DNA from: a virus
Length of the DNA stretch: 40,035 bases
Reading direction: 5' to 3' (one strand)
Virus genome (UHGV): UHGV-0090445
This document shows positions 1 to 40,035 of this stretch, piece after piece. Positions within the stretch are counted from its first letter, which is position 1. Each line of letters opens with the position of its first letter. The notes beneath the pieces are model-generated. The model was not told where the DNA came from. It worked only from the letters and a program-made list of their open reading frames with translations, and ran no database searches. Made by a program: the position numbers and the translations under genes.

Positions 1-49
1 TGACGGGTAAAAAGTGGATAAAATAATTTTACCCACCGGATTTTTACCC

Positions 50-1207
50 ATGCTCACCGTTAAGCAGATTGAAGCAGCAAAGCCGAAAGAAAAACCATAC
101 CGCCTTCTCGATGGTAATGGCCTGTACCTTTATGTCCCTGTGTCAGGGAAAAAGGTATGGCAGCTTCGCTACAAGATTGACGGTAAGGAGAAAATCCTTA
201 CCGTCGGAAAATATCCGCTTATGACTTTACAGGAGGCAAGGGATAAAGCATGGACCGCGAGGAAAGACATCTCGGTTGGCATCGATCCGGTAAAAGCGAA
301 AAAGGCTTCGTCTAACAACAATTCCTTTAGTGCGATTTACAAGGAATGGTACGAGCACAAGAAGCAAGTATGGTCAGTAGGCTATGCAACTGAACTTGCC
401 AAAATGTTTGATGACGACATTTTACCCATCATCGGCGGCCTTGAGATTCAGGATATTGAGCCGATGCAACTGCTGGAAGTAATCCGCAGATTTGAAGATC
501 GCGGTGCAATGGAACGAGCCAACAAAGCACGCAGAAGATGCGGCGAGGTTTTCCGTTACGCTATTGTCACCGGAAGGGCTAAATATAACCCGGCACCTGA
601 TCTTGCTGACGCCATGAAGGGATACCGCAAGAAGAACTTCCCGTTTCTTCCTGCAGACCAGATCCCGGCATTCAACAAAGCACTGGCAACATTTTCAGGA
701 AGTATCGTATCGCTCATTGCGACCAAAGTTTTACGCTACACAGCCCTAAGAACGAAAGAGCTTCGTTCCATGCAATGGAAGAACGTCGATTTTGAAAACA
801 GGATTATCACTATCGACGCCAGTGTGATGAAGGGACGCAAGATTCATGTGGTCCCGATGTCGGACCAGGTGGTTGAACTTCTCACTACGTTAAGCTCCAT
901 CACCAAACCAGTATCAGAGTTTGTTTTTGCCGGGCGTAACGATAAGAAGAAGCCAATCTGCGAGAACGCGGTGCTACTTGTGATCAAACAAATCGGCTAT
1001 GAAGGTCTGGAAAGCGGTCACGGATTCAGGCATGAATTCAGCACGATTATGAACGAGCACGAATGGCCTGCTGACGCTATTGAAGTGCAACTGGCACATG
1101 CCAACGGCGGATCTGTGCGTGGAATTTACAACCATGCTCAGTATCTAGATAAGCGCAGAGAAATGATGCAGTGGTGGGCGGACTGGCTTGATGGGAAGGT
1201 GGTGTAA
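50..1207 (+). CDS. int: Tyrosine integrase, P4/CP4-57-like family
   Basis: ORF 14..1207 (GTG at 14; first ATG at 50 giving MLTVKQIEAAKPK...). N-terminal arm-binding-like region typical of P4-type integrases; C-terminal catalytic region with HGFRHEF...RGIYNHAQY (His/Arg/Tyr motif). Start choice between 14 and 50 is uncertain. Confidence 0.9.
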   Translation: MLTVKQIEAAKPKEKPYRLLDGNGLYLYVPVSGKKVWQLRYKIDGKEKILTVGKYPLMTLQEARDKAWTARKDISVGIDPVKAKKASSNNNSFSAIYKEWYEHKKQVWSVGYATELAKMFDDDILPIIGGLEIQDIEPMQLLEVIRRFEDRGAMERANKARRRCGEVFRYAIVTGRAKYNPAPDLADAMKGYRKKNFPFLPADQIPAFNKALATFSGSIVSLIATKVLRYTALRTKELRSMQWKNVDFENRIITIDASVMKGRKIHVVPMSDQVVELLTTLSSITKPVSEFVFAGRNDKKKPICENAVLLVIKQIGYEGLESGHGFRHEFSTIMNEHEWPADAIEVQLAHANGGSVRGIYNHAQYLDKRREMMQWWADWLDGKVV

Positions 1208-1255
1208 CGCCACCTTCTTTTCATTTAACAATTTATAATTAACCAGACAATTGAT

Positions 1256-3238
1256 TTAAGCGCTTGCAATAAAATCCATTTCGAATAGCTGTATTCTATC
1301 GTCTGTTATGTAGGCCTCGAAATATGTTCCATCATATGATGATAACTTAACTCCATTTATATGACCAGCATATGTATCATTGTGCATAATAATTAACTGC
1401 CCGTCACCCTTTCCTACATATTTGCACGTCCATGTCCCATTTGTTTTTGTGCTGTTAAGTAATGTAGTCGTTGACTGCACTCCATCCTTACATATTATAC
1501 CTTTTGCTTCATTTCCTATATACCTTATTCCAAAGTAATTTCCTGATTCCACGGAGCCACAAACTATAAAACCATTTAGTGAATTAACTCCAGATGTAAT
1601 TCCATAAGCAACAGCAAAACCAAGATAGTTAAATGTTTCATATTTTAATACAAGCCGTCGCTCTCTTTTATATCTTACAAGTGCCGTACCGCCAACAGTC
1701 CCCGCTCTTACAACTAATCCACCTTCTGCATAATATTCCAACCCTGAACCTGAGCCGGTTACTTTATTGGTAAATTTATCATAGTCTTGAAATTGAGTAT
1801 GGTGCCTTGTTGTCGCAAGCGTAAATGAAGATGTTACTCCATTAATTGATTTTGTAGCTGTTTCAGTTATAAGCCCTACCTGTACTCCATCAACCCTACT
1901 TTGCGCAACTTTACCAATGCACATACCAAAATCATTACCGATAATGATACCGCCTATCGAAACAGCAACCCAACTTTTTAGTGTGCCAGACATTGGCTTT
2001 AGCGCCTGTCCTATTCTTGTTGAGTTTGAGCTTAATACTCCTCCATGCTTTACAACCATCCCTTTATCATTAATTTCGTTACCGAAATCGCATGATTCAA
2101 CTGATATTGTACTATTATATGCCTCAATACACTTATCAACTCCTACCCCATTGAATGAACAATCATTAACAGCGCCAGATGTGCATCCATAAAATTCAAC
2201 TGAAGCATTTTCATCACTGTGTGTTCTATTTGTAAAGTTTAAAGCGTGCAACTCTGGGCTGTATGGTGTGCCTCCGCATGAAAATACCTGGGCTGACCTA
2301 ACATTAACTGTTGTTCTGTCGGTAGTTCTACTTACTATAACAATGTTTGCTTGTTGCGATGCGCCAGGTGGGAATAGAGGTGTGCACCCCCTCTTGCTTC
2401 TGATTACTATGTCTTCATCATAAGTTCCTGGTGCAATTGAGATAATAATTCTCTGCCAATAATTATTTGGGATATCGTCAATTGCTTCCTGAATGGTCCG
2501 GTAATCTTCCGGAACCATGAGTGTTACAGGCATCGTGTAAATACCCGCCACTGTTGACGAGTCAACGCCAAATGGATGGATGTAACCGCGATACGGATCA
2601 TTACCCCCGATAGTATTGATAAATCCTTCAATGCGTACTTTTGCTGAGTTAGTGTACAGATAACCACATTCACCAATATCTACGCGGAACTTCGCCGGGA
2701 TAGTCAGATCTTCTGTAAATTCCACTGGAACGTTGACAAAAACTCGTCCGTTACCAGAGGCGATGGCGCGTTTGAAAGCCTGCGTGTAGTCTGGAGCTGC
2801 TGGGTCTCCTGGCTCAACAAATGCGCGTAGGTCATAAAATCTTTCCTGCTGACCACCAGGGATTAAAAAACCTTTATCTCCTTCAAGCTCCTGCCTTAAC
2901 TGATCAGGGTCATACTTCAATACGTTTGGATAGTAAAATTGCTGTACGCCATATGCATCATATACAGCCATAGAATGGCCTTGCACAGTTACGAATTTGG
3001 CAATCTGTCCGTTATATACAGGATAACCAGCAGCGTTAATGATTATTGGTTGCGAAACAGGAACATGAGAACCATCTTCGTTTTCTACATAAACCTGAAT
3101 CTGGTTTTCAGGATTTACCGGGTCAGTGTCAATTTTACCGATATAAATTTTGCCATTGGCTACCGCTTTAAAAGAACGAGCCATAGTGAAGAGTTGCGAA
3201 GGCATCGATACGATCACATTGGCTGTAATGTCTGTCAT
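1256..3238 (-). CDS. Tailspike protein, P22 gp9 family (conserved N-terminal head-binding domain, divergent receptor-binding body)
   Basis: 660 aa; N-terminus [11 protein letters not shown]...[35 protein letters not shown]...[12 protein letters not shown] closely matches the remembered P22 tailspike head-binding domain; remainder is not P22-like. Confidence 0.9.
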
Positions 3239-3370
3239 TTAATTTGCTCCAGATACAAGGAATCACCGCAGCATGGCTACGGTTGGTGTTTGTTGCATAC
3301 CGAAATGGTACGATTGTTGATTTGTACAGTAGGTTTTACGATGCCATTCCACCCATTTGGTGAGGCATTG

Positions 3371-3628
3371 ATGATGTACAGCAAATACGATGAGGCGCAG
3401 TTCCACTTGAGGCTTACGCACGAGTTGCACGCTAAGATTAAGCAACGTGCAAAAATGAATAACAGGTCTATCAATTCCGAAATTGTGGCTACGATGGAAG
3501 AATCACTCTCCAAACCATCACCTGTAAGCGGGTATCGTGATGAAGAAGAGAGGCTGGCCTCATTAATCTCGGAACGAGTAAAAGAAGTTGTGGCTGATAT
3601 CCTTAGAAAAGAAAAAACCCGCGATTAA
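3371..3628 (+). CDS. Mnt-like ribbon-helix-helix repressor (second copy)
   Basis: Internal start of ORF 2939..3628 at ATG 3371 with SD GGTGAGG upstream; product ...NNRSINSEIVATMEESLSKPSPVSGYRDEEERLA... resembles P22 Mnt (NGRSMNSE...SKPSPVTGYRNDAERLA). The upstream part of the track ORF is antisense to the tailspike and rejected. Confidence 0.75.
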   Translation: MMYSKYDEAQFHLRLTHELHAKIKQRAKMNNRSINSEIVATMEESLSKPSPVSGYRDEEERLASLISERVKEVVADILRKEKTRD

Positions 3629-3636
3629 GCGGGTTT
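3605..3636 (-). terminator. Intrinsic terminator for the ant2-orf73 transcript (between convergent genes)
   Basis: Hairpin AAACCCGC-GATTAA-GCGGGTTT at 3615..3636; on the minus strand it is followed by a T-rich run (complement of 3604..3614). Confidence 0.45.
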
Positions 3637-3642
3637 AGTTGG

Positions 3643-3864
3643 TTAGTTATCAAAAAGTCCGTACGTTTCTTCTTCTTTAGGTGTAAGGGGAAGAATCTCT
3701 ACTCTATCTATAGATACCTTTTCAATGTACCCATGAGGTCTACTTAAAATTAAAGCTCTCTCATGCCACAGAACTCCAAGAATGTGATACCTTCCAGCAT
3801 CGCCTTTTACCCTGGCTCTTCCTTTGATTCTTGGCGGCATAATGCCATATTTTTTCTTTGCCAT
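3643..3864 (-). CDS. Hypothetical protein (73 aa), translationally coupled to upstream antirepressor gene
   Basis: ORF from track; its start overlaps the stop of the 3864..4643 ORF (ATGA); basic N-terminus MAKKKYG; no family recognised. Confidence 0.4.
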   Translation of the reverse strand: MAKKKYGIMPPRIKGRARVKGDAGRYHILGVLWHERALILSRPHGYIEKVSIDRVEILPLTPKEEETYGLFDN

Positions 3865-4592
3865 TATGCAACATTACTCCCATGAATCAGGTGTTGTAGT
3901 GCTTTAACACCCTCCGCATTGTAGCGGAATGCTTCCACCTGTTTGCTTGAATGCGCAGATTTATCCAAGAAGAACTTCCCGTACTGCTCAGTTTTGAGGT
4001 TGTTTGCGTTAGCAATGCGACCAATCTTGTTGGCCGTTACTCCAAGCTGCTCTGCAACCTCCCCTGCTGAGTAGTAATGCTCTTCTATTGCCGGAAGAGG
4101 TATTGCATTAAAACCAACGAGCGGGTTGATTATACTTGCTGCCGCTGTCTGCTTTGCCTCCGGCGCAAGATTTGGCATCAGATCGAACAGATTGGTAACA
4201 GCTTCAACCGTCATTTTCAATGTTCGCGCTTGACGATACTCAACAAGTCCACTCGCTGATTTACCGCTTTTAATGTGCGCTTCTTGCATACTTTCAAGTT
4301 GGTCTACCAGTGAGCGGCGAACGGCTTTTGACTCGCGAGCGGCAACTCGCAATGCTTGCTTGATTGACATCTCAATGATAACCATCGAAGTTTTGTTCGC
4401 TTTTTGCACTACACTTTTTGTGTAGTGCTCTCCATCCAATTCATCTTCAATTTTCTCGATGAATTTGTTATTACGAACCTCCGGCTCACCGCACTGTCTA
4501 CGAGCCTGATTTACCATCTCAAGCAGGCGCTGGCTGTCAATGGTTTTATCCGTGACAACGGATCCGATGTTTGCTACATTCTTAAAAGTCAT
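3864..4592 (-). CDS. Antirepressor-like protein (KilAC/ANT-like C-terminal region)
   Basis: Track ORF 3864..4643; likely start is ATG at 4592 (MTFKNVANIG...) with SD AAGGAA 6 nt upstream; C-terminal motif EVAEQLGVTANKIGRIANANNL resembles the KilAC/ANT region of the nin-region Rha protein in this window. Confidence 0.6.
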   Translation of the reverse strand: MTFKNVANIGSVVTDKTIDSQRLLEMVNQARRQCGEPEVRNNKFIEKIEDELDGEHYTKSVVQKANKTSMVIIEMSIKQALRVAARESKAVRRSLVDQLESMQEAHIKSGKSASGLVEYRQARTLKMTVEAVTNLFDLMPNLAPEAKQTAAASIINPLVGFNAIPLPAIEEHYYSAGEVAEQLGVTANKIGRIANANNLKTEQYGKFFLDKSAHSSKQVEAFRYNAEGVKALQHLIHGSNVA

Positions 4593-4661
4593 TAGGCATT
4601 CCTTATGTGGTAGTAAGGGTGTGACATAGGCCGCCAGCAGCACACTGGCGGTTTTCTTTTT
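4587..4661 (+). ncRNA. Candidate sar-like antisense RNA covering the ant2 translation start
   Basis: Plus-strand promoter-like -35 GTGACA (4552..4557), 17-nt spacer, -10 TACATT (4575..4580); strong intrinsic terminator CCGCCAG-cagcaca-CTGGCGG + TTTTCTTTTT at 4631..4661. No plus-strand gene precedes it; transcript would be antisense to the ant2 SD and start codon. Confidence 0.35.
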
Positions 4662-4680
4662 GCGCCGTCCGGCGCACCAA

Positions 4681-5403
4681 TCAATGAATCCATTCCTCGC
4701 CGCGAAGTTTTGCCAGCATTGGCTGAGCGTTCTTTACGACAAAATTGTTGGTATCAAGATTCTTCATTTCACGAAGAAGTGATTTCTTGGTTTCTTCTGA
4801 CATGTAGCGAGTCTCATATGCAATATCGTAAATCCTTCCTGAAAGCTCAGAACCAATTTGCTTCATTCCTGGGTAGATGTGTTTGCACATTTGTTGACTC
4901 TTCTCCATCCACAATTGTAAGTAGCAGAGATTAACCAGTTCTTCGTCAGTAAACTGTTTTGCAATCGGTGAGCATTCTGCCTGCCGATCCAAAATATCCA
5001 GCACCCAGCGGCGGAACTCTTTGGCCTTGGGCGTAGAAGCAAACATCGCCACCAAGTGAGCGCCTCGGAGCGAGTAAACTCTGACCGATTTGTTACGTAA
5101 GCTATTGTTTATTCCGTTGACCTTCATATTGAGGGTCAATGACATTGAGTCGGAAAATTCGTCAGCATTACGGGCATAAATTTGGCTGATGGCATCAGTT
5201 TTTTTATAGCCGAGAGCCTTAGCTAGTTCGGCGGAGGTGAACCAGATAGACCCGCCCTCTGTTACAGGGTTAAAAGTGAATCCTTGGAAGTTATAATCTG
5301 ATTTTGCTACAATATTCATGTTAGTTTCCTTGGGTACGGTTACTGACATAGAGGCCCGGTTTGTGTTCGCGCACTTCCGGGCTTCACTATTTTTACTGGG
5401 CAT
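4681..5403 (-). CDS. ant: Antirepressor with Bro-N domain
   Basis: Bro-N-like region FTFNPVTEGGSIWFTSAELAKALGYKK...VRVYSLRGAHLVAMFASTPKAKEFRRWVLDIL; start overlaps the Arc stop (coupling); position matches P22 immI arc-ant. Confidence 0.8.
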   Translation of the reverse strand: MPSKNSEARKCANTNRASMSVTVPKETNMNIVAKSDYNFQGFTFNPVTEGGSIWFTSAELAKALGYKKTDAISQIYARNADEFSDSMSLTLNMKVNGINNSLRNKSVRVYSLRGAHLVAMFASTPKAKEFRRWVLDILDRQAECSPIAKQFTDEELVNLCYLQLWMEKSQQMCKHIYPGMKQIGSELSGRIYDIAYETRYMSEETKKSLLREMKNLDTNNFVVKNAQPMLAKLRGEEWIH

Positions 5404-5584
5404 TAGCTCTTTCCTCTCTCAGGCTTTTAGCCAGTCGCTGCACAATCGCAGAGTTGATAGAAATTCCATCCATTTCAGCTACGCGTCTGATCTCCTCCTT
5501 CATTCGCGCTGGCAAACGAAGCTGGAAACTCTGACTTTTACGACCACTGTAAAGAACATCGCTCATCATCAATATCTCCGTCAT
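5393..5584 (-). CDS. arc: Arc-like ribbon-helix-helix repressor
   Basis: 63 aa; FQLRLPARMKEEIRRVAEMDGISINSAIVQRL resembles P22 Arc (FNLRWPREVLDLVRKVAEENGRSVNSEIYQRV). Confidence 0.8.
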   Translation of the reverse strand: MTEILMMSDVLYSGRKSQSFQLRLPARMKEEIRRVAEMDGISINSAIVQRLAKSLREERANAQ

Positions 5585-5585
5585 A

Positions 5586-5640
5586 ATGACATCACCGTGA
5601 TGTCATGACACCATTATGATGCCATTGCTCATAATGTCAA
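5586..5640. promoter_or_regulatory. immI control region: perfect 10-1-10 palindromic operator plus divergent Pant-like and Pmnt-like promoters
   Basis: ATGACATCAC-C-GTGATGTCAT at 5586..5606 immediately upstream of arc; minus-strand promoter -35 TTGACA (complement of 5635..5640), 17-nt spacer, -10 ATAATG (complement of 5612..5617); plus-strand -10 CATAAT near 5630..5635. Confidence 0.5.
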
Positions 5641-5689
5641 TATGATGCTACTGTGTTTTTTATTGCTCATATGCCTTGCGAATAAGAAA

Positions 5690-5941
5690 ATGTCAGAAAA
5701 AGACGAATCAAATTTCATAGAAAGATTTACGGTTAGAATGCCTGACGGCATGCGTAGTGCTATTGCGGAAAGGGCTAAACGAAACGGTCGATCTATGAAC
5801 TCAGAGATAGTTCAAATTCTTGAGGATGCGTTATCATCTGACGTCTCATCAGTAGACAAATCATTAGATCTTAAACAAATAAAATCTTTACTTGATAAAA
5901 TTTCCAACGAGTTACTGGATAGAATCCCAAAAGACACATAA
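5690..5941 (+). CDS. mnt: Mnt/Arc-family ribbon-helix-helix repressor, divergent from arc-ant
   Basis: Internal start at ATG 5690 of ORF 5642..5941; FTVRMPDGMRSAIAERAKRNGRSMNSEIVQILEDAL is an RHH motif; placement and orientation match P22 mnt. Confidence 0.7.
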   Translation: MSEKDESNFIERFTVRMPDGMRSAIAERAKRNGRSMNSEIVQILEDALSSDVSSVDKSLDLKQIKSLLDKISNELLDRIPKDT

Positions 5942-5991
5942 CAAAACATTATCATCCGGTGTTCTGCTCAAAACTAAGGAGTGGCTACTCA

Positions 5992-6630
5992 ATGAAAAAA
6001 ATAGATATATATAGCGATACATCAGCCTATGTCATAGGCTCATTGGGTTTTTTAATTTTTTTTGTTTGGCAGTACCAGTCACTATCTCCAGGATGGCGAT
6101 TTTTTGGGATGTCTTTGATATCACTTGGTGCAGGAATAGCAACGCAGGTGTTGATGTATCTCTTTAATGGATGGCTCTCAAAAAGAGTTGAGAAAAAAAG
6201 AGCTACTTCAATATGTAGAAGCCTAGCTATTCCAGAAGACTCTACAGATCAGGATGATATTGCAAAATGTTGGCGGTATATGATTGCAAGATACTCAAAT
6301 GAGTTACTGGCAAACAGACTGTCCGACTTAATCGGGGTCGTAGTTACCTCTGTTGGAACAATCATCAGTATAGGGATATCAATTTGGTATGTCGGGATGA
6401 TTGTCTATTTTGTTTGGAATAGAGACTTCAATGAACCTTCCCTTCTTTTTATACCTTTATTTTTCAGGGTATTAGCATTCATATGTGAGTTATTGCTCTC
6501 TTTTTTCTGCAATGTTTTGTTCAACAGATACCCAGGTGAAGCAAGAAAGTTTAATAAAAACTATGATGAGTTAAGGAGAACAGATCCTTTTCTATCAAGT
6601 AAAGAGTTCCGCGATTCCATTCGCAATTAA
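5992..6630 (+). CDS. AT-rich predicted 4-TM inner-membrane protein at the SieA position (candidate superinfection exclusion protein)
   Basis: Start ATG 5992 with SD AAGGAG (5977..5982); four hydrophobic segments; AT-rich by eye; sits between mnt and the gp16 homolog as sieA does in P22. Homology to SieA not verifiable here. Confidence 0.65.
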   Translation: MKKIDIYSDTSAYVIGSLGFLIFFVWQYQSLSPGWRFFGMSLISLGAGIATQVLMYLFNGWLSKRVEKKRATSICRSLAIPEDSTDQDDIAKCWRYMIARYSNELLANRLSDLIGVVVTSVGTIISIGISIWYVGMIVYFVWNRDFNEPSLLFIPLFFRVLAFICELLLSFFCNVLFNRYPGEARKFNKNYDELRRTDPFLSSKEFRDSIRN

Positions 6631-6651
6631 CAACATCCATGACATCAACCC

Positions 6652-8517
6652 TTAGCGATCAGTTGCATCATTGGCAAGTATTGGTCTGATGGCATTTGCG
6701 GCGTTATTCAGCGCTCTTTCATAAGCTGGCGTTCCAGCTTTAGTGTTTGCCAGACGTAAGAGCGCATTCCTAGCCATAGGGCTTTCATAAACCCTCGACA
6801 TAAGGCCAATCCCTGTTTCCCCAGCCAATAGCGCGCCTCCGGTTTTTAGGTTACCAATAACCCTTACCAAAGGCGCGAGTGTCATGCCAGTCTTCGTCAC
6901 AACATTAGCCTCAGATGCTCTTTTGGTAGCATCGAGAATAGATAACATCCCCTCTATCTCTTTTCCGTTCTTCCCACCAAATACAGTTTTAAACACCTGA
7001 CCATTTGCTTGTTTTTGCAGCTTGCCAAGCTCGGTCATCATTTTCTGAGGGCTGTCACCTACCTTGTCAGCTATTTTGCTGATATATGCCGCCCTTAGCA
7101 TGTCTTTACCTTTTTGATCGAGTTTCCCGTACAATCGAGCTATATCTGACCCATATTGTCCATACACAATGGTATTTACAGCCTCGGGAGTTAAATCTCC
7201 TTTGTTTAGAACGTTTTTAAGGCGCGTTTGAGTTGCATGTGTTGCCATTTTTGCATAATCAGCTTTTCCCGCCCTCCATGCTGAAGCATCTTTTGGGCTA
7301 AGTCCTTTCGCTATAGATTTACTAAGGCTATTGGTTAGCGAGTTGTAGACCCTGTCGACCATTGTTTGCGACATTGATGGCAGAACTGTACGATCGCCTT
7401 TTACGTCAATGCGGAACTGAGTTCTCAGCTTATCAAGTAACTCAAAGGCATCATCTCCATTTGTTATCTCCTGAATGGCATTCTTATAATCATTAAGCGC
7501 AGAAATGGTCTGGGTGTCAGAAACACCTTTAAGTTTCCCAAGTTCGTTTACTGCTCCGTCGATAGCTCTTATGGCGCCACTTGTATCAACTGGCTTTCCA
7601 ACCATTCTTCCTGACAGGTTGTTTAGTTTTGACTTGGCTAACGATTTTTCCCTTGCAACGCCTGACTTTAGACTATCAACGACTACAGATGGATCGTAGT
7701 CGCCGTATTTTTCGGTGAAGCGATTAACAAGCTTGGTTCTAGCATCCTGCTGTGCGGCTCTCATTGGTCCAGTCCCAGCTATGACTCCTTCTGAGTAACC
7801 CTGCAGTTGATTGCCAAGTTTTGTTTTTGGAGGAACTACATCCGATGTCATAACTGGTACATCTGCCGCAGCGGCACGCTTGAGCAATTGCTGATCTGCT
7901 GGTGATATTTCGCCACGAACAGCAGTAATTCCACGCCCTATTCCCTTTGCTGCTGCGGAAAGAACCCCCTGAGCGGCAAGGTTAACTCCGGCATTTTTAG
8001 CTGCATTTTGTGCGAAATCGCCTTTCTGATTTGCGGCTTCTGCCAGTGATCCAATAGCCATGCTTCCTGCCGTTCCAACTCCTGGAACTAAATACCCGCC
8101 AATTGTTTCTCCAGCTTGAGCGTAGGGGTCTGTCGGTCGATCGACTGGACGATAGACATCATCCAATACTTTTGGCCCACCAAGCCCCTGGCTGATTGCA
8201 TTAATCAGACTTGCGCCACCCTGCAATACGTCAAATGGTATGTTTACCAGACCACGACCAGCCTGCTCTGCAATTTGCCCTGCACTTTGACCACCAGTGA
8301 GCCAATCGCCAGCTTGTTGCATCAATGATGGTTCTTCTTTCTGCTGCTGAGTCGGAGGGTATGCTGCATAAAACTGATCTCTTGCTTCAGCCCATTTGTC
8401 ACCAGCCTTAGGAGCAACAACCTCATCAAAATATTGCGCTTGAGCCTGTGCTTTCTGTTCTTCAGTTAACGCCTGATACTGTGGAGAGGCGATAACATCT
8501 TTCCATGCTTTAGCCAT
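6652..8517 (-). CDS. Ejection (DNA-transfer) protein, P22 gp16-like
   Basis: 621 aa (P22 gp16 about 609 aa); gene order gp7-gp20-gp16 ahead of immI/tailspike; Ala/Gly-rich. Confidence 0.8.
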   Translation of the reverse strand: MAKAWKDVIASPQYQALTEEQKAQAQAQYFDEVVAPKAGDKWAEARDQFYAAYPPTQQQKEEPSLMQQAGDWLTGGQSAGQIAEQAGRGLVNIPFDVLQGGASLINAISQGLGGPKVLDDVYRPVDRPTDPYAQAGETIGGYLVPGVGTAGSMAIGSLAEAANQKGDFAQNAAKNAGVNLAAQGVLSAAAKGIGRGITAVRGEISPADQQLLKRAAAADVPVMTSDVVPPKTKLGNQLQGYSEGVIAGTGPMRAAQQDARTKLVNRFTEKYGDYDPSVVVDSLKSGVAREKSLAKSKLNNLSGRMVGKPVDTSGAIRAIDGAVNELGKLKGVSDTQTISALNDYKNAIQEITNGDDAFELLDKLRTQFRIDVKGDRTVLPSMSQTMVDRVYNSLTNSLSKSIAKGLSPKDASAWRAGKADYAKMATHATQTRLKNVLNKGDLTPEAVNTIVYGQYGSDIARLYGKLDQKGKDMLRAAYISKIADKVGDSPQKMMTELGKLQKQANGQVFKTVFGGKNGKEIEGMLSILDATKRASEANVVTKTGMTLAPLVRVIGNLKTGGALLAGETGIGLMSRVYESPMARNALLRLANTKAGTPAYERALNNAANAIRPILANDATDR

Positions 8518-9812
8518 TAATCACCCCATAGTGAAGAAAAGTTACTGCCAGTAGTAGATTGTTGCCCTGGCATATTCTGAACCGGCTCCTGATAATCAAA
8601 CTGTTTTTTAACAGTGCTCAACTTGCTTTCAAGCTGATTTCTAATCTTTCCGATAGAGTCACGAAAAGCCTTTTCACTCATTTTGGGGCTTAGGGCACCA
8701 ACCGCATCGGATAATTTTTTACCCTCAGCATCTGAAAGAGCGCCCATACCCTTCAGGGACTGCACCATAGGAAGGAATGTTTGAGCTTTAAAGGTGTCGA
8801 GCCTTGCTTCAAAGTTAGCCGCATCAGAGCCAGGAACTGTCGGAAACGCTGAGCGAATTCCTACTGCTTTTGAAAGGCCGGGGCTTTGCTCTATCTCGTT
8901 GAGAGAATCAAGCGCGGTGCTGAACGTATCAACTGCACCCTGAGCGGAGGCCTGCCTGTCAGCGCGGGCTATGTCAGCCTTTTGCCGAACATCTGCCTGT
9001 TTCTGTTTTAGCTCTTCAAGCTTTAACTGATTGCTTTCTCTGGCTATCTGTCTGTCCAGAGCCTTTTCTTGTAATTCTGCTCTTTGTATTTCTCGGGAAA
9101 GAGCAGCATTCTGTGCGCTGATGTTCTGTCCACGTATCTGGATGTCCTGACCTCGAGCTGTTAGTGCTTCTCCGGCCTGATTGCTGCGGATTGTCTCTGC
9201 CAGCCTGCCTCGGTCAATCTCACGACCAGCCATCTTGTCCTGAACATTGAAGTAGTCAATCGGACCGAGAGCAGCCATCCCAAGGTGATCAACAAACTCA
9301 CCAAATCCTGAAGGATTCTGCTGATACATCTGAGCAACGCTGTTAGGGTCAACACCTACGCGAGTCAGTTCCTTGGCGTTGTTTTGCAGCCATGATTGCA
9401 TTGCTTCTGGAGACGAGGCAGCAAGGCGTGCGCCAGCCGCTAAGGTGCCGATAGAATTGCGCTGGTCTTCATCAATGAATCCCATGCCTTTACGAACGGA
9501 TTCAATCTGGTCTGGATATTGAGTAGCCAACTGACGCAAAGCACCGCGATCACCAGACGCATAAGCATTAGCGTATGCCTGCTGAAATTCTTTCTGCCGC
9601 TGAGCCTGCTTTTCCTGCTGAAACACCCCCGCAATACCTGAAAGGCCTTGCAAAGCAGTCAGCCCAACATTGTTAGCGCCTGAACGCTCAATATCATTGT
9701 TCTGCCTGATAAGCTGAAGCGTATTGCCGATGTCATTTACGCTCGGAGCGTTTGAGTTGACGCCGCCGATACCAGCCAACAATCCGCCGTTTGTTCCTTG
9801 CCAAGTAGCCAT
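8517..9812 (-). CDS. Ejection protein, P22 gp20-like
   Basis: 431 aa; synteny between gp7 and gp16 homologs; start overlaps stop of upstream gene. Confidence 0.8.
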   Translation of the reverse strand: MATWQGTNGGLLAGIGGVNSNAPSVNDIGNTLQLIRQNNDIERSGANNVGLTALQGLSGIAGVFQQEKQAQRQKEFQQAYANAYASGDRGALRQLATQYPDQIESVRKGMGFIDEDQRNSIGTLAAGARLAASSPEAMQSWLQNNAKELTRVGVDPNSVAQMYQQNPSGFGEFVDHLGMAALGPIDYFNVQDKMAGREIDRGRLAETIRSNQAGEALTARGQDIQIRGQNISAQNAALSREIQRAELQEKALDRQIARESNQLKLEELKQKQADVRQKADIARADRQASAQGAVDTFSTALDSLNEIEQSPGLSKAVGIRSAFPTVPGSDAANFEARLDTFKAQTFLPMVQSLKGMGALSDAEGKKLSDAVGALSPKMSEKAFRDSIGKIRNQLESKLSTVKKQFDYQEPVQNMPGQQSTTGSNFSSLWGD

Positions 9813-9821
9813 GATTACCCC

Positions 9822-10514
9822 TTAAAACAACGAGCCAAGCAATCCGATACCAGCACCAATGCCAGCGCCCCAAGGCGTTGATGTTCCCAAAAGGCTGGCA
9901 AGACCTGCACCGGCAATCGCACCAGACGTGCCACCGCTAATTGCAGTCTGAAGACTTGATGGTTTATTGGCATTAGCAGCGGCAAGAGCTGCGCTTTGCT
10001 GTGCAATGCTGCTCATGTTGTTGGCGTACGTCTGCCCGGCGTTTGCCTGCCCCTGAAGAGCGCCAAGACCGATATTTGCCAGGTTGTTGTAATTGTTCAT
10101 TTGTCCAGATAGCCATTGCTGACCAAGCGTTGGTGCGATTGTTGCTAACTGATTACTGGTTGCGGTGGAACCCAATCCACCTGTTGCTTCCGCTGCCGCC
10201 AGACTCTGGTAACGAGCCTGACCTGCAAGGTCTTTATACTGCTGAGAGTTGTAATACTGATTAAGTGCCTGCCCCTGACCTTCTAAACTGGAAAGGTTCT
10301 GAAGCTGGTTAACATACTGCTCCGCAAGCGGCGTGAACGGAGCAAGGTTTTTCATGATCGTCTGCCACTGCTTATTTTGCAGGTCTGCGGCATACTTCTG
10401 AGATTCTGCTGCATACTTTGCGCTTTTATCAGAGCTGCCACCTTTCCCGCCTTTTTCAGGGCAATAAGGTTCCTCGCCGCGCAGTTTTCTGCCCAGCTTA
10501 AATGCATATAACAT
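9822..10514 (-). CDS. Ejection protein, P22 gp7-like
   Basis: 230 aa (P22 gp7 229 aa); Gln/Ala/Gly-rich with glycine-rich hydrophobic C-terminus; synteny. Confidence 0.75.
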   Translation of the reverse strand: MLYAFKLGRKLRGEEPYCPEKGGKGGSSDKSAKYAAESQKYAADLQNKQWQTIMKNLAPFTPLAEQYVNQLQNLSSLEGQGQALNQYYNSQQYKDLAGQARYQSLAAAEATGGLGSTATSNQLATIAPTLGQQWLSGQMNNYNNLANIGLGALQGQANAGQTYANNMSSIAQQSAALAAANANKPSSLQTAISGGTSGAIAGAGLASLLGTSTPWGAGIGAGIGLLGSLF

Positions 10515-10516
10515 GG

Positions 10517-10975
10517 CTATCTCCCGTGATTCAGGAAGTCGATTAGTTCTTCGCGTGTGGCGCTGTAAAACGTCACGTCATCCACGCCTTTGAAGTATTT
10601 CTTGATGGTTCCTACACGCTTAAGGCCAATCATTACGCAGTAAATCTGCCCGTGGCGGAATTTGCGTGCAGCGAACGATGTGACGCACTGAACGGTGGTG
10701 TTAGTCAGAATGTATCGCCAGAACGCCAGCCCGATTTCCTTGCTGAAGCCGCGAATCTCTGGCAGGTACATGGCGTGGCAATCGAATGTCAGCGGCTGAA
10801 TCTCCTGATAGTAAACAATGCCTCCAAACTGCCCGTGCACGTTCACCTCAAAGTAACGGCATTCAGGTTTGTAGTCGTATCCATCACCGTTGTTGCTTCC
10901 GGCAATAATGTCAGGGTGATTTCCGACTGCTTCGATCAGGTCGATGTTTCGCGTTGGTTTGAACTGAGTCATCAC
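10517..10975 (-). CDS. P22 gp14-like virion/assembly protein
   Basis: 152 aa ORF between tail needle and gp7 homologs; assigned mainly by synteny. Confidence 0.6.
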
Positions 10976-11925
10976 TGCTCCGCGATTATCTTGATGGTTG
11001 TGGCAGTAAACGCCGCACCATTTGACTGAATGGTTAACGTACTTCCATTTGTGGCAAGAAAGCCGTCTTTATCCACGCTGAAGAACGTAGCTAACAGGAT
11101 ATTGTCGGTTGTTGTCGCCGAGTTGCGACTGCTTACCAGTGTGTCAGGAACAGAACCGGAAAATGTTAGCTGCATTGACCTGTTGGCGGTTCCGCTGGGC
11201 CACGTCCCGACGATCGACAGCTTGAAGAACAAGGTTTTGTTCTCGTTGAACACAACCATCTTGTTGTTAACGGTGTCGAAGAATGGTGCCAACGTGCCGG
11301 ATGACGGCGTGAGCGTTTTCAGCAGGCTAACAAGGTTGGTAGGCGCTGTCGGAATTGTTACCGATACCCCTGAGTAAACAACCTCTGATTTCTTGCGCGT
11401 GGTGGCATACTGAAGCGCAGATATTCTTGTTGAGTGATCACCAACTGTGCTTTGTAGCGTCGAAATACTTCCCTCTGCCGCTGTGAGCCTGGTATCAAGT
11501 GCGTCGATATCGGTTGTATTCTGAGTTATGCGCGCATCATGGTTTGCTAACTCAGATTCATTGGCAGCAATTCGCGTATCGTGATCAGCCAGCTCTGTTT
11601 CAGCAGCCGTAATCCTTGTTTCATGATCTGCAAGAGTGCTTTCCGCTGTTGCAATTCTATGTTCATGATTGATGAGAGTTGCTTCAGCAGCTTCAATTCT
11701 GGATTCATGGTCTGCAAGGGTGACATCCTGCTCATCGTTCCTGACCTGTGCATCATAAGCGCCCTGTCCGGCCTCGTTGGCTTTGTTAGCCACGTTACCA
11801 ACATCAGTGCCCTGTGCGATAACGTAAAGCAGATACGACTGCGAGAAGATATTGCGTGGAAGGACTGATGTGTCGAGCCGTGTAGCCTGAATGATTACCG
11901 GCACATTGAGATTCGAATCCGCCAT
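10972..11925 (-). CDS. Tail needle (cell-envelope penetrating) protein, P22 gp26-like with C-terminal knob
   Basis: 317 aa; N-terminal tip [13 protein letters not shown], then tandem ~14-aa repeats ([42 protein letters not shown]) consistent with a trimeric coiled coil; about 150 aa C-terminal extension as in Sf6/HK620-type needles. Confidence 0.85.
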
Positions 11926-13343
11926 TACTCAATCCTTATCTGAGCGCCAGACAGAGTGACAGGTGACTTCGTGATAACGCGCAATTTGAAACCAATGTTT
12001 TTCCTGATGCGCCCTACTTTCTTCCACAAAACGCGTTTGTCGTAAACGAACGGTTCATTCTGCTCAATCATCTGCTCACGTCCGTAATTGATGCCGTCAG
12101 TGGTTGCCGATAGGAACAGGCGGTCAGCGTACTGCGCAACGCCAGTTGAAGATTCAACCTCAAAGTCGAAAACTCTGGCGTTATCCGCTTTGAACAACGG
12201 AGTAAACAGCAGGTGTTCCTGTTGCTTGTCGTACTGGCTGCTGATGTCGAATTGCAATTTCCCGGTCACGGACTCCAGCTTATCGCCGCACGTTATCTGA
12301 TTGCCTTCGTAAATGAAGTCGATAGCGCGGTACACATCGTCATACAAGCCTGTTTTCAGCACACACCATTGCGGACCATTGGCGCTTGAAGATGCGTCGT
12401 ACACCAGAACATGACGCGGAAGGTGGATAATCAGCAACTCATGCGCATCAAATCGCAACGATTCCATCACGCCATCAGCCAGTTCATCAGCAGTGTAGGA
12501 GCGAAGGATTTTCTCAATGCTCGCGCTGGCGATTGGTGATACCTGACCGGAGCCGATGATGTATACAGACGGTGCACCTGTTGCCGGATTGCTGATGAAC
12601 GCATAAGAATCAGCGAATGGCGTTTTGCAGTAAGTCCCGGCAATACCTTTCTGCACCATCAGCGATGGCTGTGCGACATACAAAGCAGCACCAACGGTGG
12701 TTGCACCAGTCAGGGAGAAATATTCAATCGTCGATGAACCAAAGCAGATGATGAAGTCTCGCCATGTTCCGATGCCGAGGATACCGTCCGGCTGAGACTC
12801 GGCACGATATTGTGCGCTGTAACGGTCAGGATGCGATTCGTCTTCAAGATCAGTGATAAACCATGAATCTGTACCGTCTTTTGACCACGCATAACGCCCG
12901 CGTAAGCGCGTAATGTCACGAACAGAACCTAACTCATACTGCGTGAATCCGCTGTCTGTAGGCCAGTTTGAGACTGTTTTAACCGTGCCATCATAGCGAT
13001 ACTCGACCAGTTGACCATTAACGCCTACCGCCTGAGATGTTCGACCATGCGCCATTGATACGCGACCACTTCCGGCGACGTCACCGACTTCACTTTCGCC
13101 CTTATACAGCTTGCCACCACATACGCGATAAACAGCATTCTGCGCCATGTTGTACTCAACGCCGCGAGATACACCGTTCACATCAGAACGTTTGGCAATG
13201 CCCGGGAATGAGCGAAGATATCCGCTGCTGTTCAGGATTTCTTTGGGTGTAGCCAACATATTCACTGGCAGATAGTCGATATAGTCGGCGTTTAGGAAGT
13301 CTTTGCCGACACCTTTCATAAGTGGAAGTTGCTGAATCGGCAT
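11925..13343 (-). CDS. Tail hub/accessory protein, P22 gp10-like
   Basis: 472 aa (same as P22 gp10); synteny gp4-gp10-gp26. Confidence 0.8.
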
Positions 13344-13352
13344 TTATTCACC

Positions 13353-13814
13353 TCACGTACTCGGATCATCTTTCTCGATGTAAAACCGATTCCACGTAAA
13401 CGCGCTTTTGTTACCACTACCGCGAGGCATGTCATTTCGTCGCTCAAGTGGTGGTATTTTGGTTAAAGCGATACAGATTGTCTGATATGCACTGTCAGCA
13501 GCGGTCAGGAGAGCATCCGACGGCTGAATGACGTTATCCATGCACACCTGCACAGCGAGCTTCAAAGCGACGCCATCATTTGCCCATGCAGGGATACCTG
13601 AATCATCGTCAGGTAACGGCATGATGCCGTTTTCTGTATCAGCAAACTGATATCCAAGCTCGATACCTTTCGCCTGCCATGCTGCCATCATGTCTTCGAG
13701 GTCATTAATGGCATCTTCAATTGCCTGAGGGTCGGCATCTGTCAACGTGGCATTGGAATACAGCCCGGCTTTTCGTAAAGCCTTAAGAACGAGATCACCC
13801 TTCGTTTTCGCCAT
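13353..13814 (-). CDS. Tail accessory protein, P22 gp4-like
   Basis: 153 aa; synteny downstream of coat and upstream of gp10 homolog. Confidence 0.75.
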   Translation of the reverse strand: MAKTKGDLVLKALRKAGLYSNATLTDADPQAIEDAINDLEDMMAAWQAKGIELGYQFADTENGIMPLPDDDSGIPAWANDGVALKLAVQVCMDNVIQPSDALLTAADSAYQTICIALTKIPPLERRNDMPRGSGNKSAFTWNRFYIEKDDPST

Positions 13815-13983
13815 CTTCTTCTGCCTTAGCCACTTTTTGCTTCGTTGCGGTTTCTTCAGGAGTTTTTACCCAGCCTTTTTTCAGGTGAGATTTAACTTCT
13901 TCGTCATCAACAATGATGTAATCGACAGCAAACTGACCACAGGTGATCATGTTTCCCGGCTTATAGAGCATTGTTCGTGCCAT
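13795..13983 (-). CDS. Small conserved hypothetical protein between coat and gp4
   Basis: Internal start at ATG 13983 (MARTMLYKPG...) with SD GGGAGAAG; the upstream part of track ORF 13795..14022 overlaps a terminator hairpin and is rejected. Confidence 0.5.
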   Translation of the reverse strand: MARTMLYKPGNMITCGQFAVDYIIVDDEEVKSHLKKGWVKTPEETATKQKVAKAEEDGENEG

Positions 13984-13993
13984 TGTCTTCTCC

Positions 13994-14020
13994 CAATAAA
14001 AATGGGGCCGAAGCCCCACC
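13994..14020 (-). terminator. Hairpin terminator/stabiliser immediately after the coat gene
   Basis: Minus strand reads TGGGGC-TTCG-GCCCCA followed by TTTTTATTG, directly after the coat stop codon. Confidence 0.5.
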
Positions 14021-14024
14021 AAAA

Positions 14025-15278
14025 TTACTGCCCGGCAATAACGATGCCCGTATATTCAGGAACAAGTACAGAGCAACCGTACAGAGTGGTGAAACGAGCA
14101 GTGGTTACGCCTTTGATGTGGTCGAAGGCGTAAGACATGATCAGCGTAGCGCCCTGCTCGGTGGTTGCTGTCATTACCTGTGGACCCTGACCAGTCGGGA
14201 ACGCCAGTTTGCCGTACATCAGTTCAACAGAACCATCAGCCCAGAACAGGTTAGCCGGTGCGGCATTTTTGTTGAGAATGGTGATTGCTGCGCTACTTGC
14301 CGCATTAGCATCAACGTTTGCATATGGACGGCTGGCGACATCCGCGTTGTCAGGCGGCAGAATTTTCGGGGAGATAGTTACTGTCGTTCCGCTTACTGCC
14401 AGAACGCGGAATACCTGCGGCTGCCCGGTGGTATCTTTGGTGATCTGGTGTACAGAATTCACCCCTGCAATGGTAAACGCATCGCCAACCTGCAAACCTT
14501 CAGTAGATACCGTAATGGTCCCCTGTCGGTTATCAACTGGCATATCGTTAGCATCTTTCGCTTCAACTTTGTGCGCAGGTGCTGCTGCCAGCGTAATGGA
14601 AGTTGCTGTCCCTTTCGGAACACGACCAGAAATATCAGTCTTGTAGCTATCAAAGGAAGCAACCGGAGGGATCTGCGCTTTTTCGTATGCTGTCAGGGTT
14701 GCACCCTGAGCGTAGGCACGGTGACCAAGCTCGCCAGCAAGGTCTTTGTAGTTGAAGGGGTTCCAGAAAGAGCGACGGTTGATACCCTGCGGTACACCAA
14801 TCGCCGTCATGGTGGCATCAATACCTGCCGCACAGTTCCACAAATCACGGCCCTGTGAACCAGTGGTTGAGTCAGCCATCGTGATCACGTTAGTAGCACG
14901 CTGCGTAACCATGGAAATCAGGTCAGAGTCAATCTGTGCAGCAAGGCGCATACCTGCGGCGCGACCAGCTTCAGTTTTATGTTCCGGGTCACGCATTTCA
15001 CGCGCATCCAGAGTGTACAGAATGTTTTTCGGTTCCTTGAACACAGAAGGAACAAGGCGCTGAACCAGTGCTGTTGGCGTTTTGCCGCTGAGGTCTAGGC
15101 CTTCCTCAATGTTCATGTGGTAATGCTGCGGACGATACAGAACATCACCTGCTCGCTGCATTGCTGTATCACCGGGACGGAATTTTTTAGCGTTACGGGA
15201 AACTACGCAGGCGGCCTCAAAGCCTTCAACGTAGTTTTCGAACATGATTTCAAGGTCTTTTGCTAATTGGTTAGCCAT
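14025..15278 (-). CDS. Major capsid (coat) protein, P22 gp5-like
   Basis: 417 aa (P22 coat 430 aa); between scaffold and gp4 homologs; followed by hairpin. Confidence 0.85.
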   Translation of the reverse strand: MANQLAKDLEIMFENYVEGFEAACVVSRNAKKFRPGDTAMQRAGDVLYRPQHYHMNIEEGLDLSGKTPTALVQRLVPSVFKEPKNILYTLDAREMRDPEHKTEAGRAAGMRLAAQIDSDLISMVTQRATNVITMADSTTGSQGRDLWNCAAGIDATMTAIGVPQGINRRSFWNPFNYKDLAGELGHRAYAQGATLTAYEKAQIPPVASFDSYKTDISGRVPKGTATSITLAAAPAHKVEAKDANDMPVDNRQGTITVSTEGLQVGDAFTIAGVNSVHQITKDTTGQPQVFRVLAVSGTTVTISPKILPPDNADVASRPYANVDANAASSAAITILNKNAAPANLFWADGSVELMYGKLAFPTGQGPQVMTATTEQGATLIMSYAFDHIKGVTTARFTTLYGCSVLVPEYTGIVIAGQ

Positions 15279-15296
15279 GCTTAATGCTCCGATAGG

Positions 15297-16190
15297 TTAT
15301 TTTTTTGCCTTTTTAGCAGCGAAATACGGCGTCCAGTCACCAGTTTCCAGCGCCTTGGCTTTCAGTTTGTCGAGGTTATTGATTACTGCGCCGTTGCTCC
15401 CCTTAACTGTCGGGGTTGTGGCTGCCGTGGTTTTTGCTTTTGGCATGATTCTGGCCTTCGATTCGATACGTTCCAGCAGACGACCAATTGCTACGGGGTT
15501 GGTAGCTTCTGCCAGTTGCTTGCGCAGTTCAGCGTTGCGACCGAGTGCCAGAACAACGATTTCCGGCTTCTCTGACTCAAACAGGATCGCGTTTTGTGTC
15601 TCGATGGGGATTTCCTCGAGTACGGCCTGCTCAGCTTCCTGATAGCCAGGAACTTTGAGAGCCTTAACACGTTGCTGATATTTGGATAATCGCTCTTGAT
15701 AGGCAGCCTGAAGCTCCTGCTCCTTCTGCTTGCGAGCCATCTCCTGTTGCTGGTACTTACCGTTATCCTCTGCCCACTTAGCCATGCGTTGCTGGTAGAT
15801 TTCTTCATCGAAACCGATGTCCTCATCATCCAGTTTTGGCATTCGCGGTGGTTGAGTGATTGCCGGCTGCTGCTCGACGGGTTTCTGAGACTGACGCATC
15901 AGCTCTTTCAGCTCGCGGTCTTTCTCTTTAATCGTCTTGCGCAGGTGTTTTACCAGTCCATGCTCAGCGCCATCTTCGCTGGTTGGCGAATCCAGCTTTT
16001 CGTCACCAAAGTAGAATTCCTGTTCTGATTCGTCGTCATCAGTTTCAGTAGCCTCCTCAGCATCATTGCCTGAGGACTCACTGCCATCTTCTGTTTCGAC
16101 TTCTTCAGCCAGTTCGACATCATCAGGAATCTGCTCTGACGCGTCGGTTTCTATTTCAACTTCTGGTGTGTTTTCTGCCATCTGGTCCAT
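15297..16190 (-). CDS. Scaffolding protein, P22 gp8-like
   Basis: 297 aa; highly acidic N-terminus, coiled-coil-like middle, basic C-terminus; between portal and coat. Confidence 0.8.
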   Translation of the reverse strand: MDQMAENTPEVEIETDASEQIPDDVELAEEVETEDGSESSGNDAEEATETDDDESEQEFYFGDEKLDSPTSEDGAEHGLVKHLRKTIKEKDRELKELMRQSQKPVEQQPAITQPPRMPKLDDEDIGFDEEIYQQRMAKWAEDNGKYQQQEMARKQKEQELQAAYQERLSKYQQRVKALKVPGYQEAEQAVLEEIPIETQNAILFESEKPEIVVLALGRNAELRKQLAEATNPVAIGRLLERIESKARIMPKAKTTAATTPTVKGSNGAVINNLDKLKAKALETGDWTPYFAAKKAKK

Positions 16191-16280
16191 TTGTTACCCC
16201 TGTTTACTCGATGTTCAGCCCATCGGAAGGCAATAGGGTGCCAGGCCTCATAAAGACAGCCATTGCACGTTATGGGTTAA

Positions 16281-18479
16281 TTACTGCTGTGGTTGTTGCT
16301 GAGTTGATTTTTGCAGGATGCTGCTGATGTCCATGCGCTGCGCATGACCCTGTGCCTGACTTTTCAGGACAAGCTCTGCATCAGCACGGGCATTGTCTCC
16401 TTGCTGTTGCTGGAACTGTCCGAGCAGTTTCAGAGCCTCGCGGATATCAGATTTCTGCTGGCTATCGGCAGATGCGAGGATTTTCACAACGTTTGCCGCT
16501 GCAACCTGAGCATCAGTCTGTGCCTGGAATGCTTTAACCTGAATGGCTGCCTGTTCGTTCTGCGCTTTCTGCAATTCAGCCTGACCTGCAAGAAGCTGAC
16601 CTTGCGCTGCAACCATAGCCGGATCTGGCTGACTGGCCTGTTGTTGTTTCGCCTGCTCAACCATTTGCTGTTCTTCAGGCGTTCTCGGCTTGATAACGCC
16701 AGACAGAAGCAACTGATTGCGGTTGTATTCTTTCAGGTCGTCCATCCCTTCGCCGTCCATATTGTCGAGAATCATCGATGATACAAGGTCATGCTTCGGC
16801 GTTCCTGGCGGGATAAGTGCCAGCATGGAAAGTAACGACTTAACCGTTGCATCACGGCGAGTAGCGAACGACTGACCGACATCGACAGTCACTTCATAGT
16901 TACCCTGCGAAAGGTCGTTAAGCGCGATAACCTTCCCTGTCTGACGGTCAACCACTTCACCAGTCATCAGCGCCACGTCATCGCTGCCATCCTCATTAAC
17001 GATGCGCATTGGCGTATCGCTGCCATAGACTTCACGAGCCATAGAAAGCCACACGACGCCAGCACGGCGCATGGATTTAGCCATGTTGTCCATGTAGATA
17101 TAGGACTGCGTGTCCATCCGGTTAAAGATGCTATCAACGGTATCGGTAGCGACGTTGCTCGGCATGTTCTCAAGCTGCGACGCACCTGTAATTTGCTGAA
17201 TAGCCGTTCCGGTGTACTGCAATAGCCCAGCAAGAGCAGGAGGCATTTGTGTCGGAGGTGTCCAGCCAGCAACCTGAGCCTCTGAAATGACCGTTCCGTT
17301 TTTGTCCTTCTTGCTGGTCATGGGAAGAACTGCAGGTCTTTTCTTATTCCTCTCTGCCCAGTGATTCATTAATGGACCGGGAATGAAATCAACATCCACG
17401 ATAGGAATGCCATCGCCGCCAGCCTGAGTAGCGTTATCTGCAATCATGGAAACCATCAGGTTCTCAAGACGCTGTGCATCCATCGCTTTTGCTGCGTGGC
17501 CTTCGATTCGCTCCTGATTATCAACAAATGAACGACGCCCATATACCGGGATGAGAGGAATATGTTCGCCCGGAATACGCTTCGGTTCTTCCAGCCATTC
17601 AGCGCCAGACAGAAGACCGCAATAAACTCGGCGTTTCTTCACCGTTCGCTCGCCAATCAGTTCGAATGCACCATCGGTCAGCTCGTCGACAATATCTTTG
17701 ATTTGCTCTTCATCATAGATTGCCGTTTCTCCGCTGACAGGGTTACGCCATGCTGTGAGCTTCACCTTCTCTATGCGGACTTCGTAGTAGCGTCCAACAT
17801 AGATGGCGTCAGGCGTTGACCAGTCATACTGAGTACCAGTGTCATCACGAGAAAGGCTTGCCGCGATGGAATCAGGGTATTCAGCCTCGAACGCTTTAGG
17901 CGTCATGGAGAACATTTCCATAGCCCACATGGCATCAGAGCGGTCATATTGCTTGCTGTCCTGATCGAAGAAGACGCATGTCGCCGGGTCGTAAACAGGA
18001 AGAAGGCTGATGCGTCGCTGCTCGTTACTCGGATCCATTTCATCTTCGTAATCAGCACACATGCGGAAACAACCGAATCCGCCCGTTACAGCATCATCAA
18101 ATGCGTTATCACACGCTTCGCCACCGGATGTTTCCTGATAATCAGCGCGGAATTTGCCGTTCATCTTTTCGGCTAACGCTTCCGATGCCTTGTCATCCTT
18201 CGGCCTGAATTTAACGCTGATGCGATTCTGTCGATACTCGCCAATGATGCGATCACATTCACGGGCAATCTTATTCAGTTCAAAGCGCGGGTAATGCTCA
18301 AACCTGCCTTCATCAAATGAGTAACCAGCGTTTGTGCTGCCTTCCCACTGTGCGCCGGACACCCGGACGAAACGTTGAGCCTCAATAATCTGCTTACGCA
18401 TATCCTGCGTTGCTGACCAGGCATTATCAAAGTTGCACAGCACCTTGCGATGCCAGTCAGTCATCTTTTTTTCTGCCAT
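16281..18479 (-). CDS. Portal protein, P22 gp1-like
   Basis: 732 aa (P22 portal 725 aa) with Gln-rich C-terminal barrel-like tail; directly downstream of TerL. Confidence 0.9.
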   Translation of the reverse strand: MAEKKMTDWHRKVLCNFDNAWSATQDMRKQIIEAQRFVRVSGAQWEGSTNAGYSFDEGRFEHYPRFELNKIARECDRIIGEYRQNRISVKFRPKDDKASEALAEKMNGKFRADYQETSGGEACDNAFDDAVTGGFGCFRMCADYEDEMDPSNEQRRISLLPVYDPATCVFFDQDSKQYDRSDAMWAMEMFSMTPKAFEAEYPDSIAASLSRDDTGTQYDWSTPDAIYVGRYYEVRIEKVKLTAWRNPVSGETAIYDEEQIKDIVDELTDGAFELIGERTVKKRRVYCGLLSGAEWLEEPKRIPGEHIPLIPVYGRRSFVDNQERIEGHAAKAMDAQRLENLMVSMIADNATQAGGDGIPIVDVDFIPGPLMNHWAERNKKRPAVLPMTSKKDKNGTVISEAQVAGWTPPTQMPPALAGLLQYTGTAIQQITGASQLENMPSNVATDTVDSIFNRMDTQSYIYMDNMAKSMRRAGVVWLSMAREVYGSDTPMRIVNEDGSDDVALMTGEVVDRQTGKVIALNDLSQGNYEVTVDVGQSFATRRDATVKSLLSMLALIPPGTPKHDLVSSMILDNMDGEGMDDLKEYNRNQLLLSGVIKPRTPEEQQMVEQAKQQQASQPDPAMVAAQGQLLAGQAELQKAQNEQAAIQVKAFQAQTDAQVAAANVVKILASADSQQKSDIREALKLLGQFQQQQGDNARADAELVLKSQAQGHAQRMDISSILQKSTQQQPQQ

Positions 18480-18480
18480 A

Positions 18481-19896
18481 TCAACCTACACCACAAGGAA
18501 TTGAGTAACTGGAATAGTCGGGTTGCGCAGCCGACTCCGGGCAATGCATACACATCATCAGCGCATCAGCCAGGTTAGGAGATGGAATACCGAGCTTCTG
18601 CTTCATTTCGACCTTAGTCATAAGCTCCAGCTTCCCGTTGTTATTGAATTTGCGCTGAATCTGCGTCAGTTCTGCAAACAGCTTCTCCAGCATCTTCTCG
18701 CCTATCGCTTCTTTGTCGAAGCTCAGCATGTCGTCGGGGTCTGCATACTCACCGTGGACAACCGCCCGATATGTCAGATACAGCCTGTCAGCCAGCGCGT
18801 AATAGAATTGCGCTCGCTTATTGCGGAACACATCACCAATAGTGCGAACGTTGTCACCCTGTACGACTTCATCAGCCCATGCTCCGGCCTGATACGGCGC
18901 ATCTTCATCGAATGGCGATTCACTTCCCTTGAACATCGTGGCGGTGATTTTCTTGCCGGAGAACGCTTCCGTTGTCTGTCTGCGTAGGCCCGCACCGACG
19001 CCATCACCGTCCCACAGGTAATGGTCAGCGCCGTCTTCAATCGCCAGCGAAGTAGCCCAGTCAGCACCCTCGTTGATGTCCATCAGCAGACCTTCGGCAA
19101 TACGCTTAACTACCGAACCGTGACGCGATGCGTAACCTTTAGCATCTGGACCTGTATCTGACGGGTCATGCGCAGAGACAACGGCGCCTTTCGCCTTCCA
19201 TCCGAGTTTCTTGTGCGCATCGGTTGCGGCTTCAAGCCATTCACGTTTGATGATTGCCATATCACTTGCGCTTACCGGCTCACCAAGCCAGATGTGACGA
19301 TACAGTGTCGGATTTCTGCGTTTACACTCTTCCATCTCCAGACGGAGAACTTCAGGAAAGTGCGGGTTGTCGGTGTAGTTCACCGTCAGCAGACAAATAT
19401 CATCGGGAGGATTTACGACGAATCGCTGATAGGTATCGTCGAGGATGTTCTTAGGGTTAAAGCTCACCCATATTTCGGAAAACGGCTTGCGGATGGTTGG
19501 TATCAGGATATCCCATGATTCCTTCGTTACCGCTTCCGCTTCCTCCACCCAGCAGATATCAATACCTTCTAGCGATTTAATCTTCGTCGGGTTGTTTTTG
19601 ATGCCGTAGAACATGAACTCAGCATTCGTTCCGAGATGACGAATCATGGAACGCTGAATTTCAAACTCAGCCGAATACCCTTCACGCTCGATGGTATCTT
19701 CAAGCAACCGGATTACCGAATCGCTGATACTGTTTTGCAGTTCACGAGCGCAGAGAATACGCACAGGCTGCCGACGTGCCGCCTCAACAAGCAGCCTCGC
19801 AATTGCCCATGATTTACCGCTACCTCGACCGCCTTTGGCGACTTTGTAGCGATGCGCCTCAATGAACGGTTCAAAGATAGGATTAATCGAGGTCAT
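18481..19896 (-). CDS. Terminase large subunit
   Basis: 471 aa; Walker A KGGRGSGKS near N-terminus; followed by portal. Confidence 0.9.
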   Translation of the reverse strand: MTSINPIFEPFIEAHRYKVAKGGRGSGKSWAIARLLVEAARRQPVRILCARELQNSISDSVIRLLEDTIEREGYSAEFEIQRSMIRHLGTNAEFMFYGIKNNPTKIKSLEGIDICWVEEAEAVTKESWDILIPTIRKPFSEIWVSFNPKNILDDTYQRFVVNPPDDICLLTVNYTDNPHFPEVLRLEMEECKRRNPTLYRHIWLGEPVSASDMAIIKREWLEAATDAHKKLGWKAKGAVVSAHDPSDTGPDAKGYASRHGSVVKRIAEGLLMDINEGADWATSLAIEDGADHYLWDGDGVGAGLRRQTTEAFSGKKITATMFKGSESPFDEDAPYQAGAWADEVVQGDNVRTIGDVFRNKRAQFYYALADRLYLTYRAVVHGEYADPDDMLSFDKEAIGEKMLEKLFAELTQIQRKFNNNGKLELMTKVEMKQKLGIPSPNLADALMMCMHCPESAAQPDYSSYSIPCGVG

Positions 19897-20333
19897 TTTC
19901 CGAATAGAGTGCTCATCGGTGATGTTTCAATCTGAATTGCGCCGCCGTCTTTGCCTGTTAGCTCGTGGTCAACCTTGTCGCGCCATTTATCCTTCTGTCG
20001 GTTCTTAAGCCAGAAGATGGCGGCGGTTGTATCAGGCGGGTAATACTTCTCAAGCGGAGTTTCGACAATTCTGTTTTCAATAACACGAATATCGATGTCT
20101 GGAGCCACGAAGCCCATAGCGCGTTGATAAAGACGATCACTAACTTCTGCATCAGCGACGGCCTTACCCTTTTTTATGGACTCTAAAAACTCCGGATATT
20201 CCAATTTCCAATTGTTGATTGTTGCCTCGCTAACTTCAAAGAAGTCCGCGAGTTCGGCGTCTGTATAGCCCAGCAAGCACAGTTTGCGTGCCTGTTCGGC
20301 ATACGCCTCTTGATACTTCGTTGGGCGCGCCAT
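19893..20333 (-). CDS. Terminase small subunit (Sf6 gp1-like)
   Basis: 146 aa; C-terminus ELTGKDGGAIQIETSPMSTLFGK matches the remembered Sf6 small terminase C-terminus; overlaps TerL start. Confidence 0.85.
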   Translation of the reverse strand: MARPTKYQEAYAEQARKLCLLGYTDAELADFFEVSEATINNWKLEYPEFLESIKKGKAVADAEVSDRLYQRAMGFVAPDIDIRVIENRIVETPLEKYYPPDTTAAIFWLKNRQKDKWRDKVDHELTGKDGGAIQIETSPMSTLFGK

Positions 20334-20335
20334 GT

Positions 20336-20578
20336 TTATGCTCCGGTAGTGAACAGGTCTAACGCTTCCTTCGATTTACGCACCGCTTCGATAGTGCGGG
20401 TCGTGATATCTGAATTAGCGCCGCCTGACTGGAAGTGAATTTTGAATAGCTCAAGCTTCAGCTCGTCAGTGCCAATGAATTGAAATGCTTCTTCTGCGGC
20501 TGCGTTCTGGTTCATGACCAGCTTGTAAATCTCTAACTGGAATTTCTGTTCTTCAGTCATGGGAATAATCTCTGCCAT
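20336..20578 (-). CDS. Hypothetical protein (80 aa) upstream of terminase
   Basis: ORF from track, tightly packed against terS; no family recognised. Confidence 0.5.
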   Translation of the reverse strand: MAEIIPMTEEQKFQLEIYKLVMNQNAAAEEAFQFIGTDELKLELFKIHFQSGGANSDITTRTIEAVRKSKEALDLFTTGA

Positions 20579-20681
20579 TGTTGGCTCCGTTTATCCGTTA
20601 AAAGGGATATCAGTTAAGTTATCCCGTGTAGGGTATAAGCCATTGTCAAAGCCACTCTGTAGGGAATGGCTTTTGTAATAA

Positions 20682-21056
20682 CTACTGTTCGCTTAGCTTC
20701 TGCTTCAGCAAGTAACCTTCGAGCATCCAGATTTTGTTTACAGCATTCTGCCGGGCAATCTTCCGACCAATTTCTGCATCAAAGTTTTCCGGGCTTGCAC
20801 AGGCACTCTCTCCGGTAACGGTGAAGCCATTCTTCAGTACCAATACGCAGAAAGTGAGAAGGTGCAGAGCATCAGGGGTGGCTTCGACATAAGGCTCCGG
20901 ATTATAAATAAGGTCATCTTCTTTAGCCTGGTGGTCACCCTGCGCAGCAGTGAAAAAATGCTCACTGAAAATGAGGCCTTCAATTTTCTCGGGTGTTACA
21001 CGCGGAGCGGTTTTGCCTTTCTCAACGATTTCTTTTTCGATTTGCTGGTCGTTCAT
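20682..21056 (-). CDS. Hypothetical phage protein (124 aa)
   Basis: ORF from track between lysis accessory genes and terminase; family not recognised with confidence. Confidence 0.55.
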   Translation of the reverse strand: MNDQQIEKEIVEKGKTAPRVTPEKIEGLIFSEHFFTAAQGDHQAKEDDLIYNPEPYVEATPDALHLLTFCVLVLKNGFTVTGESACASPENFDAEIGRKIARQNAVNKIWMLEGYLLKQKLSEQ

Positions 21057-21132
21057 AATTATGACCTTGTTGGTTGTTAAAGATGTTTTTGTGATGGCGA
21101 TAAAAAGGCCGCCTGAGCGACCTGTTAGTTGT

Positions 21133-21321
21133 TCACAACTTCCATTGCTGAAGGTTCAGCATGTCGAAAAATGAGCCGCATTTAGGGATATTTTCCATTC
21201 TTGCCCTCTCTTCAGCCGCTTTGTAATAAGCCATTGGCCTTTTCACACCATCAGCACCAGTGATGTATTCAACGCCTTCCTTCTGGTCTTTGTTTACGGA
21301 AACCATCGCAACATCTTCCAC
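21133..21321 (-). pseudogene. Possible frameshifted small gene (62-aa GTG ORF plus overlapping 38-aa ORF)
   Basis: A 38-aa ATG ORF (MNLQPYGKKDSLWW...) overlaps the 5' end of the 62-aa ORF in a different frame, suggesting a disrupted or frameshifted gene. Confidence 0.3.
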
Positions 21322-21496
21322 TTGTTCGTTATCGATTCAGCGGATGTCTTTCCATCAGTCCGCCACCACAAAGAATCTTTTTTGCCATAAGGCTGGAGGT
21401 TCATCTTTCAGTGGCTGCCAGTGTTATTTCCCCACTTACTGGCTTGGGTTGTTTCGCTGTACTGCCGTAATGCAAAAACTGGATTAACCTGCGAAA

Positions 21497-22027
21497 TCAC
21501 ACCATTCCGGGCAAATACATTTGCACTTCATTTGCCGCTCTCTCACGTGCAACATGAAGCAATCTTTTTCGCCCACCAACGCCCCACTTAGCCATTTGGC
21601 TTGCGCACTGGCTTATCGCTTTGGTTTCAGTATTGATGATGTGATCGATTCTATTCAGACGGGACATTGCGCCAACGCCGAGACGGACAACCGTTTTGAA
21701 AACTTCATAAACTTCGATTTCAAATTCCGGCTTAATCCATGCTGCATATCTGATTGCCAGAAGTTCAACACCCCACACACCTGGTTCTGCACCACCTTTG
21801 ATTATTTTAAGTGGTTGAATTTGTTCCAAAGTGCTTTTTTGCACTTTGGCCTCCAGTGCTTTTATGAAGCGTTTTATCTGCGCGCTACGCAAAAACTGGC
21901 TTGGGCGCTGTTGCTCTGTAGCCTCTCCATTTGCAACTGCTGCTGCATGGAGATCGTTTAAGTTGTAGCGTCCATCCTCATTAACACGAACGGACACACC
22001 ATTGACAATAACTGTTGGGTGCTTCAT
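21497..22027 (-). CDS. KilA-N domain-like protein
   Basis: 176 aa; N-terminal TVIVNGVSVRVNEDGRYNLNDLH...GVWGVELLAIRYAAWIKPEFE resembles KilA-N/APSES-type DNA-binding domains. Confidence 0.55.
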   Translation of the reverse strand: MKHPTVIVNGVSVRVNEDGRYNLNDLHAAAVANGEATEQQRPSQFLRSAQIKRFIKALEAKVQKSTLEQIQPLKIIKGGAEPGVWGVELLAIRYAAWIKPEFEIEVYEVFKTVVRLGVGAMSRLNRIDHIINTETKAISQCASQMAKWGVGGRKRLLHVARERAANEVQMYLPGMV

Positions 22028-22172
22028 CAGTGATTACCTTTTAGTGATGAACCTTGTCACACAGGATTCCTGCCCACAGAAAGGCACCGATCACCAAACC
22101 GGCATCCTCAAGGGTCATCTGAAAGGTTCTGTGTTCAGAAGTCGCGCGTGTGAAGCGCGTTTGTTGCAGATA

Positions 22173-22199
22173 TAAAAAAGCCCCGCGAATGCGAGGCTA
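22173..22199 (-). terminator. Hairpin plus U-tract downstream of Rz
   Basis: Minus strand reads CCTCGC-ATTC-GCGGGG followed by CTTTTTT. Confidence 0.4.
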
Positions 22200-22371
22200 A
22201 ATCCTGGTGTTTGTGATGACTGGCTCTTATCTCAACGCAGCCCCTTACCGCGCGCAAGATGCTCAATATCAAGCATCAGCAATGAGATGTTTAATCTGGA
22301 TTCACTCCAGAAGTGATCACCACCCTGTCTACAGAGCCAGATGTGAAGGATGATGAGTAAAATTATCGCTA

Positions 22372-22809
22372 TCATCGAAGGCATTGCGTCATGATGTACT
22401 CCTGCAGGTAGTTAACCTGCGCGGTTATCCTGTCGATTCCGCTTCGGAGACGGTAATAATTGAGTTCAGCATCTGCTGTAAGTCTTGGGCTTTCTCCATC
22501 GCCCATGCTGCTGGCTCCGGTCGTTGACTTTGCACAGGTGGCGGCGACTTGCAGCCGCTTACGCCCAGCAGAAACATCATCACGGAGACTTTCGATAGTC
22601 GCGTTAGCATCAGCAAGCTCCTTTGTGTATCTGGCGTCGAGTTCTGCTACATCACGTTGACGCTTCTGCATGTCAGCGATTGTGGATGTGGCCTTATCGC
22701 GCTGCTCTTTGTAGGCGATTGCGTTATCACGGTAATGATTAACAGCCCATGACAGGCAGACGATGATACAGATAACCAGAGCAGAGATAATCGCGGTTAC
22801 TCTGCTCAT
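22372..22809 (-). CDS. Rz: Spanin inner-membrane subunit Rz (lambda-like)
   Basis: [31 protein letters not shown]... matches remembered lambda Rz N-terminus; follows endolysin with overlap. Confidence 0.9.
22425..22616 (-). CDS. Rz1: Spanin outer-membrane lipoprotein Rz1, embedded in Rz in the +1 frame
   Basis: 63-aa ORF wholly inside Rz; lipobox LLGVSGC followed by Pro-rich segment ([12 protein letters not shown]), as in lambda Rz1. Confidence 0.8.
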
Positions 22810-23282
22810 ACCTCAATCTCTCTGACCGCTCCGCCAGCCTCTTTGAATTTTGCAATCAGGCTGTCAGCCTTATGCTCGAACTGGCCATAACCAGCACCCG
22901 GCAGTGAAGCCCAGATATTGCTGCAACGGTCGATAGCCTGACGGATATCACCGCGATCAATCATCGGTAAAGCGCCACGCTCTTTAATCTGTTGCAGTGC
23001 CACAGCGTCCTGGCTTTTCGGAGAGAAATCTTTCAGGCCAAGCTGCTTACGATAGGCATCCCACCAACGGGAAAGAAGCTGGTAACGGCCTGCAGCTGTT
23101 GATTTGAGTTTGGGGTTTAGCGTGACAAGTTTGCGAGGGTGATCTGAGTAATCAGTGAATAGCTCTCCGCCTACAATGACGTCATAACCATGATTTCTGG
23201 TTTTCTGACGTCCGTTATCAGTTCCCTCTGACCACGCCAGCATATCGAGGAACGCCTTACGTTGATTATTGATTTCCACCAT
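22806..23282 (-). CDS. R: Endolysin, lambda R-type lytic transglycosylase
   Basis: 158 aa; [39 protein letters not shown]... near-identical to remembered lambda R. Confidence 0.95.
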
Positions 23283-23589
23283 CTTCTACTCCGGCTTTTT
23301 TAGCAGCGAAGCGTTTGATAAGCGAACCAATCGAGTCAGTACCGATGTAGCCGATGAACACGCTAGTTATATAAGCGAGATTGCTACTTAGTCCGGCGAA
23401 GTCGAGAAGGTCACGAATGAACCAGGCGATAATGGCGCACATCGTTGCGTCGATTACTGTTTTTGTAAACGCACCGCCATTATACCTGCCGCGAAGGTAC
23501 GCCATTGCAAACGCAAGGATTGCCCCGATGCCTTGTTCCTTTGCCGCGAGAATGGCGGCTAACAGGTCATGTTTTTCTGGCATCTTCAT
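23266..23589 (-). CDS. S: Holin, lambda S-type (dual start MKMPEK)
   Basis: 107 aa; [64 protein letters not shown] matches remembered lambda S. Confidence 0.95.
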
Positions 23590-23985
23590 GTCTTACCCCC
23601 AATAAGGGGATTTGCTCTATTTAATTAGGAATAAGGTCGATTACTGATAGAACAAATCCAGGCTACTGTGTTTAGTAATCAGATTTGTTCGTGGCCGATA
23701 TGCACGGGCAAAACGGCAGGAGGTTGTTAGCGCGACCTCCTGTCACCCGCTTTCACGAAGATCATGTGTAGAAGGCCGCAGCGTAACTATCACTGATGAA
23801 TTCAGGATAGCCAGTGGATACGGCTCAGTTTGGGTTGTGCTGTTGCTGGTCGGCGATGACGCCTGTACGCATTTGGTGATCCGGTTCTGCTTCCGGTATT
23901 CGCTTAATTCAGCACAACGGAAAGAGCACTCAATGCATTTAAGCCAAGCCCCATAAGGGAGAATGCTCTTACCTGTTGTGCAAAC

Positions 23986-24027
23986 AAAAAAAGCCACCGT
24001 TGCAACTTAAGAGTCACTAACGGCAGC
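23986..24027 (-). terminator. tR'-like intrinsic terminator in the late leader, 46 nt downstream of Q
   Basis: Minus strand GCUGCCGUU-(17-nt loop)-AACGGUGGC followed by TTTTTTTG; sequence after the T-tract resembles the remembered lambda tR'-to-S leader. Confidence 0.4.
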
Positions 24028-24072
24028 TTATGTGAATAGTGTTGCTCATTTGCTCAATGATGTCAATACGTT

Positions 24073-24561
24073 CTATGCTACATGTTTAATTTTCTCTACA
24101 CGTTTCCGGTTTTTAAACGCACTATCCAGAACCGGATAAATCATAAACAACGAGGCATTGAGGATTTCGTCAACTTCCCGGCGACAGGTTGCGAGCGATG
24201 GTTTTTGAATGCGCCCGCCGCCCCGGCATAACATCTTGCGAGGTCTTGCGACACGATGATAGTAAGATGCAATGGCGTGCTTGGAAGATCCATGAGCGTA
24301 GTAGCTGAGGAGGATGCCAAAGGCTTTCTTGTCAATGTACATGACGGAATCGACGACCTGAGAAATCAACATTCCATCATCATCATTACACATTGGCCTT
24401 GTCATAACTCTTCCCGGCTCTACGCTCTCCATGAACTTCGCTATTACGCTGCTCATGCGCTTTTCCAGACGACCTGAATAAACCCATGCGCCCCACAGTT
24501 CAAGCCAGCCATTCAGCCACTCGTGCTGTTCTTTGGTGAGGTTTAGTTCTCTTATGCTCAT
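24073..24561 (-). CDS. Late-gene antiterminator Q (non-lambda type)
   Basis: 162 aa ORF immediately upstream of the late leader and S; Cys/His-containing C-terminal half; assigned by position and general Q-family resemblance. Confidence 0.75.
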   Translation of the reverse strand: MSIRELNLTKEQHEWLNGWLELWGAWVYSGRLEKRMSSVIAKFMESVEPGRVMTRPMCNDDDGMLISQVVDSVMYIDKKAFGILLSYYAHGSSKHAIASYYHRVARPRKMLCRGGGRIQKPSLATCRREVDEILNASLFMIYPVLDSAFKNRKRVEKIKHVA

Positions 24562-24746
24562 CGTCTTCCCCTCTTGCCCTGTTTGACCATCAGGACGCCG
24601 TTAACTATTACTTGACGCTCGCCTTTGCTGTCTCGGTTGTACTTGAGCACTGTTCCTCTTGCGCAGGAAAGCATCCTCGCCACTTCGGTCTGATTGCCTC
24701 GTGTCTGGATAAGAAGCTCTGGTATCGTTTGAATTGTGGCGTTCAT
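24558..24746 (-). CDS. ninH: NinH-like protein
   Basis: TIPELLIQTRGNQTEVARMLSCARGTVLKYNRD resembles lambda NinH (GNQTEVARRLKCSRGTVRKY). Confidence 0.8.
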   Translation of the reverse strand: MNATIQTIPELLIQTRGNQTEVARMLSCARGTVLKYNRDSKGERQVIVNGVLMVKQGKRGRR

Positions 24747-25105
24747 GCGTTCTCCAGTTCGGTGATTTTTATTCCAAGCCGTCCGCCTGGTACTTTCACG
24801 CCACGAATTACGCGAATGTCATCGAATTGCTCGTCATCTTCCGCAAATCCGGCGTGGATAAGGGAGTCGAGTAAACCTTTCAGGATGTTATCGAGGTCGC
24901 GGCGGCGGGAGTCTGGAACGTCTGCGATGACTTTGATGCGGAGTCGTGATTTGGTGAAAATGTCTAACTTAAGTTGGCGGATGATTTGCTGAACGTCTTT
25001 TCGGCATTTCTGGCCTTTATCGCTTATGTAATATTGGCTTCCCCGTCTTCGCCAGTAGGTATTCAGCGACGGTGGGTACGGAAGTGTGAATCTGTATTCT
25101 GCCAT
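24743..25105 (-). CDS. rusA: RusA-type Holliday junction resolvase
   Basis: 120 aa; FTLPYPPSLNTYWRR...DSRRRDLDNILKGLLDSLIHAGF...GGRLGIKITELE matches the RusA pattern. Confidence 0.85.
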   Translation of the reverse strand: MAEYRFTLPYPPSLNTYWRRRGSQYYISDKGQKCRKDVQQIIRQLKLDIFTKSRLRIKVIADVPDSRRRDLDNILKGLLDSLIHAGFAEDDEQFDDIRVIRGVKVPGGRLGIKITELENA

Positions 25106-25630
25106 TTATCCTCTCCCATGATTATGGTGATAGCCCAATCGTGATTCCGCCAATTTTCTGGCATTAACGGCTAGAGATATGTCATCGTATAATCCAAGAA
25201 ATATCTTTTTATTATCACTGTTTATATATGCACCCCACTTTTTATTCTTCTTATAGTAGGCAACACCAATTACTCCAGAGCGATTATTAATAGGCTTTTT
25301 TCTGTTCCTTGAGTTCTGTTTATCATCTACAACGCGCAAATTGCATATTCTGTTATCGCTTTTAATTCCATTTATGTGGTCAATTTCCCCATCAGGTTCA
25401 CTTCCATAAAAGGATATCCATGCGATTCTATGAGCTCGACAAACTTTTTTATTTACAGATATACGAACGTATCCTTTTTCATCTATAGAACCAGCAATCT
25501 TACCGGCATATGTTGAATTCCAGCACTCTCTTACACTTTCTCTTCTCTTGTATATAAACAAACCTGTTTCGCTATTATATTCATACAATTCATTGATTTC
25601 TTTTTGTGTTGGATATCTTTTACCGTTCAT
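25106..25630 (-). CDS. HNH homing endonuclease (HNH plus AP2-like region), AT-rich insertion
   Basis: 174 aa; HRIAWISFYGSEPDGEIDHINGIKSDNRICNLRVV (HNH motif), followed by GVIGVAYYKKNKKWGAYI (AP2-like); AT-rich by eye; wedged between ybcO-like and rusA. Confidence 0.8.
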   Translation of the reverse strand: MNGKRYPTQKEINELYEYNSETGLFIYKRRESVRECWNSTYAGKIAGSIDEKGYVRISVNKKVCRAHRIAWISFYGSEPDGEIDHINGIKSDNRICNLRVVDDKQNSRNRKKPINNRSGVIGVAYYKKNKKWGAYINSDNKKIFLGLYDDISLAVNARKLAESRLGYHHNHGRG

Positions 25631-25917
25631 GGCTTAATCTTCCCCTCCTTCAGCAGTATCGCCTGCGTCCTGATCACGCCTTCGAGGTGGTAAAGTCTGG
25701 CGTCTTTGTTGTCGAGAATCATTGTGCGTCGGTCGATTTCATCGTGACACGCGCTACAAGCCCATGCGCCGATCAGGTCGTCAGGCTTCATTCCAGTTCC
25801 GCAAATTCCAGCCATCCGGTAATGTGCCAGAACTGTGGTTTCAGGATTACCATTGCATACTCCGTAAATACGTACCTGGCATTCTCTGCCGCGCGCTTCT
25901 TTGCGTAGGTTAGCCAT
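25627..25917 (-). CDS. YbcO-like (DUF1364) nin-region protein
   Basis: 96 aa with Cys/His cluster (CQVRIYGVC...AHYR...WACSACHDEID); resembles remembered DLP12 YbcO family; neighbours RusA. Confidence 0.65.
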   Translation of the reverse strand: MANLRKEARGRECQVRIYGVCNGNPETTVLAHYRMAGICGTGMKPDDLIGAWACSACHDEIDRRTMILDNKDARLYHLEGVIRTQAILLKEGKIKP

Positions 25918-26639
25918 TAAGCAGCCTCCCCTGTTACTTTCAGCATTCCGTTATCGAGCAGCTTTCTGGTCAGCCACTGTTGACCACGCCCGGTGATTTT
26001 TGTGGTGAACGATATCTGTATTCCGTGATTTGTGTTGACCGCTGTTTCTTTCACTGTGAAATAGCCGCGATCCATATATTCCTGCATTGGCACATTGCGC
26101 CGGGAACCTGAAGCAATAAGGATTTTGTGATCGCGCATCCACGCAAACAGTTTGTTTTGACCAATTCCAACAACCTTTGCAAAGTTTCCAATCAAAATTC
26201 CACTGGCCTCGCCAACGCGATCGGCAAACTCAACTTTAGGTGCGGCAATTGCGAGCTGGTTTTCCAGTTGCATTTTCTGCTCAGCAAGGTCAGCAGCAAG
26301 GCGCAACGCTTCTGGTAGCGTTTTGGGGATATTAACCGCAGCTTCTTCAAGCTCTCGCCAACGGTCAACAAGACGAGCGGTGAACTCTGGCGACAACTGG
26401 GCCACAACGACAATACTGTCTCGCTTTCCTTGTTCGCCTTCGAATACATACACACAAAAACTTTGATTTAAGCCTAACCCATTGATTCTTCCACAATCCT
26501 CAATTTGAGGAAGCCGGATAACACCATTTTTAGCCAGCGTTTCGATGGTACGTTTAACATTGTCATGACGCTTACCAACCAACTCAGCGATTTCAATGCT
26601 TGTCATTTTTATGGCATTGCCATTTATTAACTCATTCAT
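25917..26639 (-). CDS. Rha-family antirepressor with KilAC/ANT C-terminal domain
   Basis: 240 aa; N-terminal SIEIAELVGKRHDNVKRTIETL (Rha-like HTH region); C-terminal GILIGNFAKVVGIGQNKLFAWMRDHKIL (ANT/KilAC-like). Confidence 0.8.
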   Translation of the reverse strand: MNELINGNAIKMTSIEIAELVGKRHDNVKRTIETLAKNGVIRLPQIEDCGRINGLGLNQSFCVYVFEGEQGKRDSIVVVAQLSPEFTARLVDRWRELEEAAVNIPKTLPEALRLAADLAEQKMQLENQLAIAAPKVEFADRVGEASGILIGNFAKVVGIGQNKLFAWMRDHKILIASGSRRNVPMQEYMDRGYFTVKETAVNTNHGIQISFTTKITGRGQQWLTRKLLDNGMLKVTGEAA

Positions 26640-26802
26640 CGTCTTCTTCCTCGTACATTGAGCTATTCGGATCGCTCATCAGTTCTGCGCAGCAGTGCTC
26701 ACACATGTGAACTTCCAGCACATGCAGCTTCTGACCGCAGTTAGCGCACGTTAAAGCTCGCTCGACACTTCCTTGTTCGTAACTTCGATTTTGGTCAATC
26801 AC
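26632..26802 (-). CDS. ninF: NinF-like small zinc-ribbon protein (GTG start; absent from the ORF track)
   Basis: 56 codons starting at GTG overlapping the ninE stop and ending in overlap with the Rha start; ...[45 protein letters not shown] resembles remembered lambda NinF. Confidence 0.5.
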
Positions 26803-26981
26803 CTTGTTTTCCTCGCACGTTCTCTAAGCCACCGGATATCCCACAGGTGAGCCGTGTAGTTGAAGGTTTTTACGTCAGATTCTTTTGGGATTGGCTTGCG
26901 TTTATTTCTGGAGCGTTTCGTTGGAAGGTATTTGCAGTTTTCGCAGATGATGTCGGTGAAACTTCGTCGCTGTCGTCTCAT
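26799..26981 (-). CDS. ninE: NinE
   Basis: [60 protein letters not shown] is near-identical to remembered lambda NinE (60 aa). Confidence 0.85.
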
Positions 26982-27394
26982 TCGTACCTCCTGTCGGTAA
27001 ATCTGACACCCTGACCAATAGCCCAGGCTGTTGTGTACTCGATCAGACTTGCCATGCGCTTCACGCTCATCTGCGCGCTGCTTTCGCGAATGTTGACGAA
27101 TTCTCCTTCAAGGCCGCGCAAAACATCAGCTTCCTGTTTTGTTGCCACTGCATGACCGCTAATCAACAAAACCTTCCATTGTTCTGGTTTTAACCATTTT
27201 CCGCACCATTGAACCTGACGAGCGATATCCGCCAGCATCGCGTGAAATTTTGCGTTCTGGTCAAGATTTCGCTTGTAGTCAGTAATGCGGATGGTGACTG
27301 GCTTGTCTTTATCGAGTGGTGTTGCGAGGATGGCATTTATTGCAGCTTGCTGTTGTTGCTTAGTTCGGAGGAAGATTGTTTGCTTCATTGTCAC
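26978..27394 (-). CDS. ninB: NinB (Orf-family recombination mediator)
   Basis: 138 aa; similarity to lambda NinB (LDQN.K....L.D..RQV.W.G.WL..E.WK pattern); lies after the tR2-like terminator. Confidence 0.8.
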
Positions 27395-27395
27395 C

Positions 27396-27602
27396 TCAAC
27401 TCACAAAACGCCACGCCACTTTTGCTACGACAACAGGCATAACACCGATAATCACCCACAGGAAAATGCTACCGAAAAGCACACCAACCAGGTCTTTACC
27501 TTCGCCTACCAGCCGGACAAAACTGCTGGCAACCACAATGAACGTCGCCACCATCCACATAGCACCGAGAATCCTCAATGCAGAAAAAATCAACTCAACC
27601 AC
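27396..27602 (-). CDS. Small predicted 2-TM membrane protein (GTG start) between tR2 and ninB
   Basis: 68 aa, two hydrophobic segments; SD GGAGAG upstream; no lambda counterpart at this position as far as I recall. Confidence 0.4.
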   Translation of the reverse strand: MVELIFSALRILGAMWMVATFIVVASSFVRLVGEGKDLVGVLFGSIFLWVIIGVMPVVVAKVAWRFVS

Positions 27603-27616
27603 GATTTACTCTCCCC

Positions 27617-27649
27617 CAAATAAAAAGGCCTGCGATTACCAGCAGGCCT
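27617..27649 (-). terminator. tR2-like intrinsic terminator
   Basis: Minus strand AGGCCTGC-TGGTAATC-GCAGGCCT followed by TTTTTATTTGGGGGAG, matching remembered lambda tR2 sequence ahead of ninB. Confidence 0.65.
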
Positions 27650-27678
27650 GTTACAAGCTCAGTGATGTAGATGGTCAT

Positions 27679-29559
27679 TTAATACTCTGTCACGTTTTCC
27701 TGTCGCCACGCCTCGTCATATTCCGATTTCGGCATATTGGCGATGTAGCTATATGGCGATCCTGATTCAAGTTGCAGGAACTGGTGCGATTGTTCATCAA
27801 GGAACAACGGGACACCACCTTCCCAACCTTCGCCGTTACGTTGTTTTTCTAGCATCAAAACAGATGCCGGAGACGCCAGTAGCTGTTCGTCCTTCTCTGA
27901 CATCTTTTCACCACTCTGAACTCTCTGTAACGCTCTCTCGCGAGCCTTGTTACGCCAGATGATGAAAAGGTTGTCTGTCAGGTCTGTTATCGCTCCAGAG
28001 CCTTTTACGTCCATTTTCCCGGTTGGTTTTTCTTCGCTGTCTCCTTTTCGCGAGTGAGTAACGAGAATGACGTGGGAGTTTGTTTTGTTTTTGAAGTCGC
28101 AAATCGAGTCAACAAACGCCTTCTGCCCGTTATAGTCATCGTCGCCTATGCCACATTTCATCAGGCTGTCGATGATGAATAACTGGATCCCGTATCGGCG
28201 GCGAGCGTAGTCGAATATTTCGATCAGCCTGTCGGCTTTCGCCGTTCCGGTCAGGCCAAACACCCAGAGTCTTTCGTCATAGAATTTAAATGCAGAGTCA
28301 ATTTCAAGCACTGGCGGCATCTTGCAGCACGTTGCCTGACGGGTAAGGCGCTTAAGGAGAATACCAGGCTTCAGCTCAAGTGACGCGATGCACGTCTTCA
28401 CACCCTGACGCATTGCCTCAAGTGCCATATGCCCGACAACCTCCGTTTTTCCGTGACCGTTCACACCATTGACCAGCGTCAACTCGGCCTCACGGAACTG
28501 GAATTTATCTGCCAGAGATTCCCACGGTGGATTAAACAGATACTGCTGCTTGCCGTAGAAAGCGTTGATAGTGTCCTGGTAAAACTCTCGCGCGCTGTAG
28601 AGTTCTTCAGGGTCGAAGTAGGATGCCGTGCCGATGTACTGCCAGATTTCATCCTCGGTAACACCGTTCATCAGGCATTCGTTGATGTCTTTGTACGGCA
28701 GAGTAACAAGACGGCAACGATGTTCACCGAGTCGGCTTGCGATTTCCCTTGCGGCTTCACGACCAACATCATCAACGTCCATCGAGATGAATATTTCCTC
28801 AAACCTGTCGAGGTTGTGATACTCAAACTCAATCCACTGTTGCTTAGCGCCTTTCCCGCCACCAAACGGCACGGATAACGCCGAGATGCCGTATTGCGCA
28901 TAGCTCATACAATCAATTTCGCCTTCGCAAAGTACAACCGCCCTCACGCCAGCGTCCAGAGCCTGCCATCCGAACAGACAAGGTTCGCAATCACCTTCTG
29001 CCATAATTACTTTCTTCCCGTCCGGGCGATCAGTGCTGATTCGCTTGACCTGCAACAACTCACCATCGCGTTTGTACGGAAGCACCAGAGCATCCAGTTC
29101 TCGCTCTCCATTCCACACCTTGCCGCTGACAACCTCGTAGCGCTTTACGACTTCTGGCGATATACCACGCGATTGCAGGTACTCAAGATGGGATTCTGTT
29201 CTGGTAACGTAGCGGGCGATTTTCTTGCGATCAGGTCTGGAGAATTTTTTCTCACGTTTGGCATCGAAATGGTGATCGTCATCCTTGATACCGAGAAATG
29301 CTTTCGCTTCCTGCATAGCCTGATGCAGGTTAATTCCACGACATGCCATCCACAAATCAAGCATGTCACCGCCGTCTCCCTCAGCGAAATCAGCCCATTT
29401 TTTCTTGCCGCTAAGGTTGACCTTAAGGCTGTTTCCCTTGTCACCGTTGACGTTACCGGCAACCCACTCATGCCCCTCTTTCTTGCCGTTTGGCAACAGG
29501 TGCGGAGCCACCCTGTCAACCTGCGCCCAAAGCAGGTCGCTCAGTTCACTTGGAGTCAT
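27679..29559 (-). CDS. Bifunctional primase-helicase (Toprim-type primase N-terminus, DnaB-like helicase C-terminus)
   Basis: 626 aa; Toprim-like acidic motifs (VVLCEGEIDCMS, FISMDVDDVGREAAREI); Walker A LVNGVNGHGKTE and DnaB-like FIIDSL...; downstream of the initiator gene. Confidence 0.85.
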   Translation of the reverse strand: MTPSELSDLLWAQVDRVAPHLLPNGKKEGHEWVAGNVNGDKGNSLKVNLSGKKKWADFAEGDGGDMLDLWMACRGINLHQAMQEAKAFLGIKDDDHHFDAKREKKFSRPDRKKIARYVTRTESHLEYLQSRGISPEVVKRYEVVSGKVWNGERELDALVLPYKRDGELLQVKRISTDRPDGKKVIMAEGDCEPCLFGWQALDAGVRAVVLCEGEIDCMSYAQYGISALSVPFGGGKGAKQQWIEFEYHNLDRFEEIFISMDVDDVGREAAREIASRLGEHRCRLVTLPYKDINECLMNGVTEDEIWQYIGTASYFDPEELYSAREFYQDTINAFYGKQQYLFNPPWESLADKFQFREAELTLVNGVNGHGKTEVVGHMALEAMRQGVKTCIASLELKPGILLKRLTRQATCCKMPPVLEIDSAFKFYDERLWVFGLTGTAKADRLIEIFDYARRRYGIQLFIIDSLMKCGIGDDDYNGQKAFVDSICDFKNKTNSHVILVTHSRKGDSEEKPTGKMDVKGSGAITDLTDNLFIIWRNKARERALQRVQSGEKMSEKDEQLLASPASVLMLEKQRNGEGWEGGVPLFLDEQSHQFLQLESGSPYSYIANMPKSEYDEAWRQENVTEY

Positions 29560-29669
29560 TACGCTGACCTCAGATCGAGACGGTTAAACCAGAACTCAAC
29601 GAATGCAGAACTAAGCCAGCCATGGTTATAGCCAGCGATAAGTAACGATTTGATTCTGGATTTCATGGT

Positions 29670-30467
29670 TCACCTGTCGAAAAACACGTAGCCAGTTTTC
29701 GATACGGTGATTGCGGATGATGGTTTGGATTGTGGTTGAATAGTTTCTGGCTTCTCGTCGTTCCAGCGTTGACCGTTCAGGTAGCTCGATGGTAACAACC
29801 TGTCGAACCCGAACTGCTTACCGAGCCTGCACGCAATGTCTTCTGCCAGCATCGTGGCAAACTCGCTTGCCGTCCCCCTGGTAGTTTTACGCCATTCCCT
29901 GAACTGTGTTCTGAATGCTGAAGCTGCGTTTTTCTTCCCGGCTTTCCGCATGCCTGCACACCAGAATATTTCCTCGAATGCCTTGTCGGTTTCTTCGTGA
30001 CGGTCAGGAGTTTTTTCACACTCTGTTCGGACATGTTCGAACATAATGTTTTTAGGTTCATTGACTGGTTCAAAAGAGTGATAGGTTCTGGGGGCAGCTC
30101 CTGCCCCACCCCCTAGGGCAGCTCCTGCCCCACCCCGGGCAGCTCCTGCCCCACCCCGGGCAGCTCCTGCCCCACCTGATTCTGGTTGGATTTGTTGTGC
30201 ATTATCCAGCGTCAGATAAAAAACGTTTGACTGGTTAAGCTCTCCTTTTCTTCTGAATTCCCTTTTCAAAAGCCCCATCTCTTCCAGTGCCCTAATGTGA
30301 CTTTTTACTGTCGATCTGCTCACCTCACACTGGTCAGCGACATGTTGATATGAAGGCCAGCATTCGCCATTATCATTGGCGTTATCGGCAAGTTTAATCA
30401 GAACCAGTTTTCTCAGTGGGTTGCCAACCTTTATATTCATGGCCTTAGCCATAAGATTCATGCTCAT
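29670..30467 (-). CDS. Replication initiator (O-like, winged-helix HTH N-terminal domain) containing the origin iterons
   Basis: 265 aa; N-terminal RKLVLIKLADNANDNGECWPSYQHVADQCEVSRSTVKSHIRALEEMGLLKR; internal peptide repeats GGAGAAR x4 encoded by the iterons. Confidence 0.75.
   Translation of the reverse strand: MSMNLMAKAMNIKVGNPLRKLVLIKLADNANDNGECWPSYQHVADQCEVSRSTVKSHIRALEEMGLLKREFRRKGELNQSNVFYLTLDNAQQIQPESGGAGAARGGAGAARGGAGAALGGGAGAAPRTYHSFEPVNEPKNIMFEHVRTECEKTPDRHEETDKAFEEIFWCAGMRKAGKKNAASAFRTQFREWRKTTRGTASEFATMLAEDIACRLGKQFGFDRLLPSSYLNGQRWNDEKPETIQPQSKPSSAITVSKTGYVFFDR
30094..30176. repeat. Origin of replication iterons: four dyad-symmetric repeats with 21-bp spacing
   Basis: GCAGCTCCTGCCCCACC at 30094, 30118, 30139, 30160; each contains GGGGCAG/CTGCCCC inverted arms; located inside the initiator coding sequence as ori-lambda is inside O. 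Confidence 0.7.
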
Positions 30468-30619
30468 TTTGACTTCTCCGAAGTTTTGTACCTGTTAAGT
30501 ATTTCTCTCAGTGGCACAGCTATTGCTGGATTAACCCCCTGATAAAACTGGTCACGTAGCACATCTTTTCGGTGATTAACGCGTTTATTTTCCTGCGTTT
30601 TTCGCATATAATTACCTCG

Positions 30620-30689
30620 TTGGATGTTGTTAAAATTCCATTTGTATTTGATCAGAACGCTCGGTCTTGCACACCGGGCGTTTTTTATT
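30620..30689 (+). ncRNA. oop-like antisense RNA overlapping the 3' end of cII
   Basis: 3' part CCATTTGTATTTGATCAGAACGCTCGGT-cttgcac-ACCGGGCG-TTTTTTATT resembles remembered lambda oop 3' region and terminator; -10 TATAAT at 30607..30612. The 5' end and promoter are less certain because upstream sequence diverges from lambda. Confidence 0.45.
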
Positions 30690-30926
30690 GGTGAGAATCG
30701 AAGCAACTTGTCGTGCCAATCGAGCCATGTCGTCGTCGACGACACCCCATTCAAGAACAGCAAGCAGCATTGAGAACTTTGGAATCCAGTCCCTCTTCCA
30801 CCTGCTGATCTGCGACTTATCAACTCCCACAGCTTCCGCTGTCTTCTCAGTTCCAAGCATTGCGATTTTGTTAAGCAACGCACTCTCGATTCGTAGAGCC
30901 TCGTTGCGTTTGTTTGCACGAACCAT
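30630..30926 (-). CDS. cII: CII transcriptional activator (lambda-type)
   Basis: Internal start Met21 of ORF 30630..30986; MVRANKRNEALRIESALLNKIAMLGTEKTAEAVGVDKSQISRWKRDWIPKFSMLLAVLEWGVVDDDMARLARQV... essentially identical to remembered lambda CII. Confidence 0.9.
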   Translation of the reverse strand: MVRANKRNEALRIESALLNKIAMLGTEKTAEAVGVDKSQISRWKRDWIPKFSMLLAVLEWGVVDDDMARLARQVASILTNKKRPVCKTERSDQIQMEF

Positions 30927-31005
30927 ATGTAAGTATTTCCTTAGATAACAATTGATTGAATGTATGCAAATAAATGCATACACCATAGGTGTGGTTTAAT
31001 TTGAT

Positions 31006-31037
31006 GCCCTTTTTCAGGGCTGGAATGTGTAAGAGCG
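31006..31037 (-). promoter_or_regulatory. nutR (boxB hairpin plus boxA), lambda-type
   Basis: Minus strand reads CGCTCTTACACATTCCA (boxA) then GCCCTGAAAAAGGGC (boxB), matching remembered lambda nutR; flanked by lambda-like tR1 region sequence. Confidence 0.8.
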
Positions 31038-31045
31038 GGAATGTC

Positions 31046-31261
31046 TTAAGCGGCTTTGTGTTCCGGAGGGAACACGTCATCAAGACTGACTTTTGCGCCT
31101 AACTTGTTTAGGCATGCAACAAGAGCGCGGCATGTTTTAAGGTCTGGGAAGCGACGACCAGATTCCCAATGTCCGATAGCTCCCTGTGTGCATCCAACTG
31201 CCTTAGCAAGTGTTGTTTGAGAGATATTCAGTGACTCTCGATATTTTCGTAGGTTGCTCAT
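31046..31261 (-). CDS. cro: Cro-like HTH repressor (XRE family, non-lambda immunity)
   Basis: Internal start at ATG 31261 (MSNLRKYRESLNISQTTLAKAVGCTQGAIGHWESGRR...) with SD GGAGGG; divergent from the repressor gene. Confidence 0.8.
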   Translation of the reverse strand: MSNLRKYRESLNISQTTLAKAVGCTQGAIGHWESGRRFPDLKTCRALVACLNKLGAKVSLDDVFPPEHKAA

Positions 31262-31287
31262 ATGCCCTCCATAGTAACCATGAAACA

Positions 31288-31316
31288 ATAATACGATATG
31301 TACTTTTAGAATGCAA
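31288..31316 (-). promoter_or_regulatory. pR-like promoter within the OR region
   Basis: Minus strand -35 TTGCAT, 17-nt spacer, -10 TATTAT upstream of cro; GTAC-containing dyad motifs nearby (operators not precisely defined). Confidence 0.45.
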
Positions 31317-31378
31317 ACAAAAAATACATCTTGTGCATGGATGGTTTTAGTACAGAGCGTAATAATAAGGGTATGAAA

Positions 31379-32032
31379 ATGAAATGGTATGAACTGGCTA
31401 GATCCAGAATGAAAGAGCTCGGCATAACTCAAGAGAAGTTAGCTGAAGAGCTTGGTATGACGCAGGGTGGAATTGGTCACTGGTTGCGCGGATCTCGTCA
31501 TCCATCTCTTGACGAGATTGGTGTGGTGTTTAAATACCTTGGTATTGATAATGTCTCATTCAACCACGACGGTACATTTTCACCTGTTGGCGAATACTCA
31601 TCTGCCCCCGTTAAAAAACAATATGAGTACCCTGTTTTTTCTCATGTTCAGGCCGGGATGTTCTCGCCTGAGCTTAGAACCTTTACCAAAGGTGATGCGG
31701 AGAGATGGGTCAGCACAACCAAAAAAGCCAGTGATTGTGCGTTTTGGCTTGAAGTTGAAGGTAATTCCATGACCGCGCCAACAGGATCCAAGCCAAGCTT
31801 TCCTGACGGGATGTTAATTCTCGTTGACCCTGAGCAGGCTGTTGAGCCAGGTGATTTCTGCATAGCCAGACTTGGTGGTGACGAGTTTACCTTCAAGAAA
31901 CTGATCAGGGATAGCGGTCAGGTGTTCCTACAGCCACTAAACCCGCAATATCCAATGATTCCATGCAATGATAGCTGTTCCGTAGTAGGGAAAGTTATCG
32001 CCAGCCAGTGGCCTGAAGAGACATTTAGTTAA
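31379..32032 (+). CDS. cI: CI/C2-type prophage repressor (HTH plus LexA-like S24 autocleavage domain)
   Basis: ORF 31331..32032, probable start ATG 31379 ([35 protein letters not shown]...); C-terminal S24-like region with GNSMTAPTG and catalytic-type Lys. Confidence 0.85.
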
Positions 32033-32157
32033 CAGCCTCACCACTCTAAAACACACAACAATAACCCGACCTTAGCGTCGGGTTTTCTTTTTCCAAAATA
32101 TAAACCCATTAAATACAAAGCGTTATAAAAAACCAATTATATTTAGAACATTTTGTA

Positions 32158-32186
32158 TTGACTCGATAAAGTACAAATCGTACTAT
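32158..32186 (+). promoter_or_regulatory. pL-like promoter
   Basis: -35 TTGACT (32158..32163), 17-nt spacer, -10 TACTAT (32181..32186), about 40 nt upstream of nutL; adjacent GTAC-containing dyad (AAGTAC-aaatc-GTACT). Confidence 0.5.
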
Positions 32187-32226
32187 TTAGCCATCAGCAG
32201 GACGCACTGACCACCATGAAGGTGAG

Positions 32227-32256
32227 GCTCTTAAAAATTAAGCCCTGAAGAAGGGC
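32227..32256 (+). promoter_or_regulatory. nutL (boxA plus boxB), lambda-type
   Basis: GCTCTTAAAAATTAA followed by GCCCTGAAGAAGGGC (32242..32256) then AGCATTCAAAGCAG, matching remembered lambda nutL. Confidence 0.85.
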
Positions 32257-32442
32257 AGCATTCAAAGCAGAAGTCTTTGGGATTGGATGAATGCGCAGGC
32301 TGATGCGCACACGAATGTAACTTGCTGGTCAAGTCTCCCCACAGCGACGGGGGTGCAACTGATTCATTTCGTGGCATGTCTAGCTAGCCGGGGTTCAGCG
32401 CCGGCCATCCAATCACCAAAGCTAACTGACTGGAGAATCCAG

Positions 32443-32769
32443 ATGGATGCACAAACACGCCGCCGCGAACGTCGCGCAGAGAAACAGGCTCAATGGAAAG
32501 CAGCAAATCCCCTGTTGGTTGGGGTAAGCGCAAAACCAGTTAACCGCCCTATTCTCTCGCTGAATCGCAAACCGAAATCACGAGTAGAAAGCGCACTGAA
32601 TCCGATAGACCTTACGGTGCTGGCTGAATACCACGAACAGATTGAAAGCAACCTGCAACGTATTGAGCGCAAGAATCAGCGCACATGGTACAGCAAGCCA
32701 CGCAGTGAAATGGGTGTGACTTGTGTTGGTCGCCAGAAAATGAAATTAGGCAGCAAACCACTTATTTGA
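32443..32769 (+). CDS. N: Antiterminator N (lambda-type)
   Basis: Internal start ATG 32443 of ORF 32287..32769; MDAQTRRRERRAEKQAQWKAANPLLVGVSAKPVNRPILSLNRKPKSRVESALNPIDLTVLAEYH... matches remembered lambda N arginine-rich motif and body. Confidence 0.9.
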   Translation: MDAQTRRRERRAEKQAQWKAANPLLVGVSAKPVNRPILSLNRKPKSRVESALNPIDLTVLAEYHEQIESNLQRIERKNQRTWYSKPRSEMGVTCVGRQKMKLGSKPLI

Positions 32770-32777
32770 GGTGATAT

Positions 32778-33029
32778 ATGGAGTTTCATGAAAGTGCGAT
32801 TTGTGATTTTCGCGCTAACGCAAATTCAGTAAAACCACAGCCAATTGCAGTTCTTTTTAAAACAATGGGTGCGTGGGCTGTTTTATGCTTCGCCGCTGAC
32901 GACACTGACGCAAGAATGGCAATAGGCCAAGAGATGGAGATGGACCCGACAAACGATGAATTCATAATTTATGGCGCTCCATCTAATTACTTACTTGATA
33001 CCTGCAACATTTACAACAAGGCTGCCTGA
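32778..33029 (+). CDS. Hypothetical early protein (83 aa)
   Basis: ORF from track immediately after N; no family recognised. Confidence 0.45.
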   Translation: MEFHESAICDFRANANSVKPQPIAVLFKTMGAWAVLCFAADDTDARMAIGQEMEMDPTNDEFIIYGAPSNYLLDTCNIYNKAA

Positions 33030-33069
33030 TGGTGGCCTTTATTTTTGGCATAAACAATATGGGGTAAAA

Positions 33070-33396
33070 ATGAAAGTTTTAATGGTTTATGAAAATGTTC
33101 CAGAGTCGACTGAAATCTATATTTTTGATGCCAATGAAGATGAAGTTAACGATTTGAAATTGTCTCACGGCAATTACACAAATGCTAATTGTGATGAAAG
33201 TATCGAAAAAGCACTATCACGTGTTCTTGTCAGAATTAGTGATCCAGAACATTGTGATGATGATTGGCTTTCTTATTGTGGAGCGGTAAAAACTGATGCA
33301 GGAAAATGGAGTAAAAGTAAAGTTGATAACTCAACTCCAATTATTATGAAAGATAGCGATATTGAAATGGTAATAATAACCGGAATGATTATGTAG
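33070..33396 (+). CDS. Acidic AT-rich hypothetical early protein (108 aa)
   Basis: Internal start ATG 33070 with SD GGGG; about 21 Asp/Glu vs 10 Lys/Arg by hand count; strongly AT-rich codons. Confidence 0.5.
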   Translation: MKVLMVYENVPESTEIYIFDANEDEVNDLKLSHGNYTNANCDESIEKALSRVLVRISDPEHCDDDWLSYCGAVKTDAGKWSKSKVDNSTPIIMKDSDIEMVIITGMIM

Positions 33397-33502
33397 GCTG
33401 CGAATAAGCACTGTGTATTCATTCCAACGAGTGAATACACGGAGCAATGTCGCTCGTAACTAAACAGGAGACGACTTGTTCTGATTATTGGAAATCTTCT
33501 TT

Positions 33503-33529
33503 GCCCTCCAATGTGAGGGCGATTTTTTA
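33503..33529 (+). terminator. Intrinsic terminator inside the pL operon
   Basis: GCCCTC-CAATGT-GAGGGC followed by GATTTTTTAT. Confidence 0.4.
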
Positions 33530-33548
33530 TCTGTGAGGATATGAACAG

Positions 33549-33917
33549 ATGTCAAACATCAAAAAATACATCATTGATTACGACTGGAAAGCATCAATAG
33601 AAATTGAAATCGACCATGACGTAATGACAGAGGAAAAACTTCACCAGATTAATAATTTCTGGTCAGACTCTGAATACCGACTCAATAAACACGGCGCTGT
33701 ATTAAATGCTGTATTAATCATGCTGGCGCAACATGCTCTGCTTATAGCAATTTCGAAAGACTTAAATGCATATGGTGTTGTTTGTGAGTTCGACTGGGAT
33801 GATGGAAATGGTCAGGAAGGATGGCCTCCAATGGATGGTAGTGAAGGAATAAGAATTACCGATATCGATACATCAGGAATATTTGATTCAGATGATATGA
33901 CTATCAAAGCCGCCTGA
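33549..33917 (+). CDS. Acidic hypothetical early protein (122 aa)
   Basis: ORF from track; about 23 Asp/Glu vs 9 Lys/Arg by hand count, acidic C-terminal region EFDWDDGNGQEGWPPMDGSEG...FDSDDM. Confidence 0.55.
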   Translation: MSNIKKYIIDYDWKASIEIEIDHDVMTEEKLHQINNFWSDSEYRLNKHGAVLNAVLIMLAQHALLIAISKDLNAYGVVCEFDWDDGNGQEGWPPMDGSEGIRITDIDTSGIFDSDDMTIKAA

Positions 33918-33951
33918 GAGCGTTTTTAAAGAATACAACGAAGGAGGATAT

Positions 33952-34920
33952 ATGAGTGAAGTAACAGATTTAGTTGTTATTGAAAAAGCAAATGCAATGA
34001 CTGTATTTCAGTCTGCCGACCAGATTGAAGAAATCCTTCAAAGGGTTGAACGTGAAGTTATGTCCTTTGTGCCTGATATCACAACGGCAAAGGGCAGAAA
34101 GGAGATCGCTTCTCTGGCGTATAAAGTTGCGCAGACGAAAACATATCTCGATGGTCTTGGCAAAGACCTTGTTGCTGAACTGAAGGAAATTCCAAAGCTA
34201 ATTGATGCCAACCGCAAGACAGTGCGTGATCGCCTTGATGAGCTGAAAGCCAAGGCGCGCCAGCCTCTTACTGATTATGAGGAGGAACAGGCACGGATTA
34301 AAGCCGAAGAAGAAGCTAAGGCAGCAGCTGAAGCTCTCGCAAAGCAAATTGAGTCTGACCATGAAATAGCGATTTTGATGGATCGCGAATTTGACCGCCA
34401 AAGAGAAGAGGCAAGACTCAAAGCGGAGCAGGAAAAGCGAGAGCATGAAGAACGCTTAAAAAGAGAAGCTGAAGAGAAAGCCAGAGCAGAAGCCGAAGCA
34501 AAGGCAAAAGCCGAAATTGAAGCAGCAGCAAGGAGAGAAGCAGAAGCTAAGGCCGCAGCGGAACGTGCAGAGCGTGAACGCATTGAAGCCGAGCAACGAG
34601 CACAGCGCGAAGCAAAAGAGGCAGCAGAACGAGCTGAAAGAGAAAAGCAGGCGGCAATTGAAGCAGAACGCCGAAAAGCACAGGAGGAGGCTGAACGAAT
34701 CCGGCGCGAAGCTGAAGCAAAAGAGCAAGCCAGAATAGCAGAAGAAAAAAGAATCAAGGACGAAGAAGAGCGTAGAGCAAAGGATAAAGCTCACCGGAAA
34801 GAAGTAAATAACAAAATACTTGCTGACCTTATCAAGGTTGGCGCATCAGAAGATGTTGCTAAAAATATCATAACAGCCATCGTAAAAGGCGAAGTATTCG
34901 CAACAAAAATAACCTACTAA
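33952..34920 (+). CDS. DUF1351-like coiled-coil protein with Ala/Glu/Lys/Arg-rich low-complexity centre
   Basis: 322 aa; conserved-looking N- and C-terminal regions flanking about 130 aa of AEAKAKAE/ERAERE repeats; lies in the recombination module upstream of the annealing protein. Family name from memory. Confidence 0.6.
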   Translation: MSEVTDLVVIEKANAMTVFQSADQIEEILQRVEREVMSFVPDITTAKGRKEIASLAYKVAQTKTYLDGLGKDLVAELKEIPKLIDANRKTVRDRLDELKAKARQPLTDYEEEQARIKAEEEAKAAAEALAKQIESDHEIAILMDREFDRQREEARLKAEQEKREHEERLKREAEEKARAEAEAKAKAEIEAAARREAEAKAAAERAERERIEAEQRAQREAKEAAERAEREKQAAIEAERRKAQEEAERIRREAEAKEQARIAEEKRIKDEEERRAKDKAHRKEVNNKILADLIKVGASEDVAKNIITAIVKGEVFATKITY

Positions 34921-34944
34921 TAAAACCAACATAAGGAACCACCC

Positions 34945-35076
34945 ATGATTTACGCAATCGCGGGAGGCGCTCGCATGGGTGCCTTCCAATTAAATGAATC
35001 TTTACTTGAACGAATCATCCGTAAATTACGTGACGGATGGAAAAGAGTTGAGGTCTTATTATGCGCAATGAAATAG
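34945..35076 (+). CDS. cIII: CIII-like protease inhibitor (small; absent from the ORF track)
   Basis: 43 aa MIYAIAGGARMGAFQLNESLLERIIRKLRDGWKRVEV...; ESLLERI.RKLRDGWKR matches remembered lambda CIII core; SD AAGGA upstream. Confidence 0.6.
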   Translation: MIYAIAGGARMGAFQLNESLLERIIRKLRDGWKRVEVLLCAMK

Positions 35077-35213
35077 CCATTAATCACCAGATGCTTCGTG
35101 CTGCACAGAACAAAGCAGTAATAGCCAGATTTATTGGTGATTCAAAAATGTGGCTTGAAGCAAATAAAGCGATGAAATCAGCTATCAACCTTCCGTGGTA
35201 TCGCAGGAAATGA
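35061..35213 (+). CDS. kil: Kil-like small protein (absent from the ORF track)
   Basis: 50 aa; VIARFIGDSKMWLEANKAMKSAI resembles remembered lambda Kil (TIATFIGDEKMFREA); overlaps cIII end as in lambda. Confidence 0.45.
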   Translation: MRNEIAINHQMLRAAQNKAVIARFIGDSKMWLEANKAMKSAINLPWYRRK

Positions 35214-35287
35214 GTTTTACAGATAACTGGTCAGACGAAGAATTCATTCTTCAGATGAAAGAATTAATCGGTAACGAAGGAGATATT

Positions 35288-35461
35288 CATGTCACTTGCA
35301 ACCACAGTGAAGGAGAGCAAGTTACAGAGACGCATGTACACGCAGAAAGCTCTCTGGTATCGCCATAATGGCGACCGCGAAGGAATGCGGGTATGCCTTA
35401 ATTTGTCCAGAGTCGAAGTATTAAATCAGCGTTATTTCCTTGGGCCGTGTCCATTCTGAGG
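35288..35461 (+). CDS. Small hypothetical protein (57 aa) with strong SD
   Basis: AAGGAG 5 nt upstream of ATG 35288; an alternative overlapping 52-aa ORF (35210..35368) in another frame cannot be excluded. Confidence 0.3.
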
Positions 35462-35467
35462 TGAATT

Positions 35468-36175
35468 ATGGATTTGAATAAATTCGATGAGCCATTCAGC
35501 CACGAAGATATCGAATGGCGAATACAGCAAAGCGGTAAAACACGCGATGGCAAGGTGTGGGCTATGGTGCTGGCTTATGTCACGAACCGGGCAATCATGA
35601 AACGCCTGGACGATGTTTGCGGCAAAGCAGGATGGCGCAATGAATACCGCGATATTCCCAACAACGGCGGAGTTGAATGCGGCATATCAATCAAGATTGA
35701 TTCCGAATGGGTAACCAAATGGGATGCTGCTGAAAACACGCAGGTAGAAGCCGTCAAAGGTGGTCGTTCCGGTGCAATGAAGCGCGCTGCCGTTCAGTGG
35801 GGAATCGGTCGGTATCTGTATAACCTTGAGGAAGGTTTCGCACAAACATCTCTCGATAAAAAGCATGGGTGGCACAGGGCAAAACTGAAGGATGGAACAG
35901 GATTTTACTGGCTCCCTCCATCGCTTCCGGGATGGGCAATCCCAGCATCAGATAACAAACCATCACCAGAAAATATCAACCAGAAATCTCCATCGGTTGA
36001 CTGCGAACAAATCCTGAAAGACTTCAGCGATTATGCGTCAACAGAAACTGACAAGAAAAAACTCATCGAGCGTTATCAGCATGACTGGCAATTAATGGCT
36101 GGCAATGAGGATGCGCAGGCTAAATGCGTTCAGGTAATGAACATCAGAGTTAACGAACTAAAACAGGCGGCATAA
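35468..36175 (+). CDS. Single-strand annealing protein: Rad52/Sak-like N-terminal domain fused to P22 Erf-like C-terminal tail
   Basis: 235 aa; N-terminal region (GKVWAMVLAYVTNRAIMKRLDDVCG...AMKRAAVQWGIGRYLYNL) Rad52/Sak-like; C-terminal ...QILKDFSDYASTETDKKKLIERYQHDWQLMAGNEDAQAKCVQVMNIRVNELKQAA matches remembered P22 Erf C-terminus. Confidence 0.8.
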   Translation: MDLNKFDEPFSHEDIEWRIQQSGKTRDGKVWAMVLAYVTNRAIMKRLDDVCGKAGWRNEYRDIPNNGGVECGISIKIDSEWVTKWDAAENTQVEAVKGGRSGAMKRAAVQWGIGRYLYNLEEGFAQTSLDKKHGWHRAKLKDGTGFYWLPPSLPGWAIPASDNKPSPENINQKSPSVDCEQILKDFSDYASTETDKKKLIERYQHDWQLMAGNEDAQAKCVQVMNIRVNELKQAA

Positions 36176-36643
36176 ATGTCTCACTTGGACGGAATTATTA
36201 AAAGATTCGAGTCCAGCTACAAAGTTAATGAAACAACAGGTTGCTGGGAGTCTACCTATTCAAAAAACAAAGGAGGATACACAAAATTTGTAGCCTTTGG
36301 CGTAACAATGCTTTCTCATCGGGTTGCTTTTGAGCTTTATCACTCCCCCATTCCATCTGGGAAGATGGTTTGCCACAAATGCGATAACCCATGCTGCGTT
36401 AATCCTGAACATCTCTTTTTAGGTAGCGCGCAAGAAAACATGGACGACAAGATAGCAAAAGGAAGGCATCGTGGAGCCAAGAAAGGTCATGCTCATCATG
36501 GTGCAAAATTAACAGAGTGGCAGGTTATAGAAATTAGGAAAAGACTCTCTGAAAAAGAGAGTCAGTACAAGATAGCAAAAGACATGGGTGTATCTCAATC
36601 AATTATAAGCAACATAAAAACTGGCAAGAGGTGGAGAAAATGA
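36176..36643 (+). CDS. HNH homing endonuclease with C-terminal HTH-like region, insertion between annealing protein and SSB
   Basis: 155 aa; Cys/His-rich HNH-like core ([26 protein letters not shown]); C-terminal [22 protein letters not shown]; stop overlaps ssb start (ATGA). Confidence 0.8.
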
Positions 36644-37146
36644 GTTCTCGCGGGATAAATAAGGTGATTATCCTTGGTCGGGTAGGACAAGACCCGGAAG
36701 TTCGATACTCACCATCAGGAACAGCGTTCGCTAACCTGACAATAGCCACGTCAGAACAATGGCGAGATAAAAATACTGGCGAGCAAAAGGAATTGACTGA
36801 ATGGCATCGTGTTGCTGTATCCGGGAAACTGGCTGAGGTCGTGGGGCAGTATGTGAAAAAAGGTGATCAGATTTATTTCGAGGGAATGCTGAGAACCAGA
36901 AAGTGGAAAGACCAGTCAGGGCAAGACCGTTACACAACCGAGGTTCATGTCGGAATTAATGGCGTGATGCAAATGCTTGGCAGCATTGGCGACAGCAAAC
37001 AACAAGCAGCCAGCAGGCAATCACAGAAGCCACAGCAGCAATCATCACCAGCACAACACAACGAACCTCCGATGGATTTTGACGACGATATACCCTTTGC
37101 ACCAGTAACTCTCCCCTTCCCTCGTCACGCTATTCACGCAATTTAA
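36640..37146 (+). CDS. ssb: Single-stranded DNA-binding protein with C-terminal extension past the DDDIPF tip
   Basis: [23 protein letters not shown]...[15 protein letters not shown]...[18 protein letters not shown] close to E. coli-type SSB; ends ...MDFDDDIPF then 15 further residues ([15 protein letters not shown]). Confidence 0.85.
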
Positions 37147-37159
37147 TCAGGAGAAAATC

Positions 37160-37456
37160 ATGCCAGCGCCTCAGTATGGTGCGGATGACCCGCGCCGCTG
37201 TTCCGGCAATTCCGTATCGGAGGTGCTGGATAAATTCAGGAAAAACTACGACCGGATAATGTCGCTACCGCAGGAAACGAAAGAGGAAAAGGAATTTCGC
37301 CATTGTATATGGCTTGCAGAGAAAGAAGAACGCGAGCGAATTTACCAGACATCAATCCGACCATTCCGCAAAGCCACATATACCAACTTCCCTGAATATA
37401 TCGACCCGCGCCTGCGTAATTACCGCTCACGATATGGCGCTATCAGTAATGACTGA
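37160..37456 (+). CDS. Hypothetical protein (98 aa)
   Basis: ORF from track, co-directional early-left gene; no family recognised. Confidence 0.5.
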
Positions 37457-37634
37457 GGAATTTACCATGAGAGGACTTGCATACAATCCCGGCATTCTTC
37501 CGGCAGAAATGATTATTCGCCAACGCGTAAAGCCAATGCCATCGAGAGAGGAATTGCTTAAGAGAAAGAGTTTCGGTTCTGTTAACGACAACAGATATCT
37601 GAATGCGACGTGGCGCAAAGGAGGCAACCAGTGA
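37449..37634 (+). CDS. Small hypothetical protein (about 55-61 aa)
   Basis: In-frame C-terminal part of track ORF 37314..37634; ATG at 37449 overlaps the previous stop, alternative ATG 37467 with SD GAGGA; its stop TGA overlaps the next GTG start. Confidence 0.4.
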
Positions 37635-37885
37635 GTAATTCAGCACGACTACAGCTTGGTTTTTCACCGCTATCAAAAACTATCATGCTGGCAAAAATGC
37701 GCGATGTTGAAGGTGGGCGTATGCGCGTTGGCAATGATCCAGGTCGTGATGTTACCAATGAGGCTGCTCAATTGGTGTGGCGACTGGTCATGGTTGAAGG
37801 TGGTGAGATCGCGTGGGAGCTGGATGATGGTTCTCGCATGGTGTTGAAGGCAGAAAAGCAGGAGGCAACCAGTGAGCCAGATTGA
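37631..37885 (+). CDS. Hypothetical protein (84 aa, GTG start)
   Basis: GTG at 37631 preceded by AAGGAGG (37618..37624) with 6-nt spacing; track ORF 37610..37885. Confidence 0.5.
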
Positions 37886-38408
37886 TTATCAGGCACTGCG
37901 TGCTAAGGCAGAAAAAGCAACGTGTGGCGAGTGGTCGCTCGAATATGGAGAGAGCCGATTTGATTGTGATGATGCGCTAATTCATCGTGACATTGTTGGA
38001 TATCTTCCCATTTGCAGAATTGAAGGAGCGCATCCTGAAAGCGGTTTCGATGAAGATTTCCAAACTGAACAGCAGGCCAATGCTGAATTCATCGCCGCAG
38101 CCAATCCGGCTACCGTGCTGGCACTACTGGATGAACGGGAAAGGAACCAGCAATACATCAAACTCCGCGATCAGGAGAACGAGGAAATTGCGCTAACGGT
38201 AGGGAAGCTGCGTGTTGAGCTGGAAGCCGCAGAGAAGCGCATTGCAGAACTGGAAGCACGGGAGGTTGTACTGCCGCGTGCGCACGATGTTCACCCATTA
38301 GGGCCGCAGTCGGCGAAAATTTTTTGTGAGTTTCACCGGAGTATCGTGAACAGATGCGCCGATGAGATTCGCAAGGTTGGCGTCAAAGTCAGCATCAAGG
38401 GGAATTAG
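37872..38408 (+). CDS. Ead/Ea22-like protein
   Basis: 178 aa, GTG start preceded by AGGAGG; motif QQANAEFIAAANPATVLALLDERE followed by coiled-coil-like segment, typical of Ea22-like proteins as I recall them. Confidence 0.65.
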   Translation: MSQIDYQALRAKAEKATCGEWSLEYGESRFDCDDALIHRDIVGYLPICRIEGAHPESGFDEDFQTEQQANAEFIAAANPATVLALLDERERNQQYIKLRDQENEEIALTVGKLRVELEAAEKRIAELEAREVVLPRAHDVHPLGPQSAKIFCEFHRSIVNRCADEIRKVGVKVSIKGN

Positions 38409-38412
38409 GGAT

Positions 38413-39123
38413 ATGGCTGAACTAACCAAAGAATGGCTGAAGCAAACTATCGCTGAATACGAAGCCAATCGTGATGAATTACCGTTTGGACTGGATACCA
38501 ACAGTGCCATTGGGCTTCAGGCGTTCAAGTTGGCGCTGGCATCACTGGAAGCAGAGCCGGTGGCGTGGAAGGCAACCTTCACGCAAATTAACCATGAATG
38601 TAATACGTTCACCCTTATGAATTCTGACAAAGCAGAAATCGAACGGTGGGTGCGACTGCATAAAGTAGGTGATTTTCGGGCAGAAATAACACCGCTTTAC
38701 GCAGCGCCGCCAGCGATGGTAGTGCCTGATGAAATGGATTTACTTACCTGCCATCTCGACGGTGTAACTGAAACATATGCTGATGGCTGGAACGCCTGCC
38801 GTGTCGCCATGCTTCAGTCCGGAAACTTTCGGGATAATAAGAATTCGTCAACCAACAATTTTCGGGAAATCCCGGAAACGTCAACCAGCTCTCCGGGAAC
38901 TCCGGCTGGCTGGATAAGCTGTAGTGAGCGAATGCCTGAAAAGAACCAGAACGTGCTTATTTCGGTGAATTTCGATAGCTCTCTGGTTGAACCGCTAATA
39001 TGCTCCGCACGCTATACCGGAAGCACCTTTCGACGCGGAGATGCAACGATTAAGCCGGGTAATGGTATTGAGCAAGCAACCCACTGGATGCCGCTACCAG
39101 AACCGCCGCAGGAGATGAAGTAA
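38413..39123 (+). CDS. Hypothetical protein with DUF551-like C-terminal region
   Basis: Internal start ATG 38413 (MAELTKEWLKQ...) of ORF 38362..39123; C-terminal WISCSERMPEKNQNVLISVNFD...WMPLPEPP resembles DUF551-type phage domains. Confidence 0.55.
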   Translation: MAELTKEWLKQTIAEYEANRDELPFGLDTNSAIGLQAFKLALASLEAEPVAWKATFTQINHECNTFTLMNSDKAEIERWVRLHKVGDFRAEITPLYAAPPAMVVPDEMDLLTCHLDGVTETYADGWNACRVAMLQSGNFRDNKNSSTNNFREIPETSTSSPGTPAGWISCSERMPEKNQNVLISVNFDSSLVEPLICSARYTGSTFRRGDATIKPGNGIEQATHWMPLPEPPQEMK

Positions 39124-39401
39124 TGGACTCCTTCGCGAAATATACGATTATTGACTGGATTGCCTTCCTTCAGGTTTTGCTCATCTGGTTTTATATGGCT
39201 TACAGGAGTGGGCAGTGGATTGTCAGTGTAGCCTGTAGCAAGGGATGGCGTTGGTGGAACAGAAAGAATAAAAAAGCACTGGCATTGGATTCGTTTTACG
39301 AAGCATTCAATCTTAACAGCCTTCAGCCTGGTTCTGTCATTGTAGTCCCCACTCAAAGCGGCATGACCATTCAGATTCATAAACCAAAAGAGGAAAAATG
39401 A
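39123..39401 (+). CDS. Hypothetical protein (92 aa) with one hydrophobic segment
   Basis: ORF from track; start overlaps preceding stop. Confidence 0.5.
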   Translation: MDSFAKYTIIDWIAFLQVLLIWFYMAYRSGQWIVSVACSKGWRWWNRKNKKALALDSFYEAFNLNSLQPGSVIVVPTQSGMTIQIHKPKEEK

Positions 39402-39487
39402 TGTGGCCTATATGTGTTAATTGCGGACGGATGTGCCTATCTGGATGGTGCCGAAAGTGCGACAAATGCACGAAGAAAAGACAATAA
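39398..39487 (+). CDS. Small Cys-rich ORF (29 aa), possible zinc-binding peptide
   Basis: ATG overlaps previous stop (ATGA); MMWPICVNCGRMCLSGWCRKCDKCTKKRQ; too short for the ORF track. Confidence 0.25.
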   Translation: MMWPICVNCGRMCLSGWCRKCDKCTKKRQ

Positions 39488-39490
39488 CAA

Positions 39491-39517
39491 TCCTCGCACT
39501 CGCGGGGATTTCTTTTA
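39491..39517 (+). terminator. Intrinsic terminator
   Basis: CCTCGC-ACTC-GCGGGG followed by ATTTCTTTTAT. Confidence 0.4.
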
Positions 39518-39559
39518 TCTGAACTCGCTACGGCGGGTTTTGTTTTATGGAGATGATAA

Positions 39560-39727
39560 ATGCACTTCCGAGTCACAGGTGAATGGAATGGAGAGCCATT
39601 CAACAGAGTTATCGAAGCAGAGGACATCAATGACTGCTATAACCACTGGATGATATGGGCGCAGATAGCAAATGCAGACGTAACCAATATTCGAATTGAA
39701 GAACTGAAAGAACACCAATCCGCCTGA
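39560..39727 (+). CDS. Small hypothetical protein (55 aa)
   Basis: SD GGAG 7 nt upstream of ATG 39560; stop lies inside a terminator hairpin. Confidence 0.35.
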   Translation: MHFRVTGEWNGEPFNRVIEAEDINDCYNHWMIWAQIANADVTNIRIEELKEHQSA

Positions 39728-39740
39728 TGGCGGTTTTTTA
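39720..39740 (+). terminator. Intrinsic terminator upstream of xis
   Basis: CCGCC-TGAT-GGCGG followed by TTTTTTATT. Confidence 0.5.
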
Positions 39741-39784
39741 TTGCCTGATTTGCAGGTTCGATTCCCTATTCGGAGATAGCACTC

Positions 39785-39985
39785 ATGCAACACGAACTAC
39801 AACCTGATTCACTGGTTGATTTGAAATTCATCATGGCTGATACTGGCTTTGGTAAAACCTTCATCTATGACCGGATTAAGTCCGGCGACCTGCCAAAAGC
39901 CAAAGTTATCCACGGGCGAGCAAGATGGTTATATCGTGACCATTGTGAATTCAAAAATAAGCTCTTAAGCCGCGCCAATGGGTAA
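39785..39985 (+). CDS. xis: AlpA-family excisionase / integrase regulator
   Basis: 66 aa; LVDLKFIMADTGFGKTFIYDRIKSGDLPKAKVIHGRARWLYRDHCEF is typical of AlpA/Xis-type winged-helix proteins encoded just upstream of P4-like integrases. Confidence 0.8.
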   Translation: MQHELQPDSLVDLKFIMADTGFGKTFIYDRIKSGDLPKAKVIHGRARWLYRDHCEFKNKLLSRANG

Positions 39986-40035
39986 AATAGCGGGTAAAAT
40001 ATTTCTCACATCTAAAAAACACCATTCCAATCAAT

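Follow-up and report, generated by a model that had tools for sequence, protein, structure and literature searches.

The segment between positions 20336 and 22027 of the window, that is, of the whole 40,035-nucleotide stretch of virus genome UHGV-0090445 that was analysed, is late-operon DNA of a P22/Sf6-like phage. All of its genes lie on the minus strand, as do Rz (22372-22809) and the gene for the small terminase subunit (19893-20333; phrog_309), which flank the accessory genes. The position between lysis and terminase genes that a sequence-only reading of this DNA had given is borne out, and the KilA-N, 124-aa, 80-aa and 62-aa GTG ORFs that it had listed are present in the ORF list and supported by family matches. 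At the level of sequence, these four larger ORFs are real genes rather than chance ORFs, because each strongly matches a protein family: PF04383 and phrog_129 for the 176-aa KilA-N ORF, phrog_5425 for the small ORF, PF13876 for the 124-aa ORF and PF10834 for the 80-aa ORF. The refuting condition named in the same reading, that all ORFs here match ordinary conserved phage proteins, largely applies. Scans of all five proteins matched no defence-system model in PADLOC and no NCBIfam entry, and the GC content of the region revealed no foreign-looking island. The region is an ordinary mosaic accessory patchwork. A 50-aa ORF, two terminator-like hairpins and a conserved non-coding block had been overlooked in the sequence-only reading.

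The first unit of the accessory region, located outside the coordinates of that reading, is the 50-aa ORF (22232-22384, minus strand), a homologue of Sf6 gene 65 with a hydrophobic N-terminus. It overlaps the end of Rz, shares 48 of 50 residues (96%) with Sf6 gp65 and is annotated in the Sf6, 611R6 and LF82 records. On its 3' side, a terminator scan located an intrinsic-terminator-like hairpin on the minus strand (22179-22198) with 8 bp, 6 of them G-C, followed by a T run and folding at -14.1 kcal/mol (z -3.6). A weak plus-strand Rfam match to 'asX2' is this hairpin read from the opposite strand. The 176-aa KilA-N protein (21497-22027, minus strand) is composed of a DNA-binding domain at residues 10-113 (PF04383; E 1.4e-17, 63.9 bits against a gathering score of 23.8) and a C-terminal region of about 60 aa, and it matches phrog_129 with an E-value of 8.8e-60. 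Across 22197-21343 the DNA shares 94% identity with Salmonella phage SE1, and by sequence the KilA-N module is of the SE1/ST104/UPF_BP1 type; a PDB sequence search with the protein gave no meaningful match.

At the other end, immediately upstream of the small terminase gene, lies the gene for an 80-aa DUF2560 protein (20336-20578, minus strand), the counterpart of P22 Orf80 and Sf6 gp67. PF10834 matches it with an E-value of 1.1e-43 (147.7 bits against a gathering score of 25), and 20592-20338 is 97.6% identical to P22 DNA. Its homologues form 93 clusters, in which every source name bearing an organism belongs to the Enterobacterales (Salmonella, E. coli, Shimwellia, Serratia). AlphaFold2 modelled four helices at a mean pLDDT of 84, predicting a four-helix bundle; a PDB fold search with this model returned no match at E below 1, and a PDB sequence search returned no meaningful match. 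A link to Sequestin (PF21825), a sponge family often fused to Acb4, was considered and rejected, since the Pfam scan held no such match. Both the KilA-N and the DUF2560 protein are common conserved phage proteins.

The 62-aa GTG ORF (21133-21321) is best read from its homologues as an intact 57-aa gene (21133-21306, minus strand; protein beginning MVSVNKDQKEGVEYITGADGVKRPMAYYK) that had been over-extended by five codons. The phrog_5425 match (E 6.7e-42) covers residues 9-62 of the 62-aa ORF, homologues begin with MVS, MFS or MS, and both the length and the start of the gene (MVS.../MFS...) are the same in independent homologues, including one from Yersinia. The family comprises 15 clusters at 90% identity, with six representatives among 1.84 billion proteins in an exhaustive profile search. 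Among 5426 E. coli genomes, 26 have the gene, as does phage Gally. The AlphaFold2 model is of low confidence (pLDDT 69), and a BFVD fold search with it gave no match at E below 0.1. Immediately 3' of this orphan gene lies a second terminator-like hairpin on the minus strand (21106-21123), followed by a T run and folding at -11.6 kcal/mol (z -2.7). Together, gene and hairpin form an inserted module of about 280 nt (about 21060-21342, core 21087-21342), which is followed by different downstream genes in LF82 and 13KWH46.

The conserved non-coding block (about 126 nt, 21343-21468, minus strand) keeps at least 95% identity across 163 phage records whatever the flanking genes, among them P22, Sf6, HK620, ST64T, epsilon34, HK97 and HK022. 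It is invariant in an alignment of six phages whose flanks differ, 129 of its copies fall into 47 combinations of upstream and downstream neighbours, and at least five unrelated sequences follow it among the copies compared. The block acts as a universal linker joining different left and right modules, and it is unannotated in the P22 and HK97 records. It contains the 36-aa ORF (21294-21404) and a 19-codon micro-ORF, MAKKILCGGGLMERHPLNR (21388-21329). In some records, 'orf118'-type annotations begin inside the block; for ST64T and SE1, the true start probably lies farther downstream.

The mosaic character of the segment is evident from its relatives. Depending on the related phage, the same slot is occupied by Rha, KilA-N, a GIY-YIG nuclease or gp65 alone, and gp66 is present or absent: Sf6 has gp65-gp66-gp67, P22 has Rha-orf25-Orf80, SE1 has KilA-N-orf118 and epsilon34 has the GIY-YIG nuclease. 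The corresponding Lederbergvirus regions between Rz/Rz1 and the small terminase gene (65-66-67 in Sf6, rha-orf25-orf80 in P22) agree with the window in position, strand and order, in the homology of gp65, of the N- and C-terminal parts of gp66 and of gp67/Orf80, and in the same conserved block after the first accessory gene. They differ in that the window combines a KilA-N module of the Salmonella phage type with the rare 57-aa module and with another middle segment in gp66. At the DNA level, 22398-21342 is 99.2% identical to a prophage of E. coli Z1323CEC0012 and 21468-20300 is 91.7% identical to another E. coli prophage; the block is the sole stretch that both matches have in common. Coverage of the segment reaches at most 54% for any phage record and 87% for the best E. 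coli prophage. The designation of this position as a moron hotspot can be retained in the sense of a variable accessory slot. As in lambdoid morons, the 57-aa gene with its terminator-like hairpin is a clean insertion, absent at exactly this place in the aligned Sf6, Huey, phiKp_30 and 611R6. Unlike those morons, which have their own promoter and terminator, the module lacks a promoter-like site in our scan. A strict use of the term is not supported, because this consensus scan found no sigma-70-like promoter beside either small gene, with the minus strand across 21306-21500 included.

The sequence-only reading had proposed the 124-aa protein (20682-21056, minus strand; 'N4 gp49 / Sf6 gene 66') for comparison with anti-defence families, and this comparison led to Acb4. 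The protein is by sequence a clear member of PF13876 (E 2.9e-34 and 117.8 bits, the cut-off being 27, over positions 1-82 of an 82-position profile), which is carried by all 120 homologues listed for it and which is equated with the Acb4 family of anti-CBASS cyclic-dinucleotide sponges by Chang et al. (bioRxiv 10.1101/2024.12.30.630793). It matches SPO1 Acb4 (PDB 9E4W) with an E-value of 0.0039 as a single sequence and 1.8e-5 as a profile, and N4 gp49 at 44% identity over 106 aa (BLASTP E 3e-30). Their Table S3 includes Sf6 gp66 as well as A0A8S7L272, with which the 124-aa protein shares 123 of 124 residues. According to that preprint, SPO1 Acb4 with 3'3'-cGAMP is a tetramer and all eight homologues tested bind cGAMP. 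N4 gp49 is an experimentally shown cyclic-dinucleotide sponge, and N4 Acb4 binds c-di-AMP at 111 nM (bioRxiv 10.64898/2026.08.10.743972). The 124-aa protein resembles both proteins in being small, of phage or prophage origin, strong in its Pfam membership and in possession of the conserved core LLTFCV..NGFTVTGESACASPENFDAEIGRKIA..IW.LEGYLL; unlike both, it is encoded in the late operon of a temperate phage. It exceeds SPO1 Acb4 by 28 aa and has a long helical region at its N-terminus and a hypervariable insert. An 'anti-CRISPR' label on the gp66 homologue of phage Huey is an unsupported automatic annotation that the Acb4 assignment supersedes. We predict from homology that the 124-aa protein is a cyclic-dinucleotide sponge countering CBASS, and we envision that, with the three-stranded beta core and flanking helices of the family, it should assemble into a homotetramer. 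This tetramer would bind the cyclic dinucleotides that CBASS cyclases make upon infection (cGAMP-type, and c-di-AMP in members from Gram-negative phages) and sequester them, such that the CBASS effector would not be triggered.

How might the block itself be understood? The block resembles, in diverged form, the Rfam motif Proteo-phage-1 (RF03044), a candidate structured RNA from the motif set of Weinberg et al. 2017. The main text of that article does not treat the motif, and searching the literature for 'Proteo-phage-1' gave nothing. Within the block core (21414-21448, minus strand), CCC at 21448-21446 pairs with GGG at 21433-21431 to form a hairpin with loop AAGCCAGUAAGU, and GCCAGU within this loop (21443-21438) finds its complement in ACUGGC (21422-21417). 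Block and RF03044 share the loop sequence AAGCCNGUNAGU, the 3' segment AACACYGGCAGCC, the complementarity between the two and a place inside the phage late region. They differ in that the block has a shorter second stem (3 bp), a shorter linker and a conserved 3' extension of about 70 nt relative to the model, and in that the lysis genes precede it rather than follow it. In the window, the first RF03044 hairpin forms from UUUUU/AAACA and UAC/GUA, with its 5' half inside the KilA-N-specific flank, which differs in other flank types. Among 15 distinct cores, 84% of cells are paired as compared to 77% in shuffles, and none of 500 shuffles reached the observed score, for a structure read from the same sequences. 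Double changes occur at four core pairs, three of them in the core stem and one, from G-C to A-U, in the loop-to-tail helix, which is 96.7% paired; these figures likewise concern a structure derived from the sequences themselves. The core pattern occurs once in the window, with zero occurrences expected.

Taken together, we consider it likely, at a probability of roughly 0.8, that this part of the late operon of a P22/Sf6-like temperate phage is an accessory mosaic, built from exchangeable modules and containing no frameshifted gene. It would comprise six independently swappable modules, every one read in the late direction: the gp65-like small membrane ORF with its terminator hairpin, the KilA-N DNA-binding protein, the conserved block, the 57-aa orphan gene with its own terminator hairpin, the Acb4-family protein and DUF2560. 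Transcription of the whole would presumably involve read-through of both hairpins by Q-modified polymerase. Among the six modules, a mechanism is assignable to the Acb4 homologue only; any role of the KilA-N and 57-aa proteins, of DUF2560 or of the block is inferred.

Two alternatives concern the nature of the genes as a whole. The sequence-only reading had suspected a frameshifted or decayed gene at 21133-21440, formed by a 38-aa ORF and the 62-aa ORF overlapping in different frames. No 38-aa ORF reaching 21440 is present; the nearest is the 36-aa ATG ORF, which does overlap the 62-aa ORF in another frame, by 28 nt, and is spurious. A single gene broken by sequencing error, decay or programmed frameshifting could also draw on the GCA-AAA-AAG in the block, which the micro-ORF frame reads as a slippery-type heptamer, A_AAA_AAG, and on the longer 'orf118' that is annotated from inside the block in some records. 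The suspected frameshift is nonetheless not real, because the 36-aa ORF, which has no protein-family match in Pfam or PHROGs, sits in a non-coding block that is common to 163 phage records and is followed by at least five unrelated sequences, and because the 62-aa ORF amounts to an intact gene of 57 aa that a terminator hairpin of its own follows. The micro-ORF start is lost in 7 of 126 block copies and the A-run altered in length in 6 of 126, so that neither is kept better than the remainder of the block. The start and length of the 57-aa gene are constant in independent homologues, variation in P0011 and P0012 affects the C-terminus and not the N-terminus, no homologue joins the frames, and the exhaustive profile search revealed no longer relative reaching into the block; we therefore regard a broken gene as extremely improbable. 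Alternatively, the cluster might consist of genes expressed in the lysogen for superinfection exclusion, defence or toxicity, and not of phage anti-defence genes. Units of gene plus terminator are typical of morons, and some KilA-N proteins, such as P1 KilA, are toxic on expression. Against this stand the PADLOC scan without matches, the lack of promoter-like sites beside the units, the orientation of every gene with the late operon and the membership of the sole assignable gene in an anti-defence family, which together make lysogenic expression a poor candidate.

Two further alternatives concern individual modules of this mosaic. The 124-aa protein might have the Acb4 fold while its Sf6-type clade binds another ligand or does something besides blocking CBASS, conceivably targeting other nucleotide-signalling defences or acting through the variable insert. 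Only three of the ten SPO1 ligand contacts are identical (the adenine- and stacking-pocket residues F48, F62 and I66, here F78, F92 and I96), and the guanine-reading K36 and E49 are replaced by D62 and T79, V56 by C86, the phosphate contacts Y57, T70 and K81 by A87, I100 and M111, and the backbone contact N63 by D93. At the three contact positions compared with N4 gp49 (F78, T79, C86), the two proteins agree. Residues 38-63 or thereabouts are hypervariable among otherwise near-identical homologues, and ligand specificity already varies between Gram-positive and Gram-negative members. The late-operon position is not an obvious place for an anti-defence gene, and the accessible part of Chang et al. 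identifies no Sf6-type member among the homologues tested. Yet residues 64-124, the core, hardly vary among 38 homologues, and both the 44% identity to N4 gp49, a proven sponge, and the cGAMP binding of all eight family members tested speak against another ligand or function, which is unlikely in our view. The block, in turn, might be a functional cis-acting RNA of late transcripts, the enterobacterial form of Proteo-phage-1, and not a passive recombination linker; this notion is compatible with the modular mosaic, as it concerns the block only. In its favor are a weak but full-length RF03044 alignment, the shared core AAGCCNGUNAGU ... ACNGGCAGCC with compensatory changes and a 3' end that also resembles the Pseudomonas copies. 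In the Pseudomonas-type prophage L079, RF03044 scores 79 bits, and the Pseudomonas prophage motif is located between NinG plus an unknown gene and a lambda-S-type holin, the site of lambdoid late leaders; Pfam and PHROGs gave no functional name to the genes upstream of the Pseudomonas and other Proteo-phage-1 copies, which had been considered as Q antiterminators. On the other side, RF03044 reaches only 23.0 bits in the window (E 0.37) against a gathering score of 42 and found no match at E up to 1 in five other enterobacterial block copies, the enterobacterial copies seem not to conserve its first hairpin, minimum-free-energy folding does not set the block apart from shuffled sequence (z -0.59), covariation comes from few lineages with the structure taken from the same sequences, and near-identical copies could merely reflect recent exchange. 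A cis-acting RNA is thus a tentative proposal that we hold to be rather doubtful. Somewhat more speculative still is the suggestion that the block is a widespread functional element controlling expression or processing of the downstream module, or else that the 57-aa orphan gene beside Acb4 encodes a new anti-defence factor. Such an RNA element would include the pseudoknotted hairpin of Proteo-phage-1 together with a conserved segment on the 3' side that ends in GGCGGAC...GGAAAGACA, and would be common to P22-, HK97- and Pseudomonas lambdoid-type phages.

For the modular mosaic that we favor, one consequence is that a false pseudogene call at 21133-21440 is removed. Another is that a block at least 95% identical in P22, Sf6, HK97 and HK022 gains a plausible link to an orphan Rfam motif; if the block were a functional RNA element, it would control whichever module sits downstream, here the orphan gene and the anti-CBASS sponge. 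A 'hypothetical' gene that is common in P22-like prophages of E. coli, Shigella and Salmonella becomes, by homology, a probable anti-CBASS sponge, and this re-annotation bears on predicting which temperate phages may overcome CBASS or trigger the sponge-sensing PanDA.

Every gene in this part of the window is encoded on the minus strand. A Q-type antiterminator (PF06530; 24073-24561) is followed by a holin, an endolysin and Rz/Rz1 (22372-22809), then by the region in question (about 20336-22027), and finally by the genes for the small (phrog_309; 19893-20333) and large terminase subunits and for the portal. The window's DNA matches are to Lederbergvirus phages (Sf6, CUS-3, HK620, P22, SE1 and epsilon34) and to E. 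coli prophages; it is therefore a P22-like temperate phage, with the accessory region lying within its late operon. Four ORFs listed for the region in the sequence-only reading (176, 62, 124 and 80 aa) were found again at their coordinates; a fifth, of 38 aa, was not recovered, the closest being a 36-aa ATG ORF (21294-21404).

The suggestion that the 124-aa protein might be an anti-defence factor is supported by its family, the anti-CBASS family Acb4. The protein matches PF13876 (E 2.9e-34), and a phmmer search against the PDB returned a single match, 9E4W, which is Bacillus phage SPO1 'anti-CBASS 4 (Acb4)'; its E-value of 0.0039 improved to 1.8e-5 with a profile of 38 homologues. Chang et al. 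(bioRxiv 10.1101/2024.12.30.630793) place SPO1 Acb4 in PF13876 and describe it as a tetramer that acts as a sponge for 3'3'-cGAMP and CBASS signals related to it, and that rescues, on a CBASS host, a T4 without acb1 and acb2. Each of the eight homologues they assayed bound cGAMP, the ones from Gram-negative hosts bound c-di-AMP too, and Table S3 includes Sf6 gp66 together with a protein from E. coli that is one residue different from the window's. Another Acb4, N4 gp49, binds c-di-AMP at 111 nM, with triggering of the PanDA system (2026 preprint, bioRxiv 10.64898/2026.08.10.743972); it is 44% identical to the 124-aa protein over 106 residues and has the same residues at the checked positions F78, T79 and C86. 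Only three of the ten SPO1 Acb4 contact residues are identical (F78, F92 and I96). Given the PF13876 and 9E4W matches, Table S3 and the likeness to N4 gp49, membership in the Acb4/PF13876 family is secure, and we infer by homology that this allele would act as a cyclic-dinucleotide sponge. Among close homologues, residues 1-37 and 64-124 are nearly invariant, and the segment at about 38-63 (20869-20946, minus strand) is hypervariable, differing between neighbours in sequence and, through indels, in length. For this reason full-length identity stays at or below 75% in every phage record. The segment is possibly a surface insert, subject to diversifying selection or to frequent recombination.

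How might such a region be assembled? Alignment of window 21040-21520 with the corresponding stretches of SE1, phiKp_30, Sf6, Huey and vB_EcoP-611R6 revealed a block of about 126 nt (about 21343-21468) that is invariant across the six sequences; among them, the window alone carries an insertion of about 280 nt after it, which extends as far as the ribosome-binding region for the 124-aa protein. Copies with 95% identity or more stand in 163 phage records, from P22-like phages but also from HK97, HK022, mEp234/235, HK140 and HK446, and the block bears no annotation in the P22 and HK97 records. In 129 copies collected from IMG/VR and fetched loci, the upstream neighbour is of at least six kinds and the downstream neighbour of at least five, with 47 combinations of the two. 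The left (22398-21342) and right (21468-20300) parts of the region each have a close prophage relative, and these relatives overlap only in the block, which fits its being a crossover point between exchangeable modules.

In the E. coli 13KWH46 prophage (L010, 2241-2303, plus strand) the block is directly followed by an int-alpA RNA (RF02996; 45.1 bits against a threshold of 35.8), an alternative downstream module that follows 7 of the 129 copies and is absent from the window. HK97 contains 186 nt that are 91% identical to window 20682-20497, comprising the spacer before the DUF2560 gene and its first third; they presumably lie near the HK97 block and may be what is left of the same module in this cos-type siphovirus. 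In P22 (L169, 1607-2215), some 600 nt without an annotated gene separate orf25 from orf80, the place of Acb4 or the 57-aa gene (see below) in other phages.

The 36-aa and 62-aa ORFs share 28 nt in different frames, an overlap that had been read as a possible frameshift or decayed gene. The 36-aa ORF gave no match in the family searches that matched the four larger ORFs, and it lies inside the block, as does a second micro-ORF (MAKKILCGGGLMERH...), whose ATG is missing in 7 and whose A-run is altered in length in 6 of 126 copies, about the rate expected from the mean divergence of the block. Because both lie within an invariant block that is shared whatever its neighbours, the upstream 'half' is not a gene. 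The frameshift reading is rejected, the upstream half being non-coding block common to those 163 records and the downstream half an intact gene. In the frame of the micro-ORF, GCA-AAA-AAG (21386-21372, minus strand) forms a slippery-type heptamer, A_AAA_AAG, and the 36-aa ORF lies in the -1 frame. As the length of the A-run differs among copies, the heptamer is probably a coincidence. In ST64T and SE1 the micro-ORF continues in frame into DUF2560, hence the 'orf118' annotation: the 118-aa protein (SE1 gp48/ST64T orf118 type; L005 of SE1, 1190-1546, minus strand) joins it to an 80-aa DUF2560 gene, and its real start is probably the internal MAEITALT....

The downstream ORF matches phrog_5425 (E 6.7e-42) over residues 9-62 only. 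Its homologues are annotated as 54-62 aa in E. coli prophages and begin with MVS, MFS or MS in other assemblies and in Yersinia; the start therefore falls at ATG 21306, 8 nt after GGAAGA, giving a 57-aa gene (21133-21306, minus strand). No homologue reaches into the block at its N-terminus, and the gene is intact. It is followed by a hairpin and T run (21123-21106, minus strand; -11.6 kcal/mol, z -2.7). Of 5426 complete E. coli genomes, 26 contain gene and hairpin, as does phage Gally; the pair always comes after the block, with differing genes beyond. By structure the gene is a moron-like insertion; no promoter-like site was found for it. The family is tiny, with 15 clusters among 5.8 billion proteins, and an exhaustive profile search of 1.84 billion yielded six representatives; the predicted model is of low confidence, and a fold search with it gave no match.

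Might the block itself act as an RNA? Rfam gives it a full-length alignment to Proteo-phage-1 (RF03044), albeit at 23 bits against a threshold of 42. A pattern built from the bases common to both retrieved a true Proteo-phage-1 member in a Pseudomonas-type prophage (79 bits; L079 3154-3233, minus strand), together with further copies in Pseudomonas genomes and two other viral contigs. Every copy has a hairpin with loop AAGCCNGUNAGU, then AACACYGGCAGCC, the GCCNGU of the loop being complementary to ACNGGC. Across 15 distinct cores, pairing in the two helices amounts to 84%, compared with 77% in shuffles (0/500); the stem shows three double changes and the loop-to-tail helix one. The lineages behind this covariation are few, however, and the structure was derived from the very sequences scored. 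The folding energy of the block is no better than that of shuffled sequence (z -0.59). The Pseudomonas prophages have the motif after NinG and one unnamed gene and before a lambda-S-type holin. In P22-like phages it follows the lysis genes. The enterobacterial block also has a conserved 3' extension that the RF03044 model does not include, and its 3' end (TGGCGGACTGATGGAAAGACATC) resembles sequence found some 120 nt further downstream in the Pseudomonas copies. The block (window 21343-21484, minus strand, for this comparison) appears to be a diverged relative of Proteo-phage-1, but a real RNA function seems rather unlikely; alternatively, it may be a passive linker that spread recently.

The remaining genes are of familiar kinds. 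A 50-aa gp65-like ORF with a hydrophobic N-terminus (22232-22384, minus strand) overlaps the end of Rz ahead of the KilA-N gene. A strong terminator-like hairpin (22198-22179) follows it, so that the late operon holds a second unit of gene plus terminator (22179-22384, minus strand); the ORF has a counterpart in E. coli Z1323CEC0012 that is labelled 'frameshifted'. The 176-aa protein has a KilA-N domain (PF04383; E 1.4e-17), and its module (22197-21343) shares 94% identity with Salmonella phage SE1 and 99.2% with a prophage of E. coli. Other phages have Rha, a GIY-YIG nuclease or nothing in this slot, which supports the proposed moron hotspot. The 80-aa protein is DUF2560 (PF10834; E 1.1e-43), equivalent to P22 Orf80/Sf6 gp67, from Enterobacterales in every source name that gives an organism; its model confidently predicts four helices and found no solved structural relative. 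PADLOC and NCBIfam recognized none of the region's proteins. Some public labels conflict with homology (vB_EcoP-611R6, L006 1194-1634; Huey, L001 382-762 and 997-1497): a small terminase subunit homologue is called 'HNH homing endonuclease', and an Acb4 homologue and its neighbour 'anti-CRISPR protein', likely mis-annotations.

Taken together, the region is a mosaic accessory segment of an ordinary kind. The only one of its genes to which a mechanism can be assigned is a member of a family reported in 2024, and Chang et al. (bioRxiv 10.1101/2024.12.30.630793) already list a near-identical protein. What the region yields is one useful re-annotation, Acb4, and one lead, the conserved block.

Follow-up and report, generated by a model that had tools for sequence, protein, structure and literature searches.

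The closest described relative of the locus reported here is the late system of phage 21, which was reportedly characterised genetically in 1991 (Guo, Kainz & Roberts) and structurally in 2019. In this system the QBE is built of TGAGCA direct repeats, and positions −21 and −13 are C:G pairs (Shi et al., PMC6606751). Transcription from phage 21 pR' pauses 18 bp downstream of the start; pausing has been placed at +18 in phage 21 and at +16/17 in lambda (PMC9191641). A ring or 'nozzle' mechanism has been described for Q21 (10.1101/651190, PMC6606751), and published assays of Q21 antitermination in vitro have relied on phage 21 tR' as their terminator (PMC6606751). StxS is a short RNA from an antiterminated pR', and phage 21 is listed among the phages that make such RNAs (PMC7547250).

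The window, which is the whole 40,035-nt stretch of virus genome UHGV-0090445 that was analysed, is as a whole a P22-like prophage or phage; across its portal, terminase, coat and replication genes the match to vB_EcoP-720R6, CUS-3, Kapi1 and relatives is about 96%. All genes in its late-switch and lysis part are carried on the minus strand, in the following order.

24746..24558, minus strand: ninH, directly upstream of Q
24561..24073, minus strand: gene Q of the phage 21 type (Q21), 162 amino acids, stop codon TAG at 24075..24073
24072..23590, minus strand: non-coding leader of 483 nt between Q and S
23589..23266, minus strand: holin gene S of the lambda type with a Met-Lys-Met dual start (Pfam PF05106)
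23282..22806, minus strand: R
22809..22372, minus strand: Rz

From sequence comparison, this cassette is almost certainly a phage 21-type Q antitermination system, in a P22-like E. coli prophage, that has been joined at the T tract of its terminator to a lambda-type late leader and lysis cassette.

Several other ORFs lie close to the late switch. A 174-amino-acid HNH_3 endonuclease ORF (25630..25106, minus strand) is located between a YbcO-like nuclease gene (25917..25627) and rusA (25105..24743), and resembles an insertion of the homing-endonuclease type into the nin region; an HNH endonuclease is also annotated in HK629 within its match to the ninH-to-S stretch. Upstream of the nin genes there is an ANT/Rha antirepressor-like ORF (26639..25917, minus strand), and just downstream of Rz a KilA-N domain ORF (22027..21497, minus strand). 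These two accessory genes bracket the late switch and lysis cassette.

The Q protein of the window was identical at 161 of 162 residues to the phage 21 Q in PDB entries 6JNX/6JNY and 6P18/6P19/6P1A-C. The sole difference is at residue 2, which is S in the window and G in the PDB chains. Q belongs to Pfam family PF06530 (E = 8.8e-25), and BLASTP found no similarity between it and lambda Q (E = 4.8), in agreement with the original prediction, which had been made from the letters of the window and had stated that this Q is not that of lambda. At the DNA level, Q and the sequence after it, through the last T of the T tract, were 98.1% identical to the phage 21 genome OL657228. One further element was found by a pattern scan inside Q, on the opposite strand.

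24236..24268, plus strand: paQ antisense promoter with a putative CII-binding site (TTGCGAGGTCTTGC), followed by the −10 element TAAGAT

The pattern of TTGCGAGGTCTTGC plus TAAGAT occurs once in the window, where 0.02 occurrences were expected by chance, and its position corresponds to that of paQ and its CII site in the annotation of OL657228.

OL657228 carries annotations for the pR' −35, QBEu, QBEd, the −10, the late TSS, the SDPE and the terminator. The coordinates of the late-switch elements were obtained by transferring these annotations to the window, and all of them were colinear.

24066..24061, minus strand: pR' −35 (TTGACA), starting 7 nt past the Q stop codon, identical to the minus_35_signal of OL657228
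24058..24051, minus strand: QBEu (ATTGAGCA), identical to the annotated QBE of OL657228
24050..24043, minus strand: QBEd (AATGAGCA), identical to the annotated QBE of OL657228
24043..24038, minus strand: pR' −10 (AACACT), with a 17-bp spacer and its first base in common with QBEd, identical to the minus_10_signal of OL657228
24031, minus strand: late transcription start +1, an A, to which the late-promoter TSS of OL657228 maps
24030..24024, minus strand: SDPE (TAAGCTG), the −10-like pause element at +2..+8, identical to the annotated SDPE of OL657228 (a sequence match only)
24029..23986, minus strand: tR' intrinsic terminator, hairpin plus T7, with the OL657228 terminator mapping to 24029..23982

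Every sequence element was computed here to be identical to that of phage 21. Between the Q stop codon and the last T of T7, a stretch of 90 bases, two positions differ from OL657228, both outside the annotated elements. The first is an A for G at 24067, upstream of the −35 (about −37), and the second is an A for G at 24033, position −2. The A at −2 and the lambda-type sequence past the T tract could slightly alter start-site choice or termination efficiency.

QBEu and QBEd (24058..24043) are 8-bp direct repeats containing TGAGCA and lie between the −35 and the −10. Their repeat pattern, TGAGCANNTGAGCA, has a single occurrence in the 40-kb window. With +1 placed at 24031, positions −21 (24052) and −13 (24044) are both C, which agrees with the numbering in PMC6606751, and the QBE oligonucleotide GCAAATGAGCAACA of that study is found verbatim in the window. 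In the older phage 21 record AJ237660 the short RNA begins at the same A as window position 24031. This record reads CAAGTAGCAAC at 820-830, where OL657228 and the window have CAAATGAGCAAC, and the older entry therefore has no intact QBEd, which is probably a sequencing error. A consensus promoter and terminator scan of 23200..24700 flagged neither pR' nor tR', a false negative in both cases: the promoter was missed because its −10, AACACT, has only 3 of the 6 bases of TATAAT, and the terminator because its stem has a bulge.

The original prediction had placed a terminator 46 nt past the Q stop, and the distance is as given (24073 − 24027 = 46). It had suggested that the late promoter and qut might overlap the 3' end of the Q coding sequence. 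Such an arrangement does exist in the 172-amino-acid Q variant of HK75, Sf6 and CUS-3, in which the ORF crosses the −35 and the annotated pR' overlaps the end of Q. In the window, however, Q stops at 24073 and the −35 begins at 24066, and the stop codon precedes every element that is annotated in phage 21. The promoter, both QBE repeats and the start site fill the 46-nt gap, so that the promoter and qut fit wholly between Q and the hairpin, and we consider an overlap with Q exceedingly improbable.

The hairpin plus T7 that had been predicted at 23986..24027 was found at exactly these positions. ViennaRNA folded 24029..23991 into a hairpin of 17 pairs with one bulge and a 4-nt loop; the G+C-rich core of the stem is 24027..23993 and T7 occupies 23992..23986. 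The fold has a ΔG of −20.2 kcal/mol against a shuffle mean of −8.6 (z = −5.5), and 0 of 200 shuffles were as good. Hairpin and T7 are base-for-base those of the annotated phage 21 terminator, for which OL657228 cites PMID 1704887. The SDPE overlaps the 5' arm of this hairpin, and only 46 nt separate +1 from the end of the T tract. As the pause element at +2..+8 also starts the 5' arm, the RNA released at the U tract would be about 44–46 nt long and not 194 nt. It would consist almost wholly of the terminator hairpin, with 2 unpaired 5' nucleotides. Rfam at its gathering threshold gave zero matches over the whole window, so no curated family covers the short RNA or the leader.

Further downstream, a second hairpin followed by a short T run (23745..23715) is conserved with lambda, where tandem termination sites downstream of tR' were reportedly described by Luk and Szybalski in 1983. 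The hairpin at 24029..23991 might accordingly not be the functional tR', and a terminator such as 23745..23715 might end a longer, 6S-like RNA. Against this, the first hairpin has a strong stem and a U7 tract, it is identical to the annotated phage 21 tR', which was the terminator of the antitermination assays (PMC6606751), and 76 of the 80 Q21 loci sampled have conserved it, some with T6; the downstream hairpin has a 4-U run only and a z of −2.3. A downstream tR' is thus very unlikely, and the hairpin directly after the start site is taken as tR'. As a whole, the original prediction was right that a non-lambda Q has been joined to a lambda leader and that a lambda-style 194-nt 6S RNA is impossible here, and both of the alternatives it offered for the position of the promoter and for the role of the hairpin proved wrong.

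Aligned with the late regions of phage 21 and lambda, the locus was homologous to phage 21 up to the T tract and to lambda after it.

23985..23982, minus strand: mosaic joint, between phage 21 homology, which stops at the T tract, and lambda homology, which starts with TGCACAAC
23982..23590, minus strand: lambda-type late leader, corresponding to lambda 44785..45185
23745..23715, minus strand: second hairpin (GCAGGAGGT..ACCTCCTGC) followed by CGTTTTG, common with lambda (about 45030..45060)

The base directly after T7 is G in the window and A in phage 21. Past the T tract, phage 21 reads ATTTGGGTCAG..., which is the start of tRNA-Asn and is followed by tRNA-Thr and the S21 pinholin. The window reads GTT TGCACAACAGGTAAGAGCATT, the sequence that comes after the T tract of lambda tR'. 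Since the sequence is of the phage 21 type up to the T tract and of the lambda type after it, the homology switches within four bases past the T tract. ARAGORN found no tRNA in the window, which rules out a tRNA leader of the phage 21/Sf6 type.

The predicted resemblance to lambda from about 23980 down to S was borne out. Positions 23982..23962 matched lambda 44785..44805 at 21 of 21 bases, which in lambda come directly after the T tract of tR'. The next 31 nt or so (23961..23931) were non-homologous to lambda, and 23930..23590 was again identical to lambda 44845..45185 at 331 of 341 positions (97.1%). The S protein, which begins MKM, shares 106 of 107 residues with lambda S. The whole leader folds with a z of −3.9.

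The leader opens with an inverted repeat, CACAACAGGTAAGAGCATT ... AGTGCTCTTTCCGTTGTG (23982..23915, minus strand), whose arms at 23982..23962 and 23930..23915 fold into a long hairpin. The arms are kept in the window, lambda, HK75 and JEP4, and the centre is wholly different in each lineage (31 to about 40 nt). This repeat may serve RNA processing or mark a hot spot of sequence replacement. The second hairpin (ΔG −20.2) is conserved in lambda, HK75, Sf6 and JEP4 and may act as a weak back-up terminator or as an element for RNA stability. Two candidate genes were rejected. An 84-amino-acid GTG ORF in the leader (23997..23743) had no Pfam match and was not accepted as a gene because it spans the joint and the variable patch; a counterpart of lambda orf-64 was also rejected, orf-64 being located in the lambda 6S region, which is absent from the window.

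The cassette is widespread. The same Q21 cassette followed by lambda-type sequence is found in phages JEP4 and S.Inf 5-2, with about 97% identity across the 86% of the query that aligned. Of 5426 complete E. coli genomes, 484 have a match that spans 80% or more of the ninH-Q-leader-S stretch, and the chromosome of E. coli G749, among others, contains the entire stretch at 99.6% identity. The closest full-length matches being chromosomal and the window prophage-like, the cassette might be a decayed, non-working remnant in a cryptic prophage. This is contradicted by an intact Q ORF essentially identical to that of active Q21, by the intactness of all cis elements and of S, R and Rz, and by the colinearity of the window (about 96%) with complete P22-like phages over the head and replication genes. 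We therefore give the decayed state very little credence and regard the cassette as an intact late switch.

A scan of IMG/VR gave at least 599 confirmed Q21 relatives, from which 80 loci with a Q of at least 98% identity were taken. Two of them (L056 and L079) end at the end of Q and hold no regulatory region, leaving 78. Within this sample the 29 nt from the −35 to the −10 were unchanged in 75 of the 78 loci, and the SDPE plus terminator was present with at most three mismatches in 76 of 78 (62 exact, 13 with one mismatch and 1 with three). Some of these 76 terminator-keeping loci have T6 instead of T7, and in the loci with an exact terminator most of the variation was at −3/−2. After the T tract, 55 of the 76 continue with the phage 21 tRNA type and 21 with the lambda type. 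About a quarter of the 80 sampled Q21 cassettes thus have a lambda-type continuation, and most others are of the phage 21 tRNA type.

One locus of this collection, IMGVR_UViG_3300045988_002451 (1696-1800), retains pR' and the QBE intact. Its initial transcribed region (TATGCT...) and its terminator hairpin (AGCCCAC CTCC CGTGGGCT plus T7) both differ, which gives a longer leader, and the lambda-type GTTTGCACAACAGG stands directly past its T tract.

What follows on initiation, pausing, Q binding and the ring comes from the phage 21 literature, as does the start site, and we infer by analogy that the elements of the window prophage would behave as in phage 21, the exact length of the terminated RNA included. 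Host sigma-70 RNA polymerase would initiate constitutively at pR' (+1 = 24031) and pause about 18 nt downstream, because sigma region 2 would re-bind the −10-like TAAGCT at +2..+7; the +18 pause would correspond to window position 24014. Without Q, transcription would terminate at the hairpin and U7, and an RNA of about 45 nt would be released. Once Q21 had accumulated, two protomers would occupy ATTGAGCA/AATGAGCA between the −35 and the −10 and engage the paused complex. Within the paused polymerase, the upstream protomer is expected to narrow the RNA exit channel by forming a ring there. By blocking formation of the pause or terminator hairpin, the ring would allow read-through of tR' and any later terminators, and transcription would reach S, R, Rz and the structural genes.

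Two further ideas are speculative and in our judgement improbable. The lysogeny RNA of about 45 nt might be functional like StxS of Shiga-toxin phages, for example with its hairpin and U-tail binding or titrating Hfq. The second idea is that Q-specificity cassettes may be swapped onto other late leaders preferentially by recombination at the T tract of tR'.

Compared with known systems, the window RNA resembles StxS as a constitutive pR' transcript terminated at tR' during lysogeny. StxS, however, is 74 nt long after processing, binds Hfq and has a seed region, whereas the window RNA would be nearly all terminator hairpin.

The late switch of the window would work on the same plan as the Q, pR', qut and tR' of lambda: the promoter is constitutive, sigma causes a pause close to it, the Q site is located between the −35 and the −10, and an intrinsic terminator precedes S. 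The leader is also 97% homologous from just past the terminator to S. The window differs in that its Q is unrelated in sequence, its pause element overlaps the terminator stem, and its terminated RNA would be about 45 nt long against 194 nt in lambda.

From the cassettes of the HK75/Sf6/CUS-3/HK620 type, stretches of HK75 (1036-1116) and Sf6 (1010-1093) were compared with 24066..23986 of the window. The −35, the SDPE and the terminator of this type are identical to those of the window, its 172-amino-acid Q is 85% identical to Q21, and HK75 and CUS-3 also have the same lambda-type sequence after the T tract. The Q proteins of HK75, Sf6 and CUS-3 are nearly identical to Q21 over the N-terminal 100 amino acids, whereas the C-terminal DNA-binding part has diverged; the changes include H95R and R128N, at two residues in contact with QBE bases according to Shi et al. 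(PMC6606751). The repeats between the −35 and the −10 are ATTATCCA/TTTAGCCA in the HK75 type against ATTGAGCA/AATGAGCA in the window, and the HK75-type Q ORF is 10 codons longer than that of the window and overlaps the promoter. Judged by these sequence differences, HK75, Sf6 and CUS-3 look like a co-varying Q/QBE specificity subtype.

The likeness to the phage 21 late region is greatest. Q agrees at 161 of 162 residues, the −35, both QBE, the −10, the start, the SDPE, the hairpin and T7 are identical with the same spacing, and the cassette occupies the same position just past the Q stop. The differences are two silent-looking base changes in the window (about −37, and −2) and the sequence after the T tract, which is tRNA-Asn, tRNA-Thr and the S21 pinholin in phage 21 and a lambda-type leader and S in the window. 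The comparison is of value mainly for precise annotation, the phage 21 late switch giving the promoter, the Q-binding repeats, the pause element and the terminator base by base, and the window is also a clean example of lambdoid mosaicism. As the phage 21 late switch has already been well studied, the feature described here is ordinary and not new: it is a known late switch, an unremarkable example of a cassette that is very common, in a mosaic arrangement that is also common.

Follow-up and report, generated by a model that had tools for sequence, protein, structure and literature searches.

I-HmuI of Bacillus phage SPO1 (PDB 1U3E) and its relatives I-HmuII and I-BasI are HNH_3-type homing endonucleases. 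I-HmuI is encoded inside a group I intron of the DNA polymerase gene, and its C-terminal DNA-binding part is helical/HTH. The enzyme nicks one strand. HNH plus AP2 is a recognised family of homing endonuclease genes (HEGs), as summarised in PMC10448857, which cites Magnani et al. 2004. In that summary, its members in phages, cyanobacteria and protists are small proteins with an N-terminal HNH and a C-terminal AP2 domain; the phage genes are free-standing and sporadic, and are found at boundaries of genetic exchange (PMC10448857). A divergent branch of this family, the 'IPA-HNH' genes of Vibrio phage ICP1, has no match to the canonical Pfam HNH_3 model (PMC10448857). In T4, free-standing HEG homing with co-conversion is established (PMC2988022, PMC2790892). 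The T4 genes segF, segG and mobE lie between conserved genes and are co-inherited with a short flank, and their presumed target is the HEG-less allele of a neighbouring conserved gene (PMC2988022, PMC2790892). The cuts made by T4 free-standing HEGs often lie hundreds to thousands of bp away from the HEG itself (PMC2988022).

Here we describe a free-standing HNH-AP2 gene between ybcO and rusA in UHGV-0090445, a stretch of 40,035 nt that was analysed whole and is called the window below. The predicted protein is of HNH_3 type like I-HmuI, whereas its gene stands between two ORFs and the protein ends in an AP2 domain. It shares with the HNH-AP2 family the domain order, the small size, the free-standing and sporadic occurrence and the position at a boundary of genetic exchange. 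It differs from the ICP1 genes in matching Pfam HNH_3, and from the family members described in phage group and host, which here are temperate P22-like and lambdoid coliphages. With SegF, SegG and MobE it shares the location between conserved genes, the short co-inherited flank and the presumed target. However, T4 Seg enzymes are GIY-YIG proteins and MobE is an HNH protein with another C-terminal domain, and T4 is virulent, whereas the carrier here is a prophage, with a nin operon that stays silent during lysogeny. RefSeq already annotates the gene as 'HNH endonuclease signature motif containing protein'. A literature search found no paper on this gene or on HEGs in the lambdoid nin region. 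The kind of HEG is known; what is new is a precise target prediction of ~40 nt.

The gene, its neighbours and its protein

The whole window is a P22-like lambdoid E. coli prophage. It encodes an integrase, a P22-type tailspike head-binding domain, a Terminase_3 large terminase subunit, a toprim/DnaB-like primase-helicase, a CI-like repressor and an N protein. The recombination and repair functions on the phage are NinB, RusA and a Rad52-like annealase. In the Pfam matches and ORF list, a Roi/Ant-type gene, ninF, ninE and NinB lie upstream of the ybcO-rusA region, and NinH and then antiterminator Q lie downstream of rusA. Coordinates of the features under study are given in Table 1. PHROG 131 and RefSeq label ybcO itself 'HNH endonuclease', so that three nuclease-type genes stand in a row (ybcO, the HNH-AP2 gene and rusA).

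Table 1. Features at the ybcO-rusA locus of the window
Feature	Position	Strand	Details and evidence
HNH-AP2 endonuclease gene (predicted), free-standing	25106..25630	-	intact ORF, ATG start, 174 aa, 34.7% GC
ybcO (DUF1364, putative nuclease), upstream neighbour, backbone gene	25627..25917	-	Pfam YbcO E 2.8e-44
rusA (Holliday-junction resolvase), downstream neighbour	24743..25105	-	Pfam RusA E 3.8e-15; PHROG 34
ATGA overlap of ybcO stop and HNH start, left cassette boundary	25627..25630	-	sequence; alignment with HK75
HNH_3 catalytic motif, aa 65-108, AHR...EIDHINGIKSDNRICNLRVVDDKQNSRN, D84 H85 N97 N106	25307..25438	-	Pfam; I-HmuI 1u3e alignment
C-terminal AP2-type DNA-binding domain, aa ~113-165, three strands and a helix	25136..25294	-	
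First 40 nt of rusA, inherited with the insert; candidate target and immunity region	25066..25105	-	carrier versus empty comparison
Shine-Dalgarno-like GGAGAGGA in the last HNH codons (CAT GGG AGA GGA TAA), 4-5 nt before the rusA ATG	25109..25116	-	

The sequence-only reading had described an AT-rich HNH/AP2-type endonuclease gene wedged between two genes that are otherwise adjacent, with start and stop codons touching its neighbours, and every part of this description held. The placement between ybcO and rusA is exact. The upstream junction reads ...AAG CCA TGA / ATG AAC GG, and the HNH gene shares ATGA with the ybcO stop; downstream, its stop TAA (25106-25108) directly abuts the rusA ATG (25103-25105). 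The GC content of the ORF is 0.347, compared with 0.52 for ybcO, 0.49 for rusA and 0.471 for the whole window, and it stays at 0.34-0.36 along the ORF against 0.49-0.52 on either side. Among all 525-nt stretches of the window it is the lowest (z = -3.0), with only 8 of 1581 equally low. By composition the gene is foreign to the backbone. In a promoter/terminator scan, no minus-strand promoter was placed within the gene or close to it, and fewer sites were counted than expected from shuffled sequence; nothing points to a promoter of its own.

Three other regions of the window are comparably AT-rich (GC < 0.40) and are probably accessory or exchanged modules. One, at 1076-2350, lies at the boundary of the tailspike C-terminal part and the integrase. 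Another, at 5400-6800, surrounds an ORF without a Pfam match (5959-6630) and adjoins a Bro-N/P22AR gene. The last, at 32700-34100, lies in the early-left region after N and includes an ORF without a Pfam match (32971-33396).

The protein matched Pfam HNH_3 (PF13392) over profile positions 2-46 of 46 with 60.7 bits (cut-off 24.8; E 1e-16) and PHROG 99 'HNH endonuclease' (E 7e-63); NCBIfam had no model for it. In single-sequence searches the AP2 match was sub-threshold and the I-HmuI match was weak. A profile built from a 52-sequence alignment of homologues matched I-HmuI at profile positions 38-108 (E 2e-6) and plant AP2 domains at positions ~113-162 (WRI1, E 1.5e-8; TEM1, 4.3e-5). Residues D84, H85, N97 and N106 align with the I-HmuI catalytic residues D74, H75, N87 and N96, and D84, H85, N87, D92, N93, N97, N106 and N109 are invariant across the 52 homologues. 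The AlphaFold model is confident throughout (pLDDT 94.8). The protein has a beta-beta-alpha-metal fold with an N-terminal sheet of DNA-binding type, and the AP2 domain follows the HNH domain as in the HNH-AP2 family. Because of the profile matches and the conserved catalytic residues, the protein is predicted to be an HNH nuclease like I-HmuI that ends in an AP2 DNA-binding domain.

Distribution, junctions and diversity

Positions 24500-26300 of the window were compared by megablast with 50,697 phage records. Matches were found in 277 records, of which none covered at least 80% of the query and none carries the HNH gene. The phage matches listed contain both flank pieces and lack the middle 525 bases (HK75: 1276 of 1801 nt), and the flanks are 95-97% identical in hundreds of phages. 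In HK75, ybcO and rusA overlap by 4 nt. A 'distant' blastn search with the insert alone returned just one 50-nt match at chance level, so the gene is in none of the 50,697 sequenced phage records.

Carriers were found among bacterial genomes and virus contigs. The gene is present in 33 of 5,426 complete E. coli genomes. About 925 of these genomes cover the empty-junction probe; as pieces separated by less than 650 nt are joined, carriers may be counted among them (empty, ~890-925). The carrier frequency is ~3.5% (33 versus ~925 genomes with the ybcO-rusA junction). IMG/VR holds 19 carrier contigs, 18 with a full copy and one ending inside the gene, and at least 120 contigs with the empty junction. 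All 19 IMG/VR and all 33 E. coli copies lie directly upstream of rusA. Comparison with relatives that lack the insert therefore identifies a single site, the ybcO/rusA junction, at which the gene is present or absent among otherwise near-identical genomes, as in HEGs. Most relatives are without it, contrary to what would count against an insertion, namely a gene common to all relatives with backbone-like composition. Nuclease motifs, whose absence from a profile search would also have counted against the sequence-only reading, are present.

Copies within the E. coli cluster are at least 98% identical, and the nearest proteins outside it are at most 48% identical. Distant homologues (35-52% identity, 62 loci) lie in other contexts, none of them beside rusA or ybcO. 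A protein scan of GTDB with one genome per species found no close relative; the sole match was a 41%-identical gene in a Kiritimatiellae MAG. The foreign composition is accompanied by an absence of close relatives in the host backbone, again as in HEGs.

Intact copies number 52 of 53, and the exception is cut by IS1. In that copy (L223:3501-4691, E. coli 1008S19), IS1A has taken the place of the 5'-terminal 87 nt of the HNH gene and of all sequence as far as cII. E. coli KCJ3K291 (NZ_CP054407.1, matches H57/H129) has two places with the ybcO-rusA region, one of them with the HNH gene, and possibly represents a naturally occurring cell with both a carrier and a non-carrier prophage. One carrier prophage (L018, IMGVR_UViG_2563366924_000005) has a second HNH_3/AP2-like ORF of different sequence (MKMVITQQVLKSLMHYDPVSGVFTW...VDHLDRNPLNNGIKNLR...) downstream of the Q/tRNA region and before the holin, another module junction; this suggests that lambdoid prophages collect several such genes. 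On another contig (IMGVR_UViG_3300045988_022724, L023:2977-3528, the same contig as L101), a 183-aa paralogue with 44% identity to the window protein directly follows the Rz lysis gene, and the same contig also holds a rusA-linked copy.

Alignment with HK75 gives the anatomy of the junction. The empty allele reads ...AAGCC ATGAACGAATATCAGTTTGTG CTTCC... and its RusA begins MNEYQFV; the carrier allele reads ...AAGCC ATGAACGG[HNH]...GGGAGAGGATAA ATGGCAGAATACAGATTCACA CTTCC... and its RusA begins MAEYRFT. The first 21 nt of rusA are replaced in carriers, so that on balance 546 nt stand in place of 21 nt. The gene had been described as an insertion on the sequence-only reading; the exact placement at ybcO/rusA bears this out, but the event is not a pure insertion, since the start of rusA is replaced and linked SNPs extend to +40.

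Carriers (19-20 loci) and empty loci (105-108) were compared position by position from -700 to +800. There are 11 fixed differences at rusA +4 to +21 and 3 near-fixed differences at +27, +33 and +40, and no other carrier/non-carrier difference was found in this range, including in ybcO and beyond rusA +40. A ybcO polymorphism ~90 nt upstream (MIL versus HNL) is unlinked to the insert. In IMG/VR, all 19 contigs with the MAEYRFT tract carry the HNH gene, and among the E. coli genomes a full tract match occurs in exactly the 33 with the gene. No 'empty but immune' allele (the MAEYRFT tract without the gene) was found in IMG/VR or the E. coli genomes. Two partial tract matches were rejected as such alleles and represent a different natural rusA allele after an ant gene. 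Part of this linkage is trivial, since a block with 11 of 18 positions mismatched allows no crossover within it.

The different rusA allele occurs in E. coli FDAARGOS_944 and FDAARGOS_943 (L224:1208-1570 and L225:1208-1570), in which rusA directly follows the ant gene without ybcO. At its 5' end, ATGAATGAGTACAGATTCACG (MNEYRFTLPYPPSL), this allele stands in between the allele of empty sites and the tract linked to the HEG. This likeness makes it probable that the linked tract arose from a minor class of rusA alleles and was not newly recoded. The FDAARGOS allele is possibly a relative of the one in which the HEG first landed, and the tract may be a hitch-hiking remnant of that first host allele, not an evolved immunity sequence.

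The Shine-Dalgarno-like GGAGAGGA is identical in 20 of 20 carrier loci examined; supplied by the insert, it would serve rusA. The HNH gene opens with ATGAACG, the same 7 nt with which rusA starts in the empty allele. This is suggestive of start-codon capture, on which we place no reliance because ATGA is forced by the stop overlap and the 3 nt left free would agree by chance at ~1/64.

Nucleotide diversity (pi) among 20 carriers is 0.0076 in the HNH gene, 0 in rusA nt 1-40, 0.045 in ybcO and 0.030 in rusA nt 41-363. Among non-carriers it is 0.024 in rusA nt 1-40, 0.044 in ybcO and 0.027 in rusA nt 41-363. Flank diversity in carriers equals that in non-carriers for ybcO and rusA nt 41-363, and rusA beyond nt 40 is ordinary backbone; diversity in the insert is 4-6 times below that of its flanks (0.008 versus 0.03-0.045). 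Among carriers, pS is 0.030 for the HNH gene, 0.115 for ybcO and 0.096 for full-length rusA, and pN/pS is 0.13, 0.18 and 0.06, respectively; the HNH value indicates that the protein is being maintained by purifying selection. DNA 1-3 kb away differs between carriers, with 18 upstream types at 18 loci and 13 downstream types at 19 loci. Given the low insert diversity, the selection and the diverse flanks and distal DNA, the gene is a young conserved cassette with sharp edges in many old, diverse backbones.

Proposed homing and its alternatives

The ORF is probably a free-standing HEG-type selfish nuclease gene, HNH_3/I-HmuI-like with a C-terminal AP2 domain. The HNH-AP2 architecture, the presence or absence at one site and the foreign GC content support the type to which it had been assigned, a free-standing homing endonuclease, as do the sharp-edged, low-diversity cassette in many backbones, the intact ORFs and the repair functions encoded by the phage. 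The low carrier frequency of ~3.5% and the absence from every isolated phage of the phage collection speak against it. From the population patterns we infer cleavage of the empty allele, as a nick or a double-strand break, the position of the cut and gene conversion. That the gene is actively homing in temperate lambdoid coliphages, with the ybcO/rusA junction and the first ~40 nt of rusA as recognition site, is proposed tentatively. The specific assignment of the target to this junction or to the rusA 5' end is more tentative still.

The proposed scheme would follow the 'intronless homing' of T4 Seg and Mob enzymes by analogy (PMC2988022, PMC2790892). In lytic growth or on induction, the gene would share the transcript of the pR/nin operon, and the ATGA overlap would couple its translation to that of ybcO. 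The enzyme would use its N-terminal sheet and AP2 domain to bind the uninterrupted ybcO-rusA allele of a related co-resident phage or prophage and nick or cut it at or beside the junction, likeliest within rusA nt 1-40 or across the ybcO/rusA boundary. The break would be repaired by recombination with the HEG-bearing genome as template, through the phage Rad52-like annealase, NinB/Orf and RusA, or host RecA. Along with the 525-bp gene, repair would copy the ~40 nt of rusA beside it. Two features would protect the carrier allele, the splitting of the site by the insert and the changes at 14 positions. The host phage would lose nothing because the insert brings a rusA ribosome-binding site and a near-equivalent N-terminus (MAEYRFT versus MNEYQFV).

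The linked 40-nt tract is a candidate nuclease target, in which carrier and empty alleles differ at those 14 positions; the tract also resembles a natural rusA allele. Since T4 HEGs can cut far away, the target need not lie in this tract. At rusA +28 to +40 (window 25066-25078), the empty allele in L001 is ACCCGCCGTCGG, with a CCGCC core resembling the plant GCC box, and carriers have ACCCACCGTCGC, changed at +33 and +40. It is purely speculative that the AP2 domain may read its target here.

The cassette could also be a passive accessory gene ('moron'), which we consider unlikely. Such a gene would have been acquired once by illegitimate recombination, would not be self-mobile, and would be kept as useful to the phage, for example in attack on competing phages, satellites or host DNA; its only route from one backbone to another would have been ordinary homologous recombination in the ybcO/rusA flanks. 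Lambdoid phages recombine very often in conserved nin genes, so a passive insert could change backbones and its flanks could randomise without a nuclease. The flanks, with 95-97% identity in hundreds of phages, offer highly conserved substrates for recombination, the pN/pS of 0.13 fits a function useful to the phage, the low frequency of ~3.5% shows no obvious drive, and the window has other AT-rich accessory islands. This explanation does not, however, readily account for all 52 copies at one site, for a nucleotide-exact placement that preserves the expression signals of both neighbours, or for a domain architecture that is that of known HEGs (PMC10448857). In addition, the flanks are randomised up to the gene's first base and to rusA +41 and the insert is 4-6 times younger, which implies many very close crossovers, as break-stimulated repair predicts. 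The two readings also overlap, as HEGs can serve phage competition by marker exclusion (PMC2988022).

Loss of activity was considered as well. A HEG that was once active, has stopped cutting and simply persists would agree with HEG life-cycle theory, which predicts degeneration after invasion, with the copy truncated by IS1 and with the weak single-sequence AP2 match. But the ORF is intact in 52 of 53 copies, every catalytic and structural invariant is kept, pN/pS is similar to that of neighbouring essential-type genes, and the structural model is confident throughout. An inactive relic is very improbable, and was rejected on the intact copies and the purifying selection.

HNH proteins of lambdoid (HK97-like) phages are known terminase cofactors, HK97 gp74 being an example, but a packaging-associated role of this kind is hardly credible here and was rejected on location, family and dispensability: the gene does not adjoin terminase or portal genes but is part of the nin region, and the ~5 kb that separate it from the terminase (18481-19896, a P22/Sf6-type Terminase_3) include ninH, Q and lysis genes; it is of HNH_3/I-HmuI type with AP2 and not a short HNH adjoining terminase, and is absent from ~96% of otherwise near-identical phages, which package normally.

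Meaning for lambdoid phages

Homing endonucleases are well studied in T4-like virulent phages and hardly in temperate lambdoid phages. If the homing reading is true, 'intronless homing' occurs outside virulent T4-like phages; in all other respects the HNH-AP2 gene would be an ordinary selfish gene. Lambdoid mosaicism is usually ascribed to plain homologous recombination, and if the reading holds, a HEG contributes to a sharp mosaic boundary within the nin region. The HEG could then, once its prophage is induced, attack HEG-less prophages in the same cell. The locus is a compact system: the gene measures 525 bp, the target is predicted to span ~40 nt, and nature supplies one presumably resistant allele and hundreds of presumably susceptible ones. 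E. coli with HK97, HK620 or P22-like phages offers the best genetic background for tests. The bacterial and phage AP2 domain is the presumed ancestor of plant AP2/ERF factors, and this system would give it a defined DNA target.

Follow-up and report, generated by a model that had tools for sequence, protein, structure and literature searches.

[quoted passage not shown] One of its members, ninA, has an active initiation site, and translation from it cuts the efficiency of the tR2 terminator by only ~10% (PMC4824070). Lysogens of P22 with a ninA-ninH deletion are viable (PMC11016777); P22 itself does not carry the gene described here.

The closest relatives of this gene belong to PHROG 1165. 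More precisely, HK022 gp58, HK75 gp43, gp69 of Stx2-converting phage 86 and ORF69 of Lahn2 are members of the same family. They have in common the length of 68 aa and the place directly behind ninA/tR2, and all of them are labelled "hypothetical protein". The gene is therefore already catalogued as a conserved hypothetical of the lambdoid nin region; it is ordinary and not new. A literature search on the 68-aa protein found no paper, and the only paper with a mention of Lahn2 refers to a different protein.

Other small proteins serve for a functional comparison. T4 Imm is a superinfection immunity protein, small, early and located in the membrane. The class II holins and pinholin S21 (~70 aa) have two transmembrane helices and belong to a late lysis cassette. 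Type I toxins are single-TM peptides of less than ~60 aa, with an antisense RNA and their own promoter. Below, we describe how the locus compares with these systems.

Genomic context

The window is the whole stretch of DNA analysed here, 40,035 nucleotides of the virus genome UHGV-0090445. Its early and late genes are of the lambdoid kind. The positions of N, of a cI-like repressor and of the replication genes are those of lambda. The operon runs from the cro side through the replication genes and the nin genes to Q, and the repressor and N are on the opposite strand, again as in lambda. The listed N ORF (32287..32769, plus strand) has 160 aa. Its arginine-rich motif (PF11438) is found only from residue 54, so the true N start is probably an internal codon.

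The gene order on the minus strand is primase/helicase, ninA/tR2, the 68-aa ORF, ninB, ninE, ninF and, further on, rusA and Q. Upstream of the module, the primase/helicase (27679..29559) has 626 aa, with the Pfam domains Toprim_2, AAA_25 and DnaB_C, and belongs to PHROG 239 (E 2e-171). Its stop codon abuts the ATG of ninA (TAAATG). The ninA gene (27595..27678) is a hydrophobic ORF of 27 aa, MTIYITELVTGLLVIAGLFIWGRVNRG, and the whole tR2 hairpin lies inside it. Between ybcO and rusA there is also a gene for an HNH endonuclease (25106..25630, minus strand; PF13392, E 1e-16), probably a free-standing homing-type insertion.

Terminator scan and folding place the intrinsic terminator at 27618..27649 (minus strand). 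Its stem has 8 bp, 6 of them G-C pairs; the loop has 8 nt, and a T-run follows. The hairpin at 27649..27626 reads AGGCCTGC-TGGTAATC-GCAGGCCT and is followed by TTTTATTT. A match with lambda tR2 had been claimed in the original prediction, and the alignment agrees with it: the terminator and its flanks are identical to those of lambda base for base. The element carries the name tR2 in the HK620 annotation.

The Shine-Dalgarno run GGGGGAGAG (27609..27617, minus strand) is next to the terminator and is invariant in the alignments. In lambda, this run leads directly to ninB. In the window, HK75 and HK620 it leads to the 68-aa ORF instead. This ORF occupies 27396..27602 on the minus strand, with a GTG start 6 nt downstream of the run, a TGA stop and 68 codons. 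Its coordinates, start and length were thus correctly proposed from the letters alone, and the same can be said of the displacement of ninB. The ninB gene, encoding the Orf recombination mediator, extends over 26978..27388 (minus strand; Pfam NinB E 4e-55, PHROG 72). Its ATG, at 27388, lies 7 nt past the stop codon of the 68-aa ORF, and its GAGG Shine-Dalgarno overlaps the TGA of that ORF (TGAGGTGACAATG). At the other end, the TGA of ninA overlaps the start of the 68-aa ORF, the two sharing 8 nt. Lambda has the same ninA ORF, with ATGA overlaps with ren and ninB.

The ORF has the features of the lambdoid nin-region pool: it lies in the early operon, it is tightly packed and coupled with its neighbours, and it is present in some phages and absent from others.

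A simple consensus scan found no promoter-like site in 26900..28000 on either strand, although a weak or non-sigma-70 promoter within the helicase gene could escape such a scan. An own prophage promoter, as in morons, was thus not found; as evidence this is weak, and the gene lies behind tR2. The lack of an own promoter and the position behind tR2 in the rightward early operon point to a delayed-early, N-dependent expression, which we consider probable. The protein would be made only when N lets RNA polymerase pass tR2, that is, in lytic growth and not in the repressed prophage. Translation would begin at the GTG by means of the Shine-Dalgarno run that serves ninB in lambda. With its stop codon inside the ribosome-binding site of ninB, the gene would add one more link to the translationally coupled nin chain.

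Coding evidence and selection

The 4-kb stretch around the gene is overlapped by 48 ORFs of at least 30 aa, so chance alone could account for an open frame of 68 codons. It is the comparative evidence that makes this ORF more than chance. The protein matches PHROG 1165 over the full length (E 6.7e-36, 123.9 bits, residues 1-68 on profile positions 1-68 of 68). Exactly 68 aa are found in 111 of the 120 cluster representatives, and the substitutions nearly always exchange one hydrophobic residue for another. Of 12 homologues, 11 keep the sense frame open; these go as low as 30% identity and include three at 30-35%. No other frame stays free of stops in all homologues; those in the antisense frames appear in the distant homologues.

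The start is also conserved. Its position after the same Shine-Dalgarno run does not change; the codon is GTG in the phages of E. coli and ATG in those of Salmonella. The distant relatives start a few residues later, always upstream of a conserved K/R at position 10.

The dN/dS estimated for the gene is 0.15-0.35. Within type A, one of the two allelic types described below, the values are ~0.15-0.45. Between the types, dS is greater than 1 (saturated) and dN/dS is ~0.3. Comparisons within one allelic type also gave values up to 0.4-1.2, on very few substitutions. Taken together, the comparison of sequences identifies the 68-aa ORF as a protein-coding gene under purifying selection.

Two antisense ORFs on the plus strand overlap the gene, at 27285..27623 (112 aa) and 27376..27765 (129 aa). 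They are open in close relatives and have 1-5 stops in distant homologues, and we rejected them as genes. Both seem to be a side effect of the sense frame, whose second codon positions are T-rich.

The annotation of the gene in GenBank is not uniform. The HK620 (AF335538) and H-19B records do not annotate it. In phiv205-1 (54 aa) and mEp235 (52 aa) it is annotated from internal ATGs, with the loss of half of helix 1. Considering that the distant relatives all start before K/R10, these internal starts are probably wrong.

Distribution, allelic types and apparent dispensability

By tblastn, the gene is present in 107 phage records, all of which cover at least 80% of the protein. They include HK022, HK75, HK629/630, mEpX1, mEp235 and Kapi1, together with 48 Stx2a-converting phages and 22 Salmonella P22-like phages. 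These records are of Escherichia, Salmonella and Stx phages, in line with PHROG 1165 as a family of tailed temperate phages and prophages of Enterobacteriaceae. The ninA/tR2 block itself is found in 385 phage records, about a quarter of them (107/385) with the 68-aa gene. Among complete E. coli genomes, 448 of 5426 (~8%) carry it by megablast, always in the chromosome; PGAP names the product hypothetical protein. The identical protein occurs on at least 1000 contigs and corresponds to UniProt B7MH01 and RefSeq WP_000229808.1. We found no association of the gene with any virion type.

Distant relatives are few. An exhaustive HMMER scan of 1.84 billion representatives gave just 17 matches, with a handful of relatives of 63-68 aa at 31-39% identity. 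The relatives at 30-39% identity are on short metagenomic contigs, one of them just after phage replication genes. The others are in tightly packed runs of small nin-type genes. A metagenomic protein of 375 aa (P0128), also among the 17 matches, contains about six copies of a ~60-aa unit, with E 9e-8 and 23% identity to the query. It is repetitive and looks like a low-complexity or assembly artefact, and we did not accept it as a relative. A single match in Thermodesulfobacteriota, from the related-locus search with query P0133, is spurious.

The copies fall into two allelic types. The window belongs to type A, together with HK75, HK022, Stx2-86 and mEp235; type B is made up of HK620, mEp213, H-19B and SPN9CC. 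Nucleotide identity between the types is 51% over codons 1-47 and 97% over codons 48-68. From the window to HK620 the identity is 100% in ninA/tR2, then falls and rises at these same values within the gene and continues at 93% into ninB. The segment identities place an approximate mosaic joint at codons 47/48 (~27459..27464, minus strand). Even at 51% identity, codons 1-47 keep the frame, the hydropathy pattern and the residues W16, G35 and D37.

The neighbours vary. The upstream gene is lambda P plus ren in the RM14723 prophage, H-19B and mEpX1; a DnaB-type helicase in HK620, HK75, HK022 and SPN9CC; and a primase/helicase in the window and in the Salmonella locus L016. This upstream replication gene is the only material difference of the window from the closest members of PHROG 1165 named above. 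Downstream there is ninB or other small genes, depending on the phage. The order of tR2, ORF and displaced ninB stands as originally proposed from the comparison with lambda, but to have a gene of this family behind tR2 is not peculiar to the phage of the window.

Lambda, P22 and 434 do not carry the gene. In H-19B (locus L006, 1195..1401) and Stx1a_11KH263 there is a stop at codon 15. In the Salmonella phage 146851_sal5 (locus L009, 1201..1515), the ORF is shifted in frame close to its 3' end and runs on to 104 aa. Absence from close relatives, or disruption in them, without consequence had been named in advance as a result that would speak against the ORF. This applies in part, through lambda, P22 and 434 on the one hand and H-19B on the other; as indirect evidence it indicates that the gene is dispensable, not that it is a non-gene. 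From these comparisons, the 68-aa gene appears to be a non-essential accessory gene of the interchangeable lambdoid nin-region pool.

Predicted protein

Two hydrophobic segments had been noticed in the translation, and the hydropathy analysis agrees with them. The Kyte-Doolittle means over 15 residues peak at 2.4 and 2.8, at residues ~11-29 and ~41-60, and the GRAVY is 1.60. Hydropathy, alignment and AlphaFold2 all support a predicted transmembrane helix 1 at residues 11-29 (27516..27572, minus strand) and a helix 2 at residues 41-60 (27423..27482, minus strand). The AlphaFold2 model, obtained with an alignment of 33 sequences, has a mean pLDDT of 90.4 and shows a helix-turn-helix hairpin, in which four residues form the turn between helix 2-33 and helix 38-67. 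We are confident in the predicted fold of two antiparallel hydrophobic helices with a short conserved turn, and two transmembrane segments fit the hydropathy. The protein would insert in the inner membrane.

Six residues are invariant among nine sequences, down to 30% identity. They consist of W16 in helix 1, W49, G53 and P56 in helix 2, and K61 and W64 in the 8-residue C-terminal tail (KVAWRFVS). The turn G35-x-D37 is near-invariant, its motif being G-x-D/E, often followed by P. A basic K/R is conserved at position 10, just before helix 1. The conservation is not significantly confined to one helical face: the observed value was reached in 3670 of 5000 shuffles for helix 1 and in 604 of 5000 for helix 2. 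For this reason, we make no interface claim.

The N terminus carries charges of +1/-1, the loop of +2/-2 and the C-terminal tail of +2. This distribution is the sole basis for the orientation. Both short ends are probably cytoplasmic, which is only mildly favoured, the pattern being ambiguous.

Relationship with ninA

An ORF of the ninA type, of 26-27 aa and with an MTIYITEL start, spans tR2 and is annotated in HK620, SPN9CC and HK630. The NinA of lambda, P22 and HK620 resembles the 68-aa protein in several ways: it is adjacent, hydrophobic and in the same coupled chain, and in some Salmonella prophages it is fused to the 68-aa gene. We considered whether the 68-aa ORF is itself NinA and rejected it. 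The ninA gene lies at 27595..27678 in another frame, and HK620 and SPN9CC annotate ninA separately from the position of the 68-aa ORF. Several tblastn rows are named "NinA" only because of the 8-nt overlap of the two ORFs.

In some Salmonella prophages (loci L016, 2501..2785, and L019, 2501..2782), ninA and the 68-aa gene are fused in frame. The cause is an indel in the G-run of the Shine-Dalgarno sequence, where one G is lost or GTGGTGG replaces GGGGG. The products are proteins of 93-94 aa with three predicted helices and at least four different junctions (P0137, P0139, P0141 and P0144). For one of them, P0141, the collection lists 55 blocks (47 contigs). No such fusion can form from the E. 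coli-type sequence, because a -1 shift there runs into TAA. The internal start and the Shine-Dalgarno core remain in the fusions, which may therefore be neutral. The Salmonella fusions are nevertheless the only hint that NinA and the 68-aa protein might be linked in function.

Possible function

The searches with the 68-aa protein gave no family with a function. No significant family was found in Pfam or NCBIfam, which returned chance matches to hydrophobic models only. With five members of the family as queries, PADLOC returned none of its families up to E 1, and the protein matches no known exclusion or defence model in PADLOC or Pfam. A profile search of PDB sequences gave nothing at E up to 1. 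Foldseek of the AlphaFold2 model against BFVD and PDB gave nothing below E 1.5, with generic helical hairpins only. Rfam on 26500..28500 gave one chance match (E 0.59).

On balance, we favour, with some reserve, an overall explanation in which this nin-region accessory gene encodes an N-dependent early inner-membrane hairpin that likely binds a membrane component. That it would act by binding another inner-membrane component is a guess, the most likely one as judged from the absence of an enzymatic domain and from the location of the most conserved residues in helix 2 and the interface tail. As to the purpose of this binding, our preferred guess, tentative and placed ahead of its rivals, is interference with competing phages. 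While the lytic cycle runs, the protein would hinder rival phages from entering the cell or developing in it, much as T4 Imm does. Exclusion was among the functions suggested in the original prediction. The likeness to Imm, a small phage inner-membrane protein made early in lytic growth, is a functional analogy only; the 68-aa protein differs in having no significant Pfam or PADLOC match.

The same features could also serve host take-over or anti-defence, where the hairpin would inhibit a host inner-membrane protein in lytic growth. Its target could be a transporter, an abortive-infection effector that acts at the membrane, or the protease complex FtsH/HflKC, by which CII, CIII and Xis are degraded. 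Control of larger membrane proteins by small ones is well documented in E. coli, and related nin regions carry counter-defence genes, such as those for Lar restriction alleviation and Dam methylase. The position in the early operon with no prophage promoter and the invariant residues in helix 2 and the interface tail are in line with it. However, no result points to a partner candidate and the conservation is not significantly one-sided on the helices, and we hold this explanation to be unlikely. A peptide that damages the membrane seems improbable. Such a toxin, host-killing or lysis-timing protein (holin- or antiholin-like) would depolarise or permeabilise the inner membrane. The original prediction had already suggested it. 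Two transmembrane helices in 68 residues are the size and layout of a class II holin or pinholin (~65-95 aa), and the small-xxx-small spacing G40-x3-G44 can be read in the sequence of helix 2. But the gene is in the early operon, ~4 kb from a lysis cassette (~22372..23589) that has its own S-type holin (PF05106, 23266..23589) and an Rz gene. The protein has no charged hydrophilic C-terminal tail and no dual-start motif. It has no holin-family match below E 1, the best being to a single member at E 3.1. A lethal pore expressed early would also shorten the burst. By position, tail and family matches, we reject the identity as a holin and disfavour the holin-like peptide of the original prediction. 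Type I toxins differ as well: the 68-aa protein has two helices, the scan showed no promoter on either strand, and the antisense RNA and terminator layout typical of these toxins is not found, the only Rfam hit being the chance match already mentioned.

The fusions raise the possibility of a single membrane unit with three helices, built from NinA and the 68-aa protein as two coupled chains in E. coli phages and as one fused chain in some Salmonella prophages. Wherever we examined it, the 68-aa gene is directly behind ninA/tR2 with stop and start overlapping; at least four different in-frame junctions yield fusions; and the ninA initiation site of lambda is active (PMC4824070). Nevertheless, the terminator hairpin and the T-run leave little freedom to the NinA sequence. 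The fusions keep the internal ATG and the Shine-Dalgarno core and are possibly neutral by-products of the G-run indels, and the linkage can be explained by tR2 as a recombination hot spot. Besides, with ninA/tR2 in 385 records and the 68-aa gene in 107, NinA does not need the 68-aa protein. We regard such a unit as rather doubtful. Its extension, where the pair or the fusion acts as one device at tR2, as a lytic exclusion or anti-abortive-infection factor, is more doubtful still. If it were true, the ninA ORF would gain a role beyond housing the terminator, and the recurrent fusions would reflect a true functional link. Finally, the ORF might be non-functional, carried between recombination hot spots (tR2/ninA and the ninB start) and kept open by its T-rich second positions. 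Its apparent dispensability, the nonsense codon in H-19B, the frameshift in 146851_sal5 and the two antisense frames, likewise open in close relatives, agree with this. So does the 3' third, nearly identical across the types because of recombination and not of selection. Against it, relatives as low as 30% identity, in which the antisense frames are broken, retain the frame, length, start position, hydropathy and six residues. The dN/dS is still near 0.3 where dS is saturated, and the substitutions are conservative over 111 full-length variants. These results make a non-functional ORF very improbable.

Significance

As a further conserved hypothetical gene in the nin region, it would be no surprise to a specialist in lambdoid phages. 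A practical by-product of this work is that inconsistent GenBank annotation is exposed, with copies omitted or started internally. The gene is nevertheless common, being carried by ~8% of complete E. coli genomes, many Stx2a-converting phages and Salmonella P22-like prophages. Functions in exclusion, anti-defence and host control have repeatedly been traced to small membrane proteins that phages make early, and a phenotype for this one would be useful.

Follow-up and report, generated by a model that had tools for sequence, protein, structure and literature searches.

RepA_N plasmids have their iterons midway through the rep gene, in the stretch that separates the coding regions of the N- and C-terminal domains, and protein G38P of the Bacillus phage SPP1 binds repeats (oriL) within its own gene. 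In ori-lambda the iterons and an AT-rich tract occupy the middle of gene O, with four iterons in lambda and six in Stx phages, and in lambda-type origins binding is efficient at the iterons closest to the AT-rich tract, which suffice for unwinding (PMC7466680). For the Eru5 replication unit of Stx2a phages, Llarena et al. (2022) described the proteins, left an origin or iterons unmentioned and called Eru phage replication unknown (PMC8951638). In the literature searched, the type of initiator considered here had no described origin or iterons and no reported binding or origin activity; older accounts in subscription journals are possible. The deposited records of phages phi24B, SfV and ZF40, which carry relatives of this initiator, have no origin marked in the initiator gene.

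The sequence analysed here is a stretch of 40,035 nucleotides from a viral genome (UHGV-0090445), referred to below as the window. It contains four short repeats inside an open reading frame for a replication initiator (Table 1). We put at roughly three in four the probability that these repeats are the iterons of a phage replication origin, located within the segment of its own initiator gene that encodes the linker, and bound by the initiator. An earlier note, made from the letters of the window, had suggested an ori-lambda-like arrangement inside the initiator gene, and the expected order of elements could be traced, with iterons followed by an AT-richer tract and then a palindrome, all within the gene. 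Comparative sequence data make it well supported that the putative origin would be functionally similar to ori-lambda while built from unrelated parts, among them a family-wide box previously unremarked.

Table 1. Features of the initiator locus and its putative origin in the window.
Feature	Position	Strand	Sequence or basis
Primase-helicase gene, 626 aa, Toprim + DnaB-like	27679..29559	-	Pfam Toprim_2, AAA_25, DnaB_C; phrog_239 DNA primase/helicase
Initiator gene (265 aa); winged-helix domain at the N terminus, linker encoded by the repeats, partner domain at the C terminus	29670..30467	-	ORF list, Pfam, PHROGs
C-terminal domain coding sequence; putative primase-helicase adaptor	29670..30052	-	93-95% DNA identity to lambda-O-type initiators
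Palindromic stretch at start of C-terminal module	30024..30044		TGTTCGAACATGTCCGAACA; Tandem Repeats Finder
AT-richer family-wide box, directly after iteron 4	30050..30089 (27-nt core 30063..30089)	-	Sense AGAACCTATCACTCTTTTGAACCAGTCAATGAACCTAAAA, encodes RTYHSFEPVNEPK
Iteron 4, adjoining box	30091..30107	-	Sense GGGGCAGGAGCTGCCCC; perfect 7+3+7 dyad; 24 bp after iteron 3
Iteron 3	30115..30131	-	Sense GGGGCAGGAGCTGCCCT; 21 bp after iteron 2
Iteron 2	30136..30152	-	Sense GGGGCAGGAGCTGCCCG; 21 bp after iteron 1
Iteron 1, farthest from box	30157..30173	-	Sense GGGGCAGGAGCTGCCCG
N-terminal winged-helix DNA-binding domain coding sequence, aa 1-96 (predicted)	30180..30467	-	AlphaFold2 model, fold matches
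Predicted recognition helix, aa 51-63	30279..30317	-	RSTVKSHIRALEE; segment varying with iteron class

The assignment of the host ORF as a replication initiator, previously proposed without database searches, was borne out by homology. Residues 17-67 match Pfam HTH_36 (PF13730) above the gathering threshold (E 5.5e-14; 52.2 bits against a cut-off of 25), and the PHROGs matches of the protein are labelled 'replication initiation protein' and 'replication initiation O-like', with phrog_186 ('DnaD-like helicase loader') matched at E 7.9e-9. In the gene order, cI, a cro-like gene and cII precede the initiator and the primase-helicase gene follows it. An AlphaFold2 model of residues 1-96 (pLDDT 82.3) has the arrangement of a winged helix (H17-29, H40-47, H51-63 and a wing at E67-85), in which helix 3 (residues 51-63), the segment that varies among relatives, takes the position of the recognition helix. 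Foldseek matches to this model were generic winged-helix DNA binders, including N-terminal domains of the RepA_N initiators of Gram-positive plasmids (4pql, 4pt7 and 5kbj), whose winged-helix fold resembles that of the window protein. The RepA_N chains ranked 3, 11, 12 and 19 (E of about 1e-3; TM 0.51-0.59), similar to many winged-helix regulators. At the sequence level the window protein had no Pfam RepA_N match and, in a search of solved structures (PDB), nothing below E 0.28; RepA_N initiators are moreover plasmid systems, unlike the phage-borne module of the window. A distant relationship to the DnaD-like replisome organisers, of which SPP1 G38P is an example, is possible; relatives of the window protein match DnaD_N (PF21984) weakly, at 22-26 bits and under the Pfam cut-off of 27; the window protein itself has no PF21984 match at E 0.01 or better, and the repeats and host range of SPP1 G38P are unrelated to those of the window.

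As in lambda O, the N-terminal domain of the window protein would serve DNA binding and the C-terminal domain the helicase-delivery partner, and some of its relatives precede a lambda-P homologue. The N-terminal domain is HTH_36/DnaD_N-like, unlike that of lambda O: a Pfam scan of the window protein up to E 0.01 listed HTH_36 and other HTH models and no PF04492, which was detected in epsilon34 gp50 (E 1.5e-35) and P22 gp18 (E 6.9e-38) as positive controls. Because HTH_36 is matched and PF04492 is not, the window protein is not a lambda-O homologue. The DNA-binding domain is unrelated to its lambda counterpart, and so are the iterons, as the earlier note had suggested for the iteron sequence (GGGGCAGGAGCTGCCCC in the window, against the lambda-type TCCCTC-N-GAGGGA and the ATCCCTCAAAATGAGGGA-type of epsilon34). 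The window has a general plan in common with ori-lambda/O, P22 gene 18 and the Stx phages 933W and P27: about four dyad iterons midway through the initiator gene, beside an AT-rich tract to which the AT-richer box of the window may correspond. The classical P22 origin, annotated as rep_origin, is in gene 18; this gene was considered as a member of the family and rejected on account of its PF04492 domain, its different iterons and the lack of the box. Two further differences from lambda concern the tract after the iterons, which in this family is a sequence-specific box and not simply AT-rich DNA, and the helicase partner, which in the window is a phage primase-helicase in place of P and host DnaB.

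Close relatives of the window initiator are the 'O' proteins of the Stx2 phages phi24B, Min27 and Stx2a_F403 (96-97% identical). Along its full length the initiator gene has 97.4% DNA identity to Stx2a_F403, the reference for the Eru5 replication unit, and the primase-helicase is 96-99% identical at the amino acid level to those of epsilon34 and phi24B (96% for epsilon34), leaving aside an insertion of approximately 330 aa in the phi24B protein that is absent from that of the window. With the initiator compared to Stx2a_F403 and the primase to phi24B P, the replication module of the window is of the Eru5 type of Stx2a phages. It differs from that of phi24B in the insertion and in having four iterons where phi24B has three. 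The window phage as a whole is a mosaic P22-like/CUS-3-like E. coli phage and not an Stx phage.

The array consists of exactly four copies of the 16-mer GGGCAGCTCCTGCCCC, starting at 30092, 30116, 30137 and 30158 and spanning 30092-30173, and no further copy with up to two mismatches was found on either strand of the 40 kb (0.01 expected from shuffles). Tandem Repeats Finder placed the array at 30092..30176 with a period of 21, 3.9 copies, 95% matches and a score of 143. We looked for at least three direct repeats of about 17-22 bp, spaced by helical turns, inside the initiator coding sequence, and found four of 17 bp, which translate as SGGAGAARGGAGAARGGAGAALGGGAGAAPR, a series of GGAGAAR repeats. 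The earlier note was accurate on the number of repeats, their place in the initiator ORF and the peptide they encode. Its uniform spacing of 21 bp applies to two of the three gaps, the last being 24 bp in the direction of the gene (24, 21 and 21 bp along the plus strand). The dyad symmetry it described requires a similar qualification. Each unit is a 17-bp dyad with arms of 6-7 nt around a 3-nt centre (GGGGCAG-GAG-CTGCCCC), and in the window taken alone this is only modestly unusual, the arm length being matched by 6.3% of synonymous GGAGAAR encodings and by 1.65% of shuffled units; we therefore put no weight on the dyad of this single window. Across the family the symmetry holds, with at least six of eight symmetric pairs in the last copy of 44 of 75 arrays, compared to 0.57% of random 17-mers.

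This family was assembled by a protein search with the N-terminal domain for distant homologues, from which 80 loci were taken with one genome per species (Pantoea, Enterobacter, Pseudomonas, Aeromonas, Xenorhabdus, Shewanella, Photobacterium and others), giving 75 distinct arrays from about 20 genera. Four copies were present in 36 arrays, five in 18, three in 14 and fewer in the remaining 7, at spacings of 21 (65 cases), 22 (26), 23 (24) and 24 bp (74), or 42-45 bp where a diverged copy was skipped. The last spacing is mostly 24 bp, as in the window, and the last iteron recurrently touches the box directly. At the corresponding position, diverged homologues encode short peptide repeats of other sequences, some of them alternating because they represent two frames of one DNA word. 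Copies in more than one reading frame were found in 26 of 72 intact ORFs; in an Aeromonas array, for instance, spacings of 23, 22 and 24 bp yield GAGAA and VQEIH, and another gene alternates GGAGAA with GQELP. It is therefore the DNA word that is conserved and not the peptide. Together with the near-total conservation of synonymous sites in the adjoining box, this directly supports the earlier proposal that the coding sequence is constrained by a DNA site.

Word classes also follow the predicted recognition helix. The word GGGCAG-N3-CTGCCC is found with the protein segment RSTVKxHIR, GTGCAG-N3-CTGCAC with [KR]RSV[MI]NHI, GGTGAC-N5-GTCACC with KRSVMRHID, GTGAA-N5-TTCAC with RRSVMxHVK and TGCC-N7-GGCA with SKSAVRxHID. 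At the level of helix classes, RSTVKxHIR, [KR]RSV[MI]xHI, SKSAVRxHID and DRSTVRKHIK each have a word class of their own, the rest of the domain being conserved, and differences between word classes are symmetric in both half-sites. Since several word classes occur in the single genus Pseudomonas, the word is not dictated by the host. The association between helix and word is descriptive and takes no account of kinship, and helix and word are only about 100 bp apart, so that some co-segregation is expected from physical linkage alone. On these comparisons the repeats are under selection as DNA and co-vary with the DNA-binding domain.

Adjoining the last iteron is a box of 27-40 bp with the family sequence AGAACCAGTCACTCTTTTGAACCAGTCAATGAACC (peptide RTSHSFEPVNEP), which was present in 76 of 81 genes. 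It holds two to four GAACCAGTCA direct repeats, and repeats of the GAACCAGTCA type are found in the window's copy as well. At identical amino acids the codons are identical in 90% of cases in the box, compared to 49% in the equally protein-conserved HTH core. The first nine codons of the box are 84-100% identical (AGA in 64 of 66, AGT in 65 of 66 and TCT in 59 of 66), and rare codons such as AGA are used even in GC-rich Pseudomonas, which indicates that the constraint acts on DNA. The GC content over the 40-bp box is 0.40-0.43 in the family, compared to 0.64-0.65 in the array and a locus mean of 0.53; in the window it falls to 0.30 at 30040..30079, beside an array at 0.75-0.80. This dip is short and mild (40 bp) in comparison with the classical lambda tract. 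No second copy of the box was found within the window, and inspection by eye yielded no convincing match to a DnaA box or IHF site inside it. Bona fide phages have this anatomy too: SfV has five iterons and a perfect box, the word of its orf39 protein being AGTGCAGGAGATTCACC, and in ZF40 the box is accompanied by two or more iterons. We propose that the box may be a DNA-opening or helicase-entry element.

The N-terminal domain, iterons and box behave as a unit that is exchanged between initiators. The C-terminal half of the window protein is common, at the DNA identity given in Table 1, to the lambda-O-type initiators of epsilon34, Sf101, mEp043 and others. Hybrids of the epsilon34 gp50 and ES18 gp59 type resemble the window in this C-terminal half, in the primase-helicase encoded downstream and in the position of the origin-like segment, and differ from it in having a lambda-O N-terminal domain and lambda-type iterons (ATCCCTCAAAA...GGGA words) without the box. 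In epsilon34 these iterons are annotated in the record as a putative ori and occupy the equivalent position in the gene, and its homology to the window begins at AAAAACATTATG, immediately past the origin-like segment. Family-wide, the module of N-domain, iterons and box is joined to C-terminal domains of 11 unrelated types. The genes downstream encode DnaC/IstB-like ATPases or loaders at 32 loci, lambda-P homologues at 12, DnaB helicases at 6 and primase-helicases at 3 (the window included), and otherwise unknown proteins. In position and predicted role, the family is the occupant of the 'O' slot of lambda. At the start of the C-terminal module of the window is a palindromic stretch with equivalents at the same place in epsilon34 (TCCGAAAGCGTTCGGA) and after the AT-rich tract in P22 (CCCCCTTACCCCCTAAAGGGGG), and it is a possible right-hand element of the origin.

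A mechanism consistent with these features can be outlined. Dimers of the N-terminal winged-helix domain would bind each 17-bp dyad through helix 51-63, and the four sites, approximately two helical turns apart (21-24 bp), would align the dimers along a single face of the DNA in a complex resembling the lambda 'O-some'. Such a complex could stress the adjoining AT-richer box so that the duplex opens there, and the C-terminal domain may then bring in the phage's own primase-helicase. As the sites lie in coding DNA, the GGAGAAR peptide would be a by-product of the DNA word.

An alternative is that the repeats are true binding sites of the initiator that serve autoregulation, either as an operator or transcriptional roadblock in its own gene or in copy-number 'handcuffing', with the origin elsewhere. 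The DNA-level evidence shows selection for a protein-binding site and not for origin firing as such, and most winged-helix proteins with this fold regulate transcription. What makes autoregulation unlikely in our view is the context of the array: it is always followed by the conserved AT-richer box at a fixed distance, the annotated or proven origin of lambda-type relatives is at exactly the same position, and the N-domain, iterons and box move as one module; the window moreover contains no other copy of the word or of the box from which a separate origin could be formed.

The array could also be a slippage-prone coding VNTR that provides a flexible Gly/Ala linker, the dyad being a side effect of Gly and Ala codons and the DNA functionless. 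Among near-identical genes, copy number does vary as expected of a neutral slippage-prone repeat, with 2, 3, 4, 5, 7 and up to about 10 copies; SI5 has two and Stx2_EH2085 seven. All copies in these two phages, and in two further close relatives, have GAC (Asp) in place of GCC (Ala), which reduces the dyad to six of eight pairs. Copies in the E. coli/Salmonella clade are identical within an array while their number drifts between 2 and about 10, and the initiator genes of complete E. coli genomes are 777, 798, 819 or 927 bp long. From these differences in gene length and copy number, the array in this clade behaves as a homogenised, copy-number-variable repeat. The linker is furthermore of low complexity, and a dyad as good as that of the window is found at the appreciable rate among synonymous encodings noted above. 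A functionless repeat is nevertheless very improbable, as the word is kept while frame and peptide change in over a third of intact genes (26/72), the copies in many relatives are not in tandem and are split by unique spacers, and copy number and the 21-24 bp phasing are conserved across bacterial orders that encode unrelated repeat peptides (PMPxGGT, GENIAPR, VGPEST).

Equally remote is a role for the conserved DNA in nucleic acid structure (mRNA hairpins, cruciforms or G-quadruplexes) or as a recombination-promoting 'linker' between modules, with no protein-binding origin: the dyads could form hairpins with stems that survive symmetric changes as well, a quadruplex is conceivable in principle from the G-runs in the word of the window, and the box is exactly at the junction where N- and C-terminal modules are exchanged, but hairpins require neither one shared sequence per array nor the retention of weakly symmetric words (3-4 of 8 pairs; the class GTAGGCCCAGAAAGCAC has just 3 of 8 in the frame scored), and selection for recombination by itself would probably not keep synonymous sites 84-100% identical between E. 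coli, Pseudomonas and Shewanella. Structured RNA was rejected on the lack of an Rfam match and on the folding of 30040..30190, which was no better than that of shuffled sequences (z -1.23; 24 of 200 fold as well), and a G-quadruplex by the specificity of the G-runs to the window's word class, other classes such as CCCCTATGCC and GTAGGCCCAG having no counterpart.

If the repeats and box are an origin, as we favour, they would provide a concrete origin for a widespread module that is represented in 357 phage records and 305 of 5426 complete E. coli genomes, in Stx2a prophages of O157:H7 and in many prophages of Pseudomonas, Aeromonas, Vibrio and Xenorhabdus. A broader and more tentative interpretation is that the box is a sequence-specific opening or loading element recognised either by the constant region of the initiator or by some factor of the host found throughout the Gammaproteobacteria, and common to hundreds of phages that differ in iteron word, C-terminal domain and helicase partner. 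With the pairs of helix and half-site, it might then define a large undescribed family of origins combining a specificity code with a universal core and including the Eru5 Stx2a origin of E. coli O157:H7. The family is an unusually clear case of overlapping constraints, as a protein-binding word persists through changes of peptide and frame, and a 27-bp box keeps its synonymous sites across bacterial orders. The matched classes of recognition helix and half-site may be of use for studying or engineering orthogonal origin-initiator pairs. At a practical level, the copy-number-variable array disrupts short-read assemblies and gene calls.

The array is flanked on both sides by box-like words in the clade of the window, since the decamer AACCAGTCAA, recovered as family D3 of the repeat search, occurs at two sites: one is a portion of the conserved box, the AT-richer element that directly follows the iterons in the gene direction, and the other is a single copy upstream of the array, within the wing codons (ELNQSN). 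Initiator genes of 777, 798, 819 and 927 bp were found in complete E. coli genomes (matches H31-H49), and these differing lengths indicate that iteron copy number is polymorphic between near-identical prophages, with the three-copy form present in every O157:H7 Stx2a prophage among the matches listed. Many of the database homologues among protein matches P0001-P0120 were "partial" proteins of 100-170 aa ending in or near the repeats, and at four genomic loci (L006, L017, L070 and L075) a frameshift lay within the array, the box there being read as PEPVTLLNQS. The arrays seem either to disrupt genome assembly and gene calling or to act as hot spots of frameshift decay within prophages.

Just past the box, the window carries the palindromic stretch TGTTCGAACATGTCCGAACA, which has counterparts in two phages with lambda-O-type initiators: TCCGAAAGCGTTCGGA at the equivalent position in epsilon34, and CCCCCTTACCCCCTAAAGGGGG past the AT-rich tract of P22. 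Taken together, these sequences raise the possibility that lambdoid phages generally carry a palindrome on the right side of the origin. Loci sharing one type of C-terminal module (L038, L047, L053, L056, L081 from Aeromonas, L028 and L062) have a C-run/G-run palindrome 3′ of the box, for example CCCCCCTGTATCCCCCCAGGGGG, which encodes PPVSPQG; this palindrome is similar to that of P22 (L087 2961..2985), which lies within the annotated P22 origin.

Immediately upstream of the initiator gene is a small ORF whose stop codon overlaps the initiator start codon (ATGA). Small ORFs occupy the same position in P22 (orf48), epsilon34 (gp49), SI5, SfV (orf38) and ZF40 (gp13), and this arrangement suggests a conserved gene that would be translationally coupled to the initiator.

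Features of the window around the array and elsewhere
Feature	Position	Strand	Location	Source
Decamer, box copy	30061..30070	sense	conserved box	repeat search
Decamer, second copy	30227..30236	sense	upstream of array	repeat search
Palindromic stretch	30024..30044		start of C-terminal module	TRF
47-aa ORF (MRKTQENKRVNHRK...)	30464..30607	minus	upstream of initiator	
Hexamer array	34464..34547	plus	322-aa E/A/K/R-rich coiled-coil protein (33952..34920)	TRF
21-mer repeat	37007..37055	plus	Q/P-rich tail of SSB (36631..37146)	TRF

The phi24B "P" primase-helicase (L001 1..2890) showed 96-99% identity to that of the window (27679..29559), but contains an insertion of approximately 330 aa, absent from the window protein, precisely within the Walker A motif (between GHGK and T). 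The insertion ends in ...THN, followed by the T, and looks like an intein. The remaining tandem repeats flagged by TRF, the hexamer array and the 21-mer repeat, are ordinary coding repeats.

Follow-up and report, generated by a model that had tools for sequence, protein, structure and literature searches.

At the joint between a lambda-type cII gene and a replication module unlike that of lambda, does the oop transcription unit survive, and is the small reading frame that lies between cII and the replication initiator gene a real gene? Both points were left undecided in a preliminary description of the window, by which we mean the whole stretch of 40,035 nucleotides analysed here (UHGV virus genome UHGV-0090445). 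For comparison we gathered 73 related loci from collections of genomes, viruses, and metagenomes. We consider it likely that the junction is a standard lambdoid joint between cII and the replication module with two overlapping functional units, namely a plus-strand pO-oop-tO unit and a real minus-strand gene for a 47-aa protein. The features of the region are collected in Table 1.

Table 1. Features around the cII-initiator junction, with positions in the window
Feature	Position	Strand	Basis or remark
Primase-helicase, 626 aa	27679-29559	-	
35-codon ORF	29559-29666	-	
Replication initiator, 265 aa, HTH_36 N-terminal domain	29670-30467	-	Pfam HTH_36 E 5.5e-14; PHROG replication-initiation families
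Iteron-like array, 3.9 copies of a 21-bp unit, within the initiator gene	30092-30176		Tandem Repeats Finder score 143
47-codon ORF (small ORF, MRKTQENKRV...)	30464-30607	-	ORF list, sequence
Invariant block of 22 nt, GGTGATTAACGCGTTTATTTTC (plus-strand reading)	30571-30592		Small-ORF codons 6-13; -48 to -27 relative to the predicted oop start
Candidate pO -35 hexamer TTTATT	30584-30589	+	Sequence; 3/6 matches, 17-nt spacer to the -10 hexamer
Candidate pO -10 hexamer TATAAT	30607-30612	+	Sequence; aligns with CATAAT of lambda and P22
RBS GAGGT of the small ORF	30614-30618	-	6 nt before ATG
Predicted oop-like antisense RNA, about 69 nt	30619-30687	+	Alignment to lambda and 434 oop; fold
Intrinsic terminator of the predicted oop-like RNA	30654-30686	+	Terminator scan, fold, covariation
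cII, lambda-type, 98 codons including stop	30630-30923	-	Pfam Phage_CII E 3e-47; stop TAA at 30630-30632
cro	about 31046-31262	-	
cI	31331-32032	+	

Mosaic structure of the junction

The early-right operon of this lambdoid prophage runs along the minus strand, and the iteron-like array within the initiator gene is the presumed origin. In megablast searches against phage genomes, the cII DNA showed 96.7% identity to lambda 38286-38646, from window position 30637 rightwards. Lambda, 434, and HK633 matched the window from 30634-30637 rightwards at 96-98% identity, the part matched by lambda being cII, and Min27, phi24B, and Stx2a phages showed 100% DNA identity with the window at 30300-30695. The lambda-type and Min27-type identity tracts share only about 60 nt, which represent the 3' part of oop. 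Considering that the two tracts overlap in oop, the window combines a cII of the lambda type with a replication module of the Min27 type. To judge from these alignments, the recombination linker between cII and the replication module is the conserved oop segment. The preliminary description had stated that the region upstream differs from lambda, and the similarity to lambda indeed ends 5' of about 30637, beyond which the sequence is unrelated to lambda except near the -10 element.

The small ORF has no exclusive partner, since its neighbours on both sides vary among the loci. On the one hand, the upstream cII among the small-ORF loci ranges from 30 to 100% identity. On the other hand, the initiator downstream has an HTH_36-type N-terminal domain in most loci and a lambda-O / P22-gp18-type domain (Phage_rep_O) in six of them (L004, L005, L057, L059, L079, and L080), and the helicase is usually a primase-helicase, with a DnaB type in locus L076. 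The same primase-helicase also occurs together with the P22-type orf48 in mEp043, Sf101, S135, and SEN22. These varied partners indicate that the small ORF is the constant head piece of freely shuffled replication modules. A head piece of this kind would be suited to two tasks, to carry pO and to couple translation to that of the initiator gene.

Going beyond the preliminary description, we note that the junction is not peculiar to the phage of the window. It is the standard published lambdoid layout, the arrangement cII-oop-orf-O-P having been described for many lambdoid phages (Hayes 2012, PMC3349717). Of 5426 complete E. coli genomes, 116 matched at least 80% of a 281-bp query that covers the junction (window 30440-30720).

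The predicted oop-like RNA and its candidate promoter

The terminator scan placed a hairpin of 12 pairs, 6 of them G-C, at 30654-30684, and the T-run TTTTTT was read from the sequence at 30681-30686. In the core stem, ACGCTCGG (30657-30664) pairs with CCGGGCGT (30674-30681) across a 9-nt loop. The fold of 30619-30688 showed the 12-bp terminator stem and a weak 5' hairpin of 4+2 bp (-20.3 kcal/mol, z -3.0), and the 5' stem-loop of lambda OOP (10 bp, stem-loop I) is absent from this predicted fold. The predicted start, G30619, is the position that puts the -10 hexamer at -12 to -7, and the predicted end, A30687, follows the analogy with lambda OOP, in which an A stands after six U. The RNA defined in this way overlaps the last 58 nt of cII, stop codon included. 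An Rfam scan of 29500-32500 at E values up to 10 returned nothing relevant, with a single chance match to TLS-PK1.

The hairpin and U-tract could be a passenger relic that travelled with the recombination linker at the 3' end of cII, in which case the promoter would have been lost at the joint to the non-lambda replication module and no oop RNA would be made. This explanation draws on the position of the mosaic joint inside oop (lambda identity from 30637, Min27-type identity to 30695) and on the missing lambda 5' stem-loop. However, the terminator has been conserved as a structure. Three stem pairs have changed on both sides among the relatives (C-G to U-A; G-C to C-G; G-C to A-U or C-G), 99% of the cells in the stem alignment are paired compared with 28-62% in slid controls, and the covariation score was reached by none of 500 shuffles. 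These compensatory changes sit in cII codons and preserve the pairing despite the cost of amino-acid changes in CII. Moreover, a hairpin with a T-run was found 63-86 nt past the predicted start in all 51 of 51 distinct oop-sense segments, at the same distance even where the cII 3' ends are entirely different, and the terminators of the relatives belong to at least three unrelated sequences (lambda type, P22 type, and a third type). Considering that unrelated terminators have been swapped in at a fixed distance, function is indicated rather than a relic. Another point against a relic comes from the P22-like prophage BTP1, which has the same orf48-containing layout and in which OOP RNA was detected by transcriptomics (PMC7067206).

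The -10 hexamer is located between the RBS and the ATG of the small ORF, which are read on the opposite strand. The sequence around it, CATATAAT, does not vary among 40 distinct related loci, and the -35 candidate is invariant in all relatives, whereas the spacer between the two hexamers varies; a perfect TATAAT that never changes beside a changing spacer argues against a relic. The promoter scan did not call this candidate, because the scan requires at least 4/6 matches in each hexamer and the -35 has only 3/6, and both the poor -35 and the missing call can be counted in favour of promoter loss. In lambda itself, a 45-nt pO fragment with only the -10 and -35 was inactive, whereas a 94-nt fragment worked (Hayes 2018, PMC5869508), so the hexamers alone are no guarantee of activity. 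Nevertheless, TTTATT-17-TATAAT has 9/12 matches, and the lambda arrangement TTGAGT-17-CATAAT, read off the alignment, has 9/12 too. TATAAT occurs 13 times in the window on both strands, and a single TATAAT is by itself not significant. The invariance of CATATAAT could instead stem from the overlapping translation-initiation region of the small ORF.

Given a candidate promoter with a perfect -10 at the homologous position, invariant among relatives and always with a terminator downstream, we consider that the oop promoter probably survives the cII-initiator junction. As far as the sequences can tell, the oop unit with its predicted RNA looks intact, and we regard the passenger explanation as improbable. 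A second promoter-like site, TGTTAAAAT at 30628-30636, was rejected; it is not conserved among the relatives, and it corresponds to the cII stop region read in reverse.

If the promoter is active, RNA polymerase would start about 7 nt past the TATAAT, near G30619, and transcription would end at the hairpin and U-tract, yielding about 69 nt of RNA, of which the 58 nt at the 3' end would be antisense to the last part of the cII message. As with the homologous lambda OOP, base pairing between this RNA and the pR transcript may lead to an RNase III-dependent loss of cII mRNA, and the lower level of CII would push the phage towards lytic growth.

The 47-codon reading frame and its invariant block

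The preliminary description had reported a 47-aa minus-strand ORF with a good SD sequence and a stop codon overlapping the initiator start, and this anatomy is borne out. A GAGGT precedes the ATG, and the TGA of the small ORF overlaps the ATG of the initiator as ATGA. Across the comparison set, the ATG and an RBS (GAGGT or AGGAG) are kept in every locus, the length stays at 47-48 aa, and the stop/start overlap is kept in all loci, either as ATGA or as ATGAGTAA. Several loci contain an in-frame stop 4-12 codons upstream of the small ORF, indicating that the 81-aa versions called by some pipelines are not the conserved product. The length of 47 codons alone is not significant against chance.

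The small ORF matched phrog_1913 over its full length (E 4.7e-22), and P22 orf48 matched the same profile (1.3e-26). The label 'tail protein' given to phrog_1913 is clearly mistaken. Homologues of 47-48 aa were found in Escherichia, Shigella, Salmonella, Enterobacter, Citrobacter, and Pseudocitrobacter, and at least 1000 public contigs encode the identical protein. An exhaustive HMMER search with the subfamily profile against 1.84 billion cluster representatives yielded one true cluster, the rest being repeat-protein noise; this subfamily is narrow and enterobacterial. Searches of Pfam and NCBIfam gave no family match for the small ORF. The RefSeq pipeline (PGAP) leaves it unannotated in the E. 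coli genomes examined, and some GenBank phage records list it as a hypothetical protein. Accordingly, a very common prophage gene has been missed by the RefSeq pipeline, while its PHROG relatives have been mislabelled.

Instead of encoding a functional protein, the 47 codons might be translated only as a leader bringing ribosomes to the initiator start, or their conservation might reflect the DNA signals of pO on the other strand. Several observations can be read in this way, namely the stop/start overlap in the window and its relatives, the non-coding constraint implied by the DNA invariance of codons 6-13, the presence of the initiator RBS in codons 43-44 (TCGGAG), the lack of a Pfam or NCBIfam family and of any relative in the fold search, and the omission of the ORF by PGAP. 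However, a GGAG belonging to the initiator itself lies within the small ORF (30476-30479, 8-nt spacing), indicating that coupling is not its sole route to translation. The protein sequence has also been kept by purifying selection. The pN/pS of the small ORF is about 0.2 by pairwise Nei-Gojobori counts, a value based on a small number of independent lineages (about 6), in a region that recombines heavily. The window compared with L059 showed pS 0.69 and pN 0.15, and compared with L051 showed pS 0.23 and pN 0.04. Codons 16-30, which lie outside both the promoter and the initiator RBS, change almost only synonymously (pS 0.55-0.97 compared with pN 0-0.13), and most of their residues are fixed although 14 of these 15 codons vary at synonymous sites. 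In addition, a motif is shared in the same register with the P22 orf48 subfamily. Selection on codons 16-30 suggests that the peptide has a function of its own. By these evolutionary criteria we take the small ORF to be a real gene, and the leader or DNA-signal explanation appears improbable to us.

AlphaFold2 predicted a two-helix hairpin with helices at residues 3-25 and 27-46 (pLDDT 76, moderate confidence). A Foldseek search of the PDB with this model found nothing meaningful (best E 7.7). A ribbon-helix-helix DNA binder was considered and dropped, since the model contains no N-terminal strand. We expect that the small ORF would be translated off the pR transcript via its own GAGGT site and would be coupled through ATGA to translation of the initiator gene, as the first cistron of the replication module. 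The most likely role of the 47-aa protein would be that of a small helical accessory factor heading the replication module. In a bolder version, the protein itself could act on the oop/cII switch or on replication initiation.

The first 15 codons of the small ORF would also carry the oop promoter on the opposite strand, and they show a distinct pattern of conservation. Codons 6-13 are identical in DNA across 23 distinct alleles, synonymous sites included, and synonymous variation was seen in 2 of the 10 codons 6-15 compared with 14 of the 15 codons 16-30 (Fisher p 3e-4, 23 alleles), a contrast to be read with the few independent lineages and the frequent recombination in mind. The invariant block includes the -35 candidate and the 14-bp near-palindrome ATTAACGCGTTTAT (30575-30588), whose centre lies some 38 nt upstream of the predicted start of oop. 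The variable -35/-10 spacer, lying between two invariant patches, argues against a single recently exchanged segment. Two other causes of the invariance were rejected: mRNA structure, since the pR-sense fold is not significant (z -0.59), and a repeated operator, since the palindrome occurs only once in the window.

At present the block is best explained as possibly part of an extended pO, a link to lambda pO that we infer. If so, the first third of the small gene would be doubly constrained, and the block would be a concrete candidate for the 'extended pO' that was inferred genetically in lambda (Hayes 2018, PMC5869508). We also put forward, tentatively and as a possibility rather than an expectation, that the block is a functional upstream pO element, either an extended promoter or a regulator-binding site, within a coding gene. 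In that case the 'pO + small ORF' cassette would be a portable adaptor for swapping unrelated initiator genes while keeping the oop control of cII.

Comparison with known lambdoid systems

In principle the window adds little that is new, being an unannotated member of a previously described junction. Its parts stand in the same order as in P22, where c1, oop, orf48, and gene 18 follow one another, and as in HK620 (hkaW), HK022, VT2-Sakai (H0097), and BTP1, whose orf48 is identical to that of P22. The P22 GenBank record lists c1, the oop terminator, the oop promoter, orf48, and gene 18 in that order, with the terminator in c1 and the promoter overlapping the orf48 start. In the P22 type, the ORF of 47-48 aa has its start within the oop promoter and its stop overlapping the beginning of the initiator gene, and the window ORF is placed likewise with respect to the candidate promoter and the initiator. 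Both ORFs match phrog_1913 and have in common the motif K-D/N-V/I-L-R-D-Q/R-F at residues 14-21, and the window ORF shows the central motif kept in the orf48 / DUF2740 proteins, K-x-[IV]-L-R-D-x-[FY]. On the other hand, BLASTP aligned only 8 residues of the two proteins (KDVLRDQF in the window, KNILRDRF in P22; E 0.01), and Pfam DUF2740 matches P22 orf48 (E 2e-28) but gives no match to the window ORF even at E 10. A comparison of the two subfamilies by hhalign was weak (E 0.003, probability 10%), with the motif in the same register. Considering the DUF2740 miss and the weak profile-profile match, homology with orf48 rests mainly on the PHROG profile, the position, and the length, and on these grounds the window ORF would be a divergent subfamily relative of P22 orf48 in the same slot. 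The terminator and -35 sequences of P22 are unrelated to those of the window, and the HTH_36-type initiator of the window has no similarity to P22 gp18. In the full-text literature on DUF2740 and hkaW we found no functional study. The name 'orf48' applied to gnarl1 in PMC12373910 belongs to the accessory-gene numbering of that paper and is not evidence on P22 orf48.

Min27, phi24B, and Stx2a phages carry a small ORF and an oop-like unit identical (100%) to those of the window, together with a different upstream cII allele (about 43% protein identity) and an insertion of about 1 kb in the primase-helicase gene that is absent from the window. The small ORF is annotated in only some of these records. 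The cII-O regions of Stx phages have been reported to contain oop-like sequences (PMC5488031). In Stx phages, toxin release depends on the lysis-lysogeny balance, so it is useful to know that the oop unit looks intact, by sequence, in the identical module.

The comparison with lambda pO-oop-tO concerns the unit as a whole. The alignment to the lambda cII-O junction, which the preliminary description had proposed, agrees with its view that the 3' end of cII and the overlapping plus-strand hairpin and U-tract are oop-like: the lambda terminator stem is present unchanged, and there is little difference from lambda over the 3' 48 nt of oop. Lambda OOP (77 nt) is antisense to the 3' end of cII in the same manner as the window unit, with an overlap of 55 nt in lambda and 58 nt in the window. 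The terminator loop is 6 nt in lambda and 9 nt in the window, which adds one residue to the dispensable CII tail. In contrast, the 5' 20 nt are unrelated, the promoter region cannot be aligned beyond the -10, and the predicted RNA of the window is about 8 nt shorter than lambda OOP. The hexamers are CATAAT and TTGAGT in lambda, and TATAAT and TTTATT in the window. The lambda oop start is G38675, and lambda base 38694 corresponds to -19 of oop (Hayes 2012, PMC3349717). In lambda, the -10 CATAAT includes the O start codon and is thus interlocked with the translation start of the next gene; in the window, the -10 is likewise interlocked with that of the small ORF, so that O carries the promoter in the one case and the 47-aa ORF in the other. 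In both, the 5' end of the RNA, as predicted for the window, adjoins the RBS of the promoter-bearing gene. Set beside these systems, what is new in the window is modest: an ORF subfamily outside Pfam DUF2740, an oop variant without the lambda 5' stem-loop, and a block frozen at synonymous sites that may mark an extended oop promoter.

Initiator mosaicism and internal repeats

Judging from the sequence comparison, the initiators of this group of phages are themselves mosaic. In six of the related loci (L004, L005, L057, L059, L079 and L080), the initiator carries an N-terminal domain that is like lambda O or P22 gp18, in contrast to that of the window initiator (29670-30467), while the C-terminal domain is 56-64% identical to that of the window. 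In the Salmonella loci, the initiator has just the last 19 residues in common with the C-terminal part of the window initiator.

The initiator gene also contains two types of repeats (table). The 21-bp tandem units, whose coding product is the GGAGAAR-like repeats, are presumably the iterons of the origin. Since the initiator ranges from 243 to 282 aa across relatives that are otherwise more than 90% identical, the copy number of this unit seems to vary between them. The adjacent palindromic repeat may be part of the origin, and it was also scored as terminator-like on the plus strand in our scan.

Sequence features and their positions in the window
Feature	Position	Strand	Description
Tandem repeat	30092-30176		21-bp unit GGGCAGCTCCTGCCCCACCCC, 3.9 copies, within the initiator gene
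Palindromic repeat	30024-30044		perfect, 10 bp, TGTTCGAACA, 2.1 copies, in the initiator gene just downstream of the iterons
35-codon ORF	29559-29666	minus	between initiator and primase-helicase; phrog_21848, E 2e-28
Extended -10-like element	30628-30636	plus	TGTTAAAAT, within the predicted oop RNA

Small ORFs and the promoter-like site

The 35-codon ORF was present at 68-100% identity in all 13 related loci examined, and its stop overlaps the helicase start as TAATG; by sequence, it looks like a second conserved micro-gene of the replication module. Regarding the PHROG relatives of the 47-aa ORF, RefSeq phage records and PHROG 1913 name the orf48 / DUF2740 proteins 'tail protein' (for example, P22 NC_002371 32349-32495, corresponding to 850-996 of L060, our P22 locus). 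Because these genes are located in the early-right operon, with c1 on one side and the replication genes on the other, this label is a propagated annotation error.

When the 281-bp segment at 30440-30720 was searched against the 5426 complete RefSeq E. coli genomes, at least 80% of the query was covered in 116 of them, and E. coli S51 (NZ_CP015995.1) matched it at 100%. Among the matches listed, RefSeq annotates cII and the initiator, not the 47-aa ORF. The extended -10-like element is created by the cII stop region read in reverse; lambda lacks it, and it showed no conservation among the relatives compared.

Primase-helicase of the Stx2a phages

In the records of phiXuzhou21-Stx2a (L002, 1-2281), phi24B, Min27 and Stx2a_F403, the primase-helicase homologue appears as two to three matching pieces over approximately 2.9 kb, and the CDS in the Xuzhou21 record is 2907 nt as against 1.88 kb in the window. 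The gene of these Stx2a phages has an insertion of approximately 1 kb that the window gene is without; this extra stretch may represent an intein or else a homing element.

Follow-up and report, generated by a model that had tools for sequence, protein, structure and literature searches.

The interval 30630-32769 of the DNA that was analysed here (UHGV virus genome UHGV-0090445, 40,035 nucleotides, hereafter called the window) is the complete immC region of a P22-like temperate phage or prophage of Escherichia coli. We consider it very probable (roughly 90%) that this interval is an immC switch in which the immunity specificity of phage VT2-Sakai (AP000422; Sp5 of E. coli O157:H7 Sakai) is combined with N, nut sites and CII of lambda type, the modules being of mixed ancestry. 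The lambda map runs on the minus strand of the interval. Its cI gene (31379-32032, plus strand) and cro gene (31046-31261, minus strand) are divergent, with the operators OR1 to OR3 (31290-31363) between them and a match to the promoter pR overlapping OR1, and a second tripartite operator (OL1 to OL3, 32112-32184) overlaps the promoter pL (32158-32186) upstream of N (32443-32769). The genome around immC is P22-like, with an integrase, a tailspike, a P22-type portal and terminase, Erf and an immI-like antirepressor region, and a replication module composed of an HTH initiator and a primase-helicase lies downstream of cII. No tRNA was detected by a scan of the whole window, and an Rfam search of positions 30000-33600 (E ≤ 1) matched 0 families, so that the nut, oop and N-leader RNAs in this range are not represented by a curated family.

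Repressor, Cro and operators

The repressor CI (217 aa) contains the Pfam domains HTH_3 and Peptidase_S24 and matches PDB entry 3bdn with an E-value of 2e-96. Residues 1-81 form a non-lambda HTH domain, while residues 82-217 form a lambda-like S24 peptidase domain whose coding DNA (31622-32026) is 93.6% identical to lambda cI (98.5% at the amino acid level). Ala92-Gly93, Ser130 and Lys173 align with lambda A111-G112, S149 and K192, giving the repressor architecture of an N-terminal HTH followed by a LexA-like S24 domain with its Ala-Gly site and Ser/Lys dyad. The DNA of the N-terminal domain (31379-31621) has no match in lambda by BLAST, and at the protein level this domain matches lambda CI over 29 aa only (41%). 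By comparison, CI and VT2-Sakai CI share 96% of their amino acids overall and 96.3% (78/81) in the N-terminal domain, their HTH being identical, and both proteins have the lambda-like C-terminal domain. Besides 31379, candidate starts of CI are an in-frame ATG at 31373, which is possibly a leaderless start, and position 31337, which corresponds to a RefSeq-style annotation. Cro is a protein of 71 aa with a Pfam HTH_3 domain (Xre type); it is identical to VT2-Sakai Cro at all positions (71/71, 100%) and has no BLAST match to lambda Cro, from which it also differs in fold, being an all-helical Xre-type HTH protein. The recognition helix of Cro closely resembles that of CI.

An intrinsic terminator was predicted downstream of cI by a terminator scan (32063-32092, plus strand), which is the equivalent of t-imm; positions 32055-32090 are 89% identical to lambda 35799-35834, just beyond rexB, and rexA-rexB are absent from the immC region of the window. 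The first-pass annotation had placed a single non-lambda cassette, with foreign repressor, Cro and operators, between lambda-identical flanks. This description applies to Cro, OR, OL and CI residues 1-81, but not to the C-terminal domain of CI, and the foreign DNA forms two separate patches on either side of the lambda-like part of cI.

No match to lambda (NC_001416) was found by BLAST for cro, OR (31263-31377) or OL/pL (32091-32191). The GTAC-containing dyads that had been noticed in these regions were confirmed by a pattern search, in which six sites, divided equally between OR and OL, fit AGTAC-N5-GTACT with at most 3 mismatches; with at most 2 mismatches, 4 of the 10 matches in the whole window fall within the 188 positions of OR and OL (binomial P ~1e-7). 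The operator consensus is A[G/A]TAC-N5-GTA[C/T]T. OR1 (31290-31304, AGTAC-ATATC-GTATT in map orientation) aligns with an annotated VT2-Sakai operator and has the same two half-sites, and OR2 (31323-31337, TGCAC-AAGAT-GTATT), OR3 (31349-31363, ATTAC-GCTCT-GTACT), OL3 (32112-32126), OL2 (32145-32159) and OL1 (32170-32184, a perfect AGTAC-N5-GTACT dyad) were located by the same search and alignment. A promoter scan yielded pR (31288-31317, minus strand; -35 TTTGCA, -10 TATTAT), which corresponds to the annotated pR of VT2-Sakai, and pL (plus strand; -35 TTGACT, -10 TACTAT), whose consensus match overlaps OL1 and OL2. OR3 probably overlaps PRM. The annotations of AP000422 and AP005153 place operators at the same six sites; 11 of the 12 half-sites are identical, the sole mismatch being one base in the left half of OL3 (ATAAC versus ACAAC in VT2-Sakai). 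The OR and OL DNA as a whole is 84% and 77% identical to VT2-Sakai, respectively, with changes in the operator centres and inter-operator spacers, and the spacing between OR1 and OR2 is 1 nt longer; relative affinities or cooperativity could therefore differ from those in VT2-Sakai.

Lambda-type flanking modules

On the cro side, cII (30630-30926, minus strand; Pfam Phage_CII, E = 3.8e-48) encodes a lambda-type activator of lysogeny establishment that is 95.6% identical to lambda cII at the nucleotide level and 94.9% at the amino acid level (BLAST against NC_001416). The CII binding site of PRE, TTGC-N6-TTGC (TTGCGTTTGTTTGC, 30904-30917, plus strand), lies at the start of cII facing cI, inside a lambda-identical block, and is the same as in lambda. 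A terminator hairpin antisense to the 3' end of cII (30654-30690, plus strand; with a T run after the terminator-like site 30654-30684) lies where oop is found in lambda, inside the lambda-homologous block. It may terminate an oop-like RNA, for which a putative start at about 30609 and a -10 element (TATAAT, 30597-30602) can be read from the sequence. The nutR site (31006-31037, minus strand) was delimited by alignment with lambda and consists of boxA CGCTCTTA (31030-31037) and boxB GCCCTGAAAAAGGGC (31006-31020), and over the 113 nt of the nutR/tR1 spacer (30927-31039) there is no difference from lambda 38247-38359 (100% identity).

On the other side, the pL leader and nutL (32192-32281) are 97.8% identical to lambda. 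Within nutL (32225-32255, plus strand), boxA (32225-32232) carries one substitution, reading GGCTCTTA instead of the lambda CGCTCTTA, and boxB (GCCCTGAAGAAGGGC, 32241-32255) is, like that of nutR, the same as in lambda. The N antiterminator (plus strand; Pfam N36, E = 1.5e-26) has the arginine-rich motif and body of lambda N and a non-lambda C-terminal tail. Its residues 1-64, including the arginine-rich motif, are the same as in lambda, the first difference being E65 (K65 in lambda); positions 32443-32716 are 98.8% identical to lambda DNA and the whole protein is 90.7% identical. The last 53 nt of N are non-lambda and 100% identical to VT2-Sakai DNA, and residues 72-108 are 78% identical to the N protein of phage 21. 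N, the nut sites, tR1 and CII had been described as lambda-identical; they are indeed lambda-like (94-100% nucleotide identity, with tR1/nutR at 100%), but the tail of N and the boxA of nutL depart from lambda.

Between nutL and the ribosome-binding site of N, a segment of 132 nt (32282-32413, plus strand) has been replaced by a rare non-lambda variant. It has no match in 50,697 phage records, and an exact 43-nt probe from it has none in one genome per GTDB species; the full segment is present in two of 5426 complete E. coli genomes and in six IMG/VR contigs. None of these records combines the variant with the Sakai-type cassette: both E. coli genomes and all six contigs carry other cassettes. 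The predicted fold of the segment has a z-score of -2.8. The variant boxA of nutL and the replaced leader could alter the expression or function of N.

Joints and mosaic ancestry

BLAST comparison reveals that lambda identity is lost and regained at window positions 31039/31040 and 32191/32192, which correspond to lambda 38247 and 35583, the latter being the start of the pL transcript. Both joints lie in short sequences conserved across immunity types, namely the last cro codons beside nutR and the pL transcript start. The resemblance to classical lambda imm hybrids suggested by the first-pass annotation was supported by lambda imm434 (OM418626), which leaves and rejoins lambda at exactly these two coordinates. 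That phage, like the window, has lambda N/nutL on one side of a foreign cI-cro-operator cassette and lambda nutR/cII on the other; however, the cassette there has the specificity of 434, the C-terminal domain of 434 CI is only 37% identical to that of the window CI, and the rest of that genome is lambda, whereas the window genome is P22-like. In E. coli EP91A and in IMG/VR contigs the same flanks surround other cassettes, and the joints there are at most 18 nt from those in the window.

A single recent recombination between a lambda-like and a VT2-Sakai-like phage, with the breakpoints marking one swap, might be suggested by these sharp outer joints, at which nutR (100% lambda) and the pL leader lie directly beside DNA without lambda similarity. 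We regard such an origin as unlikely. At least seven changes of identity, at differing divergence levels (91-100%), make the region a patchwork, which argues against one recent swap. Identity to lambda varies by block (100%, 98.8%, 97.8%, 95.6% and 93.6%), and so does identity to VT2-Sakai (97% for cro, 95% and 91% for the N-terminal and C-terminal domains of cI, 84% for OR and 77% for OL). Additional patches occur in the N leader and at the 3' end of N, both of which recombine independently of the cassette, and a further one is the rex deletion. Moreover, VT2-Sakai CI has the same lambda-like C-terminal domain, implying that this domain of the chimeric CI predates the window genome. With these corrections, the reading in the first-pass annotation is essentially right. 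The sharing of joints and shuffling of modules observed here is textbook lambdoid mosaicism, already known and already sequenced.

Immunity specificity and relatives

Judged by sequence similarity, the cassette is of the known VT2-Sakai immunity type and represents neither a new immunity type nor a new kind of system. Alignment with the reference immunity regions showed lambda-type flanks around DNA-binding parts of another type. The lambda immunity itself was rejected, as the window contains no lambda CI DNA-binding domain, Cro or operators, although lambda (NC_001416) has cII, PRE, nutR/tR1, the pL leader with nutL, most of N and the CI C-terminal domain in common with it at 94-100% nucleotide identity. 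For the other candidates, the N-terminal domain of CI gave an E-value of 5.5 against 434, no match against the CI of phage 21, 30% identity to P22 (NC_002371) and 61% to HK620 over 33 aa only, and Cro was at most 38% identical over no more than 34 aa (38% over 34 aa for 434 and 33% over 21 aa for P22) or had no match among the Cro proteins of these four phages; imm434, imm21, P22 immC and the HK620 immunity were all excluded. P22 immC has the same genome type and the order 24(N)-OL-c2-OR-cro-c1, and the window too has a second, immI-like antirepressor region, but the CII/C1 proteins are 55% identical and the N proteins are unrelated.

VT2-Sakai has the same Cro, six equivalently placed operators and a lambda-like CI C-terminal domain, and its relatives include the Stx1-converting phage AP005153, Stx2 II, Nil2, 2851 and 1717. 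It differs from the window in that its cassette is accompanied by an N of 933W/H-19B type and a cII of HK022/933W type (31% and 33% amino acid identity to the window N and cII, respectively) and in that two extra ORFs are located between cI and OL, where the window has none. Fattah et al. in 2000 reportedly provided the primary comparison of the immunity regions of Stx phages. Among the published CI clades, VT2-Sakai CI falls in clade I, which is the nearest to lambda CI (PMC8951638), and the paper on 'hair-trigger' Stx repressors (PMC5977221) does not cover the Sakai-type repressor. A new, undescribed specificity might be argued from the 16-23% divergence of the OR and OL DNA from VT2-Sakai, the three substitutions in the 81 N-terminal residues of CI and the single differing half-site in OL3. 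It is nevertheless very improbable considering the identity of the CI HTH, of the whole Cro and of the remaining operator half-sites, and the fact that the stretch from cro through OR to the cI N-terminal domain occurs, with coverage of at least 80% and 93-99% nucleotide identity, in 63 phage records.

The whole module, N-nutL-OL-cI-OR-cro-nutR-cII, is also present with ~98-99% nucleotide identity in the phages Louie (PQ850616), Dewey (PQ850600), vB_EcoP-683R2 (ON470594), vB_EcoP-720R6 (ON470605) and phi458 (OP434518). vB_EcoP-683R2 is classed, like the window, in Lederbergvirus (P22-like). All five phages have an ordinary lambda-like N leader in place of the 132-nt variant, and, with the exception of 720R6, they differ from the window in having O/DnaC-type or O/DnaB-type replication genes downstream of cII. 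Of 5426 complete E. coli genomes, 768 (~14%) contain the cro-OR-cI-OL core and 64 the entire module from N to cII. That the region has decayed and no longer functions, as part of a cryptic prophage, could be imagined from a related prophage of E. coli Z1323HEC0300, whose cII gene contains an internal stop and is annotated as a pseudogene. However, N, cI, cro and cII are all intact in the window, the promoters, operators, nut sites, PRE and terminator are present, the 40 kb contain a full P22-like set of structural, lysis, replication and integration genes, and phages with a 98-99% identical module came from sewage and from E. coli, all of which makes decay a very poor explanation. A laboratory lambda imm hybrid, a vector-derived sequence or an assembly chimera would share its joints with the laboratory phage lambda imm434, but is hardly credible given that the surrounding 40 kb are P22-like, that the flanks are 94-100% rather than fully identical to lambda, and that independent wild phages and the E. 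coli chromosomes mentioned above carry the same module.

Proposed working of the switch and its implications

The sequence identities, domains, operator positions and joints described above are observed, and binding of CI and Cro, cooperativity, cleavage and the immunity phenotype are predicted from them. CI, with its Xre-type HTH and LexA-like S24 domain, would bind the three OR and three OL operators, shutting off pR (cro, cII and replication genes) and pL (N and recombination genes) and regulating PRM. Because its C-terminal domain is nearly that of lambda CI, dimerisation, pairwise cooperativity, OL-OR looping (over a distance of only ~0.8 kb) and RecA-stimulated self-cleavage at Ala92-Gly93 should be expected. 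Cro would bind the same operators and favour lytic growth. N, with the lambda arginine-rich motif, would read the lambda boxB in nutL and nutR, and the lambda-type CII would activate the lambda-identical PRE and thereby establish repression. Given the VT2-Sakai specificity, the phage is expected to share its immunity with VT2-Sakai-type phages (homoimmunity) and to be heteroimmune with respect to lambda, 434, 21, P22 and HK620.

A more speculative and rather doubtful reading has two separate parts, namely that the N-leader replacement is an alternative control element for N translation, and that CI forms mixed dimers and mixed cooperative or looping complexes when lambda-immunity and Sakai-immunity prophages reside in one cell. 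Such complexes could form because the two types of CI have near-identical C-terminal domains and different DNA-binding specificities, which applies to every repressor of VT2-Sakai type and so to ~14% of complete E. coli genomes. If this is true, the effect would be to couple heteroimmune prophages, Stx2 phages included, in their immunity and induction thresholds, or to weaken these thresholds.

The region is a clear illustration of the modular theory of lambdoid evolution, in which cassettes are swapped between the same conserved joints, and the natural joints are those of the classical lambda imm434 hybrid. It also means that a P22-like prophage that is not an Stx phage has the same immunity specificity as the Stx2 phage of O157:H7 Sakai, and owing to this shared specificity such prophages could repress, exclude or recombine with Stx phages.

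Layout of the immC region

The immunity-region swap proposed by the first-pass annotation, in which lambda N, nut sites and cII flank a non-lambda set of cI, cro and operators, is real, and its interpretation was essentially right. As read from the sequence and its open reading frames, 30630-32769 holds a full immC region of the lambdoid type, in which the minus strand of the window reads in the direction of the lambda map. It comprises cII (30630-30926, minus strand; Pfam Phage_CII), the nutR/tR1 spacer (30927-31045), cro (31046-31261, minus strand; HTH_3), the OR control region (31263-31377), cI (31379-32032, plus strand; HTH_3 and Peptidase_S24), a terminator after cI (32063-32084), the OL/pL control region (32091-32191), the pL leader with nutL (32192-32281), and N (32443-32769, plus strand; N36), and rexA-rexB are absent from the region.

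The start of cI has been placed at an ATG equivalent to 31337 (231 aa) in RefSeq-style annotation of identical repressors, so that OR3 and PRM would fall within coding sequence, and at a position equivalent to 31379 (217 aa) by the authors who described VT2-Sakai (the Stx2 phage of E. coli O157:H7 Sakai). Speculatively, the spacing of the inferred PRM -10 element would fit a leaderless cI mRNA beginning with the ATG at 31373. Near cII, a perfect TATAAT (30597-30602) and a terminator (30654-30690) likely specify an antisense RNA of the oop-like kind. A 48-aa ORF (30464-30610) between the replication initiator and cII matches phrog_1913, labelled "tail protein"; its position is that of P22 orf48, which bears the same label, and of Orf48 in HK022 and VT2-Sakai. 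Because this ORF sits in the early region, the label looks like a propagated annotation error.

Comparison with lambda and identity of the cassette

BLAST against lambda (NC_001416) recovered five lambda-like blocks: cII, PRE, tR1 and nutR (window 30634-31039, lambda 38649-38247; 96.8% nt identity, with 100% over 113 nt of the nutR/tR1 spacer), the CI C-terminal domain (31622-32026, lambda 37637-37233; 93.6%), a terminator lying just past rexB in lambda (32055-32090, lambda 35834-35799; 89%), the pL transcript start through nutL (32192-32281, lambda 35583-35494; 97.8%), and N (32414-32744, lambda 35389-35062; 93.7%, and 98.8% over the first 257 nt compared). No lambda match was found for cro, OR, cI codons 1-81 or OL/pL, and the first-pass view was right on both the flanks and the foreign DNA-binding parts. 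The flanks, described as lambda-identical, are lambda-like but not identical: N and CII share 90.7% and 94.9% aa identity, respectively, and nutL carries a variant boxA (32225-32232; GGCTCTTA, versus CGCTCTTA in lambda). Likewise, the repressor is non-lambda in its DNA-binding part, but two thirds of CI is lambda-like, which had been overlooked; its C-terminal domain is 98.5% identical to that of lambda CI at the amino acid level. The boxA variant also occurs in a prophage of E. coli Z1323HEC0300 and not in phages Louie and 683R2.

A sensitive BLAST search of 50,697 phage records with the segment from cro through OR to the CI N-terminal domain identified 63 records with at least 80% coverage, among them VT2-Sakai, Stx1-converting phage, Stx2 II, Nil2, 2851 and 1717, at about 93.6% nt identity. 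VT2-Sakai Cro is identical to that of the window (71 of 71 residues), and the two CI proteins share 96% identity and have the same helix-turn-helix sequence. A published classification assigns VT2-Sakai CI to "clade I", which of the CI clades is nearest to lambda CI (PMC8951638). The next-nearest phage CI N-terminal domains share about 54% identity and belong to Salmonella g341c, epsilon34 and L-type phages. Direct comparison excluded the immunity types that the first-pass annotation had named for alignment, those of HK620 (CI N-terminal domain 61% identical over 33 aa only, no match for Cro), P22 (30%; Cro 33% over 21 aa), 434 (no significant match, E=5.5; Cro 38% over 34 aa) and 21 (no match; Cro 35% over 20 aa).

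The GTAC-containing dyads noticed earlier were confirmed as six AGTAC-N5-GTACT sites with at most three mismatches, at 31290, 31323 and 31349 in OR and at 32112, 32145 and 32170 in OL. At most two mismatches are found in 10 matches across the 40-kb window, four of them inside the 188 operator positions (P about 1e-7). A consensus promoter match for pR overlaps OR1, and that for pL overlaps OL1/OL2. The three OR and three OL operators annotated in VT2-Sakai and Stx1-phage records align with the six sites; 11 of 12 half-sites are identical, and differences lie in the operator centres and the spacers between operators. Lambda CI was reported in a 2023 paper to bind VT2-Sakai operator sequences in vitro (PMC10742460, PMC9803871), a surprising claim given how much the two phages differ in CI DNA-binding domain and operator consensus.

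By homology, CI dimers bound to OR1/OR2 and OL1/OL2 would repress pR and pL, and the lambda-like C-terminal domain would provide cooperativity and OL-OR looping across about 0.8 kb, with RecA-stimulated cleavage predicted at A92-G93 via S130/K173. Cro would compete at the same operators, N would act on lambda-type boxB in nutL and nutR, and CII would recognize the lambda-identical TTGC-N6-TTGC in PRE (30904-30917).

Joints and patchwork history

The resemblance to classical lambda imm hybrids extends to both joints. Lambda imm434 (OM418626) loses and regains identity with lambda at lambda 38247 and 35583, and the window departs from and rejoins lambda at the same positions, which indicates that the natural mosaic and the classical hybrid use the same joints. 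E. coli EP91A and two IMG/VR contigs (L015 and L019) have these flanks around other cassettes, with joints at window 31057 and 32180-32186. The first 14 nt of the pL transcript are common to VT2-Sakai and the window, and the P22 record is already annotated at this position as "sequence similar to lambda early left transcription RNA". Under the modular-exchange model, short conserved stretches at joints are the expected crossover points.

The region appears to be the product of more than one event, with block identities of 93.6% to 100% to lambda and of 77% (OL) up to 97% (cro) to VT2-Sakai. Since VT2-Sakai CI shares the lambda-like C-terminal domain, this domain is older than the window genome. 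The final 53 nt of N, together with 13 nt past its end (32717-32782), are 100% identical to VT2-Sakai DNA at and downstream of the stop codon of that phage's own, unrelated N, and residues 72-108 of N share 78% identity with phage 21 N; this is an additional small mosaic patch inside the gene.

The part of the leader that extends from nutL to the ribosome-binding site of N is replaced by a 132-nt segment (32282-32413). This leader variant had no match among the 50,697 phage records. Of 5426 complete E. coli genomes, only 2 have it in full, and 6 IMG/VR contigs contain it; none of these records combines it with the Sakai-type cassette, as other cassettes always accompany it. The predicted fold of the leader (32192-32460) is more stable than those of shuffled sequences (z=-2.8), and an ORF that opens at 32287 continues in frame into N.

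Genome context and prevalence

In essence, the window is an entire prophage of the P22-like type, encoding integrase, tailspike, P22-type portal, terminase, coat, Q, NinB, Erf and SSB. Its replication module (27679-30467) is not lambda O/P; an HTH_36 initiator (29670-30467) containing 3.9 (about four) copies of a 21-bp iteron, GGGCAGCTCCTGCCCCACCCC, at 30092-30176 is followed by a Toprim/DnaB-like primase-helicase (27679-29559). An HNH endonuclease gene (36176-36643) lies in the recombination module between erf and ssb, whereas related prophages have an HNH endonuclease inserted beside cII. A second, P22 immI-like immunity region (3864-6630) carries, on the minus strand, two antirepressor genes (3864-4643 and 4681-5403) and, on the plus strand, an Arc/Mnt-like repressor (5642-5941) and a SieA-like exclusion gene (5959-6630). 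An antirepressor from this region could inactivate CI of the window.

Phages Louie, Dewey, vB_EcoP-683R2, vB_EcoP-720R6 and phi458 all carry the N-to-cII module in full, at about 98% identity. Among the 5426 E. coli genomes, 64 contain it at 80% query coverage or more, and 768 contain the cro-OR-cI-OL core. Several P22-like phages (Sf6, Sf101, Huey and HK446) have a repressor DNA-binding domain 100% identical to that of 434; classical immunity cassettes are thus in wide circulation among genomes of both the lambda-like and the P22-like kind. The immC region of the window is a textbook case of mosaicism among lambdoid phages. Its cassette belongs to an immunity type that is known and very common, and annotated phage genomes with the same mosaic have already been deposited. 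Only two possibilities are mildly novel: that the rare N-leader variant has a regulatory role, and that there is crosstalk among heteroimmune repressors with the lambda C-terminal domain in common.

Follow-up and report, generated by a model that had tools for sequence, protein, structure and literature searches.

The reading that we favour, at a probability of about 0.8, is that the gene at 35468..36175 of the 40,035-nucleotide virus DNA analysed here (UHGV-0090445, hereafter the window) encodes a two-domain annealase, essentially gp28 of Shigella phage Sf6, in which core and C-terminal domain (CTD) represent separate modules and the CTD acts as an in vivo adaptor, with the single-strand DNA-binding protein (SSB) as its most likely partner. 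A flexible linker of about 15 residues tethers a 57-residue three-helix bundle to a Rad52/Sak core of about 160 residues, and recombination at the linker or at the start of the CTD has re-assorted the two repeatedly. The parts of the gene are as follows.

35468..36175, + strand: gene for a two-domain single-strand annealing protein of the Sf6 gp28 type, 235 aa (ORF list)
35468..35947, + strand: Rad52/Sak-family annealing core, aa 1-160
35948..35998, + strand: variable low-complexity linker, aa 161-177, which holds the mosaic junction (pLDDT below 50 at 162-175; variation in alignment A1)
35999..36172, + strand: C-terminal three-helix domain, aa 178-235, common to P22 Erf and other enterobacterial phage annealing proteins

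Annealase gene and its neighbourhood

The first-pass annotation had placed the ORF exactly: it lies at 35468-36175 on the plus strand, starts with an ATG preceded by GAGGTGA and encodes 235 aa. Short ORFs of 41-70 aa overlap it on both strands. The protein is usually annotated either as 'Erf-like' or as 'Rad52/Rad22 family', and the identical gene in E. coli prophages goes under the RefSeq name 'Rad52/Rad22 family DNA repair protein'. A match to phrog_1097 extended over the full length (E = 4e-129), and proteins 88-99% identical over the full length were found in about 96 phage records, including those of Sf6, ST64T, epsilon34, L, ES18 and HK75. The window DNA from 33940 to 36178 is 98% identical to that of Sf6, where the annealase is gene 28. 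As many as 38 complete E. coli genomes, E2348/69 among them, contain the annealase-HNH-ssb-abc2 block at an identity of at least 99%. The gene sits in a lambdoid/P22-like early-left recombination module, which has the following further members.

34945-35076, + strand: cIII, 69% identical to P22 cIII
35061-35213, + strand: kil, with a match to phrog_2055 Kil
35195-35368 and 35289-35459, + strand: two small overlapping ORFs in different frames, with matches to phrog_2123 and phrog_1723, both labelled 'recombinase'
36176..36643, + strand: HNH endonuclease gene (HNH_3 with a C-terminal HTH), between the annealase gene and ssb (PF13392, E = 1e-13)
36640..37146, + strand: phage SSB gene with a canonical OB fold and a DFDDDIPF motif, then a 15-aa extension (PF00436, E = 2e-36)
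37160..37456, + strand: abc2 (anti-RecBCD protein 2; PF11043, E = 4e-61; 92% identical to P22 Abc2 by BLASTP)

The early-left genes upstream of the annealase (34945..35459) correspond to Sf6 gp32-gp29. Among them, the ORFs at 35195-35368 and 35289-35459 are Sf6 gp30 and gp29, respectively, and occupy the position of arf in P22; the former had only an SDEEFI motif in common with Arf (E 0.27). On the downstream side, the annealase stop overlaps the ATG of the HNH gene (TAAATG), and the abc2 DNA is 85% identical to that of P22. The HNH gene is not found in HK75, mEp235 and mEpX2, where ssb starts a few bases past the annealase stop. A profile search of NCBIfam found no model for any protein of the recombination module. 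Just upstream of cIII, at 33952-34920, lies a gene for an extremely charged 322-aa protein rich in Ala, Glu, Lys and Arg, which had no match in Pfam or NCBIfam; it is Sf6 gp33 and is called 'TolA' in some phage annotations.

The N-terminal core is of the Rad52/Sak type

The N-terminal domain had been described as Rad52/Sak-like and not Erf-like, and the profile searches agreed. Residues 5-136 matched Pfam Rad52_Rad22 (PF04098) with 89.9 bits, well above the curated cut-off of 20.3 (E = 2e-25), which places the protein in the Rad52/Rad22 family by sequence. In contrast, ERF (PF04404), which is matched by residues 5-146 of P22 Erf, gave no match to the annealase even at E <= 1. The core did not fall into the ERF family by BLASTP or hhalign either, both of which aligned the C-terminal domain only. 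Over residues 6-159, the identity to Sak (ORF252) of Lactococcus phage ul36 is 58%. Cores of the Rad52/Sak family form rings, bind single-stranded DNA and anneal complementary strands. The Rad52/Sak nature of the core is already captured by Pfam and by GenBank/RefSeq annotation, and, as regards the family at large, by Lopes et al. 2010.

An AlphaFold model built on A1, an alignment of 36 sequences, reached a mean pLDDT of 81.6, as compared to only 43 for a single-sequence model. Residues 1-160 were modelled as a beta-rich, Rad52-like core with helices, the three-stranded sheet being packed on the helices as in a Rad52-type fold. Residues 162-175 were disordered (pLDDT < 50) and coincided with the variable segment of A1, across which the linker differs in both length and sequence. 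Three helices followed at 179-192, 196-209 and 214-234, with means of 78-91 over 10-residue blocks. Domain-wise profile searches and structure prediction, the checks suggested by the first-pass annotation, returned a Rad52-like core, a disordered linker and a three-helix CTD.

When the model was compared with the PDB by Foldseek, Mgm101 and human RAD52 came out on top, and Sak80alpha was also among the fold matches. The best BFVD matches were phage Rad52/Sak-like proteins (E down to 2e-19), while distant full-length matches included ERF, RecT and Bet proteins. These matches agree with the single superfamily fold published for such annealases, the Rad52 SSAP superfamily fold, to which both Rad52-type and ERF-type cores have been assigned (PMC2896510, PMC9870868). 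Sequence searches of the PDB, run with the whole protein and with a profile of the CTD, brought up no significant match, only WW domains and colicin at E ~0.1.

One segment of the protein, GWHRAKLKDGTGFYWLPPSLPGWAIP (aa 129-164; 35852-35959), has a WW-domain-like spacing and weak matches to PRP40 WW domains (E ~0.1). It forms three short strands in the AlphaFold model, is conserved in ul36 Sak and in a Vibrio homologue, and is probably the counterpart of the extended beta-hairpin that Sak-type Rad52 proteins have.

The C-terminal domain is shared with P22 Erf

BLASTP against P22 Erf aligned residues 157-235 of the annealase with residues 134-205 and nothing else (66% identity, E = 2e-32). At the DNA level, homology to P22 was confined to 36005-36175, where it amounted to 79% and ended at the stop codon. 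Alignment of 36 Rad52-type with 21 ERF-type proteins by hhalign also covered the C-terminal 72 columns alone, with a probability of 99.6% (E = 2.6e-24). The CTD is of the P22 Erf type, the L, F, W, Q, R, E and L positions being conserved, and judged by these alignments its similarity to P22 Erf is far beyond chance. The claim that the last 55 or so residues match P22 Erf 'almost exactly' was therefore correct as regards homology but overstated as regards identity, which holds for 44 of the last 56 residues (78.6%).

No sequence match to the CTD was found in Pfam, NCBIfam or the PDB. By hhalign, it showed no profile similarity to the CTD of Redβ (residues 183-261) and did not group with the Redβ type; against the C-terminus of ul36 Sak the hhalign probability was 0.1%. 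A phmmer search of the CTD against 1.84 billion representatives returned 14 matches, mostly fragments, the full-length proteins being represented by other cluster members. A homologue search with the 66-aa CTD gave only fragments of close relatives. ERF cores bearing the CTD came from phages of Klebsiella, Erwinia, Morganella and Salmonella, and a Rad52 core bearing it came from a Yersinia phage. Within the range of these searches, the family appears to be confined to temperate phages of Enterobacterales.

Cores and C-terminal domains have been re-assorted at the linker

Full-length relatives comprised 114 proteins with a Rad52 core and 124 with an ERF core, and the CTD was located in them by HMM. 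It was present in 236 of the 238, and the two exceptions look frameshifted. On clustering of the 236 CTDs, the subtypes cut across core type and all four core-by-CTD combinations were present; core type and CTD subtype, as read from these clusters, assort independently. Subtype A (…TETDKKKLIERYQHDWQL…KCVQVMNIRINELKQVA) is carried by P22 Erf and six other ERF cores as well as by the window protein, SE1, Sf6 and other Rad52 cores. Subtype B (…AFTEAAMQKNTVEELKQAFAKAWKMLEG…) is carried by most ERF cores and by the Rad52-core protein P0049, and a third subtype was seen both with an ERF core, in Erwinia proteins, and with Rad52 cores. A segment directly past the core of the Rad52-like protein of Vibrio phage 1.232.O (L023 1465-2379; aa 175-200), LSVFMNAMDEAQSFEELREAFATAYKY, resembles helices 1-2 of subtype B (12/27 identical, HMM score only 5 bits), a hint that the family of the CTD might extend outside Enterobacterales.

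Individual pairs made the exchange plain. P0049 and the window protein have cores that are 99% identical and CTDs that are 35% identical, and the CTD of P0049 is 98% identical to that of the ERF-core protein P0236. Similarly, most proteins with a core 98% identical to that of P22 Erf, such as P0149 and P0168, have a different CTD that is only 40% identical; P0168 was found on at least 1000 contigs, and at the four of its loci examined a 127-aa SSB with YDDSIPF at its end comes next after the CTD, in place of Abc1. The converse was seen in P0223, the core of which is 66% and the CTD 97% identical to P22. Between different core types, CTD identities reach 98, 95, 91 and 79%.

The DNA boundaries were determined for several loci. 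SE1 and P22 (L001, erf 2602-3219) both have cIII-kil-arf upstream and abc1-abc2 downstream of the annealase gene. Their DNA homology extends up to the annealase start codon, is lost over the core and linker (SE1 2505-3037, P22 2606-3048), and picks up again where the CTD begins, in its first codons, to run on through abc1 and abc2 at 87%. The pattern indicates that between these two phages the core alone was replaced. Homology between the window and L010 (P0049, a Rad52 core with CTD subtype B) stops at nt 35967, i.e. residue 166/167, that between L010 and L011 starts at codon 168, and that between L011 and P22 stops about 25 nt into the CTD. By DNA comparison, the junctions fall in the linker or at the start of the CTD, and crossing over may plausibly take place in the conserved PEQ(I/V)LK(A/D)F stretch where helix 1 starts.

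Domain shuffling, as put forward in the first-pass annotation, is thus borne out by the SE1/P22 boundaries, the assortment among 236 relatives and the junctions in the linker, and is more general than was proposed. The associated picture of a P22 tail moved onto a foreign core did not stand: the direction of the exchange is not established, and about 94-109 of the 124 ERF-core relatives carry a CTD subtype other than that of P22, only 40% identical to it. Since the P22 subtype is a minority on ERF cores and is at least as common on Rad52 cores in our sample, the CTD is better regarded as a shared exchangeable module than as 'P22's tail'. That this tail interacts with a partner, as the first-pass annotation also supposed, is plausible. 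Full-length collinear homology to one known family, the finding that would have spoken against a chimera, was not obtained at the family level, where Pfam gave no ERF match and hhalign aligned only the tail. Full-length collinear relatives with the same two-domain architecture are abundant, and both cores belong to one superfamily at the level of fold.

SSB as the candidate partner of the C-terminal domain

From the analogy with Redβ and Sak80α and from gene context, we give roughly even odds to binding of the CTD to the acidic C-terminal tip (DD[DS]IPF) of SSB. The partner would be either the phage's own SSB, from the gene just downstream, or that of the host, and binding would load the annealase onto SSB-coated single-stranded DNA made by Abc2-modified RecBCD. 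Sak80alpha can anneal SSB-coated DNA only with its helical CTD and with the last 7 residues of its SSB (PMC11846896). The three-helix CTD of Redβ interacts with SSB and with lambda Exo; recombination requires it, whereas annealing does not (PMC9870868, PMC5052646).

Gene context was looked at for 13 core/CTD combinations. In most of them ssb lies directly downstream of the annealase gene, whatever the core or CTD subtype (window, Sf6, L010-L014, L015, L017, L019, Yersinia, S9-5 and Morganella). The SSBs encoded there have either a canonical OB fold or are of the 127-154-aa phrog_44 type, and all of them have the D-D-x-[IV]-P-F tail motif, with a 15-residue extension in the window and L017. No phage ssb adjoins the annealase gene in P22, SE1, L020, Klebsiella RCIP0034 and Erwinia EhrS_49, which would leave the host SSB as the only SSB candidate there. 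The place of ssb is taken by abc1 in P22, SE1 and L020, and by a gene for a small unknown protein in Klebsiella RCIP0034 and Erwinia EhrS_49.

Some of the results count against SSB. The CTD is slightly acidic (net charge -1 to -4) and so offers no obvious complement to an acidic SSB tail, and it had no specific structural match. In addition, the 15 residues that the window SSB (36640-37146; tail 37099-37146) has past DFDDDIPF would bury the terminal Phe carboxylate that is normally recognised by SSB partners. This extension is conserved in HK75, mEp235, mEpX2, epsilon34, g341c and the SSB of an Atlantibacter prophage, while the SSBs of the close relatives N7, ES18, Huey and S9-5 end at IPF. 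Sf6 has the same 14 residues at the end of another protein, the gp26 endonuclease. The SSB tail codons, the intergenic region and abc2 form one 97%-identical DNA block.

A CTD subtype is often found in one DNA block with the gene downstream of it, CTD-A with abc1-abc2 and CTD-B with the 127-aa SSB and abc2, which could reflect mere linkage or a different partner. The main rival to SSB, which we consider unlikely and which is not mutually exclusive with it, is that the CTD docks the annealase onto Abc2-modified RecBCD or onto Abc1, instead of or besides SSB. The presence of abc2 just downstream in the window, Sf6, P22, SE1, L010-L014 and L020 would fit such docking, as would the co-inheritance of CTD-A with abc1-abc2 as one DNA block in P22, SE1 and L020 (87-92% identity). 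The Redβ CTD does bind its exonuclease (Caldwell 2019, as cited in PMC9870868). However, abc2 (PF11043) was not seen in the fetched flanks of L015, L017, L019 and the Yersinia, Morganella, S9-5, Klebsiella and Erwinia loci, all of which have the CTD; in the window, moreover, homology to P22 stops at the annealase stop codon and abc1 is missing. Arf was also considered as a partner, being encoded upstream of both core types and several CTD subtypes, and was rejected as it is absent from the window and Sf6.

It is less probable still that the CTD contacts another host protein, such as RecA or a replisome component, and in this way sets host compatibility. Such a contact would be in keeping with the fact that no phage-encoded neighbour is universal and that all finds of the CTD were in phages and prophages of Enterobacterales. 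In 2010, Scaltriti et al. reportedly found that the C-terminal part of ul36 Sak contacts RecA; that C-terminus, however, is unrelated in sequence to the CTD. The documented partner of two other SSAP CTDs is SSB (PMC11846896, PMC9870868).

With SSB as the preferred partner, we tentatively suggest, at somewhat under even odds, that the CTD is a portable, host-clade-specific adaptor for the DD[DS]IPF tip of SSB and possibly for a second partner as well. Either core could then be combined with it freely by temperate phages of Enterobacterales, and a swap of the CTD subtype, not one of the core, would set which SSB or host is compatible.

Alternatives to an exchanged protein domain

We see very little chance that the window protein is no true chimera, being collinear with P22 Erf throughout, with the cores diverged past recognition and the tail conserved. 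The common Rad52 SSAP superfamily fold of the two cores (PMC2896510, PMC9870868) and the distant full-length BFVD alignments to ERF proteins could be read in this way. The pairs with 99% identical cores and 35% identical tails, and their converse, contradict it, as do the sharp boundaries of DNA homology at the linker and the 58% identity of the Rad52 core to a Lactococcus phage Sak with an unrelated tail.

The CTD dN/dS was 0.045 for the window as compared to P22 (pS 0.72) and 0.09-0.12 for closer pairs, the value for the core being 0.077. The CTD is under purifying selection comparable to that on the core, with synonymous sites near saturation, and its hydrophobic pattern is kept down to 25-40% identity. 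Although mosaic junctions cluster in the 3' part of the annealase gene and its stop abuts the next start (TAAATG), these dN/dS values of 0.05-0.12 at saturated synonymous sites, the conserved hydrophobic pattern and the confidently predicted three-helix fold make it highly improbable that the 3' end owes its conservation to the DNA itself (for instance as a 'boundary sequence' in recombination or through translational coupling with the following gene) and not to a protein domain.

Comparison with known systems

Collinear over the full length with the window protein (88-99% aa identity) are Sf6 gp28 and the 'Erf' of each of ST64T, epsilon34, L, ES18, HK75 and mEpX2, the genes of which have the same position in the early-left module. 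As compared to the Sf6 gp28 group, the window protein is essentially without difference, and the window has an HNH gene between the annealase gene and ssb. With P22 Erf, it has in common the CTD (~57 residues, 79%), the genomic position and the nature of a two-domain annealing protein. It differs from P22 Erf in having a core of another sequence family (a different Pfam family, with no alignment by BLASTP or hhalign) and a non-homologous linker; P22 has abc1 downstream, whereas the window has the HNH gene and ssb. Sak of ul36 has a core 58% identical (6-159) and, as in the window, ssb directly downstream, but its C-terminal ~90 residues bear no detectable relation to the CTD, and the two proteins are not full-length orthologues. 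Redβ of lambda and Sak of the staphylococcal phage 80alpha are likewise SSAPs with a helical CTD, and no sequence similarity was seen between their CTDs and the one studied here.

A domain swap relative to P22 Erf was described for gene 36 of epsilon34 in 2008, in agreement with the two-domain structure of Poteete (PMC2629481), and for the Erf of phage L in 2020 (PMC8022706). The 'Erf domain swap' is therefore already known for P22-like phages and has also been noted in the Sf6 genome literature; here the mosaic nature of the annealase is confirmed and generalised. The gene is a textbook case of how a gene of lambdoid/P22-like phages can itself be mosaic, with the join at a domain boundary. 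Prophages of E. coli and Salmonella commonly encode the protein. The annotation 'Erf-like' is misleading because the catalytic core is of the Rad52/Sak type. The exchangeable CTD is an obvious candidate for the host or partner specificity that limits the portability of phage recombinases in recombineering. Binding of the CTD to SSB, if true, would extend the SSAP-SSB partnership seen with Redβ and Sak80α to the classical Erf system.

Other endonuclease genes were also seen nearby in related modules: a homologue in S9-5 (34% identical) lies upstream of erf, HNH_3 genes are present upstream in L019 and a few genes further downstream in L017, and the annotation of Sf6 gp26 is that of an endonuclease. 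Local mosaicism may be driven in part by endonucleases of the homing type. P22 Erf, the reference protein of the ERF family, itself carries a minority CTD subtype.
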